A stretch of DNA of 64,000 nucleotides from Spirochaetota bacterium (GCA_963664815.2 CAXXHB010000003.1:3392001-3456000), one strand, 5' to 3'. Shown: positions 1-64,000, numbered from the stretch's first letter. Notes: a model not told the origin generated them from the letters alone. Numbers and translations are program-made.

Positions 1-259
1 GCATATATGTTATAATCAGCACAAAAAAAATTATTAATACAAATACTCTTTTCACCACATAATCCATCTGGAATTATTTTATCGGTTTCCCCTTTTACCC
101 TATAACTCTTAGAAATATACATATAAAACTGACTGCCATTGGAAATAAGGGAAAATAAATAATCGATTCTATTGTCTAATATAAGATTTACTGTTTTAAA
201 ATCCAATAAATATTCACTCTTTTTATCTCTGCCGCTGTTAAAAAAATTTCAGACTAAAC

Positions 260-287
260 GTAACACTTTATCTCCATTCCGGTGTTT
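260..287 (+). promoter_or_regulatory. Candidate ECF-type promoter (GTAAC-N17-GTGTTT)
   Basis: AAC-containing -35 and GT-containing -10 ending about 30 bp before the ATG at 317; single instance only. Confidence 0.3.
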
Positions 288-316
288 AACTTTTATAACA
301 CAACGGAGGAAACATA

Positions 317-973
317 ATGAAAGCTAAAACAATTCTTGCGACAATTGCAGCGCTCTTTCTGGTCACAGGTGCAATGGCGGAAGATACAAAAACCGAAGCA
401 AAGGCAGAAAAAAAAGACAATCCCCCTAAAACTCTTTTAGACTCAAAGAATGCATCTTTCTCCGGTTACGGGGGTGTCTATACAAAGTATGCGAAAATCG
501 GAGATGCAAACAGTTGTCTTGTTGGCGGAAGAGGTGGTCTTATCATAAATGACACAGTTGTCCTGGGACTTGCCGGCATGGGTCTTACATATCCCACAGA
601 CAGGGAGAAGATTTCCGGGAGTGATTACAACGGTCTGTTTAATAAGATCGGATTCGGATACGGAGGTTTTCTCATGGAGTATTATCTGAATCCGAAAGAT
701 TTAATAGTATTTTCCGCAGGAACACTTATTGGCGCCGGAGGTCTTTCGTTTTACAAACATTCCGATGATGACAACTCAGGTAAGGACAACAACAGCGACA
801 CATTTTTTGTGCTTGAGCCTGAAGTAAATGTATTTGTCAACGTCACGCGTTTCTGCCGTATCGGTATAGGAGCCTCATACAGATATATTTCAGGTATAAA
901 TACTGGTGAATTCGATGACAAAGATTTCCGTGGACCTTCTGCTTCGATAATGGCACAATTCGGATGGTTCTGA
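317..973 (+). CDS. Outer-membrane beta-barrel protein, paralog of the C-terminal domain of 2490..4130
   Basis: Signal peptide (AMA|E), Gly/aromatic-rich alternating strands, C-terminal Phe (QFGWF), GGAGG RBS. Confidence 0.8.
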   Translation: MKAKTILATIAALFLVTGAMAEDTKTEAKAEKKDNPPKTLLDSKNASFSGYGGVYTKYAKIGDANSCLVGGRGGLIINDTVVLGLAGMGLTYPTDREKISGSDYNGLFNKIGFGYGGFLMEYYLNPKDLIVFSAGTLIGAGGLSFYKHSDDDNSGKDNNSDTFFVLEPEVNVFVNVTRFCRIGIGASYRYISGINTGEFDDKDFRGPSASIMAQFGWF

Positions 974-1045
974 GAATTACTGAAAATTTAATAATTGTAT
1001 TTTACAGATGCATATTTCAGAATATTATTGTTAAATTAAAAATAT

Positions 1046-1083
1046 TTTTACACTCCATTACCTGCCTGTAATGGAGTGTAAAA
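1046..1083. terminator. Perfect 16-bp stem hairpin between the barrel gene and the sigma gene
   Basis: ttttacactccattac-ctgcct-gtaatggagtgtaaaa; no immediate U-tract on +. Confidence 0.5.
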
Positions 1084-1096
1084 TCAGGAATTTTTT

Positions 1097-1588
1097 ATGA
1101 ATATAAACGTGGAAGAGTTGTATAAAAAATATGGTCCGATGGTACTGCGGCGATGCAGGTTTCTGCTCAAGGATGAGGAGAAATCACTTGATGCCATGCA
1201 GGATGTTTTTGTAAACCTTATTTTAAACTCTGAAAAAATTGAGGATACTTATCCGTCTAGTCTTCTTTACAGGATAGCCACGAATATCTGCCTGAATATT
1301 ATAAGAAGCGAAAAGAGACACCCGGTGACAACTGATGATGAATTATTTAACTATATTGCAGATTACAGGGATCCGTCAGAGGAGATTGCGGCGAATGACC
1401 TTCTTGATTTAATATTTAACGGTGAGAAACCGACTACAAGGGAAATTGCAATTATGCTTTATATTGACCGAATGACACTAGAACAGACAGCCTTTCAATC
1501 CGGGCTATCTGTTTCAGGTGTAAGAAAACGGATGAGAGTCCTTAAAGAAAAAGTTTCATTTTTGAAGGAGGAGATTTATGAAAATTAA
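1097..1588 (+). CDS. ECF RNA polymerase sigma factor
   Basis: Region 2 motifs (DAMQDVF, LYRIATNICLN) and region 4 HTH (TLEQTA..SVSGVRKR); 163 aa. Confidence 0.93.
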   Translation: MNINVEELYKKYGPMVLRRCRFLLKDEEKSLDAMQDVFVNLILNSEKIEDTYPSSLLYRIATNICLNIIRSEKRHPVTTDDELFNYIADYRDPSEEIAANDLLDLIFNGEKPTTREIAIMLYIDRMTLEQTAFQSGLSVSGVRKRMRVLKEKVSFLKEEIYEN

Positions 1589-2474
1589 TCAGATACCGGA
1601 ATTATACCTGGAACAATATCTCCTCGGGGAACTGCCGGAAAATCTCAGCAAAGAGCTTGATGAACTTATACTGAAGAATCCCCTGCTGAAAAAGCGGATC
1701 AGCGAACTGAAAAAATCCAATGAAGACATTCTGTCAGCCTATACGGTTGAATCAATGATGCCATTAATATCTGAAAAATCCGGACTCAGGCGTACAACAC
1801 AATCAGATACCGGTAATGAATTCAAACGGCAGAGTGACGGGAATAAATCATCACACGGAATTGCAGCTGCTTTCACCGGATCAGTAAAAAAGATTGCTGA
1901 CGTAATAAGTTTAATATCATCCAGGCGCTACGCCCTGTCAATAGCCTCCGCAGCAGCCCTGCTTATTATAATTGTTTTTATGACCCCCGGGATAAAGAAT
2001 ACATTCAACACCGGTGCAGTCATTGATAATGATGTAAGAATAAAAGGACTTGATTCAAAACTTCTTCTTTATCGCGTTAAGGGAAAAAATATTGAAGAAC
2101 TGAAAAATTTTGATACTGCCTGCAAAGGGGATGTTATACAGCTGGGATATATCGCCACAGGGGATTACAGGTTTGGAATAATCATTTCTATTGACGGCCG
2201 CGGGGTTGTTACAAGACATCTCCCTGACGACATGAAAACCGGCGCTCAGCTTGTTAAAAACAAAAGAACACTCCTTAACAGATCCTATGAGCTTGACGAT
2301 TCCCCTTCGTTTGAAAAATTCATCATGATACTTTCAACTGATCCGATAAATATATCCGAAGTGACAGAAAAAGCAAAAAAACTTGCAATAAACAGTACAA
2401 ATGCAGTAAATGGACTTATTGAATCAGGAAAAAATTCCGTTGAATATTCAATTATAATAAAGAAAACGGAATAA
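1578..2474 (+). CDS. Putative anti-sigma factor: N-terminal helical sigma-binding-like region, one TM helix, extracytoplasmic DUF4384-like domain
   Basis: Overlaps the sigma stop; LEQYLLGELP N-terminus; TM ALSIASAAALLIIIVF; GDVIQLGY..SIDGRGVVT..SYELDDSPSFE. Confidence 0.75.
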   Translation: MKINQIPELYLEQYLLGELPENLSKELDELILKNPLLKKRISELKKSNEDILSAYTVESMMPLISEKSGLRRTTQSDTGNEFKRQSDGNKSSHGIAAAFTGSVKKIADVISLISSRRYALSIASAAALLIIIVFMTPGIKNTFNTGAVIDNDVRIKGLDSKLLLYRVKGKNIEELKNFDTACKGDVIQLGYIATGDYRFGIIISIDGRGVVTRHLPDDMKTGAQLVKNKRTLLNRSYELDDSPSFEKFIMILSTDPINISEVTEKAKKLAINSTNAVNGLIESGKNSVEYSIIIKKTE

Positions 2475-2489
2475 CGGAGATCAGGCAAA

Positions 2490-4130
2490 ATGTCAAAGAT
2501 AAACCGCATAGCATTCACACTGCTTTTTTTCGCAATAATGCCCTGCATGATAAAACCGGCTGAAGCAAAAAATATCCGCAGATTCGCCGTCATAGTCGGG
2601 GCAAATAACGGAGGACCTGACAGAGTCAGGTTACGTTATGCGGTTTCAGATGCGGATACCATGATGAACGTATTGAAAAGCATAGGGGGGGTTTCAGACA
2701 GCGACGGGCTGCTGCTGATTGATCCGGACAGACGTAATTTCATATCCGCCATGAGCAGGATAAAAAGTGAGATAAGCGAATTAAGACAGAAGAGCGAACG
2801 GATTGAATTTATATTTTATTATTCAGGGCACTCGGATGATGAGGCCATACTGCTTGGCAGGGAAAAGATTTATTACAAGGAACTGAAAGACGGGATAAGA
2901 GGAATTCCCGCCGATGTCCGCATTGCCATACTTGACTCCTGTTCATCAGGGGCTTTTACACGTATTAAAGGGGGAACATTCAAACCGCCCTTCATTCTTG
3001 ACTCTTCATTCAACATGAAGGGTGACGCCTTTATGACATCGAGTTCGTCCAATGAAGCTTCACAGGAATCAGACATGATTAAGGGTTCCTTTTTCACCTA
3101 TTATCTTGTAACTGGATTACGCGGCGCCGCTGATATGATACAGGATGGCCGTATAACATTAAATGAAGCTTACCAGTACGCATACAACGAAACACTCACA
3201 AGAACAGAAAAAACAATGGGAGGGGCGCAGCACCCCAACTATGATATACAGATGACAGGGACAGGGGATGTGGTCATAACAGACTTTAAACGCAATACAT
3301 CCGCTGTTCTGCTTGAAAAGAATATTGTCGGAAAGGTTTTCATACGTAACAGCGACAATATACTTATTGCCGAACTTCAGAAATCCTACGGAAGAGAGAT
3401 GGAAGTTGCGCTACCAGAAGGGAAGTACATCGTATTAAACCAGTCTGAAAACGGTCTCTTTGAAAGCAAAATTAATCTTGCAACAGGCGCCCAGTTCCTG
3501 CTTTCCCAGAATAATATGAATAAACAGGGATCCGAAGAAACCGTAACCCGCGGTAAAGCCAAACCTGAGGAAAAGCAGAAAAAGCAGGTTATACTCAACC
3601 CCGATAAAATTGAACATGGAGGCTACCTTGCTGTTGTGGATCAGCTTTCAAGAATCAACGGAAATTTTGCCAATCTGACCGGCGGAAAAATAACCTGGAT
3701 TATAAATCACTCACTATCACTCGGAGCAGAAGGTTACGGTCTTACCTACCCCACTGATCGTGAAAAATTTACAGGAAAGACTTATGACGGGACGGATAAA
3801 CGGATTAACTTCGGTTTTGGAGGGGGTGTCATAGAATACTTTTTCTGGCCGGATAGTATTATTACGCTCTCCCCCGGTATTATGGCGGGGGGAGGAGGTG
3901 TTGAATGGTATAATCCTGAAATAGAAACCGGGGATGAAAATAAATCTGCAACAGACTCTTTTTTTGTTTTAATGCCTGAATTAAACGTATATCTTAATGT
4001 TACAGAATATATAAGAATCGGTGCAGGTGTTTCATACAGATATGTTAAAGGAATTGACCAGGTTGAGTTTTCAGACAAAGATGTTAATGGATTCTCATTT
4101 TCATTGATAGTAGCGGCAGGATTCTTTTAA
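2490..4130 (+). CDS. Exported caspase-family (peptidase C14) protease fused to a C-terminal outer-membrane beta-barrel
   Basis: Signal peptide; RFAVIVGAN, LRYAVSDA, YYSGH114, ILDSC151 dyad, SFFTYYLVTGLRGAAD, QHP; barrel at about aa 367-546 ending in Phe. Confidence 0.9.
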   Translation: MSKINRIAFTLLFFAIMPCMIKPAEAKNIRRFAVIVGANNGGPDRVRLRYAVSDADTMMNVLKSIGGVSDSDGLLLIDPDRRNFISAMSRIKSEISELRQKSERIEFIFYYSGHSDDEAILLGREKIYYKELKDGIRGIPADVRIAILDSCSSGAFTRIKGGTFKPPFILDSSFNMKGDAFMTSSSSNEASQESDMIKGSFFTYYLVTGLRGAADMIQDGRITLNEAYQYAYNETLTRTEKTMGGAQHPNYDIQMTGTGDVVITDFKRNTSAVLLEKNIVGKVFIRNSDNILIAELQKSYGREMEVALPEGKYIVLNQSENGLFESKINLATGAQFLLSQNNMNKQGSEETVTRGKAKPEEKQKKQVILNPDKIEHGGYLAVVDQLSRINGNFANLTGGKITWIINHSLSLGAEGYGLTYPTDREKFTGKTYDGTDKRINFGFGGGVIEYFFWPDSIITLSPGIMAGGGGVEWYNPEIETGDENKSATDSFFVLMPELNVYLNVTEYIRIGAGVSYRYVKGIDQVEFSDKDVNGFSFSLIVAAGFF

Positions 4131-4246
4131 TTCTGCCGGGATACCAAAGACTGCGATGCTGAATATTAACCGGTTAATTTATGGATAAGCTGGGATATCT
4201 TTCGTGTTATCCTTACGATATAACAACTCTTCGCGCTTACTGTTTT

Positions 4247-4891
4247 CTATTTTAAACTCTCTATCACATCAAGAAATGTATTTATCGGGTGAGCCCCGAG
4301 CAGTTCATACTTTTCATTGATGATGATTTTCGGAACACCTGTCACATTATACTTCTGTGCAAGGGGAACAAAATTGTTGGAATCTATCATATCCCCCTTT
4401 ATTCTGCTGTTCTCCATAGCAAGCCTGTGTGCAGCCGAAACAGCTGCCGGACAATGCGGACAGCCGAGTCCAACAAAAACCTGAATATGCACGTCCTTGT
4501 CAATTTTCTTTATGCGGGAAAGAACATCAGGCGGAAGTTCTTCTTTTTTTCCTGACATTTCAAGTATTGACCCAAGAAAAGAGTTTATCTCGTAACCACC
4601 TGGAAGCCCGTAAAACTTTACGCCATGGTCAGCATCGTTTTTATCAAGTAAAACTATGGCGGGAATTCTCTCCACGCCATATTTTTCAGCCATTTCCTTA
4701 TCAGTTACAAAATTTAACACCTTGACTGAGAGTTTATCGCTCAGCGACGCAATCTCCTCGGCAAAATACCGCGTCTCCCTGCACATGGGGCACTCAATCT
4801 CCTGAGTGAAATTTATTATTTTCACCTCATCGTTCATATTTTTAAGTATTTCCTTAAGCTGATTCTGAACTTTTATATCAAACAGTGCCAT
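4247..4891 (-). CDS. Protein disulfide oxidoreductase (two thioredoxin folds; AhpF N-terminal domain-like)
   Basis: CPMC and CPHC motifs, FYGLPGGYE, VTGVP cis-Pro loop. Confidence 0.88.
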   Translation of the reverse strand: MALFDIKVQNQLKEILKNMNDEVKIINFTQEIECPMCRETRYFAEEIASLSDKLSVKVLNFVTDKEMAEKYGVERIPAIVLLDKNDADHGVKFYGLPGGYEINSFLGSILEMSGKKEELPPDVLSRIKKIDKDVHIQVFVGLGCPHCPAAVSAAHRLAMENSRIKGDMIDSNNFVPLAQKYNVTGVPKIIINEKYELLGAHPINTFLDVIESLK

Positions 4892-4912
4892 AGTCTCACC
4901 TCTTTAATCTGA

Positions 4913-5893
4913 TTAATTTCTCTTTAAAATATATTCACATGCGGAAAGTGCAGCTTTCGCCCCTTCACCCCCTGCAATAATTATCTGCTTAAACGGTACA
5001 GATGTAACGTCACCTGCCGCAAAAATCCCCTCACGGTTAGTAGCACACCTGCTGTCCACGATGATCTCGCACGATGAGTTCATCTCCACTACCCCGCGGG
5101 CAAACCCGCTGTTAGGATCAAGACCTATTTCAACGAATAATCCGTCGGCAGAAATTTTAGATGTTTCACCTGATTCCACATTCTCTATTATCACTTCGCG
5201 AACCTTATCCTCGCCCGTAATTTCTATCACACGGCTTTTGTAAATCATACTGACATTTTGAAAGCCTTCCAGTTTATCAAGGAGAATTTTATCTGCAGTA
5301 AGCTCTTCAAGAAGCTGAACCACTACAACCTCTTCTGCCACAGAGGCAAGATCAATTGCAGACTCTACCCCTGAATTACCACCCCCCGCTACAACAACCT
5401 TTTTACCGGCAAATAACGGAGCATCACAGGTTGTACAGTAGGCAACTCCTCTCCCGGTTAGCCGCTGCTCTCCGGGGATTCCGAGCTTCTTCCATGTTTT
5501 CCCCGAAGCAATTATCAGCGTTTTTGACTGTATTACCCTGCCGTCATCAAGAGTGACTTTTTTTACTTCACTATCCTCAATCGATAAAACACCCTGCCCC
5601 TCTTCGTATCCTATGCTGAACTGTAAAACCTGTTCCCTGAACCTGTCAACAAGATCAACACCATTTATATACTTATACCCGAGATAGTTCTCAATTGATG
5701 ATGTTTCAGCCACCTGCCCTCCGATACTCCTTATAATGATCGCTGTCTCTGCACCCTTCCTCATGCAGTAGACAGCTGCTGTCATCCCTGCCGGGCCTCC
5801 GCCAATAATCAGCACATCGTATATTTTCCCCGTGTCAATCGGTGCAAAATTCTTTTCACTGATAAAAGAAACTGTACTTAAATTAAAATCCAT
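4913..5893 (-). CDS. Thioredoxin reductase / AhpF C-terminal-like FAD-dependent disulfide reductase
   Basis: GGGPAG, GVAYCTTCD, GGGNSG, FAAGDV..KQIIIAGGEG. Confidence 0.9.
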   Translation of the reverse strand: MDFNLSTVSFISEKNFAPIDTGKIYDVLIIGGGPAGMTAAVYCMRKGAETAIIIRSIGGQVAETSSIENYLGYKYINGVDLVDRFREQVLQFSIGYEEGQGVLSIEDSEVKKVTLDDGRVIQSKTLIIASGKTWKKLGIPGEQRLTGRGVAYCTTCDAPLFAGKKVVVAGGGNSGVESAIDLASVAEEVVVVQLLEELTADKILLDKLEGFQNVSMIYKSRVIEITGEDKVREVIIENVESGETSKISADGLFVEIGLDPNSGFARGVVEMNSSCEIIVDSRCATNREGIFAAGDVTSVPFKQIIIAGGEGAKAALSACEYILKRN

Positions 5894-6014
5894 AATTAAT
5901 CCGCCTTATTATTTTAATATTTAAGTAAAAGGTTAAATATAATATATAAAAGTTCGGGAGAATTTCAACAGGTGCCTGTGATTTTTTAAAAAAGATCACT
6001 CAGCGGTTTGTTTT

Positions 6015-7076
6015 TCAGTATTCAATCAGTTCGTAATCAGAACTGCCGAAACCTATCTCCTTCGCGTAATCAATCTGATAGCGGTATGGAATGTCGTGAG
6101 ACATGTCAGAAAGCTTTCTGCCGGTAAACTTTTCAACCATATCAAGCGACGCTGAATCAACTGCAACAGGATCATGAGACACAAGAATCCCTATATCTCC
6201 GCAGATATTTTCATATACAGGCATACAGTCACAATCCTTTGATATCCGTGTAAGGATGTTAATATATATCCCCTTTCCTTTATTTGAGTTATAAACTCCG
6301 AGGGCATGTTCCACAATTTTTTTCTGCAGCTCTTCGTATGTTGCGCCCCAGTTATATTTCACAGCATCAAATCTGCAGACGGCCAGACATTCACCGCATC
6401 CTATACATTTCTCACCAGTGATAACAGCAGCATCATTACCCATTGTAATAGCCTGTGCGGGGCACCATATAATACACTGTCTGCATTTTGTGCACACCCC
6501 TGGTATTATTTCCGGTTTTGCCGTTGAGTGCTGAACCATCTTCCCTTTTCTGCTTGCACACCCCATCCCCATATTCTTTATAGCTGCCCCGAAACCCGCA
6601 ATCATATGTCCTGTGAAATGGGACACACATACAAGCGCCTGTGACTTGACAATAAGAGAAGCGATCTTCACCGATTTATATAACTTCCCTTCAATCGCAA
6701 CATCAGCTTCTTCATCTCCCAGAAGACCATCTGACATTATAATAGACATACCGGTGTTTTCAAAACCAAAACCCTGCCTGTTGGCATGTTCAATATGAAT
6801 TACCGCGTTATCCCGGTTCCCCTTATAAAGGGTTGATGTTTCTGTCATAAAGGGGAGTGCTTTCTTTTCCCGGACAAGTTCACCGATACTTTTTAAAATA
6901 ACCGGCCTTGGATATCCGGACTTATTGCTCTCGCCGAAATGGGTTTTTACTGCGACCATATCTTTCTCTTCGACAAAATTGAATAATCCCTCTTTTACAG
7001 CAAGAGCTTTAAGTTTATCTGCAAGCATTTCGTCCGATGCATTATTTTCCGATTTTATAAAGTATACCTTACTCAT
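6015..7076 (-). CDS. DUF362-family protein with 2x[4Fe-4S] domain
   Basis: VAVKTHFGE, SHFTGH..GFGAAIKNMGMGC, CTKCRQC..CP, CIGCGEC..C, DPVAVD. Confidence 0.85.
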   Translation of the reverse strand: MSKVYFIKSENNASDEMLADKLKALAVKEGLFNFVEEKDMVAVKTHFGESNKSGYPRPVILKSIGELVREKKALPFMTETSTLYKGNRDNAVIHIEHANRQGFGFENTGMSIIMSDGLLGDEEADVAIEGKLYKSVKIASLIVKSQALVCVSHFTGHMIAGFGAAIKNMGMGCASRKGKMVQHSTAKPEIIPGVCTKCRQCIIWCPAQAITMGNDAAVITGEKCIGCGECLAVCRFDAVKYNWGATYEELQKKIVEHALGVYNSNKGKGIYINILTRISKDCDCMPVYENICGDIGILVSHDPVAVDSASLDMVEKFTGRKLSDMSHDIPYRYQIDYAKEIGFGSSDYELIEY

Positions 7077-7181
7077 ATGTAAACTCCCTGGTATTTTATT
7101 ATTATTTTTACAGTCTTTGTTTAAAGCTGTTCCTGATATATCACTTACCTCAACATGAGGTAAATAAATTATATTGCAGCG

Positions 7182-7607
7182 CTACATTATTTCCCAGAAA
7201 AAATCGACCCACTGTTCTTTATCAACAAGAGATGCATAAATGACTTTTGCATCTTTAACCTTGGACACAAGACATATTGTATCAAAATCAACTTTCGGAT
7301 ACATTGAATGAATCTCTTTTATTGTATTTCCGCTGTCATAAATATCATCACACAAAAGGAACTTCCCCTCAATGAGATCAGGTTTAATCCCTATCTGAAA
7401 TCTCCTCTGCTCCTTCCCTGCATACGATGATATTTCAATATATGAAATCGGGAGGTTCAGGTGAACGCTCATGAAATAAGACAGAAAAAACCCCCCTCTC
7501 AAAGGGCAGAGTATGGCTTTATACTCCTCCCTGTTGGATTTAATCCTATCAAGAAGAATGTAGCTCAGTTCCAGATATTTCTCGTAGGTTACATTATAAT
7601 GGCTCAT
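7182..7607 (-). CDS. Phosphoribosyltransferase family protein
   Basis: LRGG, LLCDDIYDSGNT PRPP-binding motif, WVDFFWE. Confidence 0.85.
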   Translation of the reverse strand: MSHYNVTYEKYLELSYILLDRIKSNREEYKAILCPLRGGFFLSYFMSVHLNLPISYIEISSYAGKEQRRFQIGIKPDLIEGKFLLCDDIYDSGNTIKEIHSMYPKVDFDTICLVSKVKDAKVIYASLVDKEQWVDFFWEIM

Positions 7608-7981
7608 TTAATACATCCTGAAATTTAATTCCTCAACTTTGCAAAAAAAAGATTTTATTCTCACCGTTGTCATGTTCAGTACAGAAGTTTTACATTTTTG
7701 TTTAGACTAAAAAATATGTCCAGAAAATAATACATTCTTTATTATTAAGACTCCGCAATCTAATCATTAATACAACATATACACATATTTTAATCAATAA
7801 ATATTTAACAAAAAACGTAACTTTTCATGATTAAACATCTCTTGACTTTTCAGATATATTTTTTGAATACTTAGATTATATGTAATAACTTATAATCAGC
7901 ATTATTATTAAATGTAAGTAACTATGCTCTGATTAAATTTGTTTCACTATGTATAAATGTTTTTTAAAAGAGGAGATATTT

Positions 7982-8677
7982 ATGAAAAGCCTATTCCCTG
8001 TAATTATTTTTTCATTGTTGATTGCCGCCTGCTCGACAATGCCCGCAGAGATTGATGACAAATACCTTGCAGGAAAAACTGATACTGAATCTAAAGCCAT
8101 TAATGCAATGGAGCAGAAAATCATAGACAAGAACAAAGAAAAACAGGCCGTGGAAAATCTTTTTAAAGAACAGTCTAAACTCCCTGCTGTGACTGAAGAG
8201 GAGATAAAACTGCTGAAAAAAGAGAGCGGAGTATTAAAAGACCAGGTTTATCTATACGAGAAAAATAAAGATGCAGTAAACCTCGAACCCAAAAAAGCCC
8301 AGCTTGCAGAAAACGAAGCAACCCTTGAAAAAAAGAAAACCCTTCTGATATATCAGCAACAAGAAACAATACTGCTGGAAGATGAACTCAAGCTCAGAGA
8401 TGCGGAACTGGCACAATATATTGCAGAACTGAACTTTGAAAAATCAAAGATTGCAGCTGTATACCGCGACAAAAACGAACCGCAAAAACCCGTGAAGGAA
8501 CAGAATTTTTTCAGTAAACTGTTTAACAAAAAAGATCCGGATGACAGATATGGATATAAAAAACACAGCGAATTCCTTAACATGAAGAAAGAGGAAACAA
8601 CAAAAGCCGAAACCGTTTATAAAGAAGCTCAGAAAAAAATTCTGGAGATAAAAAACGCCCCTGAAAAATCAAAATGA
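7982..8677 (+). CDS. Coiled-coil lipoprotein of unknown function
   Basis: ATG at 7982 after GAGGAG; lipobox LIAAC; K/E-rich helical body. Confidence 0.75.
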   Translation: MKSLFPVIIFSLLIAACSTMPAEIDDKYLAGKTDTESKAINAMEQKIIDKNKEKQAVENLFKEQSKLPAVTEEEIKLLKKESGVLKDQVYLYEKNKDAVNLEPKKAQLAENEATLEKKKTLLIYQQQETILLEDELKLRDAELAQYIAELNFEKSKIAAVYRDKNEPQKPVKEQNFFSKLFNKKDPDDRYGYKKHSEFLNMKKEETTKAETVYKEAQKKILEIKNAPEKSK

Positions 8678-8794
8678 ATCCGCAGTTACCAGTCTTTCCC
8701 GGAGCTGAGTGATACATCCGGATTCCCGAATATATAGGCAAGGAAAATCTCACAGATCCATGGATTCTGAAAACAATTTTAACCGGAGTAAAAT

Positions 8795-9829
8795 ATGCCG
8801 ATAAATTACAGTAAGAAAATATTTTCATTAGTCTTTATAATAATTTTAATATCTGCAGCTGATGCTGCTGTTTTCTACACTCCCTCGGAATACAGGGCTG
8901 TATATAACGAAAAAATCGCCCTTCAGCTTGAACTGAAAATGTTAAACCATCAGTACCAGAATGAAAAAAACAAATATGAAAGCACAATCAACGGGCTTCA
9001 GTCAGAGATTGATCAGCTTAAGAGAGATCTCGAACAGATGAAGTCATCCTGTGCAGATCAGAAAAAAGATTTTGAAAAAAAAATTGAAGAGCTTCAGAAT
9101 ATGATAAATCTTCTGAAAGATAAAGGTTCGGAAACAGAAAAAAATCTCATTGAAGGGAACAGGGTTCTTCAGAAAAGATGTGAAGATGACATGGGGCAGG
9201 CTAAAGAAAAATGTGATGCCGAGAGAGAAAAGCTGCAGAAAGAAATTGCTGATCTCAAATCGGATTATGAGAAAAAAATACTGTCTCTCAAAGATGAAAT
9301 AGCAAATCTGAATGAAGAACTTTCTGATTTGAAAAAACTTACGCAGAAACAGAAGGATGATCTCTCCAGGATGGGAAACCAGGCTTCCGAACTTGAAAAA
9401 CAGCTCGATGAAGAGATAAAAAAGGGTGATATAAGATTAAAAAAATTTCATAACAGGCTTGTAATAAATATTGATGACAGGATAAGTTTCGATTCAGGCT
9501 ATGCAAACCTGAAAAAAGAGGTTCTCCCTTCGCTGAAAAAAATCAGGGAAATTTTAGCCCAATACCCGGAGTACAATATTGTAGTTGAAGGGCATACTGA
9601 TAATATCCCTATGAGATCAAAGAGGTTCAGGGATAACTGGGAACTCTCGACAGAAAGGGCGCTCGCTGTTCTCGATTACCTCCTGCAGGATACGACATTA
9701 AATCCGGTGAGATTTTCCGCAGCGGGTTACGGAGAATACAGACCACTGGTCTCAAATGAGACAAAGGAAAACAGGTCTCTCAACAGGAGAGTGGACATCG
9801 TAGTAATCCCGGCAACTCCCGGCCAGTGA
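8795..9829 (+). CDS. OmpA/MotB-family peptidoglycan-binding protein with long coiled coil
   Basis: Signal peptide, heptad region, VEGHTDN, NWELSTERA, GYGEYRP, NRRVDI. Confidence 0.88.
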   Translation: MPINYSKKIFSLVFIIILISAADAAVFYTPSEYRAVYNEKIALQLELKMLNHQYQNEKNKYESTINGLQSEIDQLKRDLEQMKSSCADQKKDFEKKIEELQNMINLLKDKGSETEKNLIEGNRVLQKRCEDDMGQAKEKCDAEREKLQKEIADLKSDYEKKILSLKDEIANLNEELSDLKKLTQKQKDDLSRMGNQASELEKQLDEEIKKGDIRLKKFHNRLVINIDDRISFDSGYANLKKEVLPSLKKIREILAQYPEYNIVVEGHTDNIPMRSKRFRDNWELSTERALAVLDYLLQDTTLNPVRFSAAGYGEYRPLVSNETKENRSLNRRVDIVVIPATPGQ

Positions 9830-9914
9830 GAATAAATTTCATTAACCGTTTATTTTAGATATAAATCCTGTAAAAAATACTTTACAAATGTATAGTTTAA
9901 TGTAATTATTGATT

Positions 9915-11141
9915 ATGAAACGTTCAGGAACTGCAAATTTACCGCTGCATTACGGCAATGTTCCCAGATGGCTTGCCGACAGGATGAAAGGAATGGGAAG
10001 TGCCGTTTCCCTGGCCATTATCTATCAGTACGGCAGAGATGAATTTCTCAGGCGTATTTCCGATCCTTTCTGGTTTCAGGCATTCGGGGCCGTTATGGGA
10101 ATGGACTGGCACTCTTCAGGTATCACACCAAGTGTTATGGGAGCTTTAAGTAAAGGACTCAACCCGGTTTCACACGAAACAGGACTGTTCATTTTAGGCG
10201 GAAGAGGAAAACGGTCAAGAAACACCCCCGAAGAGATATCGGAAGTGTCAATGAAAACAGGACTCGATGGTGATAAACTTGTCCGCTGCTCAAAACTCTC
10301 AGCAAAAATTGACAACACATGTATCGATGACGGGTACCAGTTGTATATCCACAACTTTTTACTTACAAATGACGGGAAATGGGCAGTAGTACAGCAGGGG
10401 ATGAATAAAAATGATATCACCGCACGAAGATACCACTGGCTTTCAGATGATGTTAAATCCTTCGTGGATGACCCTCACTCCGCCATTGTGGGACGGAACG
10501 AAGGGGAGATACTTAACCTCAGCGATTCGCGCAGCAGACAGGCAAGGGATTCAATTGTGGAATTTCTCTCCCTCCACCCGGACAGTCAGCAGAGTGAGAT
10601 GAAATCACTCTTTTCGTCAGTTTATCAGTCACCAAGACACCTCGAAATGCCTGCCCGCCACCATGTTTCTTCTGCCGATGTAAACAGCAGAAGAATGGGA
10701 GCTGTTCTCGCCATGGCATATGAAAAACAGTTCACTGATTTTACAGATGCCCTTCTTTTAAACGGCGTGGGGCCGCGGACTATTCAGTCACTCGCTCTTG
10801 TTTCTGAAGTAATATACGGCGCCCCTGCAAGGTTTTCCGATCCTGCACGGTTCTCTTTTGCGCACGGGGGAAAGGATGGCCATCCTGCTCCTGTCCCGCT
10901 GAAGGTCTATGACCAGTCGATATCAGTACTTAAAAATGCCGTAAAAAAAGCAAAGATCGGCGAGAACGACAGACTCAATGCATTAAAAAAACTCGACGGC
11001 ATTACCCGGTATATTGAAAATAATCTTGAACCGGATGCCGACATTGACAAACTGATAATTCATGAAAGAAAAATATCAAGATCACTCGGAGGAAGAACCG
11101 TTTTCGATAAAGGTAAAGATATACAGCTTGAACTTTTTTAG
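9915..11141 (+). CDS. DUF763-family protein
   Basis: LPLHYG, SDPFWFQAFGAVMGMDWHSSG, WAVVQQGMN, ARRYHW, FAHGGKDG. Confidence 0.9.
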   Translation: MKRSGTANLPLHYGNVPRWLADRMKGMGSAVSLAIIYQYGRDEFLRRISDPFWFQAFGAVMGMDWHSSGITPSVMGALSKGLNPVSHETGLFILGGRGKRSRNTPEEISEVSMKTGLDGDKLVRCSKLSAKIDNTCIDDGYQLYIHNFLLTNDGKWAVVQQGMNKNDITARRYHWLSDDVKSFVDDPHSAIVGRNEGEILNLSDSRSRQARDSIVEFLSLHPDSQQSEMKSLFSSVYQSPRHLEMPARHHVSSADVNSRRMGAVLAMAYEKQFTDFTDALLLNGVGPRTIQSLALVSEVIYGAPARFSDPARFSFAHGGKDGHPAPVPLKVYDQSISVLKNAVKKAKIGENDRLNALKKLDGITRYIENNLEPDADIDKLIIHERKISRSLGGRTVFDKGKDIQLELF

Positions 11142-11242
11142 TTTTGAATCTTCCCCTTTGTAATCCGAAAATTCTGATAAAACATAATTTACCTGAGCTA
11201 CAGCATTTTACGGAATAATCAGGCCTTGTCATTATTAAACTG

Positions 11243-12175
11243 TTATCTTACAAAATCTTCCGGATCAAGTGCCTGGCTCCCCTTTCTTATTTCAAAGTGA
11301 AGGTGAGGTCCGGTTGATTTACCGGTACTACCCACATTTCCGATAAGCTGACCCTTGCTGACCTTAATGCCGCCGGATACGAGAATTTTTGACAGATGTC
11401 CATAGTAAGTAGCCATATCATTACCATGTTTGATGACAATAAGATTCCCATAACCGTTTTTTTTAAATTCTGCATCTATAACTGATCCGCTCTCTGCAGC
11501 ATACACAGGTGTACCCAGCGGTGCAGCTATATCTATCCCCTTATGAAAGGAGTTTCTTCTTTTTGAGACAGGGTCGATCCTTTTCCCGAACCTGCTGGAG
11601 ATCCTGCCGGAAGCCGGCATAATCATATTCCAGTCAGTTCTCCCGGTATCGCTGTCAATCTTTGCAGGTATATCTTCAGATACAAACGCTCCGAATGCCC
11701 ATCCCTCGTCTCCGTTTTCCTTTTTAACAAGCAGCCATGGTGCAGTCATGTTTTTTATCGTATCAGTTTTATCTGACTGAAAGATTATCTGAACTTTTTC
11801 CCTGAACTTCAGTTTACCTACAATTTCACTGTCAGATCTATCCTCTGAACGCATATTGAGAGATTCTGTATTTACATACCCGTAGATTTTAGGCGGGATA
11901 ACGCCGGTATAATGAAAGTCTTCCGTGCTCTTTATTCCGGTTATTTCACTTTTTTCAACTGGAATTCCGAGTTTTACATTACCATCTGAAATTTTCCCGC
12001 TGCTATCTTCAAGAAAAGCACTCAACTCCTTTAATATGGCGTCACGGTTTTTTATATCAAGATTATGCTGATCTTCCACTTTTTTTCTATGACTCCCTGC
12101 AAGCTTATTTGCAGGCAAAACATCTGTAACCGCTGCAGCCAGAATTAAAAAGACAATAACCTCTATTTTTTTCAT
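11243..12175 (-). CDS. SH3-domain M23 metallopeptidase (cell-wall endopeptidase)
   Basis: LNMRS..GW SH3b; HKGID, YGHL, TGPHLHFE; start MKKIEV after GGAG. Confidence 0.9.
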   Translation of the reverse strand: MKKIEVIVFLILAAAVTDVLPANKLAGSHRKKVEDQHNLDIKNRDAILKELSAFLEDSSGKISDGNVKLGIPVEKSEITGIKSTEDFHYTGVIPPKIYGYVNTESLNMRSEDRSDSEIVGKLKFREKVQIIFQSDKTDTIKNMTAPWLLVKKENGDEGWAFGAFVSEDIPAKIDSDTGRTDWNMIMPASGRISSRFGKRIDPVSKRRNSFHKGIDIAAPLGTPVYAAESGSVIDAEFKKNGYGNLIVIKHGNDMATYYGHLSKILVSGGIKVSKGQLIGNVGSTGKSTGPHLHFEIRKGSQALDPEDFVR

Positions 12176-12471
12176 ACTGATTCTCCGATTAATTGGTATT
12201 ACTATTTTCGGCATTTCAATATTTTATTACAGGTATAATAAATTTCCCGGTATAAAAATCACATCTCTCTTCTGATGATTTTAATTTTTTGTTTGATTTT
12301 ATTCCGGCTATAATTCAATGTTTCTGAATTCACAGGGAACAATTATGATGTCTGGAAGGTCTAAATTTAAATGTTTTATACTTCGTCAGAATCAGGGAAA
12401 ATCCTGTTTTATTTAGTATATTCTGTTAAATATAAATAATTAAACTTTTGTAATAGGTAAAGGCAAGAAAA

Positions 12472-14058
12472 ATGTTTAAAGCCATTAAAGAATTTCTGCT
12501 GTGGGGAAGAGAAAAATTTCCTGATACATATTCCGGTGAGTTACATTACCAGAGTAATCTTATCGTTGTCCCTGCGGCTTTTATCTGCCTTTTCGCGTGG
12601 CTTGGGTATGTTAAAACGGACGGTGCAATATACCCGGACAAGCCTCTCCTTATATATTCAAGATACGGCCTGACTCTCTTTTCTTTTATAATACTGGCCC
12701 TGCAGTTTGTTCCATACCTTAAACAGCGGAGCATGTTTCTGCTTGCCGCCCTCGGATTTTATCTTGAAATAAGCACCGGCGTACTGACGGGTGTTACCGG
12801 AGCAGATCCGGTTTATGTTGCCGGATACTTTTTTATTCTGATCCTGATAATTGTTGCCCCGATATATAAATCCATTCTCTGGATTATGTCAGCCCTGTCC
12901 GTTACTTCATTTGCCATCATCGGTTTAATCCATGGTATGGAGTTTACAACTCAGAGGCAGAAATACACCATGAATGATTTTACTCTGGTAGTTATTTTCA
13001 GCTGGAGTTTTATCTATGTCCTTGACAGAATGAGATATTCAAGCTGGAAAAAATCAAGCGAACTGAAGAAGAACAGGGAGAAGATTGAGATTGAAAAGAA
13101 CAGGATAACCGAAATAATGGGTGAAGCTAAATCCCTGATTGAACATGTTACCGAAACTACCGATTATCTCAGCAAATTTACAGCCGAGATTGATTCTTCA
13201 ATAGAAAAACAATTTCCAGTAATTGAAAAAACCATGGCATCATCGACAAGCGTAATTGAATCATTCGACCTGATCAGTTCCCATACTCTGGGTCAGGAGG
13301 ATTTTAACCGTAACGGGAAGCTGCTCATTGTAAAACTGAAGGATGAGTTCAAAGAAACTCTCTCCTCAAGCGACGCTGTTCAGAAAGATGCTTCAGAAAT
13401 CGGCGTCCTGGCAGAAAAATGTCAGAATAAGCTCGGCAATGCATCAACAACCATTACTACACTTAAAGATGAATCCTCTAAAATAGCTGAGATATCAAAG
13501 ACAATAGACGAGATTGCAGATAAAACTGCTCTTCTGTCCCTTAATGCATCAATAGAATCGGCAAGAGCGGGAGAGCACGGACGCGGCTTTGCAGTTGTGG
13601 CAGATGAAATTTCGAAACTTGCTGACGGAAGTATGCGTTCAGCTAAAGAGATCAGTGATATAATAAAGATGTCTGTAACACGTATTATTGAAGCATCCGA
13701 CCAGGTTTTTGAAACAGCGGATATACTTAAAGAAATAATTCTTATCATGAACAATAATACCGTTTTTATTAACGCCCTGAAAAACATGATCAAGGATCTC
13801 GGACAGAATCTCCAGAATCTTATGGAGTATTTTGATCTTTCTGTTAAGTACACCCAGATGATAGGAGAGCTGACAGAGAAGAACAGTGAGGAGATCAGCA
13901 CCTACCAGACCATGATAAAAAACATAGAATCATTTTATTCAGGTCTGAACAAAATGAGTGAAAAATTAACAGACGTATCATCAAACGTCAATGCCGAAAT
14001 TTTCAAACTCGAAGAGATCCTTAAAGGCTCTGAAGATTTAAGTTCTGTAAAAAATTAA
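12472..14058 (+). CDS. Methyl-accepting chemotaxis protein with multi-TM N-terminus
   Basis: [31 protein letters not shown] signalling hairpin. Confidence 0.92.
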
Positions 14059-14118
14059 TCAGATACCTCCATTCAGTATTTTTCAGCCGAAATTAAAAAA
14101 TCCCGTTTACATATCCAG

Positions 14119-14142
14119 ACCTGGATCAATCCAGGTTTTTTT
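14119..14142 (+). terminator. Intrinsic terminator after the MCP gene
   Basis: acctgga-tcaa-tccaggt followed by a T-run. Confidence 0.7.
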
Positions 14143-14235
14143 GTCTGATAGAAAATTTTTGGTTGAAAAAGCAATGCTATAAATAATTGATTTTACAGAA
14201 TAATTTTTTTAAATGATTTTATCGGGGAAGCAATT

Positions 14236-15510
14236 ATGAAAATTTTTAAATTCGGAGGAGCATCTGTCAAAGACGCCGATTCCGTGAAAAATGTGGCAAA
14301 TGTCCTCAACCTTTACAATAATGATAAAATAGCAGTTGTTGTCTCTGCCATGGGAAAGATGACAAACGCGCTTGAAAGAGTTCTTCACGCATATTATTAC
14401 GGTACGGGAAAAATAGATGAGGAATTCTGCAATATAAAGGAATACCATATGAGTATTGTTTATGTCCTTTTCCCGGATGAAAAAAATCAGATATTCTCCG
14501 AGCTGGAGAATATTTTTTCACTTCTGAGGACAAGACTATCTCTTCCGAATTCCGAAAACTTTGATTATGAATACGACCAGATTGTCTCTGTTGGCGAAAT
14601 AATCTCCTCTAAAATTCTCAGTGCATACCTTAATACTACCGGAATTGCAAACAGATGGATTGATGCCAGATCCGTAATCAGAACAGATAACACCTACAGA
14701 GATGCCAGAATTGACTGGGAGAAAACAGTTGAACTCGTTAACGATTCAATGAATTTCCATAAAGAAAGAGTCTATGTTACGCAGGGATTTATAGGATCAA
14801 CTGCAGAGAATATCACAACAACTCTTGGCCGAGAGGGATCTGATTTTTCCGCGGCAATTCTGGCATACAGCCTTGAAGCTGAAAAAGTTGCAATATGGAA
14901 GGATGTTCCGGGAGTCCTCAACGCCGATCCGAAATACTTTGACGATACGGTAAAACTCGATCAGCTTTCATACCATGACGCCATTGAACTCGCATATTAC
15001 GGAGCCAGCGTAATTCATCCTAAAACCATCAAACCCCTTCAGAACAAAAGAATTCCTCTGTGGGTAAAATCCTTCCTCAATCCGAAAGAAAAGGGGACTG
15101 TAATTCAAAACGACAAAGACGGACTGCAGATACCATCATTCATCTTTAAAATGAACCAGGTGCTTATTACCATATCAGCCAGGGACTTTTCTTTTATAGC
15201 AGAACAGAATCTCGGAGATATCTTCCACGAGCTTTCGCGCCTCAGGGTTAGAATCAATGTTATGCAGAATACCGCCCTCAGCTTTTCAATATGCGTAGAC
15301 TGGGATGACAGAAAAATACCTGAACTTATTAAATCACTGGAATCTGAATATATGATAAAATACAACAGGGGACTTGAACTTGTTACTATAAGGCATTATG
15401 ACCAGGAGACTATCGGGCGTGTAACTGTAAACAAGGAGATTCTTCTCGAAGAAAAAACAAGAAACACAATTCAGATGGTTATGAGAGATTCAGATAAGGC
15501 ACTGGAATAA
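14236..15510 (+). CDS. lysC: Aspartate kinase
   Basis: KFGGAS, VVVSAMGKMT, TLGREGSDFSA, KDVPGVLNADP, GASVIHPKT. Confidence 0.93.
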   Translation: MKIFKFGGASVKDADSVKNVANVLNLYNNDKIAVVVSAMGKMTNALERVLHAYYYGTGKIDEEFCNIKEYHMSIVYVLFPDEKNQIFSELENIFSLLRTRLSLPNSENFDYEYDQIVSVGEIISSKILSAYLNTTGIANRWIDARSVIRTDNTYRDARIDWEKTVELVNDSMNFHKERVYVTQGFIGSTAENITTTLGREGSDFSAAILAYSLEAEKVAIWKDVPGVLNADPKYFDDTVKLDQLSYHDAIELAYYGASVIHPKTIKPLQNKRIPLWVKSFLNPKEKGTVIQNDKDGLQIPSFIFKMNQVLITISARDFSFIAEQNLGDIFHELSRLRVRINVMQNTALSFSICVDWDDRKIPELIKSLESEYMIKYNRGLELVTIRHYDQETIGRVTVNKEILLEEKTRNTIQMVMRDSDKALE

Positions 15511-15513
15511 GCC

Positions 15514-15548
15514 CCTTTCCTGTTCTCCACCGGGGAGAACAGGAAAGG
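15514..15548. terminator. 15-bp stem hairpin between convergent lysC and acyl-CoA dehydrogenase
   Basis: cctttcctgttctcc-accgg-ggagaacaggaaagg. Confidence 0.75.
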
Positions 15549-15561
15549 ATTTTGTATTTCA

Positions 15562-17367
15562 TCAATCCGCAAAAATACCCGCATCAACCCCTGCTGTAAG
15601 TATTTCCTCATCAAGAAGAATACCGGAAATAGTTTCCACCTTAGGGAGTTCATATTTGAAAAAAAACTTCATTGTATGAACTTTTGAATTATAGAATGAG
15701 TTAAGTGCAGGATCATCGCATCCTCTGTTCTGTTTATCAGCACAAACCGCCTGCATGAGCCACTGCCAGCCTATCGAAAGAATCCCCGCCATTTCCAGGT
15801 AGAGTGTTGCATCAGCAAGAAAAACCTCCATATTGCCCAGAGCGGCTATCTGAAGAAGTTTTGCCGTTGTATTCTGAAAAACGGAAACCATATTATCAAG
15901 CTTCAGTGCATACTTTTTAAGAATTTCAGATTTTTCAGCTTCACCAATTGTTGTCTTTATCTCATTTATGAAAAGTTCAAATGCACGTCCCTTCTTCATA
16001 ATGGTCTTTCTGCCGAGAAGATCCTGCCCCTGAATTGTCGATGTCCCTTCATGGATCGGGTGTATCCTGGAGTCGCGGAAAAAAAGTTCAACGTTAAAAT
16101 CCTCACAGTAACCATAGCCTCCGAGGATCTGAATCCCGGAACTTGTAGAGAGAACTCCGTATTCCGACGCGTAACTTTTCACAATCGGAGTAAGGAACTC
16201 AAGCAGAAGGGTGTACTTCTCCACATCCTCCGGAGGGGACACTTGTTTAAGGTCGATATACATCCCCACCTGCAGAGCAAGCGACAGTGAACCCTCAGAC
16301 ACAGCCTTCTGGAATAGAAGCATTCGCTTTATATCAGGGTGATTTATTATTGCACACTGCGGGTCAAGCGGATTTTTACTGTTAAGCGGTCTTCCCTGGG
16401 GCCTCTCCCCGGCGTATTTCAGTGAATCATAATATGCCGCGGACGCTATTCCGGCCGCGCCCAGTCCCACATTAATCCTCTCCTCGTTCATCATCTCAAA
16501 CATATATCCAAGACCCTTGTTCTCTTCGCCGACAAGCCATCCTCGGCAGTCACCATTTTCCCCCATTGAGAGCTGCGTGATCGGTGACCCCCTGTACCCC
16601 AGTTTATGTTCTATCCCGGCGCAGGTAACATCATTGAATACAAGACCCCCTTTACCGTCACCACGGTATTTAGGGACGACAAAAAGAGAAATCCCCTTAA
16701 CCCCGGCCGGCGCACCTTCAACTTTTGCAAGCATAAGGTTTACAATATTATCCGCGCAGTCATGAGTACCGGCAGAGATAAATATCTTCTGCCCCTTTAT
16801 GCTATAGTACCCCTCGCCTGTCGGAACCGCCTTTGTCTTTATATCGGAAAGCGAGCTTCCCGCTTCAGGCTCCGTGAGGGCCATAGTGCCCTGCCACTCG
16901 CCTGAGAACATCTTCGGTATGTAATACTTTTTCAGTTCGGGTGAACCGAATGAAATAATAAGGTTAGACGCACCGGAGTTGAGCTGTGAATATACCCCCA
17001 TCGAGTAATTAGCAGCCCCGTAAATGTAATAGATCGCGGCCATTACAGAGTAAGGCAATTGCTGCCCCCCCTCTTCAAAGGAGAAATGCGCCGATATGAG
17101 ACCTATTTCCCCGCATTTTTTCAAAACAGTCCGTACAAGAGGATGAACATGCACCTGGCCTTCTTTATATACAGGGGGATTCTTATCCATCTCTCTCAGG
17201 TATGGCCTGAAATAATCCACTGCCAGTTTTGTGGCTGTACCAAGAACCATATCGAGAGCTTCCTTGTTATATTCGTCAAAATATTCATGTTTCGATAAAT
17301 TCTGAATTTCAAGCATTTCAAACAGCAGAAAATTCATTGTCTGCCGGCTGATAAATTTTTCCTCCAT
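15562..17367 (-). CDS. Acyl-CoA dehydrogenase (about 600 aa type)
   Basis: GTMALTEPEAGS, GQKIFIS, IEHKLG, QILGGYGY, IHEGTS. Confidence 0.93.
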   Translation of the reverse strand: MEEKFISRQTMNFLLFEMLEIQNLSKHEYFDEYNKEALDMVLGTATKLAVDYFRPYLREMDKNPPVYKEGQVHVHPLVRTVLKKCGEIGLISAHFSFEEGGQQLPYSVMAAIYYIYGAANYSMGVYSQLNSGASNLIISFGSPELKKYYIPKMFSGEWQGTMALTEPEAGSSLSDIKTKAVPTGEGYYSIKGQKIFISAGTHDCADNIVNLMLAKVEGAPAGVKGISLFVVPKYRGDGKGGLVFNDVTCAGIEHKLGYRGSPITQLSMGENGDCRGWLVGEENKGLGYMFEMMNEERINVGLGAAGIASAAYYDSLKYAGERPQGRPLNSKNPLDPQCAIINHPDIKRMLLFQKAVSEGSLSLALQVGMYIDLKQVSPPEDVEKYTLLLEFLTPIVKSYASEYGVLSTSSGIQILGGYGYCEDFNVELFFRDSRIHPIHEGTSTIQGQDLLGRKTIMKKGRAFELFINEIKTTIGEAEKSEILKKYALKLDNMVSVFQNTTAKLLQIAALGNMEVFLADATLYLEMAGILSIGWQWLMQAVCADKQNRGCDDPALNSFYNSKVHTMKFFFKYELPKVETISGILLDEEILTAGVDAGIFAD

Positions 17368-17657
17368 ATTCTCCCCCTGGAATGTTTTAATTTGTATTCT
17401 ATGGTATAATGTCTGCAGAAAAAATGCAAACTAAATTCTATTTGCCTTAAAATGATTTCAGCCTCTGTCTGATTATCACTATAAAATGACAATATTCAGT
17501 TCTTAACTTATTCAGCAGGTTGCTATAATCCATATAATCTGTTTAATAAAAGTACACAACACACGCATCTGCTGAAACGACAGAGACGGCTTAAATTTAT
17601 CACTGACAACTAGTGGTATTTTTTTCTGTTATAAAAATGTCTGTTTGTTAAAAAAAT

Positions 17658-17685
17658 GGAACTATTTAAAGATAATATGGGTTAA
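17658..17685 (+). promoter_or_regulatory. ECF-type promoter GGAAC-N17-GGTTAA upstream of the TolC-family gene
   Basis: Same motif and spacing as 22310..22337, both preceded by AAAAAAT. Confidence 0.65.
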
Positions 17686-17748
17686 ATTATAATTAAATAA
17701 GAAGACTGACTTATTCAAAACTCATCATTAAAATTCAGAAAAGCGGAA

Positions 17749-19134
17749 ATGAAAATGATTATTATTAAAAAATATATACTCACATTACTTTTCATTATAA
17801 TGTTTATATCAGACCTCTATTCAGTAACAAATTACGATTCTGAATCACAGTTATTAAGAGCATCCAGTGGAATCAATGAGGATGACATAAAGATAGTAAA
17901 CGGCAAAACGGAACTGTCTCTATTCGATACATTCGCAAAGGCAGTATATAATACTGAACGCCTTAAAATAGTTGGCGAGTCTTACTTTCAGGCAAAGGCA
18001 CGGAAAGATCAGGCTTTTGGAGCCTTTCTCCCGTATATATCTCTTCAGGGGATGTATGTACTTCCCACATCTTTAACAGGATCCTCCCCTGCCGGTTTCA
18101 GCGGCACAAATACAGGCATCAGCGTCTATGCACGCCAGAATATACTGACGGGACTGAATGAATGGGGTAATTATAAAGGAGCCGGAGAGGATATGAATCA
18201 CAGCCGCACACAGATGATCAGCAATGCCAGCATTCTCCTTCTTGATGTAAGCAGCGCATTTTATAACACTCTTACATTTGATCATGCACTCAGTAATAGT
18301 GTTGAGATACTTAACCTTTATAACAGAATGAGGGAGGAGCAGAAAAGACGGGTAAACCTTGGCAGGAGCAGACCCAGCGATCTCCTCAGAATTGATACTC
18401 AGATTTTTCAGCTTGAAGCGCAGATAAAGGAAACAAAAAACCAGCTTGACAGCGCAAAACTCACACTTGCCACCCTGGCCGGGATAACCGGCAACTTTAA
18501 AATTGAAGACAGGCACAACCTGCCTGATCTGGCAGATATTATATCTCACGCTGATGAATATGCAGCAAAAAGAATAGATGTAAAAGCGGCTAAAGAGGAT
18601 CTTGAACGCGCCGATACAAGACTTACTGCAGCAATGGGGGGATATCTTCCCAATATTTATGCACAGGGTGCTTACAGCCTTGCCAGCAGAAGTAAAAGCG
18701 GCAATGACTATTATGCGGGACTCGGAGTTGAACTCCCTATATTTTCAGGGGGGATTGTTAATGGAAAAATAAGAGAGGCTGAATCTGTTAAAAAACAGGC
18801 AGAACTGGCTTTATCAACCGTCCGGAGAACGGCTCTGCAGGATATTGTAAATGCTGCAAAGAGTTATGAATCATCAAGAAACGAAATTGATGCATTCAAA
18901 AAAGCACTCAATGCCGCTCAGCGCAACTATCAGTCCGTAACAGAAGATTACCGCAGGGACAGGGTTACAATACTTGATGTTCTCACATCCCTGACAACGC
19001 TGCAGTCTGCAAAAAATGACTATGAAAAAGCCGGGCTAAAATGCAGGTTCAACCGCATCTGGCTTGGTGTGGCCATCTCTGAATTCAATGGCGACAACAT
19101 TCATCTTCTCAATAATATAAAAAATGGAGACTAA
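17749..19134 (+). CDS. TolC-family outer-membrane efflux channel
   Basis: Two OEP repeats (FLPYISL / YLPNIYA, ELPIFSGG), signal peptide. Confidence 0.9.
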   Translation: MKMIIIKKYILTLLFIIMFISDLYSVTNYDSESQLLRASSGINEDDIKIVNGKTELSLFDTFAKAVYNTERLKIVGESYFQAKARKDQAFGAFLPYISLQGMYVLPTSLTGSSPAGFSGTNTGISVYARQNILTGLNEWGNYKGAGEDMNHSRTQMISNASILLLDVSSAFYNTLTFDHALSNSVEILNLYNRMREEQKRRVNLGRSRPSDLLRIDTQIFQLEAQIKETKNQLDSAKLTLATLAGITGNFKIEDRHNLPDLADIISHADEYAAKRIDVKAAKEDLERADTRLTAAMGGYLPNIYAQGAYSLASRSKSGNDYYAGLGVELPIFSGGIVNGKIREAESVKKQAELALSTVRRTALQDIVNAAKSYESSRNEIDAFKKALNAAQRNYQSVTEDYRRDRVTILDVLTSLTTLQSAKNDYEKAGLKCRFNRIWLGVAISEFNGDNIHLLNNIKNGD

Positions 19135-19140
19135 CAGGCA

Positions 19141-22100
19141 ATGACACTTTCTGACATATCAATCAAAAATCCTGTCTTTGCATGGATACTGATGGCCGGC
19201 CTCATTATATTCGGGCTCATAGGACTTATGAACATGGGTATAAGCCAGCTCCCTGACGTGGATTTTCCCGTAATAACGATCTCCATAAACTGGGCTGGCG
19301 CCTCTCCGGTAACAATGGAATCAGCCATTGCCGATGTTATTGAAGACTCGATTATGACTGTTGAGGGTATCAGAAATGTCAAATCAACATCTTATGAAGG
19401 TATTACCAATATAACTATAGAATTTGAGCTCAACAGGGATATAAATACAGCACTCCAGGAGGTTCAGACTAAAATACTGCAGGCTCAGAAGAATCTCCCG
19501 AACGATGTTGATACACCCGCAATATCAAAATCAAATCCCGAAGATCAGCCTATCATGTATACCGCCTTATACGGATCAGACGACAGACGCAAAATGATTC
19601 TCCTTGTAAGAGATCGCCTGAAAGATGTAATTTCAACAATAGATGGCGTCGGGGATGTCCGCCTTGGCGGATATGTGGATCCCAATATGAGGATTTGGCT
19701 TGACAGTAAAGCGATGTCCCGCAAAGAGATCACCGTGGAAGATGTGATCTCCACAGTCAACGGCCAGCATCTCCTTTCTCCATCAGGTTATATGGATAAT
19801 GGACCGAAGGAATCCAACATACGGATTTACAGCGAGCTTACAAAGGCAAAAGATTTTGAGAACCTTCTTATAACAAGCAGGCGAGGTGAAGCGATCTGGA
19901 CTCCGATAAAAATCGGAGATGTTGCAAAAGTAGAAGAGGGGCTTGCGGATATACGCCGGATTTCAAGATTCAATGAAAAACTTTCTGTTGGTATTGGTAT
20001 AATCAAGCAGAGAGGCTCAAATGCCGTATCAGTGGCAAAAGCTGTGAAAGATAAATTTGTTAAACTTAAAAGCATGATTCCTCCGGATATGTCTCTCGGC
20101 ATAATATGGGACAGTACTAAATTTATAGAAGATTCAACAAAAGAATTATACACAAATCTTATTCTTTCAGTCCTTTTGACATCATTGGTATGCTGGCTTT
20201 TTCTAGGGTCCTGGAGCTCTGCTTTAAATGTAATAATTGCAATACCGGTATCCCTGATCGGATCATTTATCTTCCTTCATTTTTTCGGCTTTACTTTGAA
20301 TACTTTCACGTTACTTGGACTTTCACTCTCAATTGGTATTGTAGTCGATGATGCAATCATGGTACTGGAAAATATTGTACGCCACTATGAAACAGGCATA
20401 AGCAGAGTAAAAGCATCAATTGTCGGGGCAAGAGAGATAACCAGTGCAGCAATTGCAGCATCACTTGCCGTTCTTGCAATTTTTATTCCGGTAGTTTTTA
20501 TGAAAGGGATTATCGGTAAGTTTTTTTTCCAGTTCGGAATTACAATGTCAGTGGCGGTGCTGATATCCCTCCTGGAGGCTCTTACCCTGGCCCCTATGCG
20601 CTGTTCACAAATGCTCACTACCGGGAAGGAGAATCGCCTGACAAAAGAAGTTAACCGGTTTATGAATCTTCTTACATTAAAATATAAAAACGGACTGTCA
20701 TGGTGCCTGCAAAACCGTTTAAAAATTATATGCGGAGCTTTCCTGATATTTGCTTTGTCTTTATTACTGATAGGCAGTTTAAAGAAAGAGATGGTGCCTG
20801 CCCAGGATCAGAGCCGATTTATGGTTACAATTCAGCTCCCGCTTGGATCTTCAATAGAAAGTACAAATCAGGTTTTTAAAAAAGCTGAAGAGTATGCAAG
20901 AACGCGCCCTGAAATCGAAAGTTATCTGTCAAACGTCGGTGGTTTTCAGGGTGGAATGGTAAATCAGGGAACACTGATGATCACCATGAAAGATCCCGGT
21001 AAGCGTCCGATTGTATCACCATTCAAACATCGCCCCCGGCAGCAGGAATTTATGCCGTTTATCCGGAGTGAACTGCAGAAAATACAGGGCATAAGCAGGG
21101 TAACAGTAATGGATCTTTCACTTGCAGGTTTCTCAGCGCAGAGGGGGTATCCTGTCGAATTTTCTGTCCAGGGTCCTGACTGGGATAAACTTGCCGAATA
21201 CAGCAGAATGATTATGGCAAAGATGAATGCATCAAGACTTGTAACAGATGTGGATACTGATTATCAGCCCGGGATGCCTGAGTTAAAAATAATACCTGAT
21301 CGGGCCAAAGCCAGCGCCCGAGGAGTAACAATATCAAATATAGCCGATACACTGAGCGCCACAGTAAACAGTCTGAGAATCGGAAAATACACAGATGAGA
21401 CAGGGAAAAGAGATGATATAAGGATAAGTCTTCTGGGTCAATACAGCAAGGATGAAAATGATATAAAGAATATAAAACTAAGGAATTCACAGGGTGAGAT
21501 GGTTCCTATTTCACAGCTGGTCAGTTTTGAAACAAAACCGTCACTGCTCAGTATAATCCGCTATAACAGGGAGAGGGCCGTCTCCGTTTTCGCCAATATA
21601 GCACCCGGCAAATCGCAGTCGGACGTTCTTGCCATGGTTGGACAGAGCGCCGCATCGATACTCCCGGAGGGATATCATGTGGAGTTTACCGGGAGTTCGA
21701 AGACATTCAAGGAATCATTCAACAGTCTAATATTTGCACTGATCCTCGGGATAGTGGTTGCTTACATGGTCCTTGGTTCTCAGTTCAACAGTTTTCTTCA
21801 TCCCCTTATTATTCTTCTGGCTCTTCCGTTCAGCGTTACAGGAGCTTTTATAGCGATGAAACTTACAGGGATGTCTCTTAATATCTACAGCATGATAGGA
21901 CTGCTGCTGCTGATGGGGATTGTTAAGAAAAACTCAATTTTACTCGTAGATTTCACAAATCAGAGAAGGGTTATATCCGGTTTAAACGTCCATGAGGCCC
22001 TTATGGATGCCTGTCCGGTGAGACTCCGGCCAATATTGATGACCTCTGTTGCTACTATCGCAGCTGCGGTCCCCCCTGCTCTCTCACTTGGCGCCGGCTC

Positions 22101-22272
22101 TGAAACAACCAGACCTATGGCAGTTGTTGTAATAGGTGGAGTTATACTATCCACACTCCTGACGCTTTTTGTCGTTCCATGTGCCTACAGTCTCATGAGC
22201 CGTTTTGAAAGTGAAAACCATAAACGGGAACTTCATGAAGCCCTTGTATCACTGGGGGAATTCAGGGAATAG
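19141..22272 (+). CDS. RND efflux permease (AcrB/MdtB family)
   Basis: GIVVDDAIMVLEN, GIVKKNSILLVDF, RLRPILMTS; 1043 aa. Confidence 0.95.
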   Translation: MTLSDISIKNPVFAWILMAGLIIFGLIGLMNMGISQLPDVDFPVITISINWAGASPVTMESAIADVIEDSIMTVEGIRNVKSTSYEGITNITIEFELNRDINTALQEVQTKILQAQKNLPNDVDTPAISKSNPEDQPIMYTALYGSDDRRKMILLVRDRLKDVISTIDGVGDVRLGGYVDPNMRIWLDSKAMSRKEITVEDVISTVNGQHLLSPSGYMDNGPKESNIRIYSELTKAKDFENLLITSRRGEAIWTPIKIGDVAKVEEGLADIRRISRFNEKLSVGIGIIKQRGSNAVSVAKAVKDKFVKLKSMIPPDMSLGIIWDSTKFIEDSTKELYTNLILSVLLTSLVCWLFLGSWSSALNVIIAIPVSLIGSFIFLHFFGFTLNTFTLLGLSLSIGIVVDDAIMVLENIVRHYETGISRVKASIVGAREITSAAIAASLAVLAIFIPVVFMKGIIGKFFFQFGITMSVAVLISLLEALTLAPMRCSQMLTTGKENRLTKEVNRFMNLLTLKYKNGLSWCLQNRLKIICGAFLIFALSLLLIGSLKKEMVPAQDQSRFMVTIQLPLGSSIESTNQVFKKAEEYARTRPEIESYLSNVGGFQGGMVNQGTLMITMKDPGKRPIVSPFKHRPRQQEFMPFIRSELQKIQGISRVTVMDLSLAGFSAQRGYPVEFSVQGPDWDKLAEYSRMIMAKMNASRLVTDVDTDYQPGMPELKIIPDRAKASARGVTISNIADTLSATVNSLRIGKYTDETGKRDDIRISLLGQYSKDENDIKNIKLRNSQGEMVPISQLVSFETKPSLLSIIRYNRERAVSVFANIAPGKSQSDVLAMVGQSAASILPEGYHVEFTGSSKTFKESFNSLIFALILGIVVAYMVLGSQFNSFLHPLIILLALPFSVTGAFIAMKLTGMSLNIYSMIGLLLLMGIVKKNSILLVDFTNQRRVISGLNVHEALMDACPVRLRPILMTSVATIAAAVPPALSLGAGSETTRPMAVVVIGGVILSTLLTLFVVPCAYSLMSRFESENHKRELHEALVSLGEFRE

Positions 22273-22299
22273 GCCGGAAATATGCTCATAATTCCGGTC
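22272..22299 (+). terminator. Hairpin after the RND gene
   Basis: ggccggaa...ttccggtc imperfect stem. Confidence 0.4.
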
Positions 22300-22309
22300 T
22301 AAAAAAAAT

Positions 22310-22337
22310 GGAACCTTTTAAACTTATTTCAGGTTAA
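22310..22337 (+). promoter_or_regulatory. ECF-type promoter GGAAC-N17-GGTTAA upstream of the Spy/CpxP-sigma-antisigma operon
   Basis: Matches 17658..17685; located where an autoregulatory promoter is expected. Confidence 0.65.
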
Positions 22338-22379
22338 GTCATTATATTGGAATTGAATTAAATTTTACGAGGATAATAT

Positions 22380-22877
22380 ATGAACCGTTTAGTTATGATA
22401 ATTATTTCTGCAGTTGTTATTATTGCCGCATCTCTCTTTGCATGGCACAGGGGTAATGTACATTTAAAAGAAAACTCCGGAGATGTAATGTTTTCACGCT
22501 ACTCTGATGATCATGAACTTGATTTCCTTAAAAAAGAGCTTGAGCTTGATGATACACAATACAGGAAAATAAGCGATCTTTATAAAAACAGTTCAGCGGT
22601 TGTCAAAGGACATAAAGACATTCTGGAAAACAAGAAGAGAGAAATGACCGATCTTATGAACAGCCCCACCTTTGATGAAAAGAAAATTAGAAAAACTCTT
22701 GAGGAAATATCATCTCAGAAGATTGAGCTGGAAGTTATACGTTTCAGACAGCGATATGAAACAGCAAAGATACTCACAGACGAACAGAAAATTAAATTCA
22801 GCACCCTGCTTAATGCAAAAGGGAAAAAATTCAGGGAGAAGCATTCGAAAGATATTAAAGCCGGAGACTGGAAATGA
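22380..22877 (+). CDS. Spy/CpxP/ZraP-like periplasmic helical protein
   Basis: N-terminal hydrophobic segment, LELDDTQ and ILTDEQ (LTxxQ) motifs. Confidence 0.8.
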   Translation: MNRLVMIIISAVVIIAASLFAWHRGNVHLKENSGDVMFSRYSDDHELDFLKKELELDDTQYRKISDLYKNSSAVVKGHKDILENKKREMTDLMNSPTFDEKKIRKTLEEISSQKIELEVIRFRQRYETAKILTDEQKIKFSTLLNAKGKKFREKHSKDIKAGDWK

Positions 22878-23380
22878 ACGAAGCAGAACTTGCCGTCTTT
22901 ATTGAAGAGACGAAAAGTATTGTTCTCTCATCAATACGGAGGTACCTGCCCCCATCTCTCCACCATTCAATTGATGATGTTGTACAGGAAACATATCTGA
23001 GGGTTTACCGGACTCTCCCGGGGATGAAATTCAGCGATGAGAGTGCAAGAAAAAACTGGCTGTATACGATTGCCAAAAATGAATCACTTCGCATTAAAAG
23101 CAAATCTTATAAAGAGGACGAAAAAACCGGAAAACTGATTAAATCAATTCCGGAGAGGAGTGTATTACCAGATTTTCTGGCTGAGGATATTGAATTTTTA
23201 AAAGAGGTTATATCGCTTCTGCCGGAAAAATACCGGGCAGTTTTTGAACTGGTTGCGCTCGGATTTTCCGAGAAAGAGGTTGCAATGAAACTTTCGATTA
23301 AAGCCGGTACTGTCAAATCAAGAATGCACAGGGGACGAGAATTAATTTACAGACATATAAACAGAGATGGAGGTATATGA
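22874..23380 (+). CDS. ECF RNA polymerase sigma factor
   Basis: DDVVQETYLR, WLYTIAKN, LPEKYR, GTVKSRMHRGR. Confidence 0.93.
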   Translation: MNEAELAVFIEETKSIVLSSIRRYLPPSLHHSIDDVVQETYLRVYRTLPGMKFSDESARKNWLYTIAKNESLRIKSKSYKEDEKTGKLIKSIPERSVLPDFLAEDIEFLKEVISLLPEKYRAVFELVALGFSEKEVAMKLSIKAGTVKSRMHRGRELIYRHINRDGGI

Positions 23381-23381
23381 T

Positions 23382-23684
23382 ATGAAAACGGACGATATTG
23401 AAATATTCAACTCCAGTATTGACAAAAGACTTTCGAACAAACAATGGAGCAGGGATATGGCAGCAGCGGTTATAAAGAAAAGCCGTTTGTCTGAAAACCC
23501 GATACTGGGAATCTTTTCATGGTTAATGCCTGCCATGGCAGCTGCCAGCATCGCTTATGCAATTATTTTCAGCAGTATACTCTCAGGCACAATAAGCAAA
23601 GAACAGATTCAGGAAGATGTGCCGTTTTCGTTTGTATCAGAATTCTATGGCACAGATGACAGCTCAGTTGAAGAATTTTTCTAA
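23382..23684 (+). CDS. Small single-TM protein, putative anti-sigma factor
   Basis: Directly after the sigma gene; GGAGG RBS before ATG 23382; one hydrophobic helix. Confidence 0.6.
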   Translation: MKTDDIEIFNSSIDKRLSNKQWSRDMAAAVIKKSRLSENPILGIFSWLMPAMAAASIAYAIIFSSILSGTISKEQIQEDVPFSFVSEFYGTDDSSVEEFF

Positions 23685-23859
23685 GTCATGAAAATAATAA
23701 ATTCATACGTTTTTATATTTAACAGGATTTAAATAGAAAAACCGGTCATCTCACATACCCCCTGCAAAAAGTCTTTTTCACCCTTTTTACATTAAGTTGT
23801 TATGAGAAAAACCGGTTTATTTGCTGCACTATAAATTCTGGTTTTTATCGGTTTAAATC

Positions 23860-23933
23860 CGGGGTTGACGAGACTCGAACTCGCGGCACCCTGCGTGACA
23901 GGCAGGTACTCTAACCAACTGAGCTACAACCCC
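23860..23933 (-). tRNA. tRNA-Asp (GTC), CCA not encoded
   Basis: GGGGTTG/CAACCCC acceptor stem, AGTTGGTTA D-loop, CCTGC-CTGTCAC-GCAGG anticodon arm, TTCGAGT T-loop. Confidence 0.97.
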
Positions 23934-24073
23934 TTGCGGCCCGATTTACTCAAGCCGAGAATCAATAAACAATTGATGATACTTTATGTCAATAAAAAAC
24001 TTTGTTTTCATTAAAAAAATTAAAACATCCCAACCATCTATTATACTTATTACGTTAATCTGAATTAAGTATA

Positions 24074-25003
24074 TTACTTAACAGATTCTATAAAAGATTT
24101 TATAAACCCCGCAGTCTCTCCCGGTCTCTCCATCATGGGTACATGACCGCAGTCCTTCAGTATCCTGGTTGTATGATTTTTTATACCCTTTTCAAGGACT
24201 GAAACACTTGAAACGTCAAGCACCTGATCTTTATCACCCCAGATAATAAGCACCGGCATGGTAATAGATGAAAATCTATCTTCAAGCATTGCCGGGGATG
24301 ATACCATATCATGAAAGATTTTATCATTAAACTTCCTGTTTTTTACAGCGGTATCCGCAAGCACTGCCAGAAAAGGATATGGAATGAACGGCTCCTTTGC
24401 AAAGATAAACTGCATCAATCTTTTATAATCATCCCTGCTGTTTACAAGAAGAGGATTAACTCCGTTATCAAGAGATTTAACTAGCGTACTTTTAACAGGA
24501 GCATTAACTCCTGAATTATTCAACAGAATCAGTCCCCTTACTTTTTCAGGATATCTGGACGCATATATCCCCGCTATATTTCCACCCATGGAATTTCCTG
24601 CAATAAAAAACCTTTTCAGCCCTATACTGCTGAAAAATTTATCGATACGGCTCACCTGTGAACCCACATCATATTTCACTGCATCAGATTTTGTTGACTC
24701 TCCAAACCCCGGGAGATCGGGAATAATAAAATGATATCCCGGCAGATGCTTCACCAACAACGGCCAGCTGTCCTTGTTCGCTCCAAAACCATGAATTAAA
24801 ACCAAAGTCTCTTCACCGGTTCCACCTTCAAGGTAAACTATTTTCTGATCATCAAATTTTATCTCTTTCACTTTAAGGCCGGCACTGCTGCGCTGCATTT
24901 TCGCCGAAATATTAAAGATCTTCTCCGGAAATAGCGCAGTGACTGCAAACCCTGTTAAAACCAGTACTGCTAAAACAATAACTGTCCGTTTAAAAATTTT
25001 CAT
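24074..25003 (-). CDS. Alpha/beta-hydrolase (lipase/esterase), exported or membrane-anchored
   Basis: HGFG, DLPGFG, GNSMGG nucleophile elbow, WGDKD, GH. Confidence 0.9.
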   Translation of the reverse strand: MKIFKRTVIVLAVLVLTGFAVTALFPEKIFNISAKMQRSSAGLKVKEIKFDDQKIVYLEGGTGEETLVLIHGFGANKDSWPLLVKHLPGYHFIIPDLPGFGESTKSDAVKYDVGSQVSRIDKFFSSIGLKRFFIAGNSMGGNIAGIYASRYPEKVRGLILLNNSGVNAPVKSTLVKSLDNGVNPLLVNSRDDYKRLMQFIFAKEPFIPYPFLAVLADTAVKNRKFNDKIFHDMVSSPAMLEDRFSSITMPVLIIWGDKDQVLDVSSVSVLEKGIKNHTTRILKDCGHVPMMERPGETAGFIKSFIESVK

Positions 25004-25066
25004 ACAGATCTCCTTTTATATATTTTCATCAGAATATAAACGGCTCTCAAGAAAAACTCAGTTTAT

Positions 25067-26233
25067 TCATTTACCAAAGTTTTTAAAAGAGCCGTCAATT
25101 ATCTCAGGTTCAGGCCTGAGTATCGTCAGTCCAAACCGTTCAGAAAGGTAATTAAGAGCATCGACAATCTGAGCCGGCTGCATACCTGAAGCAAGAGCAA
25201 ATGGTCCTGCAAATGCATTCATGCCGTACTTCACAGCGCTGTCTATATCCCCTACCGACCGGGCAATTCCCTCTTTGAATACCTTTACCGCCTCGTTAAT
25301 CTGTATAGAGAGAAAATGTACCGGGTTAAGATCCCTGCATTCATGCGAAGAGTCTATTGCTGCTTTGCCGGATGACCAGTCGTATATCCCTTTCCCGGAC
25401 TTCTGCCCCAATTCACCATTCCCAAGCTTGTCCCTGAGAAATTTACCTGGTCTGTACTCGGGAGAGAGGGTTTTTTCGTAATATTCAAGAGTATGCGTGA
25501 AAACATCGAGACCAACAAAATCCGCAGTTTCAAAAGGCGCCATCTTAATTCCCATTTTTTTCATTACACAATCTATTTCAGCCGGCTGAACTTTCCCTTC
25601 ATCAAGAATTGCATTCAGGAACGCCTGGTTTGGTGCGCTTATTCTGTTAACAATAAATCCAGGCCTGTCCTTAAGTACCTTCACCGGAATTTTTCCGCAT
25701 TTCACACTCAGTCCGCAGAGCATGTCAACAGTCCGTTCCGAGGTTTTATCACCGAAAATCACTTCAACAAGCTTCATGATGTTGACTGGGTTGAAAAAAT
25801 GCAGACCGGCGAACCGTTCCGGATTTTTAACAACAGAAGCTATTTCCGAAATGCTCATTGTCGAAGTATTTGTTGCAAGAACAGCGTCCTGAGAAACAAT
25901 CGCGGAAAGTTCTGTAAAAACCTTTTTCTTGAGATCCATAATTTCAGGGACAGCCTCAACAACAATCTGCGCCCCGTCTACCGCTTCACTCATATTGAGA
26001 GTCGTTTTAAGATTGTTCCCAAGGATAACGTTCATCTCATTTTGTGAAAGTTTACCTCTTTTGATCAGAAACTCAAGACTCTCCTTAACTTTATTCACGG
26101 CATGTTCAAGCGTTTCTCTGCTGATATCAGTCATGCAGACCGAGAAACCTGCGGCAGCATAAACCTGCGCAATACCGTGACCCATTGCACCGGAGCCTAT
26201 AACCGTAATCTTTTTTACATCTTCGATGTCCAT
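25067..26233 (-). CDS. 3-hydroxyacyl-CoA dehydrogenase with an extra C-terminal domain
   Basis: GSGAMGHGIA, EAVPE..KK, TNTST, HFFNP, PGFIVNR. Confidence 0.92.
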   Translation of the reverse strand: MDIEDVKKITVIGSGAMGHGIAQVYAAAGFSVCMTDISRETLEHAVNKVKESLEFLIKRGKLSQNEMNVILGNNLKTTLNMSEAVDGAQIVVEAVPEIMDLKKKVFTELSAIVSQDAVLATNTSTMSISEIASVVKNPERFAGLHFFNPVNIMKLVEVIFGDKTSERTVDMLCGLSVKCGKIPVKVLKDRPGFIVNRISAPNQAFLNAILDEGKVQPAEIDCVMKKMGIKMAPFETADFVGLDVFTHTLEYYEKTLSPEYRPGKFLRDKLGNGELGQKSGKGIYDWSSGKAAIDSSHECRDLNPVHFLSIQINEAVKVFKEGIARSVGDIDSAVKYGMNAFAGPFALASGMQPAQIVDALNYLSERFGLTILRPEPEIIDGSFKNFGK

Positions 26234-26356
26234 AACAGTCTCCTAATAATTGGAATCATTCATTTCGACTGTGATTTATTTCCATTTCCTCTCGGGTAAG
26301 ATTTATTTTTTTATATGTTTTTCCTGCAGAATCAACAGCACGACCTCTGCCAATGT

Positions 26357-27421
26357 TTATACATTAAACCTGAAATTTATAATATCCCCATCCTCCACAA
26401 TATACTCTTTACCCATTACATAAAACTTTCCGGCCTTTTTCAGTTCTTCTTCCGTACCGAATTTCATAAGTTCATCATATTTCATGACCTCGGCGCGGAT
26501 AAATCCCCTCTGAATATCAGAGTGTATTGCACCTGCAGCCACGGGCGCAATTGATCCTTTTCCTATCTGCCACTGCCTTACCTCATCCTTGCCAACCGTG
26601 AAAAATGACATGAGACCGAGTGTCTTCATCGCAAGAGCAGAAAGCTTATTCAGGGCCGGTTCATTAATTCCCGCATCTGCCATAAACTCACTCTTCTCCT
26701 CTTCACTGTCAAGGGCGGATATTTCAGCTTCAAGCTTCGCTGAAACCTGCATAATATCCATCGACAGGGGAACCAGCTTATTTCTTATTTTTTCCATCAA
26801 TGAAGTATCACCGATTTTATCGTCGCTTACATTTAGAACGATAAGCATCTCTTTGGCGGTAATAAAGGGGTAGCCTGATATAAGCTTCTCCTCCTCTTCC
26901 GTAAGTTTTAAAGTACGAAGATGAAGGTCATTTTCAAGATGAGTTTTCATTCTTCCGAGAAGTTCCTCCTCCTGGTCAAGCCTGGCTTCACCCTTTTTTT
27001 TACGGCTGATTTCAATCCTTTCATAGCGTTTTTCGATAAAAATAAGATCGTGCAGTATAAGTTCCGAGTTCACCATTTCTATATCCCGCACAGCATCAAC
27101 CGAACCGCTTGCATGATAAACAGAATCATCCTCAAATGCGCGTACAACATGGCACAGTGCGTCCATCCTGGATATGTCGGTAAATATTTTTCCTTCACGT
27201 ATTGAATCGCTCTCAATTTTCGGAAGAAGCTGAAGGTTTATCCTGGCTGGTACCTCTTTTTTAGGCTTATACATTTTCACCAGCTCATCAAATCTAACAT
27301 CCCTGATATCTGCTACCCCTGTACTGTTTTTATCGCCGGCATCCGGGCCTGACGCTCCGGTTAACAGCTGGAAGAGTCTTTTTTTTCCCGTCTGGGGAAG
27401 CCCGATAATTCCAAGTTCCAT
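26357..27421 (-). CDS. YchF-family (Obg-like) protein with divergent G-motifs
   Basis: TGS domain SFFTVGKDEVRQW, AGAIHSDIQRGFIRAEV, GKEYIVEDGD; start MELG after GGAG. Confidence 0.85.
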   Translation of the reverse strand: MELGIIGLPQTGKKRLFQLLTGASGPDAGDKNSTGVADIRDVRFDELVKMYKPKKEVPARINLQLLPKIESDSIREGKIFTDISRMDALCHVVRAFEDDSVYHASGSVDAVRDIEMVNSELILHDLIFIEKRYERIEISRKKKGEARLDQEEELLGRMKTHLENDLHLRTLKLTEEEEKLISGYPFITAKEMLIVLNVSDDKIGDTSLMEKIRNKLVPLSMDIMQVSAKLEAEISALDSEEEKSEFMADAGINEPALNKLSALAMKTLGLMSFFTVGKDEVRQWQIGKGSIAPVAAGAIHSDIQRGFIRAEVMKYDELMKFGTEEELKKAGKFYVMGKEYIVEDGDIINFRFNV

Positions 27422-27710
27422 ATATGCTCCTGATTGTTTTATATTTCTCGATATTACGGCTGAAAAAACCTGTTGAATGATATAAATCAATTTTCGCTGA
27501 TTATAATTTTTAGTCAATATTTAAAATCACATATTTTACAGACTTTCGCCCCCCTGTCTCAATACAACATTTCCGCCATCAGTATGATAAGCTGATTATA
27601 CGGGTATAGATTACACTATTTTTACAAATCCGGTTTTTTTATTTGTTGACACTGATTTTCATAAACTTAAGAGATAATACACTAATAAATACTGCACACG
27701 GTGATTATAT

Positions 27711-28961
27711 ATGCTTACAAAAACGTTGCCATTCAATAAAAAACAGATAGAAGAGATTACTTTAAAGTACCCTACCCCTTTTCATATTTACGATGAAAAA
27801 GGTATAAGAGAAAACGCCAGAAAACTTCTAAATGCCTTTTCATGGGCTCCCGGATTTAAAGAATATTTTGCTGTTAAAGCCAATCCCAATCCCTACCTGG
27901 TAAAAATTCTAATGGAGGAGGGATTCGGTGCAGACTGCAGTTCCCTCCCGGAACTTGTTATAGCTGAAAAAGCCGGGATTCGGGGTGAAAATATAATGTT
28001 GACTTCAAATAACACACCGGCTGAAGAATTTATCTACGCAAAAAGACTCGGCGCAATTCTCAACCTCGACGATATAACACATATAGACTACGTGGAGAAA
28101 CATGCCGGCCTTCCTGATATTATCTCTTTCAGATATAACCCCGGACCTCTTAAAGGGGGAAATGCCATCATCGGAATTCCTGAAGAGGCAAAATATGGAC
28201 TCACCAGAGAACAGCTTTTCGAAGCATATAAATCTGTTAAAGAAAAGGGTGTAAAACGTTTCGGTCTGCATACGATGATTGCCTCCAATGAACTTCATGC
28301 CGATTACTTTGTTGATACAGCGGAGATACTCTTCGAGCTGATCGCGGATCTGAGCGTCACATTGAAGATAGATTTTGAGTTTGTAAATCTCGGGGGGGGA
28401 TTCGGAATCCCATACAGGCCGGGCGATAAACCGCTCGATCTGGAGTATATTTCATCAAAAATACATGAAGTCTACGACGAAATCATAATTAAACGGGGAC
28501 TTAACCCTTTGAAAATATGCATGGAGAGCGGAAGGATGATAACAGGTCCCTTCGGCTTTCTTGTCACAAAAGCCATTCACAAAAAGGAAATCTACAAGGA
28601 TTATATAGGAGTTGATGCCTGTATGGCAGATTTAATGAGGCCGGCACTCTACGGGGCTTACCATCATATAACAATACTAGGAAAAGAGGATGAGAAACCT
28701 GTGAAGAAGTATGATATAACAGGATCACTATGTGAGAATAACGACAAATTTGCCATAGACAGGATGCTGCCGGAGATAAAAACAGGGGATATACTTGTAA
28801 TACATGATACCGGGGCTCACGGTTACGCCATGGGGTTTAACTATAACGGCAAATTAAGATCAACGGAACTTCTTTTAAAAGAGGATGGTTCGGTGAAAAA
28901 AATCAGAAGAGCGGAAACTATCGATGATTACTTCGCAACAATAGATTTCAGCGGCCTTTAA
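27711..28961 (+). CDS. lysA: Diaminopimelate decarboxylase
   Basis: YFAVKAN, NLGGG, ESGR, RPALYGAYH, GSLCENND, GAHGYAMGFNYN. Confidence 0.92.
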   Translation: MLTKTLPFNKKQIEEITLKYPTPFHIYDEKGIRENARKLLNAFSWAPGFKEYFAVKANPNPYLVKILMEEGFGADCSSLPELVIAEKAGIRGENIMLTSNNTPAEEFIYAKRLGAILNLDDITHIDYVEKHAGLPDIISFRYNPGPLKGGNAIIGIPEEAKYGLTREQLFEAYKSVKEKGVKRFGLHTMIASNELHADYFVDTAEILFELIADLSVTLKIDFEFVNLGGGFGIPYRPGDKPLDLEYISSKIHEVYDEIIIKRGLNPLKICMESGRMITGPFGFLVTKAIHKKEIYKDYIGVDACMADLMRPALYGAYHHITILGKEDEKPVKKYDITGSLCENNDKFAIDRMLPEIKTGDILVIHDTGAHGYAMGFNYNGKLRSTELLLKEDGSVKKIRRAETIDDYFATIDFSGL

Positions 28962-28978
28962 GAAATATTCTGAGGGGA

Positions 28979-29428
28979 TTATTTCCCCTCAATCTTCTTC
29001 TGCAGAATCTCCTTTATTATTGCGCCATCAGCTTTACCCTTAAGTTCTTTTGATGCCATACCCATAAGCCTGCCAAAATCTTTCGGGGATATTTCCCCCG
29101 CACTGCTTAATATTTTATCCAGCGCATGGCCTATCTCTTCAGCACTCATCTGCTGCGGCATAAACTCTTCAATAATTTTCAGTTCAATGGCTTCTTTATC
29201 AGCAAGATCCTGCCTTCCTGCTGCCTCATACTCCTTTATTGACTCTTTCCTTTTTTTCGCGGCACGTTTAACCACATCATCCATCTGTTCTTCGCTGATA
29301 TCCCTGCCGGTTTTTGCCTTCTCATACATCATGTCCGACTTCAGCATCTTCAGGGTACCGGATTTGTCTTTGTCTCCCGACTTAAGCGATTCTTTCATAC
29401 CCGCTTCAATTCTTTCCAAAAGATTCAT
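28979..29428 (-). CDS. GatB/YqeY domain protein
   Basis: KKRKESIKEYEAAGRQDLA, MPQQMS, KGKADG. Confidence 0.9.
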   Translation of the reverse strand: MNLLERIEAGMKESLKSGDKDKSGTLKMLKSDMMYEKAKTGRDISEEQMDDVVKRAAKKRKESIKEYEAAGRQDLADKEAIELKIIEEFMPQQMSAEEIGHALDKILSSAGEISPKDFGRLMGMASKELKGKADGAIIKEILQKKIEGK

Positions 29429-29477
29429 ATTATCCTCACACTGAGATTAAATGATGTTCACAATCCATGTATACCTT

Positions 29478-30173
29478 CTATCTTATTACGATTGCAGACG
29501 CAAGAAGATTTTCCGCATATTTTAAAACAGGTTTTAAATAAGGACTTATCCCTTCTTTTCTCCATTTGTTCTGCTCCACCTGAACAATTCCCCAGAATGC
29601 GCCCCAGACAAAATCTGTAGCATGATGAATGTCTGTATCCCTGAAAAAATTCTGCTCAACTGAAAGTGATACTATTGCATTACCCTCTTCAAAACACTTA
29701 TTACCCCATTTTTTAATAATGGAATATGAGTTTTCATTTAATTTATATACAATCCCGTATTGGAGAAAAATAGTAAAAAGCCTGAATAGATCCGGGTCCA
29801 GCTCAAAACTTCCATAATATACATTAAAAACATCATCCATTATAATCCACCCGGTATCATACTTCTTTTCTTCCAGGCGTTTTCGTATATCCTCCAGTTT
29901 GAGGGCAAGAAATTGTATCATTGGTTCAACAAGCTGTACAAAGAGTTCATCTTTTGTTTTAAAATACTGGTAAATGGTCGGTTTTGTAAGCCCCGCTTCG
30001 GCAGCTATGTCATCCATTGTCGCGCCGACATAACCTTTTGAAAGCATAACCTTCTGCGCTGCGCTGAGAATCTCTTCTGTTCTTCTTATTTTCTCTCTTT
30101 TAAGTCTGTTTTCCACCGGAGGTTTATGGAGCATTAGTTCTCTCTTTTGAATATGATGTATTTCTGATAACAT
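29478..30173 (-). CDS. TetR/AcrR-family regulator (true start may be further downstream)
   Basis: GATMDDIAAEAGLTKPTIYQYFKTKDEL HTH. Confidence 0.9.
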   Translation of the reverse strand: MLSEIHHIQKRELMLHKPPVENRLKREKIRRTEEILSAAQKVMLSKGYVGATMDDIAAEAGLTKPTIYQYFKTKDELFVQLVEPMIQFLALKLEDIRKRLEEKKYDTGWIIMDDVFNVYYGSFELDPDLFRLFTIFLQYGIVYKLNENSYSIIKKWGNKCFEEGNAIVSLSVEQNFFRDTDIHHATDFVWGAFWGIVQVEQNKWRKEGISPYLKPVLKYAENLLASAIVIR

Positions 30174-30212
30174 CTATTCATCTGATGTCAATTACTAATT
30201 GAATAATATTTA

Positions 30213-30235
30213 CCCTCCGGTCTGCAACCGGAGGG
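30213..30235 (-). terminator. Hairpin after the CoA transferase gene
   Basis: ccctccggt-ctgca-accggaggg. Confidence 0.55.
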
Positions 30236-30244
30236 CTGATCAGG

Positions 30245-31660
30245 TTAAATTTTATTTGTTTTTGTCCATATTTTATGCTCTTCTGCCGCCTTTATCAGTT
30301 CATCCCTGAAATCGGGGTGAGCAATGGATATAATTTTTTCAGCTCTCATCCACAATGGACAGAGTTTAAGATTAACTGCTCCGTATTCAGTTGCTATAAA
30401 CTGCACTGACTGCCTCGGAATTGTTACAGCTGTACCAGGCTTAAAATATGGAACTATTCTTGATGAAACTTTTCCATCTTTTGAGGTGTGGGTAGATGGC
30501 ATGCATATAAAGCTCTTACCACCTTTAGACCAGAAAGAACCATTAACAAAATCAAACATTCCGCCGTTTCCAGAAATCTGGTTAAATCCATCACTCTCGG
30601 CATTAACCTGCCCGAAAAGGTCACATTCTATTGCGGAATTGATAGATATAAAATCATCAATAGCCTTGATTGTATCAAAGTGATTACAATAACCCACATT
30701 ATATGATGCAATTGCCGGATTATTATCCATCCAGTCATAAAGCTTTCTGCTGCCAAGCGCGAAGGTGTAGGCTGTTTTCCAGCGATCGATATCTTTCCTG
30801 GAGTTGTTCAGTCTTCCTGCAAGATACATTTCCATGTAAGCATCAACAAGCATCTCAGTGTGCCCGCCAAGGTTTTTAAGATCACTATGTGCGATCATAT
30901 GACCAAGCGTATTCGGCATACCCCCTATACCAAGCTGAATACAGCATCCGTCATAAATATATTTAAATACATGCTCTGCGATTTTTTTCTCCACATCAGT
31001 TGCTTCAACATTCTGAAGTTCAAAAAGCGGTTCATTTGCACTTTCCACGATATAGTCTACATTTGATATGTGTATGCTTTCCCGGGCTCCACCAAGTGCT
31101 CTCGGCATATTGTTATTGACTTCAACAACAACCTTGTCCCACTTGCACCAGCTGTACATACAAGCGTTATTCATACCAAAATTGAAATAGCCGTTTTCAT
31201 CCATTGGGGCAGTACGCACAAAGTGCACATTCGGGAGCCTGATACCGGTTTTGGTCGGATCATAATCATGAAGATCTCCAACAAGATGTTCGCACTCCCA
31301 GTCTGTTTCCACAAAATTAAGAGGGCAGTAAGCCATCCTGTCAGGGAACAGAAACTTCATCATGCGTGAAAGCGGGGAATAATGAAAATCGCCGTAATAA
31401 AAAGATTCACCCGTCGGGTCCTTTGTAAGAACTTCAGGGAGGGGCGGAATAGTCACTGCACCAAATATCCCGACATTTTTCAATTCACCGGCCCTTCTTC
31501 CAAGTGCCGCATCACAGGTTATCGGTTTACCATTAAAAAAAGCATATGTTACCCAATCATCATTTTTAACGCATTTAACAGCCTCATCTGCGCTGCAGAG
31601 TTTTTCCTTGTACTGCTGATAAACATCCCTGTGTGAACTGAAGTCCATTTTATAAGCCAT
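30245..31660 (-). CDS. Acyl-CoA:acetate CoA-transferase (acetyl-CoA hydrolase/transferase family)
   Basis: IQLGIGGMPN, GHTEML catalytic Glu, ISGNGG, IATEYG, IAHPDFRDEL; strong RBS before ATG 31660. Confidence 0.9.
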   Translation of the reverse strand: MAYKMDFSSHRDVYQQYKEKLCSADEAVKCVKNDDWVTYAFFNGKPITCDAALGRRAGELKNVGIFGAVTIPPLPEVLTKDPTGESFYYGDFHYSPLSRMMKFLFPDRMAYCPLNFVETDWECEHLVGDLHDYDPTKTGIRLPNVHFVRTAPMDENGYFNFGMNNACMYSWCKWDKVVVEVNNNMPRALGGARESIHISNVDYIVESANEPLFELQNVEATDVEKKIAEHVFKYIYDGCCIQLGIGGMPNTLGHMIAHSDLKNLGGHTEMLVDAYMEMYLAGRLNNSRKDIDRWKTAYTFALGSRKLYDWMDNNPAIASYNVGYCNHFDTIKAIDDFISINSAIECDLFGQVNAESDGFNQISGNGGMFDFVNGSFWSKGGKSFICMPSTHTSKDGKVSSRIVPYFKPGTAVTIPRQSVQFIATEYGAVNLKLCPLWMRAEKIISIAHPDFRDELIKAAEEHKIWTKTNKI

Positions 31661-31890
31661 ATCTCTCCTCCTTCTATATATATTTATTAAAAACAAAAAA
31701 TGCCTTAACCGAACAATTCAATAGAGTTTTTTTAGATATACTGTTATAAAAAAACTCAAAATGCTATCTAACACTCAAATCAATATAAGATTTTTAAGCA
31801 AAAAGCTTTTTTTGCATAAGTTTTAATACTCAAATCATTGCTTAATGTTATATTTATCTGCTTTATATATAGCCATAATACGATTTGTCA

Positions 31891-31921
31891 AATATTATTT
31901 AACTTAAGGTTAAATAATATT
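31891..31921. promoter_or_regulatory. 13-bp perfect inverted repeat abutting a TTGACA (- strand); candidate operator
   Basis: aatattatttaac-ttaag-gttaaataatatt. Confidence 0.5.
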
Positions 31922-32038
31922 ACCAAAAGTAAACAGTTCATAAGTACTGGTTGATCAACGACCGATTGTGAGAGATTATTTGTTAAGACGCGTCATTTTG
32001 CCGGTTACTATCCAGAATGAGGTAAAAGATCGAAAAGA

Positions 32039-32063
32039 CCATGCCGGTAAAATACCGGCATGG
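32039..32063 (-). terminator. Hairpin downstream of the nitroreductase gene
   Basis: ccatgccggta-aaa-taccggcatgg. Confidence 0.55.
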
Positions 32064-32092
32064 CATAATGCGGGACCACGATAAAAACAGAC

Positions 32093-32707
32093 TCAGAAAG
32101 CTTCCTCCACAACCATATCAATCCGTTTCCGTCTCATTGTTTTATGACGATCCGGGGAGGCCTCTTTTTCATCAGAATAACCGGCTAGAAGAATATTTAC
32201 AGGTTCAAATGTATCCGGAATATTAAACTCATCCCTGATAATCTGAGGATCAAAGTAAGTCATCCATAAAGTACCAAGGCCGAGATCAGTTGCCGCAAGC
32301 ATCATATGATCCGTCACAATACTGGCATCAATATCTGACATCAATTTCCCGTCAAAAGGCCTTTTAAATGACTTACCTTTCTCTGAACAGATTATAAAAG
32401 CATTCGGCGCACCACAATTCTTTGCCCCTTTCGCGAGTTTTTCCATTCCGCTCTTTGACCGTATAACAACAACCTTATAAGCCTGCAGATTTGCTCCCGT
32501 TGGAGCTACACGTCCGGCCTCAATAATTGTATCAATGATATCGGATTTAACCGGGATATCTTTGTATCTTCTTACAGAAAAACGTTTTTTCGCGAGGTTC
32601 AGAAAACCGCTTTCACAAAAATATTCTCCGGAAAAGGCTCCGCTTTTCACTGACACTTCCTGACTGCTGCATGCACTACATTCCGCATCATTACAATTGT
32701 GTGTCAT
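32093..32707 (-). CDS. Nitroreductase family protein
   Basis: RFSVRRY, APTGANLQ, MMLAATDLGLGTLW; start MTHNC after GGGGG. Confidence 0.88.
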   Translation of the reverse strand: MTHNCNDAECSACSSQEVSVKSGAFSGEYFCESGFLNLAKKRFSVRRYKDIPVKSDIIDTIIEAGRVAPTGANLQAYKVVVIRSKSGMEKLAKGAKNCGAPNAFIICSEKGKSFKRPFDGKLMSDIDASIVTDHMMLAATDLGLGTLWMTYFDPQIIRDEFNIPDTFEPVNILLAGYSDEKEASPDRHKTMRRKRIDMVVEEAF

Positions 32708-32725
32708 ATAAATCCCCCTTTGATA

Positions 32726-32744
32726 TGTAATTATATTTATTACA
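32726..32744. promoter_or_regulatory. Rrf2-type operator TGTAA-N9-TTACA (copy 1)
   Basis: Four copies in this cluster, each in a gene-upstream region. Confidence 0.75.
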
Positions 32745-32804
32745 GTTAAAACTGCATTAAATTCTTTAATAAAATCAAAATACATCACCAGAACAGCTTG
32801 TGAA

Positions 32805-33599
32805 TCAATTTAAAAGTCTCAGAACATTTCCTCCAAGGACCATCTCCCTCAGCAGTTTATCCTTAACAATATATTCAACTGCCTCACGAGCAAGGCGGGG
32901 ATTCCCGTAAGGCATGTCTGAACTGAACAGGATTCTTTCGGGGAACTCCTTTATTCCATATTTCAGCGGCATAACAGAAAATGAGGCGGATATATCAAAA
33001 TATATATCAGGCTTGTTTTTTATATAATCAATAGTCTCAAGCCAGTATGACCCTCCGCCATGTCCGAGTATTGTTTTTACACCGGAATATTTCTCCGCAT
33101 ATCCAATAATAACGCGGATATCATCAACTGTCAGAGGATTAAAGGTATGTACCCATACAGGATATTTCCCGTCATAATCCGATGCTGATTTGAATATATT
33201 CTCTGCCTTATACGCTTCCCCCGCACCGAATGCAATTTCCCCGATTCCAGAAAGTTTATTTTTTACAATATGTGTTTCAATCCAGTCCGAAGTTAAATCA
33301 TATGCTTTTCCAGTCGGAACTGATCCGAAACCGATAAACTTATCACTGTTTTTTTCTATTACTGATACCAGCTCACCCATTGAACTGATCCTCGCATCAA
33401 GAGGGTTTATCTCACCACTCAGAATTCTGTTGAGCATATTCATTTCCCTTTTAAACACCTCTTTATTCCCGGCTTTTTCCGGATGCACAAGAGTGGGGAA
33501 AAGAACAGCCCTCTCCACACCAGCCTCTTTGAGCAATTCAACCTGTTCCTCAACAGGAAACATAACATGTACATGAGAATCAATTATCTGCGCTGACAA
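32805..33599 (-). CDS. Amidohydrolase family protein
   Basis: IIDSHVH, GIGE, ILGHGGG, FSSDMPY; probable TTG start overlapping the upstream stop. Confidence 0.85.
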   Translation of the reverse strand: MSAQIIDSHVHVMFPVEEQVELLKEAGVERAVLFPTLVHPEKAGNKEVFKREMNMLNRILSGEINPLDARISSMGELVSVIEKNSDKFIGFGSVPTGKAYDLTSDWIETHIVKNKLSGIGEIAFGAGEAYKAENIFKSASDYDGKYPVWVHTFNPLTVDDIRVIIGYAEKYSGVKTILGHGGGSYWLETIDYIKNKPDIYFDISASFSVMPLKYGIKEFPERILFSSDMPYGNPRLAREAVEYIVKDKLLREMVLGGNVLRLLN

Positions 33600-34230
33600 G
33601 TCGCACCCCCATTTCAAAAGCCTTCTGACAATCGACCGGGAACTGCTGTTCACGTCTTATGGCCTTTTCAACAGGATCAAATCTTGTCGAAACGTACTTT
33701 GAGTAGTCATCAAACTGATAGGTGTCATTCACTATAAGTGTTTCAGCAGTACCCAGTATCATTGCCATTACCCTTTCAACAAACATCGCAGCATGGCCGT
33801 AACCCATCTCTCTCATCCATTCATCTTTAGACCCCATGGTATATATGAAACCGGTTGCGATCTTTTTTTTAAATAATGAAATTATATCCATGTCATATAC
33901 AAGATACGGAAAGAGAAGCCTTTCCAGGAACGCTTTTGCCGAGGAGCTGAGGCTACCTATATAATTAGGCGATCCGAGAATGATTGCACCAGCTTCAGGC
34001 ACTTTTTCAAGGATTGGTGTTAATTCATCATTGACCGCACACCTGCCGTAACTTTTACCACCTTTAAGCTTGCACGCGAAACAGCTTACACACCCTTTAA
34101 AGTTCAAATCATAAAGATGAATTAATTCTGTTTCCGCTCCCGCAGAAGCTGCTCCATCAAGCGCCCGTCCAAGCAGCGTCGCTGTATTGCGGTCTTTCCT
34201 GGGACTGCCGTTGAATGCCATTATCTTCAC
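33580..34230 (-). CDS. Iron-sulfur flavoprotein / NADPH-dependent FMN reductase family
   Basis: NGSPRK, GCVSCFAC..C, GSPNY. Confidence 0.88.
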   Translation of the reverse strand: MKIMAFNGSPRKDRNTATLLGRALDGAASAGAETELIHLYDLNFKGCVSCFACKLKGGKSYGRCAVNDELTPILEKVPEAGAIILGSPNYIGSLSSSAKAFLERLLFPYLVYDMDIISLFKKKIATGFIYTMGSKDEWMREMGYGHAAMFVERVMAMILGTAETLIVNDTYQFDDYSKYVSTRFDPVEKAIRREQQFPVDCQKAFEMGVRLVSADN

Positions 34231-34259
34231 TTATTTTCTCCTTAAAATAAATTTTACTG

Positions 34260-34820
34260 TCACAACTCAATATTCATAATCCTTTTTTTTATTGTGTCCG
34301 CTTTATTATCAAAGCTCCATGAACTGCTGATCTTTATCGTATCAATAATGTCATATCCGCTGTTATTTAAGATGTAATGTATGTTTGATATCAGTAAAGG
34401 GAATTGCAGATCGTCTTCAGATCTGATATCGTCAGAAGCACATGTTACAACCAGTAAAGCCTTCTTCCCGACCATGTTCGGAACCGGCGGTTTGTCCAGG
34501 CAATACTCCAGCGTTGAAACATTTCTATCGAATATTACTTTCAGAGGTGCAGGCATATTGCTCCAGTATGAGGGTGTACCTATTACCAGGAGGTCCGAGT
34601 TTTTCAATTTATCACCCACCGAATGCCCATCATCCCCCGGAAGAATACATTTTTTATCAGGCCGGCACTTTAAACATCCTATACATGGTTTGACATCTAA
34701 ATCATACGCATGGATCAATTCATACTCATAACTGTTCTTGATTCTATCAACAATCATGCTTAATGCTTTCGCAGTGGGACCGTTTTTATGCGGGCTCCCA
34801 TTAACTATTAATGCTTTCAT
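34260..34820 (-). CDS. Iron-sulfur flavoprotein / flavodoxin family
   Basis: NGSPHK, PCIGCLKC..C, GTPSYW, KVIFDR. Confidence 0.88.
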   Translation of the reverse strand: MKALIVNGSPHKNGPTAKALSMIVDRIKNSYEYELIHAYDLDVKPCIGCLKCRPDKKCILPGDDGHSVGDKLKNSDLLVIGTPSYWSNMPAPLKVIFDRNVSTLEYCLDKPPVPNMVGKKALLVVTCASDDIRSEDDLQFPLLISNIHYILNNSGYDIIDTIKISSSWSFDNKADTIKKRIMNIEL

Positions 34821-34892
34821 ATTACCTCGTTATAATGACAATTTAAAAATCCGTACCTGACCGGATTATGCTTTATATTTTAGTACGTGATC

Positions 34893-35402
34893 TCAAACAT
34901 TACTTTTTATTATATCAGTTATACTGCCGATATACATCCTGTGGTAATCATTGTTATATATTCCATTAATTGACGGATCAAGAAAGTGCGATGGATCAAT
35001 ATCCTGGTAATACAGCTTGCTGCATTCAAGCACAAGTTTAGCCTCAGCAAAATGGACCACCCCATTCTCTGATACAACCGGAGTTAATCCCGATTCTTTC
35101 ACCTTGTCACAATCACGTCCCGATTTTGTCCCGCATAAATTCAGGGCTTTTCTGTACTTTTCATCAAAAAATGACAGCGAATATGATTTGTTCTTTTCCA
35201 TAAATTCATATGTATAACGTTGCGGCCGGATAAAAATATAGGAAACCGGTTTGTTCCAGAGAACACCAAGTCCTCCCCATGATGCTGTCATTGTATTGAA
35301 TGATTTTTCAGAACCTGCAGTGATAAGCATCCAGTCGCTGCCAATCAGCTTGAAAACATTTTCATCAATTCTGTTTAATTCCGTTTTTGCATAATTAATC
35401 AT
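34893..35402 (-). CDS. Flavin reductase-like protein (flavoredoxin)
   Basis: NTMTASWGG, RPQRYT, CGTKSGRD, HRMYIG. Confidence 0.88.
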   Translation of the reverse strand: MINYAKTELNRIDENVFKLIGSDWMLITAGSEKSFNTMTASWGGLGVLWNKPVSYIFIRPQRYTYEFMEKNKSYSLSFFDEKYRKALNLCGTKSGRDCDKVKESGLTPVVSENGVVHFAEAKLVLECSKLYYQDIDPSHFLDPSINGIYNNDYHRMYIGSITDIIKSNV

Positions 35403-35417
35403 ATATTGCTCCTTATT

Positions 35418-35436
35418 TGTAATTATATTTATTACA
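35418..35436. promoter_or_regulatory. Rrf2-type operator TGTAA-N9-TTACA (copy 2)
   Basis: Part of a 36-bp sequence identical to 32726..32761. Confidence 0.75.
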
Positions 35437-35521
35437 GTTAAAACTGCATTAAACCCTTAAATAATTTCGGCATAGCTGCAATACATACCGATAAATCCAG
35501 GCAATTATATTTCAAGGAAAA

Positions 35522-35540
35522 TGTAATTTTCTTTATTACA
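35522..35540. promoter_or_regulatory. Rrf2-type operator TGTAA-N9-TTACA (copy 3)
   Basis: tgtaa-ttttcttta-ttaca. Confidence 0.7.
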
Positions 35541-35556
35541 GTTTGCCTGAAAAAAA

Positions 35557-35961
35557 TTAAAGCATCGCCATGACACTCTTCAAAGTATATTTTCCGAGGT
35601 ATTCCTGGAATTTATCATCTGCCCCGGAAAGTATCTCATCCAAGACATTCTCAATATTTGAACCAATTTTACATGAAACACAACAATCATGACATTTAGG
35701 CTTAAGAAGATCCTCCTGGTTCAGAAGGTAAATATCTTTTAACGAAACCTTTGATAAATCACATGAAATAGAGAACCCGCCCCGGCTCCCCTCCTTTGAA
35801 TCTATATATCCCTCACTTTTCATTTTGGAAAGGACCTTTCTTATACGCACAGGATGAACCTTCATCAGTTCGGAAAGCCTGCCGCTTGTAAGGAGTTCAC
35901 CTTCATTTACCGCAAGAAGAAGGAGCGTATGAACACTTAATGCGAAATCACTATTAATCAT
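35557..35961 (-). CDS. Rrf2-family transcriptional regulator
   Basis: SDFALSVH, HPVRIRKVLSKM, GSRGGF wing, C-terminal Cys cluster. Confidence 0.92.
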   Translation of the reverse strand: MINSDFALSVHTLLLLAVNEGELLTSGRLSELMKVHPVRIRKVLSKMKSEGYIDSKEGSRGGFSISCDLSKVSLKDIYLLNQEDLLKPKCHDCCVSCKIGSNIENVLDEILSGADDKFQEYLGKYTLKSVMAML

Positions 35962-35965
35962 ATAA

Positions 35966-35997
35966 TGTAATATATTTTATTACAGTTTATATGTCAA
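35966..35997 (-). promoter_or_regulatory. rrf2 promoter TTGACA-N17-TATATT overlapped by operator copy 4 (35966..35984)
   Basis: Near-consensus sigma70 hexamers; ATG 7 nt after the -10. Confidence 0.75.
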
Positions 35998-36236
35998 GAG
36001 ATATTTGATATTTTTAAAACTGTTCATCTTACCCGGTACAAGGTTAAAACATCTTTTATAATGGATTTCAATATTAATTTCTTACCATATATTTTAGTAT
36101 AATACAAGCCGGAGAAACCGGCGCTTTCTGCATGCAGCACCCTTAATAGTAAATGGATATTATAATTTATCCATATTGACAACTTAACTTAACAATTACT
36201 ATATTGAATTCAGTACCATAGAATTGAGGAATCTGC

Positions 36237-36650
36237 ATGGAATGGAAATGGGACACCAAACTTGAAACCGGCATTGAAGAAATAGATGAGCAACATAAAG
36301 AGTTATTCAACAGAATTGATCAGCTTGAACTTGCGATATACAAAGGGATGGCTTCCTTTGAACTTGTAAAGTTACTGAAATACCTTGAATCATATATGAC
36401 TGATCATTTTAAAATGGAGGAAAAACTGATGATTGACTGCATCTATCCCGATTTTGAATATCATGCCAGGCAACATGAAGAATTCAGAAAAACCTTTAAC
36501 GAAATACTGGATAGTGTTAAAAACAGAGGTACTGATATATATCTCGCCATAGATATTGATAAACAGATGAGGAAATGGTGGGAAAAACATATTCTTAAAA
36601 TGGACATGGCATATCTCCCTTATTTAAAAAGTAAAAAAGATTTCATTTGA
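36237..36650 (+). CDS. Bacteriohemerythrin
   Basis: IDEQH, HFKMEE, HARQH, WWEKHI..D iron ligands. Confidence 0.9.
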   Translation: MEWKWDTKLETGIEEIDEQHKELFNRIDQLELAIYKGMASFELVKLLKYLESYMTDHFKMEEKLMIDCIYPDFEYHARQHEEFRKTFNEILDSVKNRGTDIYLAIDIDKQMRKWWEKHILKMDMAYLPYLKSKKDFI

Positions 36651-36697
36651 TAAAATATAAATCCTTATATATATAATAAATAAACAATAACCATAAA

Positions 36698-37330
36698 TTA
36701 TTCTTTTCTGTTTATCTCACTGACGAGTTCTTTTACCATCCTGTCAAGAACCAGTTCCCTGTATGAATCAAGAGATCTGTAACCAGGCATATATTCATCC
36801 TGTTCTGATTCAGCATAACGGTTTTTCACTGAAAAAACTTCAATACCGCTGGAAACAGCAGTCAATTTCACGATAATATTAAACCTGTAAACATTTACCC
36901 TTTTTACATCATCATTCCTGTCATTTTTGCCGCCTGATAAGATATAACCGGGCATAAAAGAACCATGCTGCCTTATATCTCTCTGAATCTCCTTATTCTC
37001 TATAATTTCACCTGTAAGAACCATATCAACGTCTAATAGCTTCCCTGTTTTTATTATATTTTCCTGCGTAATCCCGGAGGTATTGAATTCTTTTTTTTTC
37101 AGCAGTAGTTCTGTTTTCTCTTTATCAATTACTCTGAAATGCATATCAAGAAGTGCTGACCTGAACTTCTCTTCAGACGATGAATATATCTCATCTTTAA
37201 AAGTTTCAGATGATTTAAAAGGCAGAATAACAACACTATTTCCAGGTTTTACAAGATCTCTGTTCAATGATATATCAGTCGTTACACAACCGGCTGAAAA
37301 AACCAACATCATAAGTAATATATTTTTCAT
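36698..37330 (-). CDS. Lipoprotein, CsgG/TolB-N-like fold
   Basis: Lipobox SAGC; VVILPF, GKLLDVDMVLTGEI pattern. Confidence 0.65.
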   Translation of the reverse strand: MKNILLMMLVFSAGCVTTDISLNRDLVKPGNSVVILPFKSSETFKDEIYSSSEEKFRSALLDMHFRVIDKEKTELLLKKKEFNTSGITQENIIKTGKLLDVDMVLTGEIIENKEIQRDIRQHGSFMPGYILSGGKNDRNDDVKRVNVYRFNIIVKLTAVSSGIEVFSVKNRYAESEQDEYMPGYRSLDSYRELVLDRMVKELVSEINRKE

Positions 37331-37643
37331 AATCTGTTCCTCCGGATAACCAGCTAATATTAGCTAATATTCTATTATACAAAATATCATATCTCATGTA
37401 ATCAAAACAATGAAATTTGATAAAAATTAATAATACACATTACTATCTAATGACGTTATAAGACGTGAATTGTTAAATATAATTTATAATTACAAAATAT
37501 ACTTTTCTTATAGTTGTCACACTCGAATGATACTCCATATATACAACAAAGTCTGTTTTTTATTGATGTACATGTTGACATCCTGAATGCGTTTTATTAT
37601 TAATTCCTGTATTAAATAGTATATTTTGAATCAGGGGACTTTG

Positions 37644-39077
37644 ATGAATACACAGGAAGATTCAAACTCAGTACACAACCCATGGATAATTTTTTCAGTT
37701 GTTGCAATGTGTACATTTATGTCAACACTCGATTCCAGCATTGTGAATGTCGCATTGCCGGTAATAACAAAGGCGATGGGAACCCGGATAGACATTGCTC
37801 AATGGATTGTCACTGCTTATCTTTTAACAATTTCATGCCTCCTTCCGATTTTCGGCCGCGCAGGGGACATGTACGGGCAGAGAAGAATACTGACTGCCGG
37901 AATGCTTGTTTTTATTTTAAGCTCTGCGGCCTGCGGTCTTTCATCATCCATATTAATGCTTATCGTTTCACGGATTATACAGGCCATTGGTGCATCGATG
38001 ATGATGTCCAATGCCCCTGCAATAATTGCCACAACATTTCCGGCAAATGAAAGAGGCCGTGCGCTGGGAGCTATAGGTGCCGTTGTTGCCATGGGATCTA
38101 TCACAGGCCCCAGCCTTGGAGGTATACTGGCCGGAATTCTCGGATGGCAATCAATATTTTTTATAAATCTTCCTATTGGTATTGTTGCATTCACCATGGG
38201 CCGCTTATTGTTACCAAAAGGTTTCCATAAAGATGAAACATTTGATTTCACAGGTTCTCTGCTTTTTGCTGTTTCAATATGCAGTTTCCTTCTTGTATTG
38301 AGCCACGGAGGGAAATGGGGGTGGCGTTCAGTCCAGGTTTATACCGGAATCTCTACCGGTATAATTTCTCTTATCCTTTTCGTTTTTATTGAAGGAAAAG
38401 TTAAACACCCGATGCTTGACCTTACCCTCTTCAGGAACTGGCCCTTTTTAGCAGGCAACCTTTCAGGCCTTCTATCTTTTATGGCCATGTTCAGCAATGC
38501 TATCCTTCTCCCCTTTTTTCTGACAAACATTGACGGTTTATCCCCCTCCAGTGTCGGGCTGATAATAACGCCCTTCCCCCTTGTTATGGGGATCACGGCT
38601 CCGGTCAGCGGATATCTTTCAGAAAAAGTCAAACCTGTATTCCTGACAACAACAGGGCTTTGTATAACCACTGTTGGATTAACAATAATGAGCAGAATTG
38701 ATGCCAATACCTCTGTTTTTCACATTGCCCTGATACAGGCTTTTATGGGTCTTGGCAGCGGTTTATTCCAGTCACCGAACAACAACAGCGTTATAAGCTC
38801 TGTGCCACGGGAGAAGATGGGTACGGCAGGGGGACTAAATGCACTCATGAGAAATATCGGCATGGTTACAGGTACAGCAATTGCTGTTTCAATTTTCGAA
38901 AACCAGAGAACTGGTTTTCTGCAGGGGATACCTAACCCAACAACAATTCAGAAAACTACGGCCTTTCTCCATGGTTACCATTCGGCAATTATGACCGGTG
39001 CATTTATTGCAGCTGCAGGTGTATTTATTTCGTTCAACAGAAAAGGTTATGCCAACTCATTTAAAAAGCAGCTTTAA
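37644..39077 (+). CDS. MFS transporter, DHA2 (14-TM) family
   Basis: LDSSIVNVALP, GRAGDMYGQRR, WQSIFFINLPIG. Confidence 0.92.
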   Translation: MNTQEDSNSVHNPWIIFSVVAMCTFMSTLDSSIVNVALPVITKAMGTRIDIAQWIVTAYLLTISCLLPIFGRAGDMYGQRRILTAGMLVFILSSAACGLSSSILMLIVSRIIQAIGASMMMSNAPAIIATTFPANERGRALGAIGAVVAMGSITGPSLGGILAGILGWQSIFFINLPIGIVAFTMGRLLLPKGFHKDETFDFTGSLLFAVSICSFLLVLSHGGKWGWRSVQVYTGISTGIISLILFVFIEGKVKHPMLDLTLFRNWPFLAGNLSGLLSFMAMFSNAILLPFFLTNIDGLSPSSVGLIITPFPLVMGITAPVSGYLSEKVKPVFLTTTGLCITTVGLTIMSRIDANTSVFHIALIQAFMGLGSGLFQSPNNNSVISSVPREKMGTAGGLNALMRNIGMVTGTAIAVSIFENQRTGFLQGIPNPTTIQKTTAFLHGYHSAIMTGAFIAAAGVFISFNRKGYANSFKKQL

Positions 39078-39100
39078 TATAACCGGTATATTAAGCAAAA

Positions 39101-39133
39101 AAGGGCTATCCTGCTCAATGCAGAATAGCCCTT
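39101..39133 (-). terminator. Intrinsic terminator between the convergent MFS and CoA transferase genes
   Basis: aagggctat..atagccctt stem preceded by an A-run. Confidence 0.7.
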
Positions 39134-39182
39134 CAGGGAACACCTTTATATCCTCATAAAAAGAATGGAATTCTATTAATAG

Positions 39183-40526
39183 TTACGCAATCATCTTGTT
39201 GCTTTTAACCCATATCTTCTGAGCTTCCGCCTGTTTTACAAGTTCATCCTTTACTGCAGGGTGAGCTATATTTATAAGCTCCTCCGCTCTCTGCCATGTT
39301 GATTTACCCTTCATCATTGCAATCCCATATTCCGTAACAATGTAGCTTGTTATACTTCTTGGTATTGTGGCTATCGCGCCAGGAGGCAATACCGGAGTAA
39401 TTCTTGAAACAATCCTGCCATCAACCTCGTTGGCAGACTTAAGGCATATAAGGCCTTTACCACCATTGGAACGGTATGCTCCGAAAATAAAATCAAACTG
39501 CCCGCCTGTACCTGATATCTGTCTTACTCCGGAGGATTCGGAACAGACCTGCCCGTAAAGGTCAACCTCAACCGCATTATTAATGGCTATGACATTATCA
39601 TTCTGGGCTATCCTGAATGGATCGTTAGTATAACTTACCGGATAGGTGGCGCATACAGGATTTTTATCAAGAAAATCATAAAGCTTCTTTGTACCCATCG
39701 CAAAAGTATAAACAATTTTTCCTTTATCGACATTCTTGTATTTACCTGTAATCCTTCCATTGTTATACATATCAACAAATGAATCTACAAGCATCTCTGT
39801 ATGTACTCCAAGATCTTTCAGATCAGAATTGGCGATCATATCACCTACTATATTCGGCATTGCTCCGATCCCCAGCTGGAGACATGCCCTGTCCGGAATT
39901 TCATCCATGACAATCTGGGCTATTTTTCTGTCAACATCGGTTACCGGTGTATCAGGAAGCTGAATCAACGGCTTGTTGTCGCCATGTACAAGATAGTCTA
40001 TCTGCGAAATGTGAATAGATTCTCTTGCACCTCCAAGGCACTGAGGAATGGCTGTGTTGACCTCAGCTATAACTACTTTTGAAGCATCAACCATCGACAT
40101 GGAGATGGAATTGCTTGTCCCAAGATTAAAAAAACCCGCCTTGTCCATAGGTCCTACTTTAATCATCGCAACATCAGGCTTTACGTATCCCCTTTCAAAA
40201 AATGAAGGTCCCTCGTGATATGTCAGAGATATATAGTTGCATAGATCGTTATCATGCGATCTTCTGCTTGCACCGCTGAAATGCCAGTCATTAAATATGA
40301 AATGACTTCTGTCCGGATCCTTTTGTACAACCTGCGGTACATAGGGACAGCAGACAGCACGGACCTCAACATTATGAAGTTCATCCTTCCTTGCAGCCAG
40401 AGCCGCGTCAAGAACGTGTGAATTCATGACAAACTCACCATAATGCACCAAATCCCCGGATTTTACGACCTTCACCGCATCATCGGCGGCAACCAGTTTC
40501 TTCTGATATTCCATTTTCAAATCCAT
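39183..40526 (-). CDS. Butyryl-CoA:acetate CoA-transferase-like protein
   Basis: LQLGIGAMPN, GVHTEML, QISGTGGQFDF, IVTEYG, IAHP. Confidence 0.9.
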   Translation of the reverse strand: MDLKMEYQKKLVAADDAVKVVKSGDLVHYGEFVMNSHVLDAALAARKDELHNVEVRAVCCPYVPQVVQKDPDRSHFIFNDWHFSGASRRSHDNDLCNYISLTYHEGPSFFERGYVKPDVAMIKVGPMDKAGFFNLGTSNSISMSMVDASKVVIAEVNTAIPQCLGGARESIHISQIDYLVHGDNKPLIQLPDTPVTDVDRKIAQIVMDEIPDRACLQLGIGAMPNIVGDMIANSDLKDLGVHTEMLVDSFVDMYNNGRITGKYKNVDKGKIVYTFAMGTKKLYDFLDKNPVCATYPVSYTNDPFRIAQNDNVIAINNAVEVDLYGQVCSESSGVRQISGTGGQFDFIFGAYRSNGGKGLICLKSANEVDGRIVSRITPVLPPGAIATIPRSITSYIVTEYGIAMMKGKSTWQRAEELINIAHPAVKDELVKQAEAQKIWVKSNKMIA

Positions 40527-40643
40527 TACAGACCCCCTTAATATTCAGCAGCTATTTCCTGATATTCTTTCAAAGAAAGTATTCAGCTATATAAACGCCC
40601 GGTATTACTGGTATTATTATAGATTCATTTGGAATTTATGACA

Positions 40644-40732
40644 ATCAGGTATATTAGTATTTATTCTATCAGGTGGATCAGTATTTATTTTATAGGTGTA
40701 CTTCTGAATTCACTGATAGGGTTTTCTCCGAT
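40644..40732. promoter_or_regulatory. 24-bp-phased ATCAGG/ATAGG motif array; candidate response-regulator sites
   Basis: Motif starts at 40644, 40668, 40692, 40716; homologous to 43009..43073. Confidence 0.55.
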
Positions 40733-40846
40733 AGTTTCAGCATAATTCTGTTTTTCAGTGTTTCAGAAATTATATAATAAACGATTTCCATTTATCAGGT
40801 AAAGCTTTAAAATCTCAGACTGAACAAACTAAATTTATCCGAACAG

Positions 40847-40876
40847 AAAAAAAAGAGGCCGAAGCCTCTTTTTTTT
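40847..40876 (-). terminator. Intrinsic terminator after the acyl-CoA dehydrogenase gene
   Basis: A8-gaggc-cgaa-gcctc-T8; cUUCGg tetraloop on the - strand. Confidence 0.85.
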
Positions 40877-40901
40877 GTTCCTTTCATATATAATGAGCTT
40901 T

Positions 40902-42776
40902 TTATTCTTCCAGTGCTCCGGTAAATATTGCGCTTCCAGCCTTGACTACCGATGTTTCACCGGAAAGAAGATAATCTGCATAACCGAAAAATTTCTGGAA
41001 CTCAGCGCCAAGATAGAACTGACCGGATAAAACCCGACCTGTATAATATGCCGCTTCAGTATTTTCTGCAATCAGCTTTTCACGATCTGCACCTGTTTTA
41101 AAACCTGTCAGCTCCTTCATTTTTCTTGCAGCTATTGATATACCCCACAGGTGCATCCATGCATATGTCAGTTTTGTAAATGCCTGCTGCAGTGGTGTCG
41201 CATTTGCAAAAATACTCAGATATTGCCCCTTTGCCATATCGTTTTTCAGCAATAAAATTACTTCATCCATTTTAACGATAGCTTTCTCCATTGAGATAAG
41301 ATATTTATCATCGATAACCCCTTTTGCAGTCATCATTGTTTCCAGAATTTTCTTTTTAAAAACACAGTAGTTTTTCTGATCTTTATTCATAAGGATTTTT
41401 CTCATTGTAAGATCCATGGACTGAATACCATTGGTACCCTCGTAGATTGCCAGAATCTTGGCGTCCCTGGCATACTGTTCCACAGGGTAATCACAGCAGA
41501 AACCGTATCCACCGTATGTCTGAATCGCATCTGCAGTTACCTCCCAGGCTGTATCAGTATTACCGGCTTTGTTGACAGGAATCAGAAGTTCTACAAGCGC
41601 TTTTGCATCTTCCTGCTGTTCTTCAGTTCCAAGATGAGACAGATCATGCAGATAAGCAAGATAATATGTGAGAGATCTCATCGCCTCCACCTTCGATTTC
41701 ATTGATAGCAGCATCCTTTTCACATCAGGATGGTTGATAATAGGCACACCCTTCGCTTCAGGGTTGAGCATATGTGCCACATCGGCCCCCTGGATTCTGT
41801 TTCTTGCATATGTAACTGCATGCATATACGCGGCACTCGAAACAGACCCACCCTGGCTGCCGACATAGAGTCTCGCCTCGTTCATCATCTGAAACATAAT
41901 TTTCATTCCCTGCCTCTCCTTCCCGAGAAGAAGCCCCCTGCATTTACCCTCGTCTCCGAAATTCATGGTACATGTTGCAGATGCCGTTATTCCCATCTTA
42001 TGCTCAATACCGGAACATGTAACATCGTTAAACTCACCCATTGAACCGTCCTTGTTTACCCAGTACTTGGGTACCACAAATATTGAAACTCCCTTAGTAC
42101 CTGCGGGATCACCTTCTATGCGCGCGAGAACCGGGTGTACCATATTCTTGTAATAATTATTATCTCCGGAAGATATAAATATTTTCTGTCCTACAATGTT
42201 GTAAGTCCCGTCAGAATTTTTTATTGCTTTGGTTTTAAGAGCTCCCACGTCAGATCCTGCATCCGGCTCTGTGAGGCACATGGTTCCGCCCCATTCACCC
42301 GAAAGCATTTTTTCTATCATAACATCTTTATCTTTACCCTCAGGCATAAAGTTAACATACATATTCATCGCGCCGACAGTGAGCATGGGATACATGGAAA
42401 ATGCCACGCCCGCAGCTGTAAAGAAATCGGTACATGCATAGTACATGGGCATAGGCATCCCCATTCCGCCAATCGCCTGCTCATTTGCCAGACCGATAAA
42501 ACCAGCCTCATAATATGCATCAAGACCGCTTCTGAACCCCTCGGGAATAGTAACCTCTTTTGTTGCCGGATTGTATTGTGCATGAGTTTTGTCTGATTCC
42601 TGATTAATAGGGTAAACCTTTTCAACAGCTATCTTCTCGGCCAGGCTGATAACCTCCTCGAAAGTGTCTCTGTCAAAATCGGAAAATTTAGAATACTTGT
42701 TTAATTCATCAACCTTAAGCATTTCAAATAAAATAAAACGTACATCTCTTGAATCGATAATTGGATTTAATGCCAT
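40902..42776 (-). CDS. Acyl-CoA dehydrogenase (about 600 aa type)
   Basis: GTMCLTEPDAGSD, GQKIFIS, IEHKMG, QTYGGYG, IYEGTNGIQ. Confidence 0.93.
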   Translation of the reverse strand: MALNPIIDSRDVRFILFEMLKVDELNKYSKFSDFDRDTFEEVISLAEKIAVEKVYPINQESDKTHAQYNPATKEVTIPEGFRSGLDAYYEAGFIGLANEQAIGGMGMPMPMYYACTDFFTAAGVAFSMYPMLTVGAMNMYVNFMPEGKDKDVMIEKMLSGEWGGTMCLTEPDAGSDVGALKTKAIKNSDGTYNIVGQKIFISSGDNNYYKNMVHPVLARIEGDPAGTKGVSIFVVPKYWVNKDGSMGEFNDVTCSGIEHKMGITASATCTMNFGDEGKCRGLLLGKERQGMKIMFQMMNEARLYVGSQGGSVSSAAYMHAVTYARNRIQGADVAHMLNPEAKGVPIINHPDVKRMLLSMKSKVEAMRSLTYYLAYLHDLSHLGTEEQQEDAKALVELLIPVNKAGNTDTAWEVTADAIQTYGGYGFCCDYPVEQYARDAKILAIYEGTNGIQSMDLTMRKILMNKDQKNYCVFKKKILETMMTAKGVIDDKYLISMEKAIVKMDEVILLLKNDMAKGQYLSIFANATPLQQAFTKLTYAWMHLWGISIAARKMKELTGFKTGADREKLIAENTEAAYYTGRVLSGQFYLGAEFQKFFGYADYLLSGETSVVKAGSAIFTGALEE

Positions 42777-43008
42777 ATTTCCCCCCTAAAGTATTGGTTT
42801 TGCCAAGATATTGTGCCACGTAGCGTAGTTAAACTAATGAATTTAATCAATCTTTTTTTGTTTAATTAAGATAATTGTCATAAAAAAATATTAATACTAC
42901 TAAATATTGAAATAAAATTGACACACAATTAGACTGACAAATTCAGTTAAATGTACATGTATTTACAAACTGATAATAATACTATAAGTAATGCGGGAAA
43001 TTACGGCA

Positions 43009-43073
43009 ATCGGGCAAAGCAGTATTTATATTATAGGGTTACATATGAAATATTTGATAGGGTTTCCCCCGAT
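43009..43073. promoter_or_regulatory. 24-bp-phased ATCGGG/ATAGGG motif array; candidate response-regulator sites
   Basis: Motif starts at 43009, 43033, 43057; 43020..43073 matches 40679..40732 at 43/54 positions by hand. Confidence 0.55.
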
Positions 43074-43159
43074 GAGTAACCGGTTTTCTATTTAAAAACA
43101 ATACTTCAACAACGTGATTCCACACCAGTTAAAGCGTTATTCATCCTACCGGAAAATTT

Positions 43160-43831
43160 TTATTTTCTGCGGGTAATCTCCCACTGCGAAGCGTGCTGAA
43201 TAAGTTCTGTAGCATTTTTCAGATTTAATTTCTCTTTAATATGTTCGCGATATGTATCAACCGTTTTAACGCTTAGACGCAGTTTCTCTGCTATCTGCCG
43301 GGTTTCATGACCACTCCCTATCAATTCAAATACCTGCAGTTCACGATCGGTAAGAGTTGAAATTCTTGAATCACAATACTCTTCAGTTTTACCTACAGCT
43401 TTTCTGAGAAGCTGGTTTCTAATTCTTTCACTTGCATATATCTCTCCGGCAATAACAGTCCTGATAGCTTTAACAATCACGTCTGATGCTTCCTGTTTCA
43501 TTATATACCCGGTTGCTCCGGCGGCAAATGCCCTTTCAGCATAAAAGTTTTCATCAAAGACTGAAAGTACAAGTACCGGAACTTTCTGATCCGAACGTCG
43601 GATATACTTTATAAGATCTATTCCGCTCATATCGTTCAGAGATATATCGACAATAATTACATCAGCCGTTTCCTTTTTCAGGTATTCGAGGGCTTTATCT
43701 CCGCTGTCAGCTTCTTTGCATATAAACATATCCTCCAGCTGGGATATCATCATGCAAAGCCCCATTCTGACAATAGAATGATCTTCCACTATGAGCACTG
43801 AATGCTTTTTTGTTCTGCCAAAACCCGGCAT
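43160..43831 (-). CDS. NarL/FixJ-family response regulator
   Basis: IVEDH, IVDISL, GYIMK, LTDRELQVF..LSVKTVDTYR. Confidence 0.93.
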   Translation of the reverse strand: MPGFGRTKKHSVLIVEDHSIVRMGLCMMISQLEDMFICKEADSGDKALEYLKKETADVIIVDISLNDMSGIDLIKYIRRSDQKVPVLVLSVFDENFYAERAFAAGATGYIMKQEASDVIVKAIRTVIAGEIYASERIRNQLLRKAVGKTEEYCDSRISTLTDRELQVFELIGSGHETRQIAEKLRLSVKTVDTYREHIKEKLNLKNATELIQHASQWEITRRK

Positions 43832-43866
43832 TGTTTACCTCGGCTTTTCCTTTATTGTACTTTTAA

Positions 43867-46062
43867 TCATTTCTGTAAAGAACAGAGAATTCTTGCCCCG
43901 GGTGAGTCCGGATTATTCTCAATCCTTATCTTTGCCCCGATCAACTTCGCTCTGAAATTCATAAGCTTAAGCCCAAGTCCTTCAGTATCACGGAAGTTTA
44001 CCCCCTCAAAACCTTTTCCATTATCACTGACCTCAACCTCACTCTTCCCGTCCCTGTTCCTGAGGCTTATAACAATTCTGTCAGCTGCTCCATGTTTAAC
44101 CGCGTTATGAACTGCTTCATTGACTATGTAATACAATTCAGTTGCCCTCATAACATCAACATCTGCCGGATCACAATCCTCTTCAAAAACACATGAAATA
44201 TCATGAAGCTCGCTAATTGATGCTGCCAGGTTTTTAAATGCGCTTGGCAGACCCTCATAATCAATCTCTACAAGAAAAAGACCTTTAAGAAGTTTTTTCG
44301 TAAGGGTAAGGGATTCCCCTATGAGTTTGTAAATTTTCTTAATATCACTTATCTCAATAGATTTTCCCCTCTTTTTTTTCATCTCCAGGCTTCGGATTAT
44401 AAGAGATATGCCTGTAAGATACTGGATCAGGTTATCATGAAGAAGCTCACCCACACGCTGCTGCTCACGTTTACTTATTTCGTTTATCTGTTTCAAAAGA
44501 TAATTATATTCAGTCATATCAATAAGGGTAACGACATACTGGGAATTATACGGAACCAGCGCAGTAAGACAGAAAACATCCTTTACTTCACCCGTTTTAT
44601 ACTTAAGCTTGAACTCATTCTTATTAATCAGAGAAGCCTCATCTGCCCCAAGGTCCCTTGCATTTTTTCTTATTTCCCTGACATATTCCGGAGTAACAAA
44701 ATCCTTCCATGTCATCTTCCCTTCAATCTGTTCTTTTGTGTAGCCTGAAAGAGTCACCATCCCATTATTTACAAGAGTCATCACGTCGTTCTCTACAATA
44801 CCCATAGCGGAACCTGTACATTCAAAAACAGTTTTGTACATCTCCTCGGAAAGCCTTAATGCATCTTCAAGAATCATTTTCTCTGTTATATCAAAGAAAA
44901 TAGAAATTATGCATGTTTCTCCATCCAGGGTTATCGGTTCGGCGGAATATATATAATTATGCAGATCACCGTTTTGATGTCTGAATACTATCTCGATGTT
45001 TCTTACCGACTTCCCTTCTTTTATAGGTGAAATATTTTTTTCCCTCGCTTCACGAGGTTCCCAGATATTTATATCAAATACAGTCTTTCCGACAATTTCA
45101 CTGCGGTTATATCCTGTAGTTCTTATAAACTGATCGTTCACCTCCACGATTCTGCCGCTCTCAAGCGCGGTTACGCTGATACTGATAGGCGCCAGCTGAA
45201 ACGAGCGTGAAAATTTCTCCTCGGAAATTCTGAGCGCAGATTCAAGCTTTTTTCTTTCAGTAATATCGAAAAAGTTTGATATTATACAGTCAATACCCTC
45301 TATAGAAATAGGTTCGGCAGAGTAGATATAGTTATGCAGATCACCGTTTTTATGCCTGAATACTATCTCCTTATTCTTAACAGCTCTCCCGTAAAGCAGT
45401 GGCGCGATTATTTCATCTCGCAACTGCGGAGGCGCCCATATTTTAACGTCATGCACAGTCTTCCCCACAACCTCAGATCGTTTGAACCCGGTATTATTTA
45501 AAAATTCATCGTTAACTTCTATTATTGTCCCTTCCGTCAGGGTTGTAATTGTAAGGCTTATCGGTGCGAGGTGAAAGGAACGGGAATACTTCTCTTCAGA
45601 AATACGTAAAGCATCATCAATATCTTTTTTACGTAAAATATATTCCTGCCCGGGTATTTCTTTTATAACACAACAGATAAAGGCATTTTCAGTATCCAGA
45701 CTTAAACAAAATTTTGATATGATAGTTCTTGAAGTACCATTCAGTGATCTGATCCTGAGAATAAATTCAGATTCTTCAGCAACTTTTCCGGTTTGCAGAA
45801 AATTCACTATGAACTTGCGGATTTTATCAACAATATCACCATTTTCATCATCCAGATCCCGCAATCGGCTTATGGTTTTATTAAAAGATATTTCAACAGC
45901 ATCATCCTGTATTATACCTGTTAACCTTTCCATGACAGGATTCCATAGTTTTATTATCCCCTCATTATCAACAAGGATAATACCATCACTTATATAATCT
46001 GATATTTCCTTTATAATACCAGATTTCAGTTGTCCGGATGAGTATATGCCGTCATTGCTCAT
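43867..46062 (-). CDS. Cytoplasmic multi-PAS sensor histidine kinase (HisKA_3 type)
   Basis: Four PAS-like repeats, ELLHD, EAVHNAVKH, DNGKG, GLGL. Confidence 0.92.
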   Translation of the reverse strand: MSNDGIYSSGQLKSGIIKEISDYISDGIILVDNEGIIKLWNPVMERLTGIIQDDAVEISFNKTISRLRDLDDENGDIVDKIRKFIVNFLQTGKVAEESEFILRIRSLNGTSRTIISKFCLSLDTENAFICCVIKEIPGQEYILRKKDIDDALRISEEKYSRSFHLAPISLTITTLTEGTIIEVNDEFLNNTGFKRSEVVGKTVHDVKIWAPPQLRDEIIAPLLYGRAVKNKEIVFRHKNGDLHNYIYSAEPISIEGIDCIISNFFDITERKKLESALRISEEKFSRSFQLAPISISVTALESGRIVEVNDQFIRTTGYNRSEIVGKTVFDINIWEPREAREKNISPIKEGKSVRNIEIVFRHQNGDLHNYIYSAEPITLDGETCIISIFFDITEKMILEDALRLSEEMYKTVFECTGSAMGIVENDVMTLVNNGMVTLSGYTKEQIEGKMTWKDFVTPEYVREIRKNARDLGADEASLINKNEFKLKYKTGEVKDVFCLTALVPYNSQYVVTLIDMTEYNYLLKQINEISKREQQRVGELLHDNLIQYLTGISLIIRSLEMKKKRGKSIEISDIKKIYKLIGESLTLTKKLLKGLFLVEIDYEGLPSAFKNLAASISELHDISCVFEEDCDPADVDVMRATELYYIVNEAVHNAVKHGAADRIVISLRNRDGKSEVEVSDNGKGFEGVNFRDTEGLGLKLMNFRAKLIGAKIRIENNPDSPGARILCSLQK

Positions 46063-46242
46063 TAATTTTAATATATACAATTTTAATTTTTTTTCAAGTG
46101 ATATTTTATATCATTTCTTTCATTTGACAAACTCCATTCTGTTTAAAGTTCATCATGCAGCAATATTTCATTATATCAACGGGTAATAAAACAATCACGC
46201 ATTCAGATTATATCCGCATATTTATAGAAATAATTACTCCCG

Positions 46243-46803
46243 CTATTCTTGAAGCTTTTTGACCATATCTGAAAACTTGCTGTAAAACTCTTTAAGCTGA
46301 TCATCTTCCCGCAGCGCCCTGAGAGACGGTTCCTTACCGTCAATAATATCCTGAATATGCTGAGTAATAACGTAAATCGGTCCTGAAATTGTATGTGTAA
46401 GCCTTATTAAATAATAGAAGAGAACAATCCCCATGATAATCATAAAACCGGCGATAATGGAAATTACCACAAAGTTTGAATTAAGAAGCCCGGTTAATAC
46501 GGCAATATGAGTTTCAATAATTTTTATGCTTTGATTATGATCGTCAGAAATTTTCTGTGATTCCAGCTGAATTTCTGAATTTGCCGTGATGTCTGAATAT
46601 TTTATAAATGCCTTAACAATATTCTGTTCAGTATTAATTGCACCATTGAGATCTTTAATAGTTCCATTAATCTTTTTGTCAGTTGCAATATTATGTATTA
46701 TCATCAGTATCAGGATGATGAAAAAAGCAATAAAGTAAAAACGTATTATAGAAAATGCTGTTTTAAGCTGAAGTTTTTTATCGATAAGTATTTTCCTTTT
46801 CAT
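46243..46803 (-). CDS. Two-TM membrane protein with C-terminal HAMP-like segment
   Basis: Two hydrophobic helices; ISGPIY...LREDDQL. Confidence 0.65.
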   Translation of the reverse strand: MKRKILIDKKLQLKTAFSIIRFYFIAFFIILILMIIHNIATDKKINGTIKDLNGAINTEQNIVKAFIKYSDITANSEIQLESQKISDDHNQSIKIIETHIAVLTGLLNSNFVVISIIAGFMIIMGIVLFYYLIRLTHTISGPIYVITQHIQDIIDGKEPSLRALREDDQLKEFYSKFSDMVKKLQE

Positions 46804-46938
46804 TAAATTTCTCCCTGTAAATTCAATTTCTCAATTAAATATGTAAAAAAATTATCAAGTCAAGCAAAAAGCCTTGTAAAATAACAATTGTTATGAAATT
46901 ATTCTTTTTAAAACTTTTAACATCAAGTCTGAATTAAA

Positions 46939-47787
46939 ATGAAAAAAATATTATATATAATAATTATTTCAACAATTCTGAAGCCGGCTTTTTTATCATC
47001 CGCTCCCAACCATGGGCCTTTGATAAAAGCTTTCTACGCCCCTTACGGTGCCGGCTCATATAATGTACCTTATGATAAAACATTAAACGGCGGATATGAT
47101 AATGATCTTGCTGCAGATTCAGCTGATAATAAAGATAATCAGATGAAAACACTCCATGGATATTCTGTCTCATGCGGATATTTCCACGACTGGATTCAGG
47201 GAGATATAAGTTATTCGGCTGTAAGAACGGATAACCAGTATATAAAAGAAATTTCCTCAAAGGGGACTGAATATTATGCAGATGCATCCTTATGGAATCT
47301 GGATGCAAGGCTCGGTTATCGCTTTAACAATCCTGGAGATACTTCATATAAATGGTTATATCTCGGGATGAGAAGAACAAATTTTGATATTCCCTTTAAT
47401 CATACTGAAATCAATGCAACCGGTTTACTGGCAGGATTTTATGGTTTCAGCAGTTTCGGTTTTGACTGGCCATTCGAACTTGTTCTTACTTACGACATTA
47501 ATTTTGTTTTTTACCGCAGCAACTATAACCATTTAAAAACAGATATAAAGATGGATGCCAACAATAAAAAAGCCGTAGATTTAGGATTATCGGCAGGGAT
47601 AGGCGTTCAGTACGAGCCATGGGACATTGCCATAATATTTAAAATTTACCCTTTTATCAGCGATAAATATTATGAAGAAGATTATCCCGGCAGCAATAGA
47701 AATACTACGGCAAACATGAGTGGTACATTAGTCGGAATAGAAATTGTTTTTACCATACCGGAATATAAGAATAATATTGTTGAATAA
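46939..47787 (+). CDS. Exported hypothetical protein, probable beta-barrel
   Basis: Signal peptide; alternating aromatic/Gly strands. Confidence 0.6.
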   Translation: MKKILYIIIISTILKPAFLSSAPNHGPLIKAFYAPYGAGSYNVPYDKTLNGGYDNDLAADSADNKDNQMKTLHGYSVSCGYFHDWIQGDISYSAVRTDNQYIKEISSKGTEYYADASLWNLDARLGYRFNNPGDTSYKWLYLGMRRTNFDIPFNHTEINATGLLAGFYGFSSFGFDWPFELVLTYDINFVFYRSNYNHLKTDIKMDANNKKAVDLGLSAGIGVQYEPWDIAIIFKIYPFISDKYYEEDYPGSNRNTTANMSGTLVGIEIVFTIPEYKNNIVE

Positions 47788-47820
47788 TTAAAATGCATGG
47801 AAAACCGGGAGGAACTGCCA

Positions 47821-48291
47821 GTGAGACATACTTTTAACTTTATAATAATATTAGTCCTGATACTCACAGGATGTGCTTCAGCCTCTTATGAAGAGAACAA
47901 TATACCCGATAGAATCGGCGGAGATTCCAAAACCATGTTACTCAACTATGAAAACAGGGTAAAAACATACGACAGTTCAAACACAGAATCTCACATGAAA
48001 ATATACCTTGAGATTGAAAAACCATATATAATCAGCACCCCGGAATTAAAGAAGCCTGAAAAAATATATAGTATCGCAGCAGTAGAAGGAACAGCAATAT
48101 TCCGAATTGATATAGGTGAAAAGGGAACTATTCTGGGTGTAAAACAGATAATGTCAGCAGGCCTTGGACTGGATGAACTTGCAGCGGATATACTCAAACA
48201 GATCAGTGTTGAACCATCATATATGGCAGGTAAACCCTGTAATTCAACTGCAGATATCAAAATTAAATTCCGGGCAGATAAAATTCAGTGA
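47821..48291 (+). CDS. Short TonB C-terminal domain protein with lipobox
   Basis: GTG start after GGAGG; LTGC; VEGTAIFRIDIGEKG, GLGLDELA, PSYMAGKP. Confidence 0.75.
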   Translation: MRHTFNFIIILVLILTGCASASYEENNIPDRIGGDSKTMLLNYENRVKTYDSSNTESHMKIYLEIEKPYIISTPELKKPEKIYSIAAVEGTAIFRIDIGEKGTILGVKQIMSAGLGLDELAADILKQISVEPSYMAGKPCNSTADIKIKFRADKIQ

Positions 48292-50552
48292 AAAGATTAC
48301 TCCTTATATTCATAATTCTGCTGTCAGGCACCAGCCTGTATGCCTATTCTGTTTCAGGAAGGATATTTGACAGTTCAACAGGGTACGCCATAAGCGGCGT
48401 ATCCGTTGCAGTTGAAGAATTGAAAGCAACTGCAGTTACATCATCAGACGGATCTTTTCTATTTGAAAATATCCCCGCAGGATTTTATATTATTCACACC
48501 GCACACCCACTTTACTGCAAAACCGCAACAAATATCCGCGTAAAAAGAAATTTTACGCTGGAAATTACTCTTAAAAAGGAAGTACACAGTTTAGATCCTG
48601 TCATCAGCTCCTATAATAAAAATGACTCAGGCCGTCCCGGCAATCAATCTATATCATCGGATGATATAAAATATATGCCCATGAGCGGTGCCGGTGATGC
48701 CCTGCATCTGCTGCAGACATTGCCCGGCGTAGGGAGCTCTTTTTCATTAGGTAGTGTCCCGATTATCAGAGGGATGAATCCGATATACGACAAGACATAT
48801 ATCGATGATATACCTGTCGATTACCCTTATCACTATATCACTCCCATTATTCCCCTGTTATCATCAATCAGCGGAACAATAATTGACAATGTGCAAATCA
48901 TCAAAGGCCCATACCCTATGACTTATGATGACAGCATAGGGAGCATAATACAGGTAAAAACAAAAGAGGTTGAAAAGCCCGGAGTCCATGGGTCGATTAT
49001 ACTCGATCCTTTAATTCCGCTCTTCCCCACAATATACTGTGAAGCGGCACCCATTGCCGATTTCTCACTTATGTTCGCCGGAAGGAGAACATATCTGGAC
49101 TGGGGGGCTGATGCTCTTGAGGTAGACACTGATAATGAATATTATTTCCAGGATTATTATCTTAAACTTAAATACAATCTTTCTTCAAAACACAGATTTT
49201 ACTTCACAACTCTTGGCTCCGATGACTATCTATATATTAAAGATAATATTGACTCAAGGGCACAATATCACACGGAGTCGCTTAAATGGCAATACCTGAT
49301 AAACAGAAAACTTTTTCTTGAAACGTCTTTTATGCGCAACCGGATTGATCATTATATAAAAGACACAAGTACAGATTCAGCGGGAACACCTCTCAGCATA
49401 ACATACTCACCCCTTATGTACAGGTTAATGCAGACCCTGACATCCGATTTCTCTGTTTTCGACGTAAAGACCGGTTATGAATTTATTCTTCATAAAGACG
49501 GAGTTTCAGGAAACGTCGATATCTCCGATCTTGTAGACTATGATATCTCAAACATCAAGGGTGGAACAATAGCTGCATCCTTTCCAATTGAAGGTAAAAC
49601 CATATCTGTTTTCAACGAAACCGGACTTGATCTTTATCCTGTCAAGCTTAATGCCGGCGCGAGATATAAACACTATGGGCCTCTGTCAACCGACTCCATT
49701 TCATACAGAGGGATTGCGTCATATTATGTTAAAAATCAGAATCTGAAAGTATATGGAGGAGGCGGTTCATATCATGCTCAGCCCGACATGTATTATTACC
49801 TTGGCAACGATACCCTGGCAATGAAAGAGAGCAAAGCTTACAACGGAGTAGCCGGCTTTGAGAAAAATATAACACGGGAAATTTCAGGCCAGATTGAAAC
49901 ATACTACGCAAAGTACCGGGATCTTTTTTCATCTGATTTTGGAAATGTTGCCAGCACACAACTGCAGAGACTTGCCCAGATCAATCCATATTCCAAGGAT
50001 GTTAAAGGTTCTTCAATGGGTATCGAGTGTTTCATAAAAGGAAAAATCGGACCTGTTTACGGCTGGACCAGTTATTCACTTTCAAGAACACGGATGAGTG
50101 ATGGTGAAGATGAGTATTACTCGGATTATGACCAGACACATATTTTCAGGATAGCAGCCCTGACGCATCAGGGGAGATGGACTCCATCTGTTATATGGCA
50201 CTATGCAACTTCAATGCCATACACTCCTATTACAGGATCAACATCTGACGGATCAGGAGGGTACACTCCTGTTTACGGAGATTACAACTCCAAAAGATAC
50301 TCCCCATATCACAGACTTGACGGCAAGCTGACCTATACCGGAGACGTTGTCCGTTTCTATATTGAAATATGGAATATCTATTACATAAAAGGTTATATCC
50401 ATAATGATAATGAAGCTGATGAAGTTGTTAAAAACGAATCATACCTTTTCCCTGTCTTTGACAGCAATAAGCCGTACAGCAGCAGCAACCCGAAAAATCA
50501 GTCCGATATTCCGGGGGTATTTTTCTGGATGGGGTTAGAAATATGTTTCTGA
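48288..50552 (+). CDS. TonB-dependent receptor with N-terminal carboxypeptidase-regulatory-like domain
   Basis: VSGRIFD..GSF; plug LQTLPGV, IIRG, IKGPYP; YDQTH, YHRLD; C-terminal Phe. Confidence 0.9.
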   Translation: MKRLLLIFIILLSGTSLYAYSVSGRIFDSSTGYAISGVSVAVEELKATAVTSSDGSFLFENIPAGFYIIHTAHPLYCKTATNIRVKRNFTLEITLKKEVHSLDPVISSYNKNDSGRPGNQSISSDDIKYMPMSGAGDALHLLQTLPGVGSSFSLGSVPIIRGMNPIYDKTYIDDIPVDYPYHYITPIIPLLSSISGTIIDNVQIIKGPYPMTYDDSIGSIIQVKTKEVEKPGVHGSIILDPLIPLFPTIYCEAAPIADFSLMFAGRRTYLDWGADALEVDTDNEYYFQDYYLKLKYNLSSKHRFYFTTLGSDDYLYIKDNIDSRAQYHTESLKWQYLINRKLFLETSFMRNRIDHYIKDTSTDSAGTPLSITYSPLMYRLMQTLTSDFSVFDVKTGYEFILHKDGVSGNVDISDLVDYDISNIKGGTIAASFPIEGKTISVFNETGLDLYPVKLNAGARYKHYGPLSTDSISYRGIASYYVKNQNLKVYGGGGSYHAQPDMYYYLGNDTLAMKESKAYNGVAGFEKNITREISGQIETYYAKYRDLFSSDFGNVASTQLQRLAQINPYSKDVKGSSMGIECFIKGKIGPVYGWTSYSLSRTRMSDGEDEYYSDYDQTHIFRIAALTHQGRWTPSVIWHYATSMPYTPITGSTSDGSGGYTPVYGDYNSKRYSPYHRLDGKLTYTGDVVRFYIEIWNIYYIKGYIHNDNEADEVVKNESYLFPVFDSNKPYSSSNPKNQSDIPGVFFWMGLEICF

Positions 50553-52456
50553 GAATAACAGCTGCAATAATGCTGCTTCTTGTACCGTTTTATGCGGAGG
50601 CGGTTCTATATCCATCTGACCACTATCAGCAGAAAGACGCCGAAACCGATATTATAATACTGAAATCAGTTATTTCAAGAAACCCCGGTGATTTAAAAAC
50701 ACTGAAACGCCTCATTGATCTTACCTTTACACTTGAATATTTTGACCAGACTGAAAAATACTGCGGCCAGTATCTTTCCATCTCTGACAGCAGCGAAACC
50801 GCTTATCTGAAAATAATTGCAGCAGCTTCCCTTGGCAGGTTTAAAGAAGCCGCAGACCAGATCGAACCATTCATCAGTAAATATAAGGGAGAACTCAGTA
50901 AAAGAGACATCACACTCTTAAAATACAGGGAAAATATCTATAGAAAATCAACTATTACGTCAGGTTATCCATCTGGTGCAGCAAAAGCATCATGGGGCAA
51001 CAACATAGTTATTAAAACCATGATACCGCGCGATCACATTATGATCGGATATGATTATAATGAGCACATACAGAAGATTTATAAAATAAGCGGAAATTCA
51101 GCTGAACAAATCAGCAACTACCCGGTTTACCTTTCAGGTCTGCCGGAAGATTCGATAAACTCCGCTGCATTATCGGATGACGGGAGAGAGGTTCTCGTCA
51201 GTTTAAATTCAGGCGATTCATCATCAATATATACAAGAAGTTACCTGGCAGATAAAAAAAGCTGGTCATCATGGGAGAAACCCCGAAAACTAAATCCGGG
51301 CAGATGGAATCATTATCCGAATTATGTTAACAGAAATACTGTTATATTCTCATCGTCTGACGGAACTGATTATGATATATACATTTCACAAAAAGATAAT
51401 GATGGAGAATGGAGTGTTGCTCAAAAACTTGCCGGGATAAACACACCGCTTGACGAAATCTCTGTATCAGTCCACCCCGACGGGGAGACAATTTATTTCT
51501 CATCAAACGGTTATGCAGGGATGGGTGGATTTGATATATACGGAGCCCGTCTGAAACGCAATGGTAATTCATTCGAGGTTTCAGACATTACAAATGTTGT
51601 TTCAGTTAACACATTCCGCAATGAAAAATATCCTCTCTATGCTACCATTGCAGGAGATGCCGTTTATTATAATTTTACAGCCGGTAAAAATCATAACGTC
51701 TACGCATGTTTTAAAAATCCGGTTAAGCCAGTGCCGGTTTTTTATTATAACGCCGATATAACTGAAGATACTACCGGAAAGCCTGTCGGTAAAGCCACTG
51801 CCGAATATAAATCTTCAGACGTATACTTATCCGAAAGAAGGTCTGTAAACTCTGATGGTTTTACCGGCACAGCGCTTAGAAAAAATACCAGGTATTCGCT
51901 TACATTATCTGCAGAGGGATTTGAACCATTTACCAAAACAGTTTTATACACAGGGAAAGATGAGGCAGTCAATGAGAAGATAGTATTAAGAAAAAAGGTT
52001 ATAAAATCTGCTGCAGAATTTACAACCCTTATTACTCCAATAAAATTAATCAACTGTGATGAATCATATTCAAAACCACTTCACGAAATACTCGAAAAAA
52101 ATATCGGGCTTCAGGGTGACAGCACAGGCCGCAATAAAAACATTCTTTCCTATACAACCTGCGGTGATTCTGACTGCGCTTTATCTGATGGGAAAACAGT
52201 AAAAGCAGATTTTGTTGTTTTCGGAACTCTCTCAAGAGCAAAACAATCGGGAAAGAAAGCGCTTGGCAACACAGGGGAAGACCAGTATCTGGTTAAACGT
52301 GTGAAAGGAACAGTTTATACTCTTGAACTGAAACTTCTTGAAACAGCTACAGGTAAAGTAACAGCCTCTCACAGGAAGGTTACTGGTAATCCGGATACTT
52401 TAAAAAATATAGTTAATGACTTTATTATTAAAACAGAGAATGTTTATAAGAACTGA
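50543..52456 (+). CDS. Exported TPR + PD40 beta-propeller protein with C-terminal CsgG/TolB-N-like domain
   Basis: INTPLDE..HPDGETIYFSSNG..GMGGFDIY PD40 repeats; C..C..GKTVKADFVVFGTL. Confidence 0.72.
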   Translation: MFLRITAAIMLLLVPFYAEAVLYPSDHYQQKDAETDIIILKSVISRNPGDLKTLKRLIDLTFTLEYFDQTEKYCGQYLSISDSSETAYLKIIAAASLGRFKEAADQIEPFISKYKGELSKRDITLLKYRENIYRKSTITSGYPSGAAKASWGNNIVIKTMIPRDHIMIGYDYNEHIQKIYKISGNSAEQISNYPVYLSGLPEDSINSAALSDDGREVLVSLNSGDSSSIYTRSYLADKKSWSSWEKPRKLNPGRWNHYPNYVNRNTVIFSSSDGTDYDIYISQKDNDGEWSVAQKLAGINTPLDEISVSVHPDGETIYFSSNGYAGMGGFDIYGARLKRNGNSFEVSDITNVVSVNTFRNEKYPLYATIAGDAVYYNFTAGKNHNVYACFKNPVKPVPVFYYNADITEDTTGKPVGKATAEYKSSDVYLSERRSVNSDGFTGTALRKNTRYSLTLSAEGFEPFTKTVLYTGKDEAVNEKIVLRKKVIKSAAEFTTLITPIKLINCDESYSKPLHEILEKNIGLQGDSTGRNKNILSYTTCGDSDCALSDGKTVKADFVVFGTLSRAKQSGKKALGNTGEDQYLVKRVKGTVYTLELKLLETATGKVTASHRKVTGNPDTLKNIVNDFIIKTENVYKN

Positions 52457-53523
52457 AACACGAGTTGCTGCTCTGCCGAATCCTTCACTTCATTGTTGAA
52501 ATTGGACAGAGCAATTCCCAGAAGCCTGATCTTCCTGGTACCGGCCTCAGTATATCTGATGAGCCTTTGTACCTCTTCCATTATGACATCAGCCGAATCA
52601 ACAGGGGCATCAACTGTTATACTTCTTGTAGAAAGCTGAAAATCAAAATATTTTATTTTCAGAGTTATTGTTCTGCCCCTCAGCTTTTTTCTTTTAAAAA
52701 CCGACTCAAGTTCTTCAGCAATATCTCTTAAAACGGAATGTATAAGATCAATATCAAGGATATCCTCATTGAGGGTGATTTCTCTCCCGTAAGATTTTCT
52801 CTCACGATATGGAGATACAGGCCTGTTGTCTATCCCCCGCACTATATCGTAATAAAATCCTCCGGCTTTACCAAAGTGTTTAGTAAGCTTTTCAAGAGGT
52901 GTATTCTTCAGATCAAGTCCATTGTTTATCCCAAGCGCAATCATTCTCTTTTCACTGACCTTCCCCACTCCGAAAAACTTTCCGATCGGGAGAGTTTCAA
53001 GAAATCTCTCAGCTTCTCCGGGTTTAATCACCGCTATACCGTCAGGTTTATTAATTTCGGAGGCTGTCTTGGCCAGGAATTTATTATAAGAAACACCGGC
53101 GGAAGCTGTAAGACCGGTCTCTGAAAATATTTTGCGGCGAATCTCCTCTGCAATGATCGTTGCCGAAGCCATATTCTTTTTATTCTCAGTAACATCCAGA
53201 AATGCTTCGTCGAGAGAAAGAGGCTCAATAAGATCTGTATACTCAGCGCAGATATTCATAAACTGCCGCGAAGCCTTCTTGTATGCATCAAATCTGGGAT
53301 AGACAAAAAAAGCATGCGGGCAAAGCTTTATAGCAGTTTTTGAGGGCATTGCTGACCTGACTCCATACCTCCTGGCCTCATAGGAACATGTTGACACTAC
53401 ACCCCTCCTGTCCGGATCTCCTCCGACAATGACAGGTTTACCACGCAAAGACGGATTGTCTCTCTGCTCAATGGCTGCAAAAAATGCATCCATATCTAGA
53501 TGTATAATTTTACTGCATGACAT
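52444..53523 (-). CDS. dinB: DNA polymerase IV
   Basis: HLDMDAFFA, SYEARRYGVRSAM, SLDEAFLD, NKFLAK, C-terminal QLVF clamp motif. Confidence 0.96.
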   Translation of the reverse strand: MSCSKIIHLDMDAFFAAIEQRDNPSLRGKPVIVGGDPDRRGVVSTCSYEARRYGVRSAMPSKTAIKLCPHAFFVYPRFDAYKKASRQFMNICAEYTDLIEPLSLDEAFLDVTENKKNMASATIIAEEIRRKIFSETGLTASAGVSYNKFLAKTASEINKPDGIAVIKPGEAERFLETLPIGKFFGVGKVSEKRMIALGINNGLDLKNTPLEKLTKHFGKAGGFYYDIVRGIDNRPVSPYRERKSYGREITLNEDILDIDLIHSVLRDIAEELESVFKRKKLRGRTITLKIKYFDFQLSTRSITVDAPVDSADVIMEEVQRLIRYTEAGTRKIRLLGIALSNFNNEVKDSAEQQLVFQFL

Positions 53524-53524
53524 A

Positions 53525-53965
53525 TCAGTTTAAAAAATATTTTTTAAATCCCCGGACTACATCCGGTTTATATCCCATTGATTCATAAAATTTATGCGCA
53601 TCTGTTCTTTTTGATCCTGAAACAAAAAGATTATAGTAGCAGTTCCTGCTTATACAGACACTCTCAATCTCAAGCATCAGCTTTTTTCCAATACCCTGCC
53701 TGCGGCAGTTTTCTGAAACAACTACATTTTCAATAACCATGAAAGGACGGCAGTCATCAACAAGATCCATACACACTATTCCCATGAGAGAACCGACAAG
53801 TTTTCCATTGAGCATGGCTCCCAGAATTATATAATCTTCATTCTTCTCCATAAGCAGAAAGTTTTCTTCCATCTTTTTTACAGACTGTTCATTGCCTGAC
53901 AGCTCTTTAAACAACTCAGCAAGCTCAGATAAATTGTGTCGTGATATTTTGTCTATCTTCAGCAT
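53525..53965 (-). CDS. GNAT N-acetyltransferase
   Basis: VVVSENCRRQGIGKKL, AHKFYESMGY. Confidence 0.9.
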   Translation of the reverse strand: MLKIDKISRHNLSELAELFKELSGNEQSVKKMEENFLLMEKNEDYIILGAMLNGKLVGSLMGIVCMDLVDDCRPFMVIENVVVSENCRRQGIGKKLMLEIESVCISRNCYYNLFVSGSKRTDAHKFYESMGYKPDVVRGFKKYFLN

Positions 53966-53982
53966 TTTCTAATTTTCAGTAT

Positions 53983-54435
53983 TTAATATCTCGGCTTGTC
54001 TTTAATATCATTATAATATTGCTCAATGCCGATTTCACGCATCCTGTCCTGTATTGAAATCCATCGCTTTTTTAAATTTTCATCAAAACCGGTATTATCA
54101 CATGGGAAAAAACCGCACTGAAAACAATAATCAACATTTTTATCAATAGAGCATCCCTTAACTTTACATCCTGTAAAAAGTTTACATCCGTCAAGCCTGC
54201 ATCCCCTGCACTCAGCTTCCGTAAAAATGTTTAATAAAATTTTAAAATCCTTATACCCGGAAAATCCAGGTTCATGCAGCAGTTCTACAAACCTTCCGGC
54301 ATACTGATCAAAATTTCCCAGTGCTTTTTTCAATTCAACGCTTGACTTCTTTATCGGCCCGTCTGCAAAAGCGAAACATTTTTCACATAAAAGACCACAA
54401 GGGCCAAGTTTAATTCTGATATCATCTTCATTCAT
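53983..54435 (-). CDS. DUF3795-like Cys-rich protein
   Basis: PCGLLCEKC, CRGCR, CFQC..FPC. Confidence 0.8.
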   Translation of the reverse strand: MNEDDIRIKLGPCGLLCEKCFAFADGPIKKSSVELKKALGNFDQYAGRFVELLHEPGFSGYKDFKILLNIFTEAECRGCRLDGCKLFTGCKVKGCSIDKNVDYCFQCGFFPCDNTGFDENLKKRWISIQDRMREIGIEQYYNDIKDKPRY

Positions 54436-54557
54436 AATTTATCAGCCGGTATAAACATAAATAATTTCATAAAATATATAATAATTGCAATCCTGCATCA
54501 AATATTGCAGAATATAGATCATATGTCAACAAATGTTTAGCTGTTTTATAAGTTTTT

Positions 54558-55748
54558 TTACTGCTGCTTATTTTTTGATTCAAGCACATCCCGCAGGATG
54601 TTTAATCCTGCATCTATCTCCTCAATGGTTATTACCAAAGGGGGCAGCAATCTCAGTGTCTGCACACCCGCTGTTGATATGCATAGACCGTTTTTCAGGC
54701 ATTCCAGCTGTACATCTGCAGATTTTCCGGTAATATCAATGCCAATCATAAGTCCTCTTCCACGAACATCTTTCACTGACTGACACTTCCATCCGTTGAC
54801 TGCAGAGCGTATATGATCGCCGCTGGCCGCCACACTTTCAAGGAAACCGGGTTTAGCAAGCTCATCAAGAACAACAAGACCGCCTGCGCATGCGAGAGGA
54901 TTTCCTCCGAAGGTTGACTGATGATCTCCCGCGACAAGTATATCTGCAGCAGCACCTCGGGCCAGGCAGGCACCCATCGGCACTCCCCCTGCGATTCCTT
55001 TCGCGAGGGTTATAACATCCGGATTAATATCAAAATACTCACTTGCAAGAAATAGTCCGGTACGCCCTATTCCGGTCTGCACTTCATCGGCAATTACAAT
55101 AGCACCTGCTCTCCTTGCAGCAGCACATGCCGTGCGAGCCCATTCACTGTTAATAAGGTTAACTCCCCCCTCTCCCTGAACGCATTCAATTAATAAGGCA
55201 CAGGTAGTTTCATCAAAGGCACTTTCCAATGCTTTATAATCATCCGCGGGTATATGACGAAATCCTGTAGTGTATGGCGCAAAACATGGATTATGAAACT
55301 TATCCTGTCCTGTGGCAGACAGCGTTGTTATTGTTCTTCCATGAAATGATTTTTCCAGTGTAACAATAACATGCCGTGTTCCGGCCTTTTTCCCTGCAGA
55401 GGCGTCTGAAGCGGCCCCCATCTTTCTGGCAATTTTAAAGGCGCATTCATTAGCCTCAGCTCCCGAGTTCCCGAAGAAAACCTTATCCATGTTAGTCCTT
55501 GCAAGAAGAGCCTCAGAAAAAGCAAGGCCTGTATCTGAATTATAGTAATTTGAAATATGGATCTGTTTTACAGCCTGTTCTGCAATTGCCTTTACAAGAG
55601 ATTGATGATTGTGCCCCAGAGAGTTAACCCCGATACCGCTTACAAAGTCGATATATTTTTTCCCGTTAACATCGGAGAGAATACTCCCGCTTCCCGAGAC
55701 AAACACAACCGGCAGACTTCCGAGATTATTTATTATCTTTCCTGACAT
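54558..55748 (-). CDS. argD: Acetylornithine aminotransferase
   Basis: NSGAEANE, FHGRT, QGEGG, DEVQTG, TLAKG, TFGGNP. Confidence 0.9.
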   Translation of the reverse strand: MSGKIINNLGSLPVVFVSGSGSILSDVNGKKYIDFVSGIGVNSLGHNHQSLVKAIAEQAVKQIHISNYYNSDTGLAFSEALLARTNMDKVFFGNSGAEANECAFKIARKMGAASDASAGKKAGTRHVIVTLEKSFHGRTITTLSATGQDKFHNPCFAPYTTGFRHIPADDYKALESAFDETTCALLIECVQGEGGVNLINSEWARTACAAARRAGAIVIADEVQTGIGRTGLFLASEYFDINPDVITLAKGIAGGVPMGACLARGAAADILVAGDHQSTFGGNPLACAGGLVVLDELAKPGFLESVAASGDHIRSAVNGWKCQSVKDVRGRGLMIGIDITGKSADVQLECLKNGLCISTAGVQTLRLLPPLVITIEEIDAGLNILRDVLESKNKQQ

Positions 55749-55816
55749 TTTATTCTCCTTAATCCCGGGATATCACCGGAAAATTCAAATTCACTTTACT
55801 TAAAAAACAATTATAT

Positions 55817-56533
55817 CTACTTTGTAGTGTGCATGGCATTCAGTGTTTCATTCAGATTATTGTATCTGGCACTAAGCCTTTTCCTTTTTTCAAATGTTTC
55901 CGGTGAATATTTACAGGGAGATGGAAGAAGGGTGATAAGCCGTATCACCTGATCTTCTGATATTTTGTAAAGAGGGAGGCCATAGTAATAATATGATGCA
56001 CTCTGTATCCCGTATACTCCCCGGCCCCATTCAGCGTAGTTGAAATATAACTCCAGTATCCTCTTTTTCGGCATAATGGCATCAATTGTAATGGCTGCAA
56101 TTGTCTCAAGGTATTTTCTTATATACAGCTTGTCAGGAAAAAGAAAAAGAGTTCTGGTAAGCTGCTGTGTTATTGTACTGGCTCCGGAAATTTTTTTGCC
56201 ATACCTGAAGTTCACCTGTATAGCGCTCACTATAGCCCCTGTATCAATTCCGTAGTGCCTGTAAAAATTCGGATCTTCCGTATATACGACCAATCTCTGA
56301 TACTTTCCTGAAATAGATTTGATAGGTATTGTATGATGTTTTTTTGAACTATAACCATTGAATACAAACCTGTATGCCTGTAATGTTGTATATGGGGGAT
56401 CAAAGAATATATAAAGAAATGCCATTAAAGCTATTATTAATATAAACACTATATGAAAAATTAATATATATCTGCCCCCCCTTCTCAAGAAGGATTTATA
56501 ATCAAAACTCCTTAGTTTGCGGAACAGCCCCAT
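55817..56533 (-). CDS. mtgA: Monofunctional peptidoglycan transglycosylase
   Basis: EDPNFYRHYG, GASTITQQL, KKRILELYFN, GVYG. Confidence 0.85.
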   Translation of the reverse strand: MGLFRKLRSFDYKSFLRRGGRYILIFHIVFILIIALMAFLYIFFDPPYTTLQAYRFVFNGYSSKKHHTIPIKSISGKYQRLVVYTEDPNFYRHYGIDTGAIVSAIQVNFRYGKKISGASTITQQLTRTLFLFPDKLYIRKYLETIAAITIDAIMPKKRILELYFNYAEWGRGVYGIQSASYYYYGLPLYKISEDQVIRLITLLPSPCKYSPETFEKRKRLSARYNNLNETLNAMHTTK

Positions 56534-56630
56534 AATTAACGGTTTTTGATACTTACTGATAATTTGTCAATAACAATAGCGTAATTTAACATAGCCCTTC
56601 AAATATGATAATCAATATGATAGTTATTCT

Positions 56631-56834
56631 TTAAAAAAGGACATACCCCATTTTATCTTCCTCAAGCGCTTTATCAATATCCAGAAGTTTCTGATATAAA
56701 TCTTTAATCAGCGGAAGAGATGCATTGACAGCTTCTTTTGTAAGCGGTTCCGAGCAGTCTTTCAAACAGTTCAGATCATATTCCATCTCTTCCAGACGTT
56801 TTACAAGATCATTTATCAGTTCAAAATTTGTCAT
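56631..56834 (-). CDS. Small helical hypothetical protein
   Basis: Fills an intergenic gap in the orientation of its neighbours; amphipathic helices. Confidence 0.55.
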   Translation of the reverse strand: MTNFELINDLVKRLEEMEYDLNCLKDCSEPLTKEAVNASLPLIKDLYQKLLDIDKALEEDKMGYVLF

Positions 56835-56927
56835 AAGCAATTACCAGTTATTATCAGTTTTTAATTTTAAAGATCAGCCTGTTTATTTGTAATATGTCCG
56901 GAAGTCAGGAGAGATAAAAAAAGAAGC

Positions 56928-56961
56928 AGGGTCAGAGTATTTTAAAAAAAGCTCTGACCCT
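56928..56961 (-). terminator. Terminator after iorB
   Basis: agggtcagag...ctctgaccct stem with upstream A-run. Confidence 0.6.
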
Positions 56962-56967
56962 TCTATA

Positions 56968-57540
56968 TTACTTAATAAGTTCCCTGCCAAGATGAAAAGC
57001 TTTAAGATTCTGTTCAATGAACTTCTCTTTGACAAGTGATTTTATCACATCCTCCCAGTCATTTACCTCAAACTCAAGATACTTTGAAAGACATCCAACC
57101 ATAACAATATTCAATGCCTTTTTTGTTCCGGCCTCCCTGAGAGCTTCAGCTGTATCAACCATCACAGTTGAAGAAAAATTATTCTTAAGCCATGACTCCA
57201 AATCCGCAGGATACTGCATGGCGCCGATCTCAACAGGTGCGGGATTTATCTGTTCCCTGTTAACAATAAGAACTGCGTCTTTATTAAGATATTCAAGTTT
57301 CCTCATAGACTCAAGCAGTTCCAGGCATATTATATAATCCGCCCCCCCTTTAGGAATTAGCGGAGAGAAGACCTCTTTGCCAAAACGGACATGGCAATCG
57401 ACGCTCCCCCCTCTCTGGGCCATACCATGAACTTCAGACTCCTTAACATCATAGCCATTTTTTCTGGCTACATCCATAAGCACTTTACTCGCAAGAATTA
57501 CTCCCTGCCCGCCTACGCCTGCAAATATAACATTTTTCAT
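56968..57540 (-). CDS. iorB: Indolepyruvate:ferredoxin oxidoreductase beta subunit
   Basis: GVGGQG, SEVHGMAQRGGSV. Confidence 0.92.
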   Translation of the reverse strand: MKNVIFAGVGGQGVILASKVLMDVARKNGYDVKESEVHGMAQRGGSVDCHVRFGKEVFSPLIPKGGADYIICLELLESMRKLEYLNKDAVLIVNREQINPAPVEIGAMQYPADLESWLKNNFSSTVMVDTAEALREAGTKKALNIVMVGCLSKYLEFEVNDWEDVIKSLVKEKFIEQNLKAFHLGRELIK

Positions 57541-57547
57541 AATATCC

Positions 57548-59104
57548 TCACCTGGCCAGAATGCACTTGCGTCTGGCAATAATAACTGAAGGCTCCTTGG
57601 CCGCAATCTCTTCCACTATCACTTTTTCAAGCAGCTCGACATCCCTCGGGTCTACTACAACAACACGGTTTACTCCGCATGCCCTGACGACCATTTCCAG
57701 ATTCAGTTCATATGTAGGTTCACCCATAAGGGTTAATCCTGTTGCAGGATTATCCTGATGTCCTGTCATCGCTGTAATTCTGTTATCAAGTATCATCACA
57801 GTACCTGTTCCCTTGTTATAGACAAGGTCGATTAACCCGGTAATACCTGAATGCATAAATGTCGAGTCTCCGATAACGGCAATGGAGTTTCTCGCCATCT
57901 CGTCACCTCTGGCTTTTTCAAAACCAAGGTGCATCCCGATACTTGCACCCATGCATCCCTGTGAATGCATTGCAGAGTATGGAGGGAGAACTCCAAGAGT
58001 ATAACAGCCGATATCCCCATTTACCACATAATTATGTTTTTTCAGTATATTGAATACAAATGCATGCGGACATCCCTTGCAGAGTCCGGGAGGTCTTCCC
58101 GGAAGATCACCGGTGTATGGAGGGACTGCCTTAACGGCCTCTTTTTTATTAAGGGCAAGATCAACTATCTCCGGTGTCAGCTCACCGCAGATAGGGATTA
58201 TATCCTTGCCAACAACTTTTATTCCCAGTGCTTTTACATAATCTTCGATGAAAGGATCCAGCTCTTCCACGACATAAAGTTCCTCAATCTGCGATGCAAA
58301 CTCTTTAATAAGTTTATCCGGAAGAGGCCAGACCATTCCGATTTTAAGCACGGAATCATCCGGACATGTTTCTCTTACATACTGATAAGCTACGCCGTTT
58401 GAGATTATTCCGCGTTTCTTATTTCTCCACTCTATACGATTAAGACCTGAATCATTAGAGTAATCCTTGAGCTTTAAATGCTGCTGCTCAATGAATACAT
58501 GCCGCGGCCTGGCATGAGCGGGAATCATTACATATTTTTTCGGATCACGATTGAAGTCTTTAAGCGGCACTTCTGTCCTCTCCCCGGTTTCAACAATCGC
58601 CTGCGAGTGTGCGATTCTTGTCGTTATTCTTACAAGTACAGGCCTGTCATATTTCTCAGATATTTCAAACGCAATCTTCGTGAATTCTCTTGCTTCAGCC
58701 GGTCCGGAAGGATCAAGCATCGGCAGTTTTGCAGCGCGGGCTATATGCCTGTTATCCTGCTCGTTCTGCGAACTCCATGCCCCCGGATCATCGGCATTTA
58801 TAATAACCAGCCCGGCATTTACTCCGGTATATGAAAAAGTAAAAAGCGGATCGGCTGCCACATTAAGCCCGACATGTTTCATCGTAGCGAGCGATCTGGC
58901 GCCCGCAATAGACGCACCTGCAACTACCTCAAGAGCAACCTTTTCATTTGGCGACCACTGGGCTTTAATTTCCCCGTAGTCCCTGGCTATAGTTTCAAGA
59001 ACCTCGGTACTAGGTGTTCCGGGGTAACCAGCCGCCACTCTGCAACCTGCCTCCCATGCGCCGCGGGCAATTGCTTCATTCCCCAACATTACTTTAGAAG
59101 TCAT
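57548..59104 (-). CDS. iorA: Indolepyruvate:ferredoxin oxidoreductase alpha subunit
   Basis: GYPGTPSTE, MKHVGLNVAAD, CKGCPH, GDIGCYTL, GDSTFMHSG. Confidence 0.93.
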   Translation of the reverse strand: MTSKVMLGNEAIARGAWEAGCRVAAGYPGTPSTEVLETIARDYGEIKAQWSPNEKVALEVVAGASIAGARSLATMKHVGLNVAADPLFTFSYTGVNAGLVIINADDPGAWSSQNEQDNRHIARAAKLPMLDPSGPAEAREFTKIAFEISEKYDRPVLVRITTRIAHSQAIVETGERTEVPLKDFNRDPKKYVMIPAHARPRHVFIEQQHLKLKDYSNDSGLNRIEWRNKKRGIISNGVAYQYVRETCPDDSVLKIGMVWPLPDKLIKEFASQIEELYVVEELDPFIEDYVKALGIKVVGKDIIPICGELTPEIVDLALNKKEAVKAVPPYTGDLPGRPPGLCKGCPHAFVFNILKKHNYVVNGDIGCYTLGVLPPYSAMHSQGCMGASIGMHLGFEKARGDEMARNSIAVIGDSTFMHSGITGLIDLVYNKGTGTVMILDNRITAMTGHQDNPATGLTLMGEPTYELNLEMVVRACGVNRVVVVDPRDVELLEKVIVEEIAAKEPSVIIARRKCILAR

Positions 59105-59538
59105 TTATTTTCTCCAATTATATCAATCTTTCTTACTATATTATATCCCTTATCTTTGAGAGCTGTTTTTGCAGATTCAACATCTTCAAACCTGAAGATC
59201 ATTACAGCCTTACCGTCACGTTTTTCGGTAAACGCATACATATACTCTATGTTAAGATTCATCTGCGCAAAAACATCCAGAGCATTATACAGCGATCCGG
59301 GAGTGTCTTCAATCTCAAGAGCAAGAACATCGGTCACCGATGAAGTAATATTATTCTCTTTTAACACCCTGTATCCTTTATCTGGATCATTTACAATCAT
59401 TCTGAGAATTCCAAAATCCAGTGTTTCAGCGATGGTCAGTGTGATAATATTTATATTCTCATCAGCCAAAACTTTGAGAACCTTCTGAAGATGCCCCGGT
59501 TTATTCGCCACAAAGGCTGAAAGCTGTGTTACATTCAT
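59101..59538 (-). CDS. ACT-domain pair protein
   Basis: QLSAFVANKPG, DFGILRMIV, NIEYMYAF. Confidence 0.88.
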   Translation of the reverse strand: MNVTQLSAFVANKPGHLQKVLKVLADENINIITLTIAETLDFGILRMIVNDPDKGYRVLKENNITSSVTDVLALEIEDTPGSLYNALDVFAQMNLNIEYMYAFTEKRDGKAVMIFRFEDVESAKTALKDKGYNIVRKIDIIGENK

Positions 59539-59550
59539 GCAGTTTCTCCT

Positions 59551-60852
59551 TTAAATTTTTCTTTTATCAATAACCCTGACTGCCTTGCTTTCACTTCTTG
59601 GTATAGTCTGAGGCTCAACCAGAGTAATCTTCGCGGATATTCCAAGCGAACTTCTGAAACGATCGGCTATGTTTTTCGAGAGATTATTCATAACCTTGAT
59701 TTCATCAGAAAAAATCTTTTCATTCACTTCAACCATAACCTCAATATCATCCAGAGAACCTTTCCTGTCGACGATTATCTGGTAGTGCGGTTCGGTCCCT
59801 TCAAATCCCATAAGTACAGACTCTATCTGGCTCGGGAAAACATTTACACCCCTTATAATCAGCATATCATCCGACCTGCCTGAAACCTTATCCATTTTAA
59901 CAAGAGTCCGTCCGCATCTGCAGCTGTCATGGTACAGCCTTGTAATGTCACGGGATCTGTACCTTATTCCGGGGAAAGCCTCCTTGGTCAGCGATGTATA
60001 GACAATCTCACCCTTTTCACCCTCCGGCAGCACCTCTCCCGTTTCGGGATTTATTATTTCAACATAAAAATGATCCTCCCAGACATGCAGCCCTTTTTTC
60101 TCTGAACACTCCGCTGATACTCCGGGTCCAATAACCTCGCTGAGTCCATATATGTCAAAGGCGTTGATTTTAAGCCGGCGTTCAATTTCTTTTCTCATCT
60201 CCTCAGTCCATGGTTCTGCTCCGAAAACCCCGATTCTGAGTCTGGTTGATTCAATTTTAAAATCAGGCATATTCTTTTCGATAAAATCAGCTATATTAAG
60301 CGCATATGAAGGGGTTGAACAGAATACAGTTGTGCCGAAATCCTTCATCAGCATAAGCTGCCTCGGTGTATTACCACCCGACATCGGAACAGTAAGCGCT
60401 CCCAGTTTTTCAGAACCATAATGAAGTCCCAACCCCCCCGTAAAGAGTCCATATCCATAAGCAATCTGAATTATATCGTTTTCGCTGACACCGTAGGAAA
60501 CCAGACTTCTTGCTACAACCTCGGCAAAGACATTAACATCATTCTTCGTGTATCCGACAACAGTGGCATTACCGGTAGTTCCGGAAGATGCATGAACGCG
60601 AACTACTTTACTCAGCGGAACCGCAAATAATCCATAGGGATAGTTGTCCCTCATGTCCTGTTTTGTGAGGAAAGGAACTCTTTTCATATCTTCAAGCGAT
60701 TTAAACTGGTCCGGATGAAAACCGGCCGCTTCGAATTTCTTTTTATAAAAAGGAACATTATCATAGGCATGTCTCAACGACCACTTAAGCCTCTCAAGCT
60801 GAAGCTCCTTCATTTTATTAACCGGCATTGTTTCAATTTCTCTGTTAAACAT
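59551..60852 (-). CDS. paaK: Phenylacetate-CoA ligase
   Basis: [38 protein letters not shown]. Confidence 0.93.
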
Positions 60853-61278
60853 CTCCCTACCCTCATCTTAAGAATACATTATTTTCACTATTTTTATTTT
60901 GTGTTAATTAATCAAATGTTATTTATTTTTTGTTCATCTATTTTTTACTTAAATTTTTGCCTTTATGCTCAAATAAACAATACACTCATAAGTATTATAA
61001 AATCTTTATAAACCTGTCCACTTCAGTATCAAAATTACATTATAACCCGGATTTTTATTGTCCGGTATGCCGGGCTTGAAACATCTCCGGCTTCACTATT
61101 CCTTTAATAGCTCTTTATACCATACACAACACAGTAAATTGTTCTGAAAGCAGCATATTAAAATATTGCAGTTTTTTTATAGACGTAAAAAAGGCGATAT
61201 GTAATTTGTTGCATATGACAATTTCCTGACTTTTTCGGAAAGTGAATTCAAAATATATCTTACAAAAGGAGATAAAAA

Positions 61279-62100
61279 ATGCCGCTATTTACAATAGACG
61301 CCGGTAAATGCAACAGGGATAAGCTCTGCGTACTGGAATGTCCCATGCAGATAATAAAGATGAAAAACGATACAGATGTTCCTGAACTCGCCGAGGGTGC
61401 AGAAAAGGCATGTATCAGCTGCGGACACTGCGTAGCAGTATGCCCCACAGGAGCATTCAGCCATTCAACGATGAAAGCAGAGGATTGTGAAGCAGTAAAT
61501 CCCGGCTGGAATCCCGGTGAAACAATAATTAAAAACTATATGAAAGCAAGAAGATCCATAAGAAAATATAAGAAAACCGAGGTTGAAAAAGAGAAACTGA
61601 CCTCTCTTCTGGAGATGGCTGCATATGCTCCATCAGGTCACAATTCACGTCCGGTAAACTGGACAGTAATTCAGGGCAGGGAAAAAGTAAAGGAGATAGC
61701 CCTGATCGTTATTGACTGGATGAAACAGATGAGAGCAGAAAATCCGGAGCAGGCTAAAATGTGGAGCCTTGACATGATAACTGATGCCTGGGATATGGGG
61801 ATGGATATCGTCACAAGGGACGCCCCGGCACTCATTCTGGTTCACGGGAAAAAGTCGGATCCGAATTCATCAACGGCATGTATAGTTGCTCTGTCTCATC
61901 TTGAACTGGCTGCTCCGTCTCTTGGTCTTGGATGCTGCTGGGCCGGATATATAACCTGGTGCGCTTCAATGTATAAACCACTCGCAGATAAACTTGAACT
62001 CCCGAAGGGCCATGCGCTTTTCGGAACAGTCTTTACCGGATACCCTCTGTTTAAATACCACAGGATACCGAAAAGAGAATCTGTAGTATTCTGGAAATAA
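61279..62100 (+). CDS. Nitroreductase with N-terminal 4Fe-4S ferredoxin domain
   Basis: CNRDKLC..CP, CISCGHCVAVCP, RRSIRKY, APSGHN, GLGCCWAG. Confidence 0.9.
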   Translation: MPLFTIDAGKCNRDKLCVLECPMQIIKMKNDTDVPELAEGAEKACISCGHCVAVCPTGAFSHSTMKAEDCEAVNPGWNPGETIIKNYMKARRSIRKYKKTEVEKEKLTSLLEMAAYAPSGHNSRPVNWTVIQGREKVKEIALIVIDWMKQMRAENPEQAKMWSLDMITDAWDMGMDIVTRDAPALILVHGKKSDPNSSTACIVALSHLELAAPSLGLGCCWAGYITWCASMYKPLADKLELPKGHALFGTVFTGYPLFKYHRIPKRESVVFWK

Positions 62101-62107
62101 TTTCTCC

Positions 62108-62132
62108 AACCTTCCCTGCTGCAGGGAAGGTT
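62108..62132. terminator. Hairpin between convergent nitroreductase and nifS
   Basis: aaccttccctg-ctg-cagggaaggtt. Confidence 0.6.
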
Positions 62133-62137
62133 ACTCC

Positions 62138-63325
62138 TCAGTCTGTTATCTTGCCCTCCTGCTTTTCATTATCCCAGAACGGTGATATTTTAAGCAGGGT
62201 ATCTATTACACCCGGAAGTACTTTCAGAGTGTAATCAATCTCTTCCTCGGTTGTATACCGGCTCAAACTGAACCTTATCGATCCGTGTATTTTAGAAAAA
62301 GGGAGATTCATTCCGCGAAGTACATGGGATGGCTCCAGCGAACCGCTTGAGCATGCGGACCCTGTTGAGATATAAACTCCCTCCCTGTCAAGATAAAGAA
62401 GAATGGATTCCCCTTCAATAAACTCAAATGATATATTAAGAGTATTCGGTGTCCGCGGAGCTTTAAGGCCGTTCACCGTTGATGTTTTTACAGTTTTAAG
62501 AATATTTTCCTGCAGCTTATCCCTGAGCCTTGCCACAGAGGGCATATCCTTCAGATGTTCGAGCGCCATCTCGGCGGCTTTTCCCATCCCTACAATTCCC
62601 GGTATATTTTCTGTCCCCGGGCGTCTCCCCTTCTCCTGGTGCCCCCCGAAAATCATCGGTCTCATCCTTGAGCCTTTCTTCACATAAAGCGCTCCGATAC
62701 CCTTCGGGCCGTGGAATTTATGTGCGGAGATTGAATAGAGGTCACAGTTGAGTTTCATCACATCCACCGGAATTTTTCCCGCCGCCTGCACCCCGTCTAT
62801 ATGGAAAATTACACCCTTCCCTTTCAGGAACGCCCCGATCTCCTCAACCGGCATAATAACGCCGGTTTCATTGTTCGCATGCATTATTGACACAATTGCG
62901 GTCTCTTCTGTCACGGAATTCTTTAAATACTGAAGATCCAGAATTCCGTCACGGTTTACCGGGACATAAGTTACTTTATATCCCTCCTTCTCAAGCTGTT
63001 TGCAGAGATTCAGCACAGCGGGGTGTTCCACGGTAGATGTTATTACATGTTTTTTATCACGATAATATGATGTTATCCCGCGTATTGCCAGATTGTCGCT
63101 TTCAGTGGCGCTCCCGGTAAAAGTAATCTCAAAATCATTCTCGGCGCCGAGAAGCTGTGCAACCTGATGCCGTGCATTCTCCATATCCTTTGCCACAAGT
63201 CCGCCAAAAGTATGCATGCTCGATGCATTGCCATAGCTGTTTTTATAAAAAGGGAGCATGGCTTCAAGAACTTCAGGCGCAACCATTGTTGTGGCGTTAT
63301 TATCAAGATAGACATCTCTTCCCAT
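62138..63325 (-). CDS. nifS: Cysteine desulfurase
   Basis: YLDNNATT, SAHKFHGPKG, STGSACSS. Confidence 0.93.
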   Translation of the reverse strand: MGRDVYLDNNATTMVAPEVLEAMLPFYKNSYGNASSMHTFGGLVAKDMENARHQVAQLLGAENDFEITFTGSATESDNLAIRGITSYYRDKKHVITSTVEHPAVLNLCKQLEKEGYKVTYVPVNRDGILDLQYLKNSVTEETAIVSIMHANNETGVIMPVEEIGAFLKGKGVIFHIDGVQAAGKIPVDVMKLNCDLYSISAHKFHGPKGIGALYVKKGSRMRPMIFGGHQEKGRRPGTENIPGIVGMGKAAEMALEHLKDMPSVARLRDKLQENILKTVKTSTVNGLKAPRTPNTLNISFEFIEGESILLYLDREGVYISTGSACSSGSLEPSHVLRGMNLPFSKIHGSIRFSLSRYTTEEEIDYTLKVLPGVIDTLLKISPFWDNEKQEGKITD

Positions 63326-63334
63326 ATATTTCAC

Positions 63335-64000
63335 CTACACATGTTTAATAACTATATTTTTTGACACTGTCTTGCGCAGTTCTTCCTGTACAAAATTTTC
63401 AAGAGTCATTGATGCGGTCATGCAGTGAGAACATGCCCCCATAAGGCGCACAGAGACCTCATCGCCATTGATATCAACAAGTTCAATATCTCCTCCATCA
63501 CGCTTGAGTCCCGGCCTGATGACATTATTGATTGCGTCTTCGATTTTTTTTATCTTCTGAAGATTGGTCAGAGGCTCGCTGCAGCATCTGTCGGATTTTG
63601 TACTACACCTTCCCTTCTCCTCTTCTATTATATCCTCTATTTTAGGAATACATGTGCCGCAGACAGAGCCTGCACCCAGGAGTTCCATGATATCATCAAC
63701 ATTCATCAGCCCCTTTTCATGCACAGCTTCACGTATTTCAACATCGGTAATGTTCATGCAGTGACAAATTATCTCGCCGGATGGTTCATCCTCTACCGGA
63801 GGCTTTTCACCCCTGTAGTCAGCTATTGCATTGGTAAGAGCCTCGGATCCCATAACAGAACAGTGAATTTTCTGATCAGGGAGCCCTCCGAGATAATCGA
63901 CTATATCCCTGTTTGTTATACTCTCAGCCTCTTCAATAGTTTTCCCTTTGATCATTTCGGTAAGCGCAGAAGAAGACGCTATAGCACTTCCGCATCCAAA
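63335..64000 (-). CDS. nifU: Fe-S scaffold NifU (5' end outside the window)
   Basis: Frame open to the window edge (FGCGSAIASSSALTEM); KIHCS, CHC..CGTC, DGGD..GACSHC. Confidence 0.92.
   Translation of the reverse strand, partial: FGCGSAIASSSALTEMIKGKTIEEAESITNRDIVDYLGGLPDQKIHCSVMGSEALTNAIADYRGEKPPVEDEPSGEIICHCMNITDVEIREAVHEKGLMNVDDIMELLGAGSVCGTCIPKIEDIIEEEKGRCSTKSDRCCSEPLTNLQKIKKIEDAINNVIRPGLKRDGGDIELVDINGDEVSVRLMGACSHCMTASMTLENFVQEELRKTVSKNIVIKHV

Follow-up and report, generated by a model that had tools for sequence, protein, structure and literature searches.

In the RpoE/RseA/DegS/RseP system, the anti-sigma factor undergoes regulated intramembrane proteolysis, as is also summarised in PMC11506125. 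The nearest characterised analogues of the cassette described in this study are DdvA and craspase. In Myxococcus xanthus, the ECF sigma factor DdvS is paired with DdvA, a transmembrane anti-sigma factor bearing a periplasmic TPR-CHAT caspase-fold domain (PMC11506125), and in the type III-E craspase the TPR-CHAT protease Csx29 cleaves Csx30, which binds RpoE with Csx31 (bioRxiv 10.1101/2022.08.17.504292). Metacaspase genes were also observed beside sigma genes by Asplund-Samuelsson et al. in 2012, who reported their co-occurrence only, with four of the five M. xanthus metacaspases lying in operons with sigma-70-family factors and likewise in Anaeromyxobacter, Haliangium, Sorangium, Ralstonia and Fibrobacter (PMC3501461). 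The section on these operons gives no anti-sigma factor, promoter, motif, topology or mechanism and does not list spirochaetes, and these operons resemble our locus in the kind of gene neighbourhood. The myxobacterial triads mentioned in the initial annotation of this DNA match these printed operons.

In this study, a window of 64,000 nucleotides from an environmental Spirochaetota bacterium was analysed, and four co-oriented ORFs, all on the + strand, were listed at positions 317-4130 (Table 1). An 11-nt overlap joins the sigma and anti-sigma ORFs, and 15 nt separate the anti-sigma stop from the caspase start, confirming the arrangement initially annotated. The four genes are probably one autoregulated unit, because an ECF-type promoter is conserved before the first operon gene in 15 of 16 loci, which also upholds the earlier view of them as a single cassette. 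In these 15 loci the motif GT[AG]AC[AC]-N14-18-G[TGA]GTT, scored if within 150 nt of the first gene, stands 50-77 nt before it, the background rate being 0.011 per 150 nt. The promoter precedes the barrel gene in loci L005-L010 and, in variant form, in L004, and in L012-L019 it stands immediately before the sigma gene. An AAC-containing -35 and a conserved -10 element, as in ECF promoters, were thus found upstream of the sigma factor's own operon, and the operon's own sigma factor would be the one that uses GTAACA-N17-TGTTTAA. The gene order of ECF promoter, outer-membrane (OM) barrel, ECF sigma, single-pass anti-sigma and periplasmic OM-anchored caspase is tentatively read as an autoregulated envelope-signalling operon, at slightly below even chances. 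The cassette had also been thought independent of CRISPR, and this was maintained, as the four proteins gave 0 matches to PADLOC families, likewise pointing to no known defence system, while there are no cas genes here and the protease is of the C14 rather than the CHAT type of the Cas7-11/TPR-CHAT systems.

Table 1. Features of the cassette, with positions counted from the first letter of the window.
Feature	Position	Strand	Basis or remark
ECF-type promoter, GTAACA (-35) N17 TGTTTAA (-10 region)	260..289	+	28 nt upstream of barrel gene start; seen in sequence
Free-standing 8-strand OM barrel protein, 218 aa, signal peptide, C-terminal Phe	317..973	+	ORF; similarity to caspase anchor
Sigma-70-like promoter candidate, TTTACA N16 TATTAT	1001..1028	+	barrel-sigma spacer; consensus scan, 10/12 matches
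16-bp hairpin	1046..1083	+	13 nt upstream of sigma start codon
ECF sigma factor, 163 aa	1097..1588	+	TIGR02937 and Sigma70_r2 matches
Anti-sigma-like protein, 298 aa	1578..2474	+	structure model, homologue family matches, RsiW alignment
[T/V]-R-x-K-G codons, V153-R154-I155-K156-G157 of anti-sigma	2034..2048	+	candidate site-1 cleavage site, end of juxtamembrane linker
Secreted C14 caspase + beta-sandwich + 8-strand OM barrel, 546 aa	2490..4130	+	Pfam, alignment, model, Foldseek
Catalytic dyad, His114 codon (2829-2831) to Cys151 codon (2940-2942)	2829..2942	+	alignment of homologues
T157-R158-I159-K160-G161-G162 codons of caspase	2958..2975	+	candidate autoprocessing site, disordered loop after catalytic Cys
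C-terminal 8-strand barrel of caspase, residues 376-546	3615..4127	+	model; NspA fold match

The sigma protein exceeded the cut-offs of the TIGR02937 sigma70-ECF model (54.4 bits against 42.9, residues 5-153 of 163) and of Sigma70_r2 (38.3 bits against 24), and reached only 15.7 bits with Sigma70_r4_2 (cut-off 25.7); with sigma-2 and sigma-4 regions only and the ECF superfamily model above its cut-off, it belongs to the ECF (group 4) sigma-70 factors. The sigma-70-like promoter candidate in the spacer before the sigma gene is a consensus match only, and the L005-L007 spacers contain strings resembling TTTACA...TA(G/T)AAT. The hairpin that follows it has a folding energy of -21.6 kcal/mol (z -4.74), with 0 of 200 shuffles folding equally well; it gave no match in Rfam, and it could serve as an attenuator, a partial terminator or a stabiliser.

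The caspase matched PF00656 (42.1 bits, cut-off 21.4, residues 30-253), and its caspase-haemoglobinase fold and His-Cys dyad place it in Peptidase C14. His114 and Cys151 are invariant in all 64 aligned homologues, and among the metagenome-locus caspases the His motif is retained in 59/59 and the Cys in 54/54, nine of these reading MDSC or LDAC. The AF2 model (mean pLDDT 79.7) displays an N-terminal hydrophobic helix (residues 2-20) followed by AEA/K, a caspase domain (29-256), a beta-sandwich (262-346), a disordered linker (350-364) and eight long strands (376-545) with a terminal Phe. By Foldseek, the caspase domain resembles the metacaspase Yca1 (4f6o, E 2.5e-7) and, more weakly, caspases and MALT1, and the C-terminus resembles the 8-strand barrel NspA (1p4t, E 3.8e-6, target-length-normalised TM-score 0.68). 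Alignment, model and Foldseek agree with the signal peptide, intact dyad and Phe-ending C-terminal barrel recognised beforehand. In an alignment with the Candida glabrata metacaspase, D54 falls on the Asp of its 'CINDA' motif, and D149-S-C151 corresponds to the metacaspase 'DSC' motif; D54 and D149 would form the acidic S1 pocket, as in metacaspase structures. Orthocaspases are described as cleaving after basic residues (PMC6426788).

On the predicted structure, the C-terminal domain is an 8-strand OM beta-barrel of the OmpX/NspA/OmpA-N type, with eight antiparallel strands, a C-terminal aromatic residue and a signal peptide on the protein, and OMP_b-brl Pfam families were matched by 3 of the 64 caspase homologues. 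The model suggests that the caspase is secreted and OM-anchored by this barrel, with the protease facing the periplasm like the C-terminal domain of the anti-sigma. The product of the first gene, which gave no match in Pfam or NCBIfam, shares 39% identity with residues 325-546 of the caspase (E 2e-48), so that the 'OM barrel' represents a paralogue of the caspase anchor in free-standing form. In L004-L010 its orthologues stand before the sigma gene, and in L016 the orthologue follows the caspase.

The model of the anti-sigma-like protein (pLDDT 82.3) consists of four N-terminal helices (residues 8-76, pLDDT about 95), a single membrane helix (about 118-136), a disordered linker (137-154, pLDDT<50) and a beta-rich domain (161-297, or 158-298 for the whole beta-sandwich) predicted to be periplasmic, so the one TM helix and the extracytoplasmic domain noted initially are both found in the predicted structure. 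The protein may bind sigma-2 and sigma-4 through its cytoplasmic N-terminal helical domain (residues 1-76), as class I anti-sigma factors (ASD) do. The anti-sigma assignment rests on position, topology, sub-threshold family matches and a fold match of Z 6.2. The periplasmic domain of the family is, from its sequence matches, apparently a divergent DUF4384, since PF14326 was matched by 13 of 57 aligned homologues at E<=0.01 (best 3.8e-6), and the window's own protein gave no match at E<=0.1. The family is very large, with 2,235 50%-identity representatives at E<=1e-30, and the best 150 of these are all 254-327 aa long. Fusion proteins of anti-sigma and caspase were not found, which is weak evidence.

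The order of sigma, anti-sigma and caspase was kept in all 15 genome loci having upstream DNA, and the genome loci reach down to 43% caspase identity and 28% anti-sigma identity. Among metagenome loci anchored on the anti-sigma, sigma precedes anti-sigma in all 67 with upstream DNA, and the caspase is next in 64 of the 65 with at least 300 nt downstream. The neighbourhood survey, a check proposed beforehand, thus found the triad co-occurring in other genomes, and the trio is widespread in uncultured bacteria.

Beyond the operon, the strict promoter motif also stands 211 nt before the gene of an orphan caspase paralogue (705 aa; 71% identity across residues 1-365), near which no sigma or anti-sigma gene lies, and this suggests that caspases of this family can be outputs. 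The remaining strict matches precede exported proteins. One is a TonB-receptor-like candidate, with CarbopepD_reg and Plug matches only and no signalling-domain match; in L012 a gene 42% identical to it stands, together with the motif, immediately before sigma. A secreted protein with an FGE-sulfatase domain is another candidate member. From these motif matches, the regulon would comprise the own operon, the orphan caspase paralogue, the TonB-receptor-like OM protein and the FGE-sulfatase-domain protein.

A short motif is shared by the anti-sigma and the caspase. Across 57 anti-sigma sequences K156 and G157 never vary and at least 90% keep R154; R-x-K-G recurs in 120 of 144 further representatives, and the motif sits where the linker of pLDDT<50 meets the folded domain. 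In the caspase, K160, G161 and G162 are invariant in 64/64 homologues, within a loop (residues 153-173) with pLDDT below 50. In 53 of the 57 paired loci both proteins have Arg at P3, and at P2 an I/I versus L/A pairing of anti-sigma and caspase was observed, which may reflect shared ancestry only. T-R-x-K-G is a candidate site at which a protease cutting after basic residues could cleave both proteins, although the K-G residues could be structural instead. A pentapeptide shared by chance between proteins of these sizes is not rare, about 0.1 being expected by our estimate.

Site-1 cleavage of the anti-sigma by the caspase, switching sigma on, is the best-supported mechanism, though we hold it only tentatively and as somewhat short of an even prospect. 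At rest, sigma would be held by the cytoplasmic helical domain of the anti-sigma, while the exported caspase would sit at the inner face of the outer membrane, anchored by its barrel, with its protease and beta-sandwich domains in the periplasm opposite the DUF4384-like domain. An envelope signal would activate the caspase, possibly through autoprocessing at its own T-R-I-K-G-G loop, and the active caspase would cut the anti-sigma after R-I-K156 in the flexible juxtamembrane linker. The remaining short stub would become a substrate of the genome's RseP-type site-2 protease, for which a Peptidase_M50 homologue (PF02163, 176 bits) is present at G000:C3:3826259-3827731, and the released sigma would transcribe GTAACA-N17-TGTTTAA promoters at the operon and the other three candidate regulon genes. 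The cleavage, its site, the signal and the topology are all inferred. For cleavage by the caspase, or for any sensor role of it, both put forward in the initial annotation, the only direct hints are the shared motif and the known DUF4384-protease fusions, DUF4384 being described as recurrently fused to protease domains (bioRxiv 10.1101/2022.08.17.504292).

Co-transcription with a sigma/anti-sigma pair is also typical of regulon outputs, and the same synteny would be expected were the caspase merely an output of sigma, a reading that the orphan paralogue also fits. The caspase would then be made on sigma's command, and the DUF4384-like domain of the anti-sigma would sense alone or be cut by a housekeeping protease, which we consider rather unlikely; the further idea that sigma raises envelope proteins (the caspase, its orphan paralogue, the barrel, the TonB-receptor-like and FGE-sulfatase-domain proteins) to remodel or defend the envelope is of the same modest probability. 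ECF operons often carry effector genes, and the promoter motif before the orphan paralogue and exported proteins, together with the relative of the TonB-receptor-like gene in L012, speaks for such an output. However, in 64 of 65 distant loci the caspase stays right behind the anti-sigma while the other regulon members move, which is not expected of an output, and neither the motif common to the caspase and the anti-sigma linker nor the recurrent DUF4384-protease fusion would be explained. A synteny as tight as that for cleavage would equally be produced if the coupling were non-proteolytic or reversed, with the caspase and the periplasmic domain binding each other, which seems improbable to us; the caspase might be a co-sensor that frees the anti-sigma for another protease by conformational change or autoprocessing, or the anti-sigma domain might keep the caspase inactive until a signal arrives, variants of equally low likelihood. 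The periplasmic domain is an Ig-like sandwich whose best structural matches include macroglobulin-type domains (Z 7-9), a fold that often serves protein binding, and the caspase contains an extra beta-sandwich domain. Against this, no aligned homologue or metagenome-locus caspase departs from the dyad, as would be expected if catalysis matters, and a conserved basic motif lies in the exposed linker.

In a further rival reading, the 298-aa protein would be no anti-sigma but a membrane protein co-transcribed with sigma, such as a substrate or receptor of the caspase unrelated to sigma control. The window's protein gave no match in Pfam or NCBIfam, a PDB sequence profile search yielded nothing relevant, and the zinc-binding HxxxCxxC of ZAS proteins is absent, residues 1-76 containing neither Cys nor His. 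Yet its start overlaps the end of sigma in an order fixed in 67/67 loci, a confident N-terminal helical domain is followed by one membrane helix, and the N-termini of four of five homologues match the NCBIfam anti-sigma model NF052375 below its cut-off (E down to 1.2e-9). Residues 3-74 align with RsiW of the SigW-RsiW complex (5wuq_C) over its full 70 residues (Z 6.2, rmsd 5.3, modest for a helical domain), and one source names a homologue 'anti-sigma factor RsiW', leaving this reading very improbable.

Like RpoE/RseA, the locus has a single-pass anti-sigma and probably an autoregulated ECF promoter, its genome encodes an RseP-type M50 protease, and proteolysis in two steps is proposed, but DegS is an inner-membrane serine protease encoded elsewhere, whereas the candidate site-1 protease here is an operon-encoded, OM-anchored cysteine protease. 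FecI/FecR/FecA likewise combines an ECF sigma, a single-pass anti-sigma and an outer-membrane partner, and a TonB-receptor-like protein is a candidate regulon member here; however, our anti-sigma has no FecR-family match, the operon's outer-membrane partner is a caspase on an 8-strand barrel, and the TonB-receptor-like protein lacks the signalling-domain match. As described in PMC11506125, DdvS/DdvA resembles the locus in an ECF sigma held by a single-pass anti-sigma (here predicted), a periplasmic caspase-fold His-Cys module beside a flexible juxtamembrane linker, and the proposal of that module as a site-1 protease ahead of RseP. In contrast to DdvA, the protease here is a separate C14 (metacaspase-like) enzyme rather than a CHAT domain fused to the anti-sigma, the two being separate genes in all loci examined; a barrel is predicted to anchor it in the outer membrane, a small DUF4384-like sandwich takes the place of TPR-CHAT in the anti-sigma, which lacks the zinc motif, and the candidate regulon consists of envelope proteins, not CBASS or CRISPR. 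In craspase, as far as described (bioRxiv 10.1101/2022.08.17.504292), the caspase-fold protease cuts the linker of a sigma-binding protein, as is proposed here, and some Csx30 C-terminal domains are DUF4384, the family matched among our anti-sigma homologues; unlike our cassette, that system is cytoplasmic, RNA-guided, CRISPR-linked and of the CHAT type.

Metacaspase-sigma operons have been in print since 2012, their description (PMC3501461) being given without a mechanism in the section concerned. The findings of this study are the conservation of the promoter, the fixed order of the triad, a very large anti-sigma family with an apparently divergent DUF4384, and a motif shared between the anti-sigma and the caspase.

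In this study, the four co-oriented genes described in the initial annotation (an outer-membrane barrel, an ECF sigma factor, an anti-sigma-like protein and a caspase) were recovered as ORFs of the plus strand spanning positions 317-4130, and the observation was extended. Genes 2 and 3 share 11 nt, and a gap of 15 nt separates the end of gene 3 from the start of gene 4. Gene 2 encodes an ECF sigma factor, matching TIGR02937 at 54.4 bits (cut-off 42.9) and Sigma70_r2 at 38.3 bits. The window occupies G000:C3:3392001-3456000 of a host genome that measures 5.2 Mb in 3 contigs, and the nearest relatives of its proteins come from MAGs labelled Spirochaetota or Leptospirales. Two minus-strand genes at 4247-5893 run convergent to the caspase gene, one for a 214-aa protein with a double thioredoxin fold and the other for a 326-aa flavoprotein resembling thioredoxin reductase; a link to the cassette is not evident.

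Features of the cassette and sites of the strict promoter motif in the host genome G000 (plain numbers are window positions; L020-L023 are the loci around motif sites 2 to 5)
Feature	Position	Strand	Remarks
Candidate ECF-type promoter, GTAACA-N17-TGTTTAA	260-289		upstream of barrel gene; motif in sequence
Gene 1, outer-membrane barrel	317-973	+	ORF, 218 aa
Sigma-70-like consensus match	1001-1028		barrel-sigma spacer; consensus scan
Perfect 16-bp hairpin	1046-1083		13 nt upstream of sigma start codon; -21.6 kcal/mol, z -4.74
Gene 2, ECF sigma	1097-1588	+	ORF, 163 aa
Gene 3, anti-sigma-like	1578-2474	+	ORF, 298 aa
Gene 4, caspase	2490-4130	+	ORF, 546 aa
Motif site 1			upstream of barrel gene; strict motif, genome scan
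Motif site 2, orphan caspase paralogue (705 aa)	G000:C3:1459592-1461949 (L020:5593-7710)	-	motif 211 nt upstream
Motif site 3, secreted FGE-sulfatase-domain protein (274 aa)	G000:C3:3608934-3609816 (L021:2935-3759)	-	motif 29 nt upstream
Motif site 4, TonB-receptor-like outer-membrane protein	G000:C3:3082567-3085027 (L022:1568-4006)	-	motif at start
Motif site 5, TetR-family ORF	G000:C2:749476-750257 (L023:991-1758)		motif overlaps start

The co-occurrence of sigma factor, anti-sigma-like protein and caspase, for which a gene-neighbourhood survey had been proposed, was found well beyond this genome. A caspase-anchored search gave 16 genome loci, and the sigma and then the anti-sigma gene lie directly upstream in all 15 that could be counted, L011 being left out as a locus without upstream DNA. 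When metagenome loci were anchored on the anti-sigma protein, 472 of 593 pattern matches encoded a relative, of which the best 80 were retained. Among these best 80 of 472, the caspase is the next gene in 64 of the 65 loci whose downstream sequence extends for 300 nt or more, the sole exception being L054, where no ORF follows the anti-sigma gene; a sigma gene lies upstream in all 67 loci that have 300 nt or more on that side. At a threshold of E<=0.001 the anti-sigma family comprises 6,537 representatives; with E<=1e-30, 2,235 50%-identity representatives are counted, the best 150 of which are all 254-327 aa long. Within the phylum of the window its distribution is patchy (40 of 301 sampled genomes, 30 of 126 genera), and the source names of homologues include MAGs of Aminicenantes, Vicinamibacterales and proteobacteria. 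The anti-sigma matches in four related genomes (G218, G268, G083 and G058) each carry a single in-frame stop codon (TGA or TAA), which may reflect either pseudogenes or mistakes of assembly.

Gene 4 encodes a C14 peptidase (PF00656, 42.1 bits, cut-off 21.4, residues 30-253), and the dyad His114/Cys151, which had been read from the sequence as intact, is invariant across 64 aligned homologues sharing 41-76% identity. In the AF2 model (mean pLDDT 79.7), residues 2-20 form a helix that resembles a signal peptide, as had been suggested. The caspase domain covers 29-256 and is followed by a beta-sandwich at 262-346 and, beyond a disordered linker at 350-364, by eight long strands at 376-545, with Phe as the last residue. 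Foldseek placed the caspase domain with the yeast metacaspase Yca1 (E 2.5e-7), as well as with caspases and MALT1, and the C-terminus with the 8-strand barrel NspA (E 3.8e-6). Two metacaspase motifs have counterparts in the caspase: D54 lines up with the Asp of 'CINDA', and D149-S-C151 corresponds to 'DSC'. Among 67 metagenome loci with a caspase ORF, 14 C-termini are barrel-like, 21 are of other kinds and 32 run off the contig; the caspases that follow the anti-sigma gene in the genome loci L012, L014, L015 and L019 also have a non-barrel C-terminus.

The product of gene 3 has no match of its own in Pfam or NCBIfam. In its model (pLDDT 82.3), four helices predicted with confidence (8-76) are followed by a membrane helix, a disordered segment (137-154) and a beta domain (161-297), also confident, which is the same layout of single membrane helix and extracytoplasmic domain that had been described. 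DUF4384 is matched by 13 of 57 aligned homologues, and the NCBIfam anti-sigma model NF052375 is matched, below its cut-off, by 4 of the 5 homologues tested. Residues 3-74 align with RsiW of the SigW-RsiW complex over all 70 residues (rmsd 5.3) at Z 6.2, a modest score for helices. Foldseek of the model against the PDB returned nothing at E<=0.001, the profile of the anti-sigma alignment found nothing relevant among PDB sequences, and a wide structure search returned, besides the RsiW match, generic Ig-like sandwiches only (Z 7-9), these for residues 157-298. Gene 3 reads as a putative non-zinc class I anti-sigma factor on account of its position, topology and weak similarity, and it is very improbable that it is something other than an anti-sigma factor. 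One homologue of 262 aa (P0217) carries in one source the name 'ActD-like protein', which may refer to M. xanthus ActD or to ActD of alternative complex III; literature searches on it led to complex III papers only, and the lead was set aside. Profile-profile comparison of the two alignments detected no homology between the middle domain of the caspase and the anti-sigma domain (probability 0.7%). No fused anti-sigma-caspase protein was found among proteins of 530-2000 aa, a search that is itself weak evidence. Complex prediction for caspase residues 27-348 with anti-sigma residues 137-298, with alignments supplied, gave a score of 0.17 (mark 0.32), which counts neither for nor against binding.

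A short motif is shared by the two proteins. In 57 anti-sigma sequences K156 and G157 are invariant and R154 nearly so; the resulting [T/V]-R-x-K-G lies at the end of the linker of pLDDT<50, 17-21 residues past the membrane helix, and R-x-K-G recurs in 120 of 144 further representatives. Past Cys151 the caspase has a loop of the form F-T-[R/Q]-x-K-G-G, in which all 64 of 64 sequences share K160-G161-G162; residues 153-173 are at pLDDT<50. The loop after the catalytic Cys is the usual place of autoprocessing in caspases and metacaspases. Both motifs are legible in 57 loci, of which 53 have Arg at P3 in both proteins and 37 have Thr at P4 in both. We infer, as the simplest reading of these sequences, that the pair constitutes a shared recognition site that would be cut after Lys; cleavage after basic residues by orthocaspases is described in the portion consulted of PMC6426788. 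Chance sharing of a pentapeptide is no rarity, however, and the motif residues could instead be structural.

Judging from its sequence, gene 1, for which the family search gave no match, is a free-standing paralogue of the caspase barrel and linker, with 39% identity to caspase residues 325-546 (E 2e-48). Because such a free-standing gene was seen only in L004-L010, L016, L024, L026 and L099, it is a lineage-specific accessory. The promoter motif precedes the barrel gene in L005-L010 and, in a variant form, in L004, so that in this lineage the unit begins with the barrel gene; in the more distant L012-L019, with no barrel gene at that place, it immediately precedes the sigma gene. The pattern GT[AG]AC[AC]-N14-18-G[TGA]GTT occurs in 15 of 16 loci, 50-77 nt before the first gene, against a background of 0.011 per 150 nt; 32 of 57 metagenome loci have it no more than 200 nt from the sigma gene. 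This conserved upstream motif looks like an autoregulated ECF promoter. Additional copies occur in two relatives: in L007 (L007:2868-3483) one precedes a lipoprotein-like gene of 158 aa, the neighbour of the barrel gene on its upstream side, and in L019 (L019:7784-8697) one precedes a 293-aa gene immediately after the caspase. A partial repeat at window 7799-7828 was rejected as a promoter, as only the -35 region is repeated there and a -10 element to go with it is absent. The hairpin of the barrel-sigma spacer could serve as an attenuator of transcription running on from the barrel gene, or lend stability to the sigma mRNA; L005 and L006 have hairpin-capable sequences, differing in sequence, at the corresponding place, and an Rfam scan of window positions 1-5000 gave no match, hairpin included.

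Across the 5.2-Mb genome the strict motif occurs at 5 sites, where about 2-3 are expected by chance (our own estimate from base composition), and the site at the TetR-family ORF may be a chance match. The TonB-receptor-like protein, with CarbopepD_reg and Plug matches, is 42% identical over 724 residues to the product of a motif-bearing gene (L012:1821-4281) immediately upstream of the sigma gene of L012. Since this counterpart and its motif adjoin the sigma gene there, a functional motif is supported, and the TonB-receptor-like protein is likely a conserved regulon member. FGE-sulfatase, the domain at another site, is among the domains most frequently fused to bacterial metacaspases, according to the part consulted of PMC3501461. 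The orphan caspase is 71% identical over residues 1-365 and keeps the loop FTRIKGG; it harbors 'GF.LSG.SN' repeats of about 20 aa in place of the 8-strand barrel, with no sigma or anti-sigma gene nearby.

The mechanism we favour, at a little short of an even chance, is a trans-envelope switch in which the periplasmic caspase, tethered to the outer membrane, would cut the linker of the anti-sigma protein. The RseP homologue of this genome (176 bits) would complete the proteolysis, and the released sigma would drive expression of its own operon together with a small number of envelope genes. That the caspase is instead an output of the sigma factor is somewhat unlikely; the orphan paralogue, bearing the same promoter motif, would fit this reading. 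A coupling that is non-proteolytic or runs in the reverse direction is improbable. Returning to the linker-cutting switch, its fullest version is possible though doubtful: the triad would be a widespread, unstudied trans-envelope proteolytic switch, whose outer-membrane-anchored metacaspase zymogen would sense conditions at the outer membrane or in the periplasm, autoprocess between Lys and Gly of T-R-x-K-G-G, and cut at the same bond of T-R-x-K-G in the DUF4384 anti-sigma linker, leading to RseP-dependent release of the ECF sigma. The caspase-signalling interpretation of the initial annotation is thus a plausible hypothesis, which can now be put in concrete, testable terms.

To our knowledge, bacterial caspase homologues are abundant while a substrate or role is known for very few, and the control of ECF sigma factors through regulated proteolysis is well understood for few site-1 proteases only. 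According to the part consulted of Asplund-Samuelsson et al. 2012 (PMC3501461), 4 of 5 M. xanthus metacaspases are located in operons with sigma-70-family factors, and the same operon type is reported from Anaeromyxobacter, Haliangium, Sorangium, Ralstonia and Fibrobacter, with no mechanism given in that part. DdvA of M. xanthus, as excerpts of PMC11506125 and PMC6061681 describe it, is an anti-sigma factor with a fused periplasmic TPR-CHAT region, proposed to be its own site-1 protease; there the caspase-fold CHAT is fused, whereas the present triad consists of three separate proteins, a C14 protease among them. In craspase, Csx30 is cut by Csx29, and DUF4384 is the C-terminal domain of some Csx30 (bioRxiv 10.1101/2022.08.17.504292, in part); that system is cytoplasmic, with caspase-fold cleavage shown, whereas the window caspase is predicted to be periplasmic. 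Our literature searches found no paper on a module of C14 caspase, DUF4384 anti-sigma and ECF sigma, nor on the motif or the promoter. The main text of the ECF classification paper PMC7826278 contains none of 'caspase', 'C14' and 'DUF4384', and one supplement none of 'caspase', 'Peptidase_C14', 'PF00656' and 'C14'; its remaining supplements may describe such a group.

The module is a simpler three-protein system, in which the C14 protease is intact and candidates for both the cleavage motif and the target promoter are defined, and it is very common in uncultured bacteria (2,235 anti-sigma representatives; 40/301 genomes of the phylum). With it, the question of the substrate of bacterial periplasmic caspases becomes directly testable. 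If the fullest version of the switch is true, DUF4384 would be a caspase-recognition module common to anti-sigma factors and some craspase Csx30 substrates, and bacterial C14 caspases would have an ancestral role in transcriptional signalling, not in cell death.
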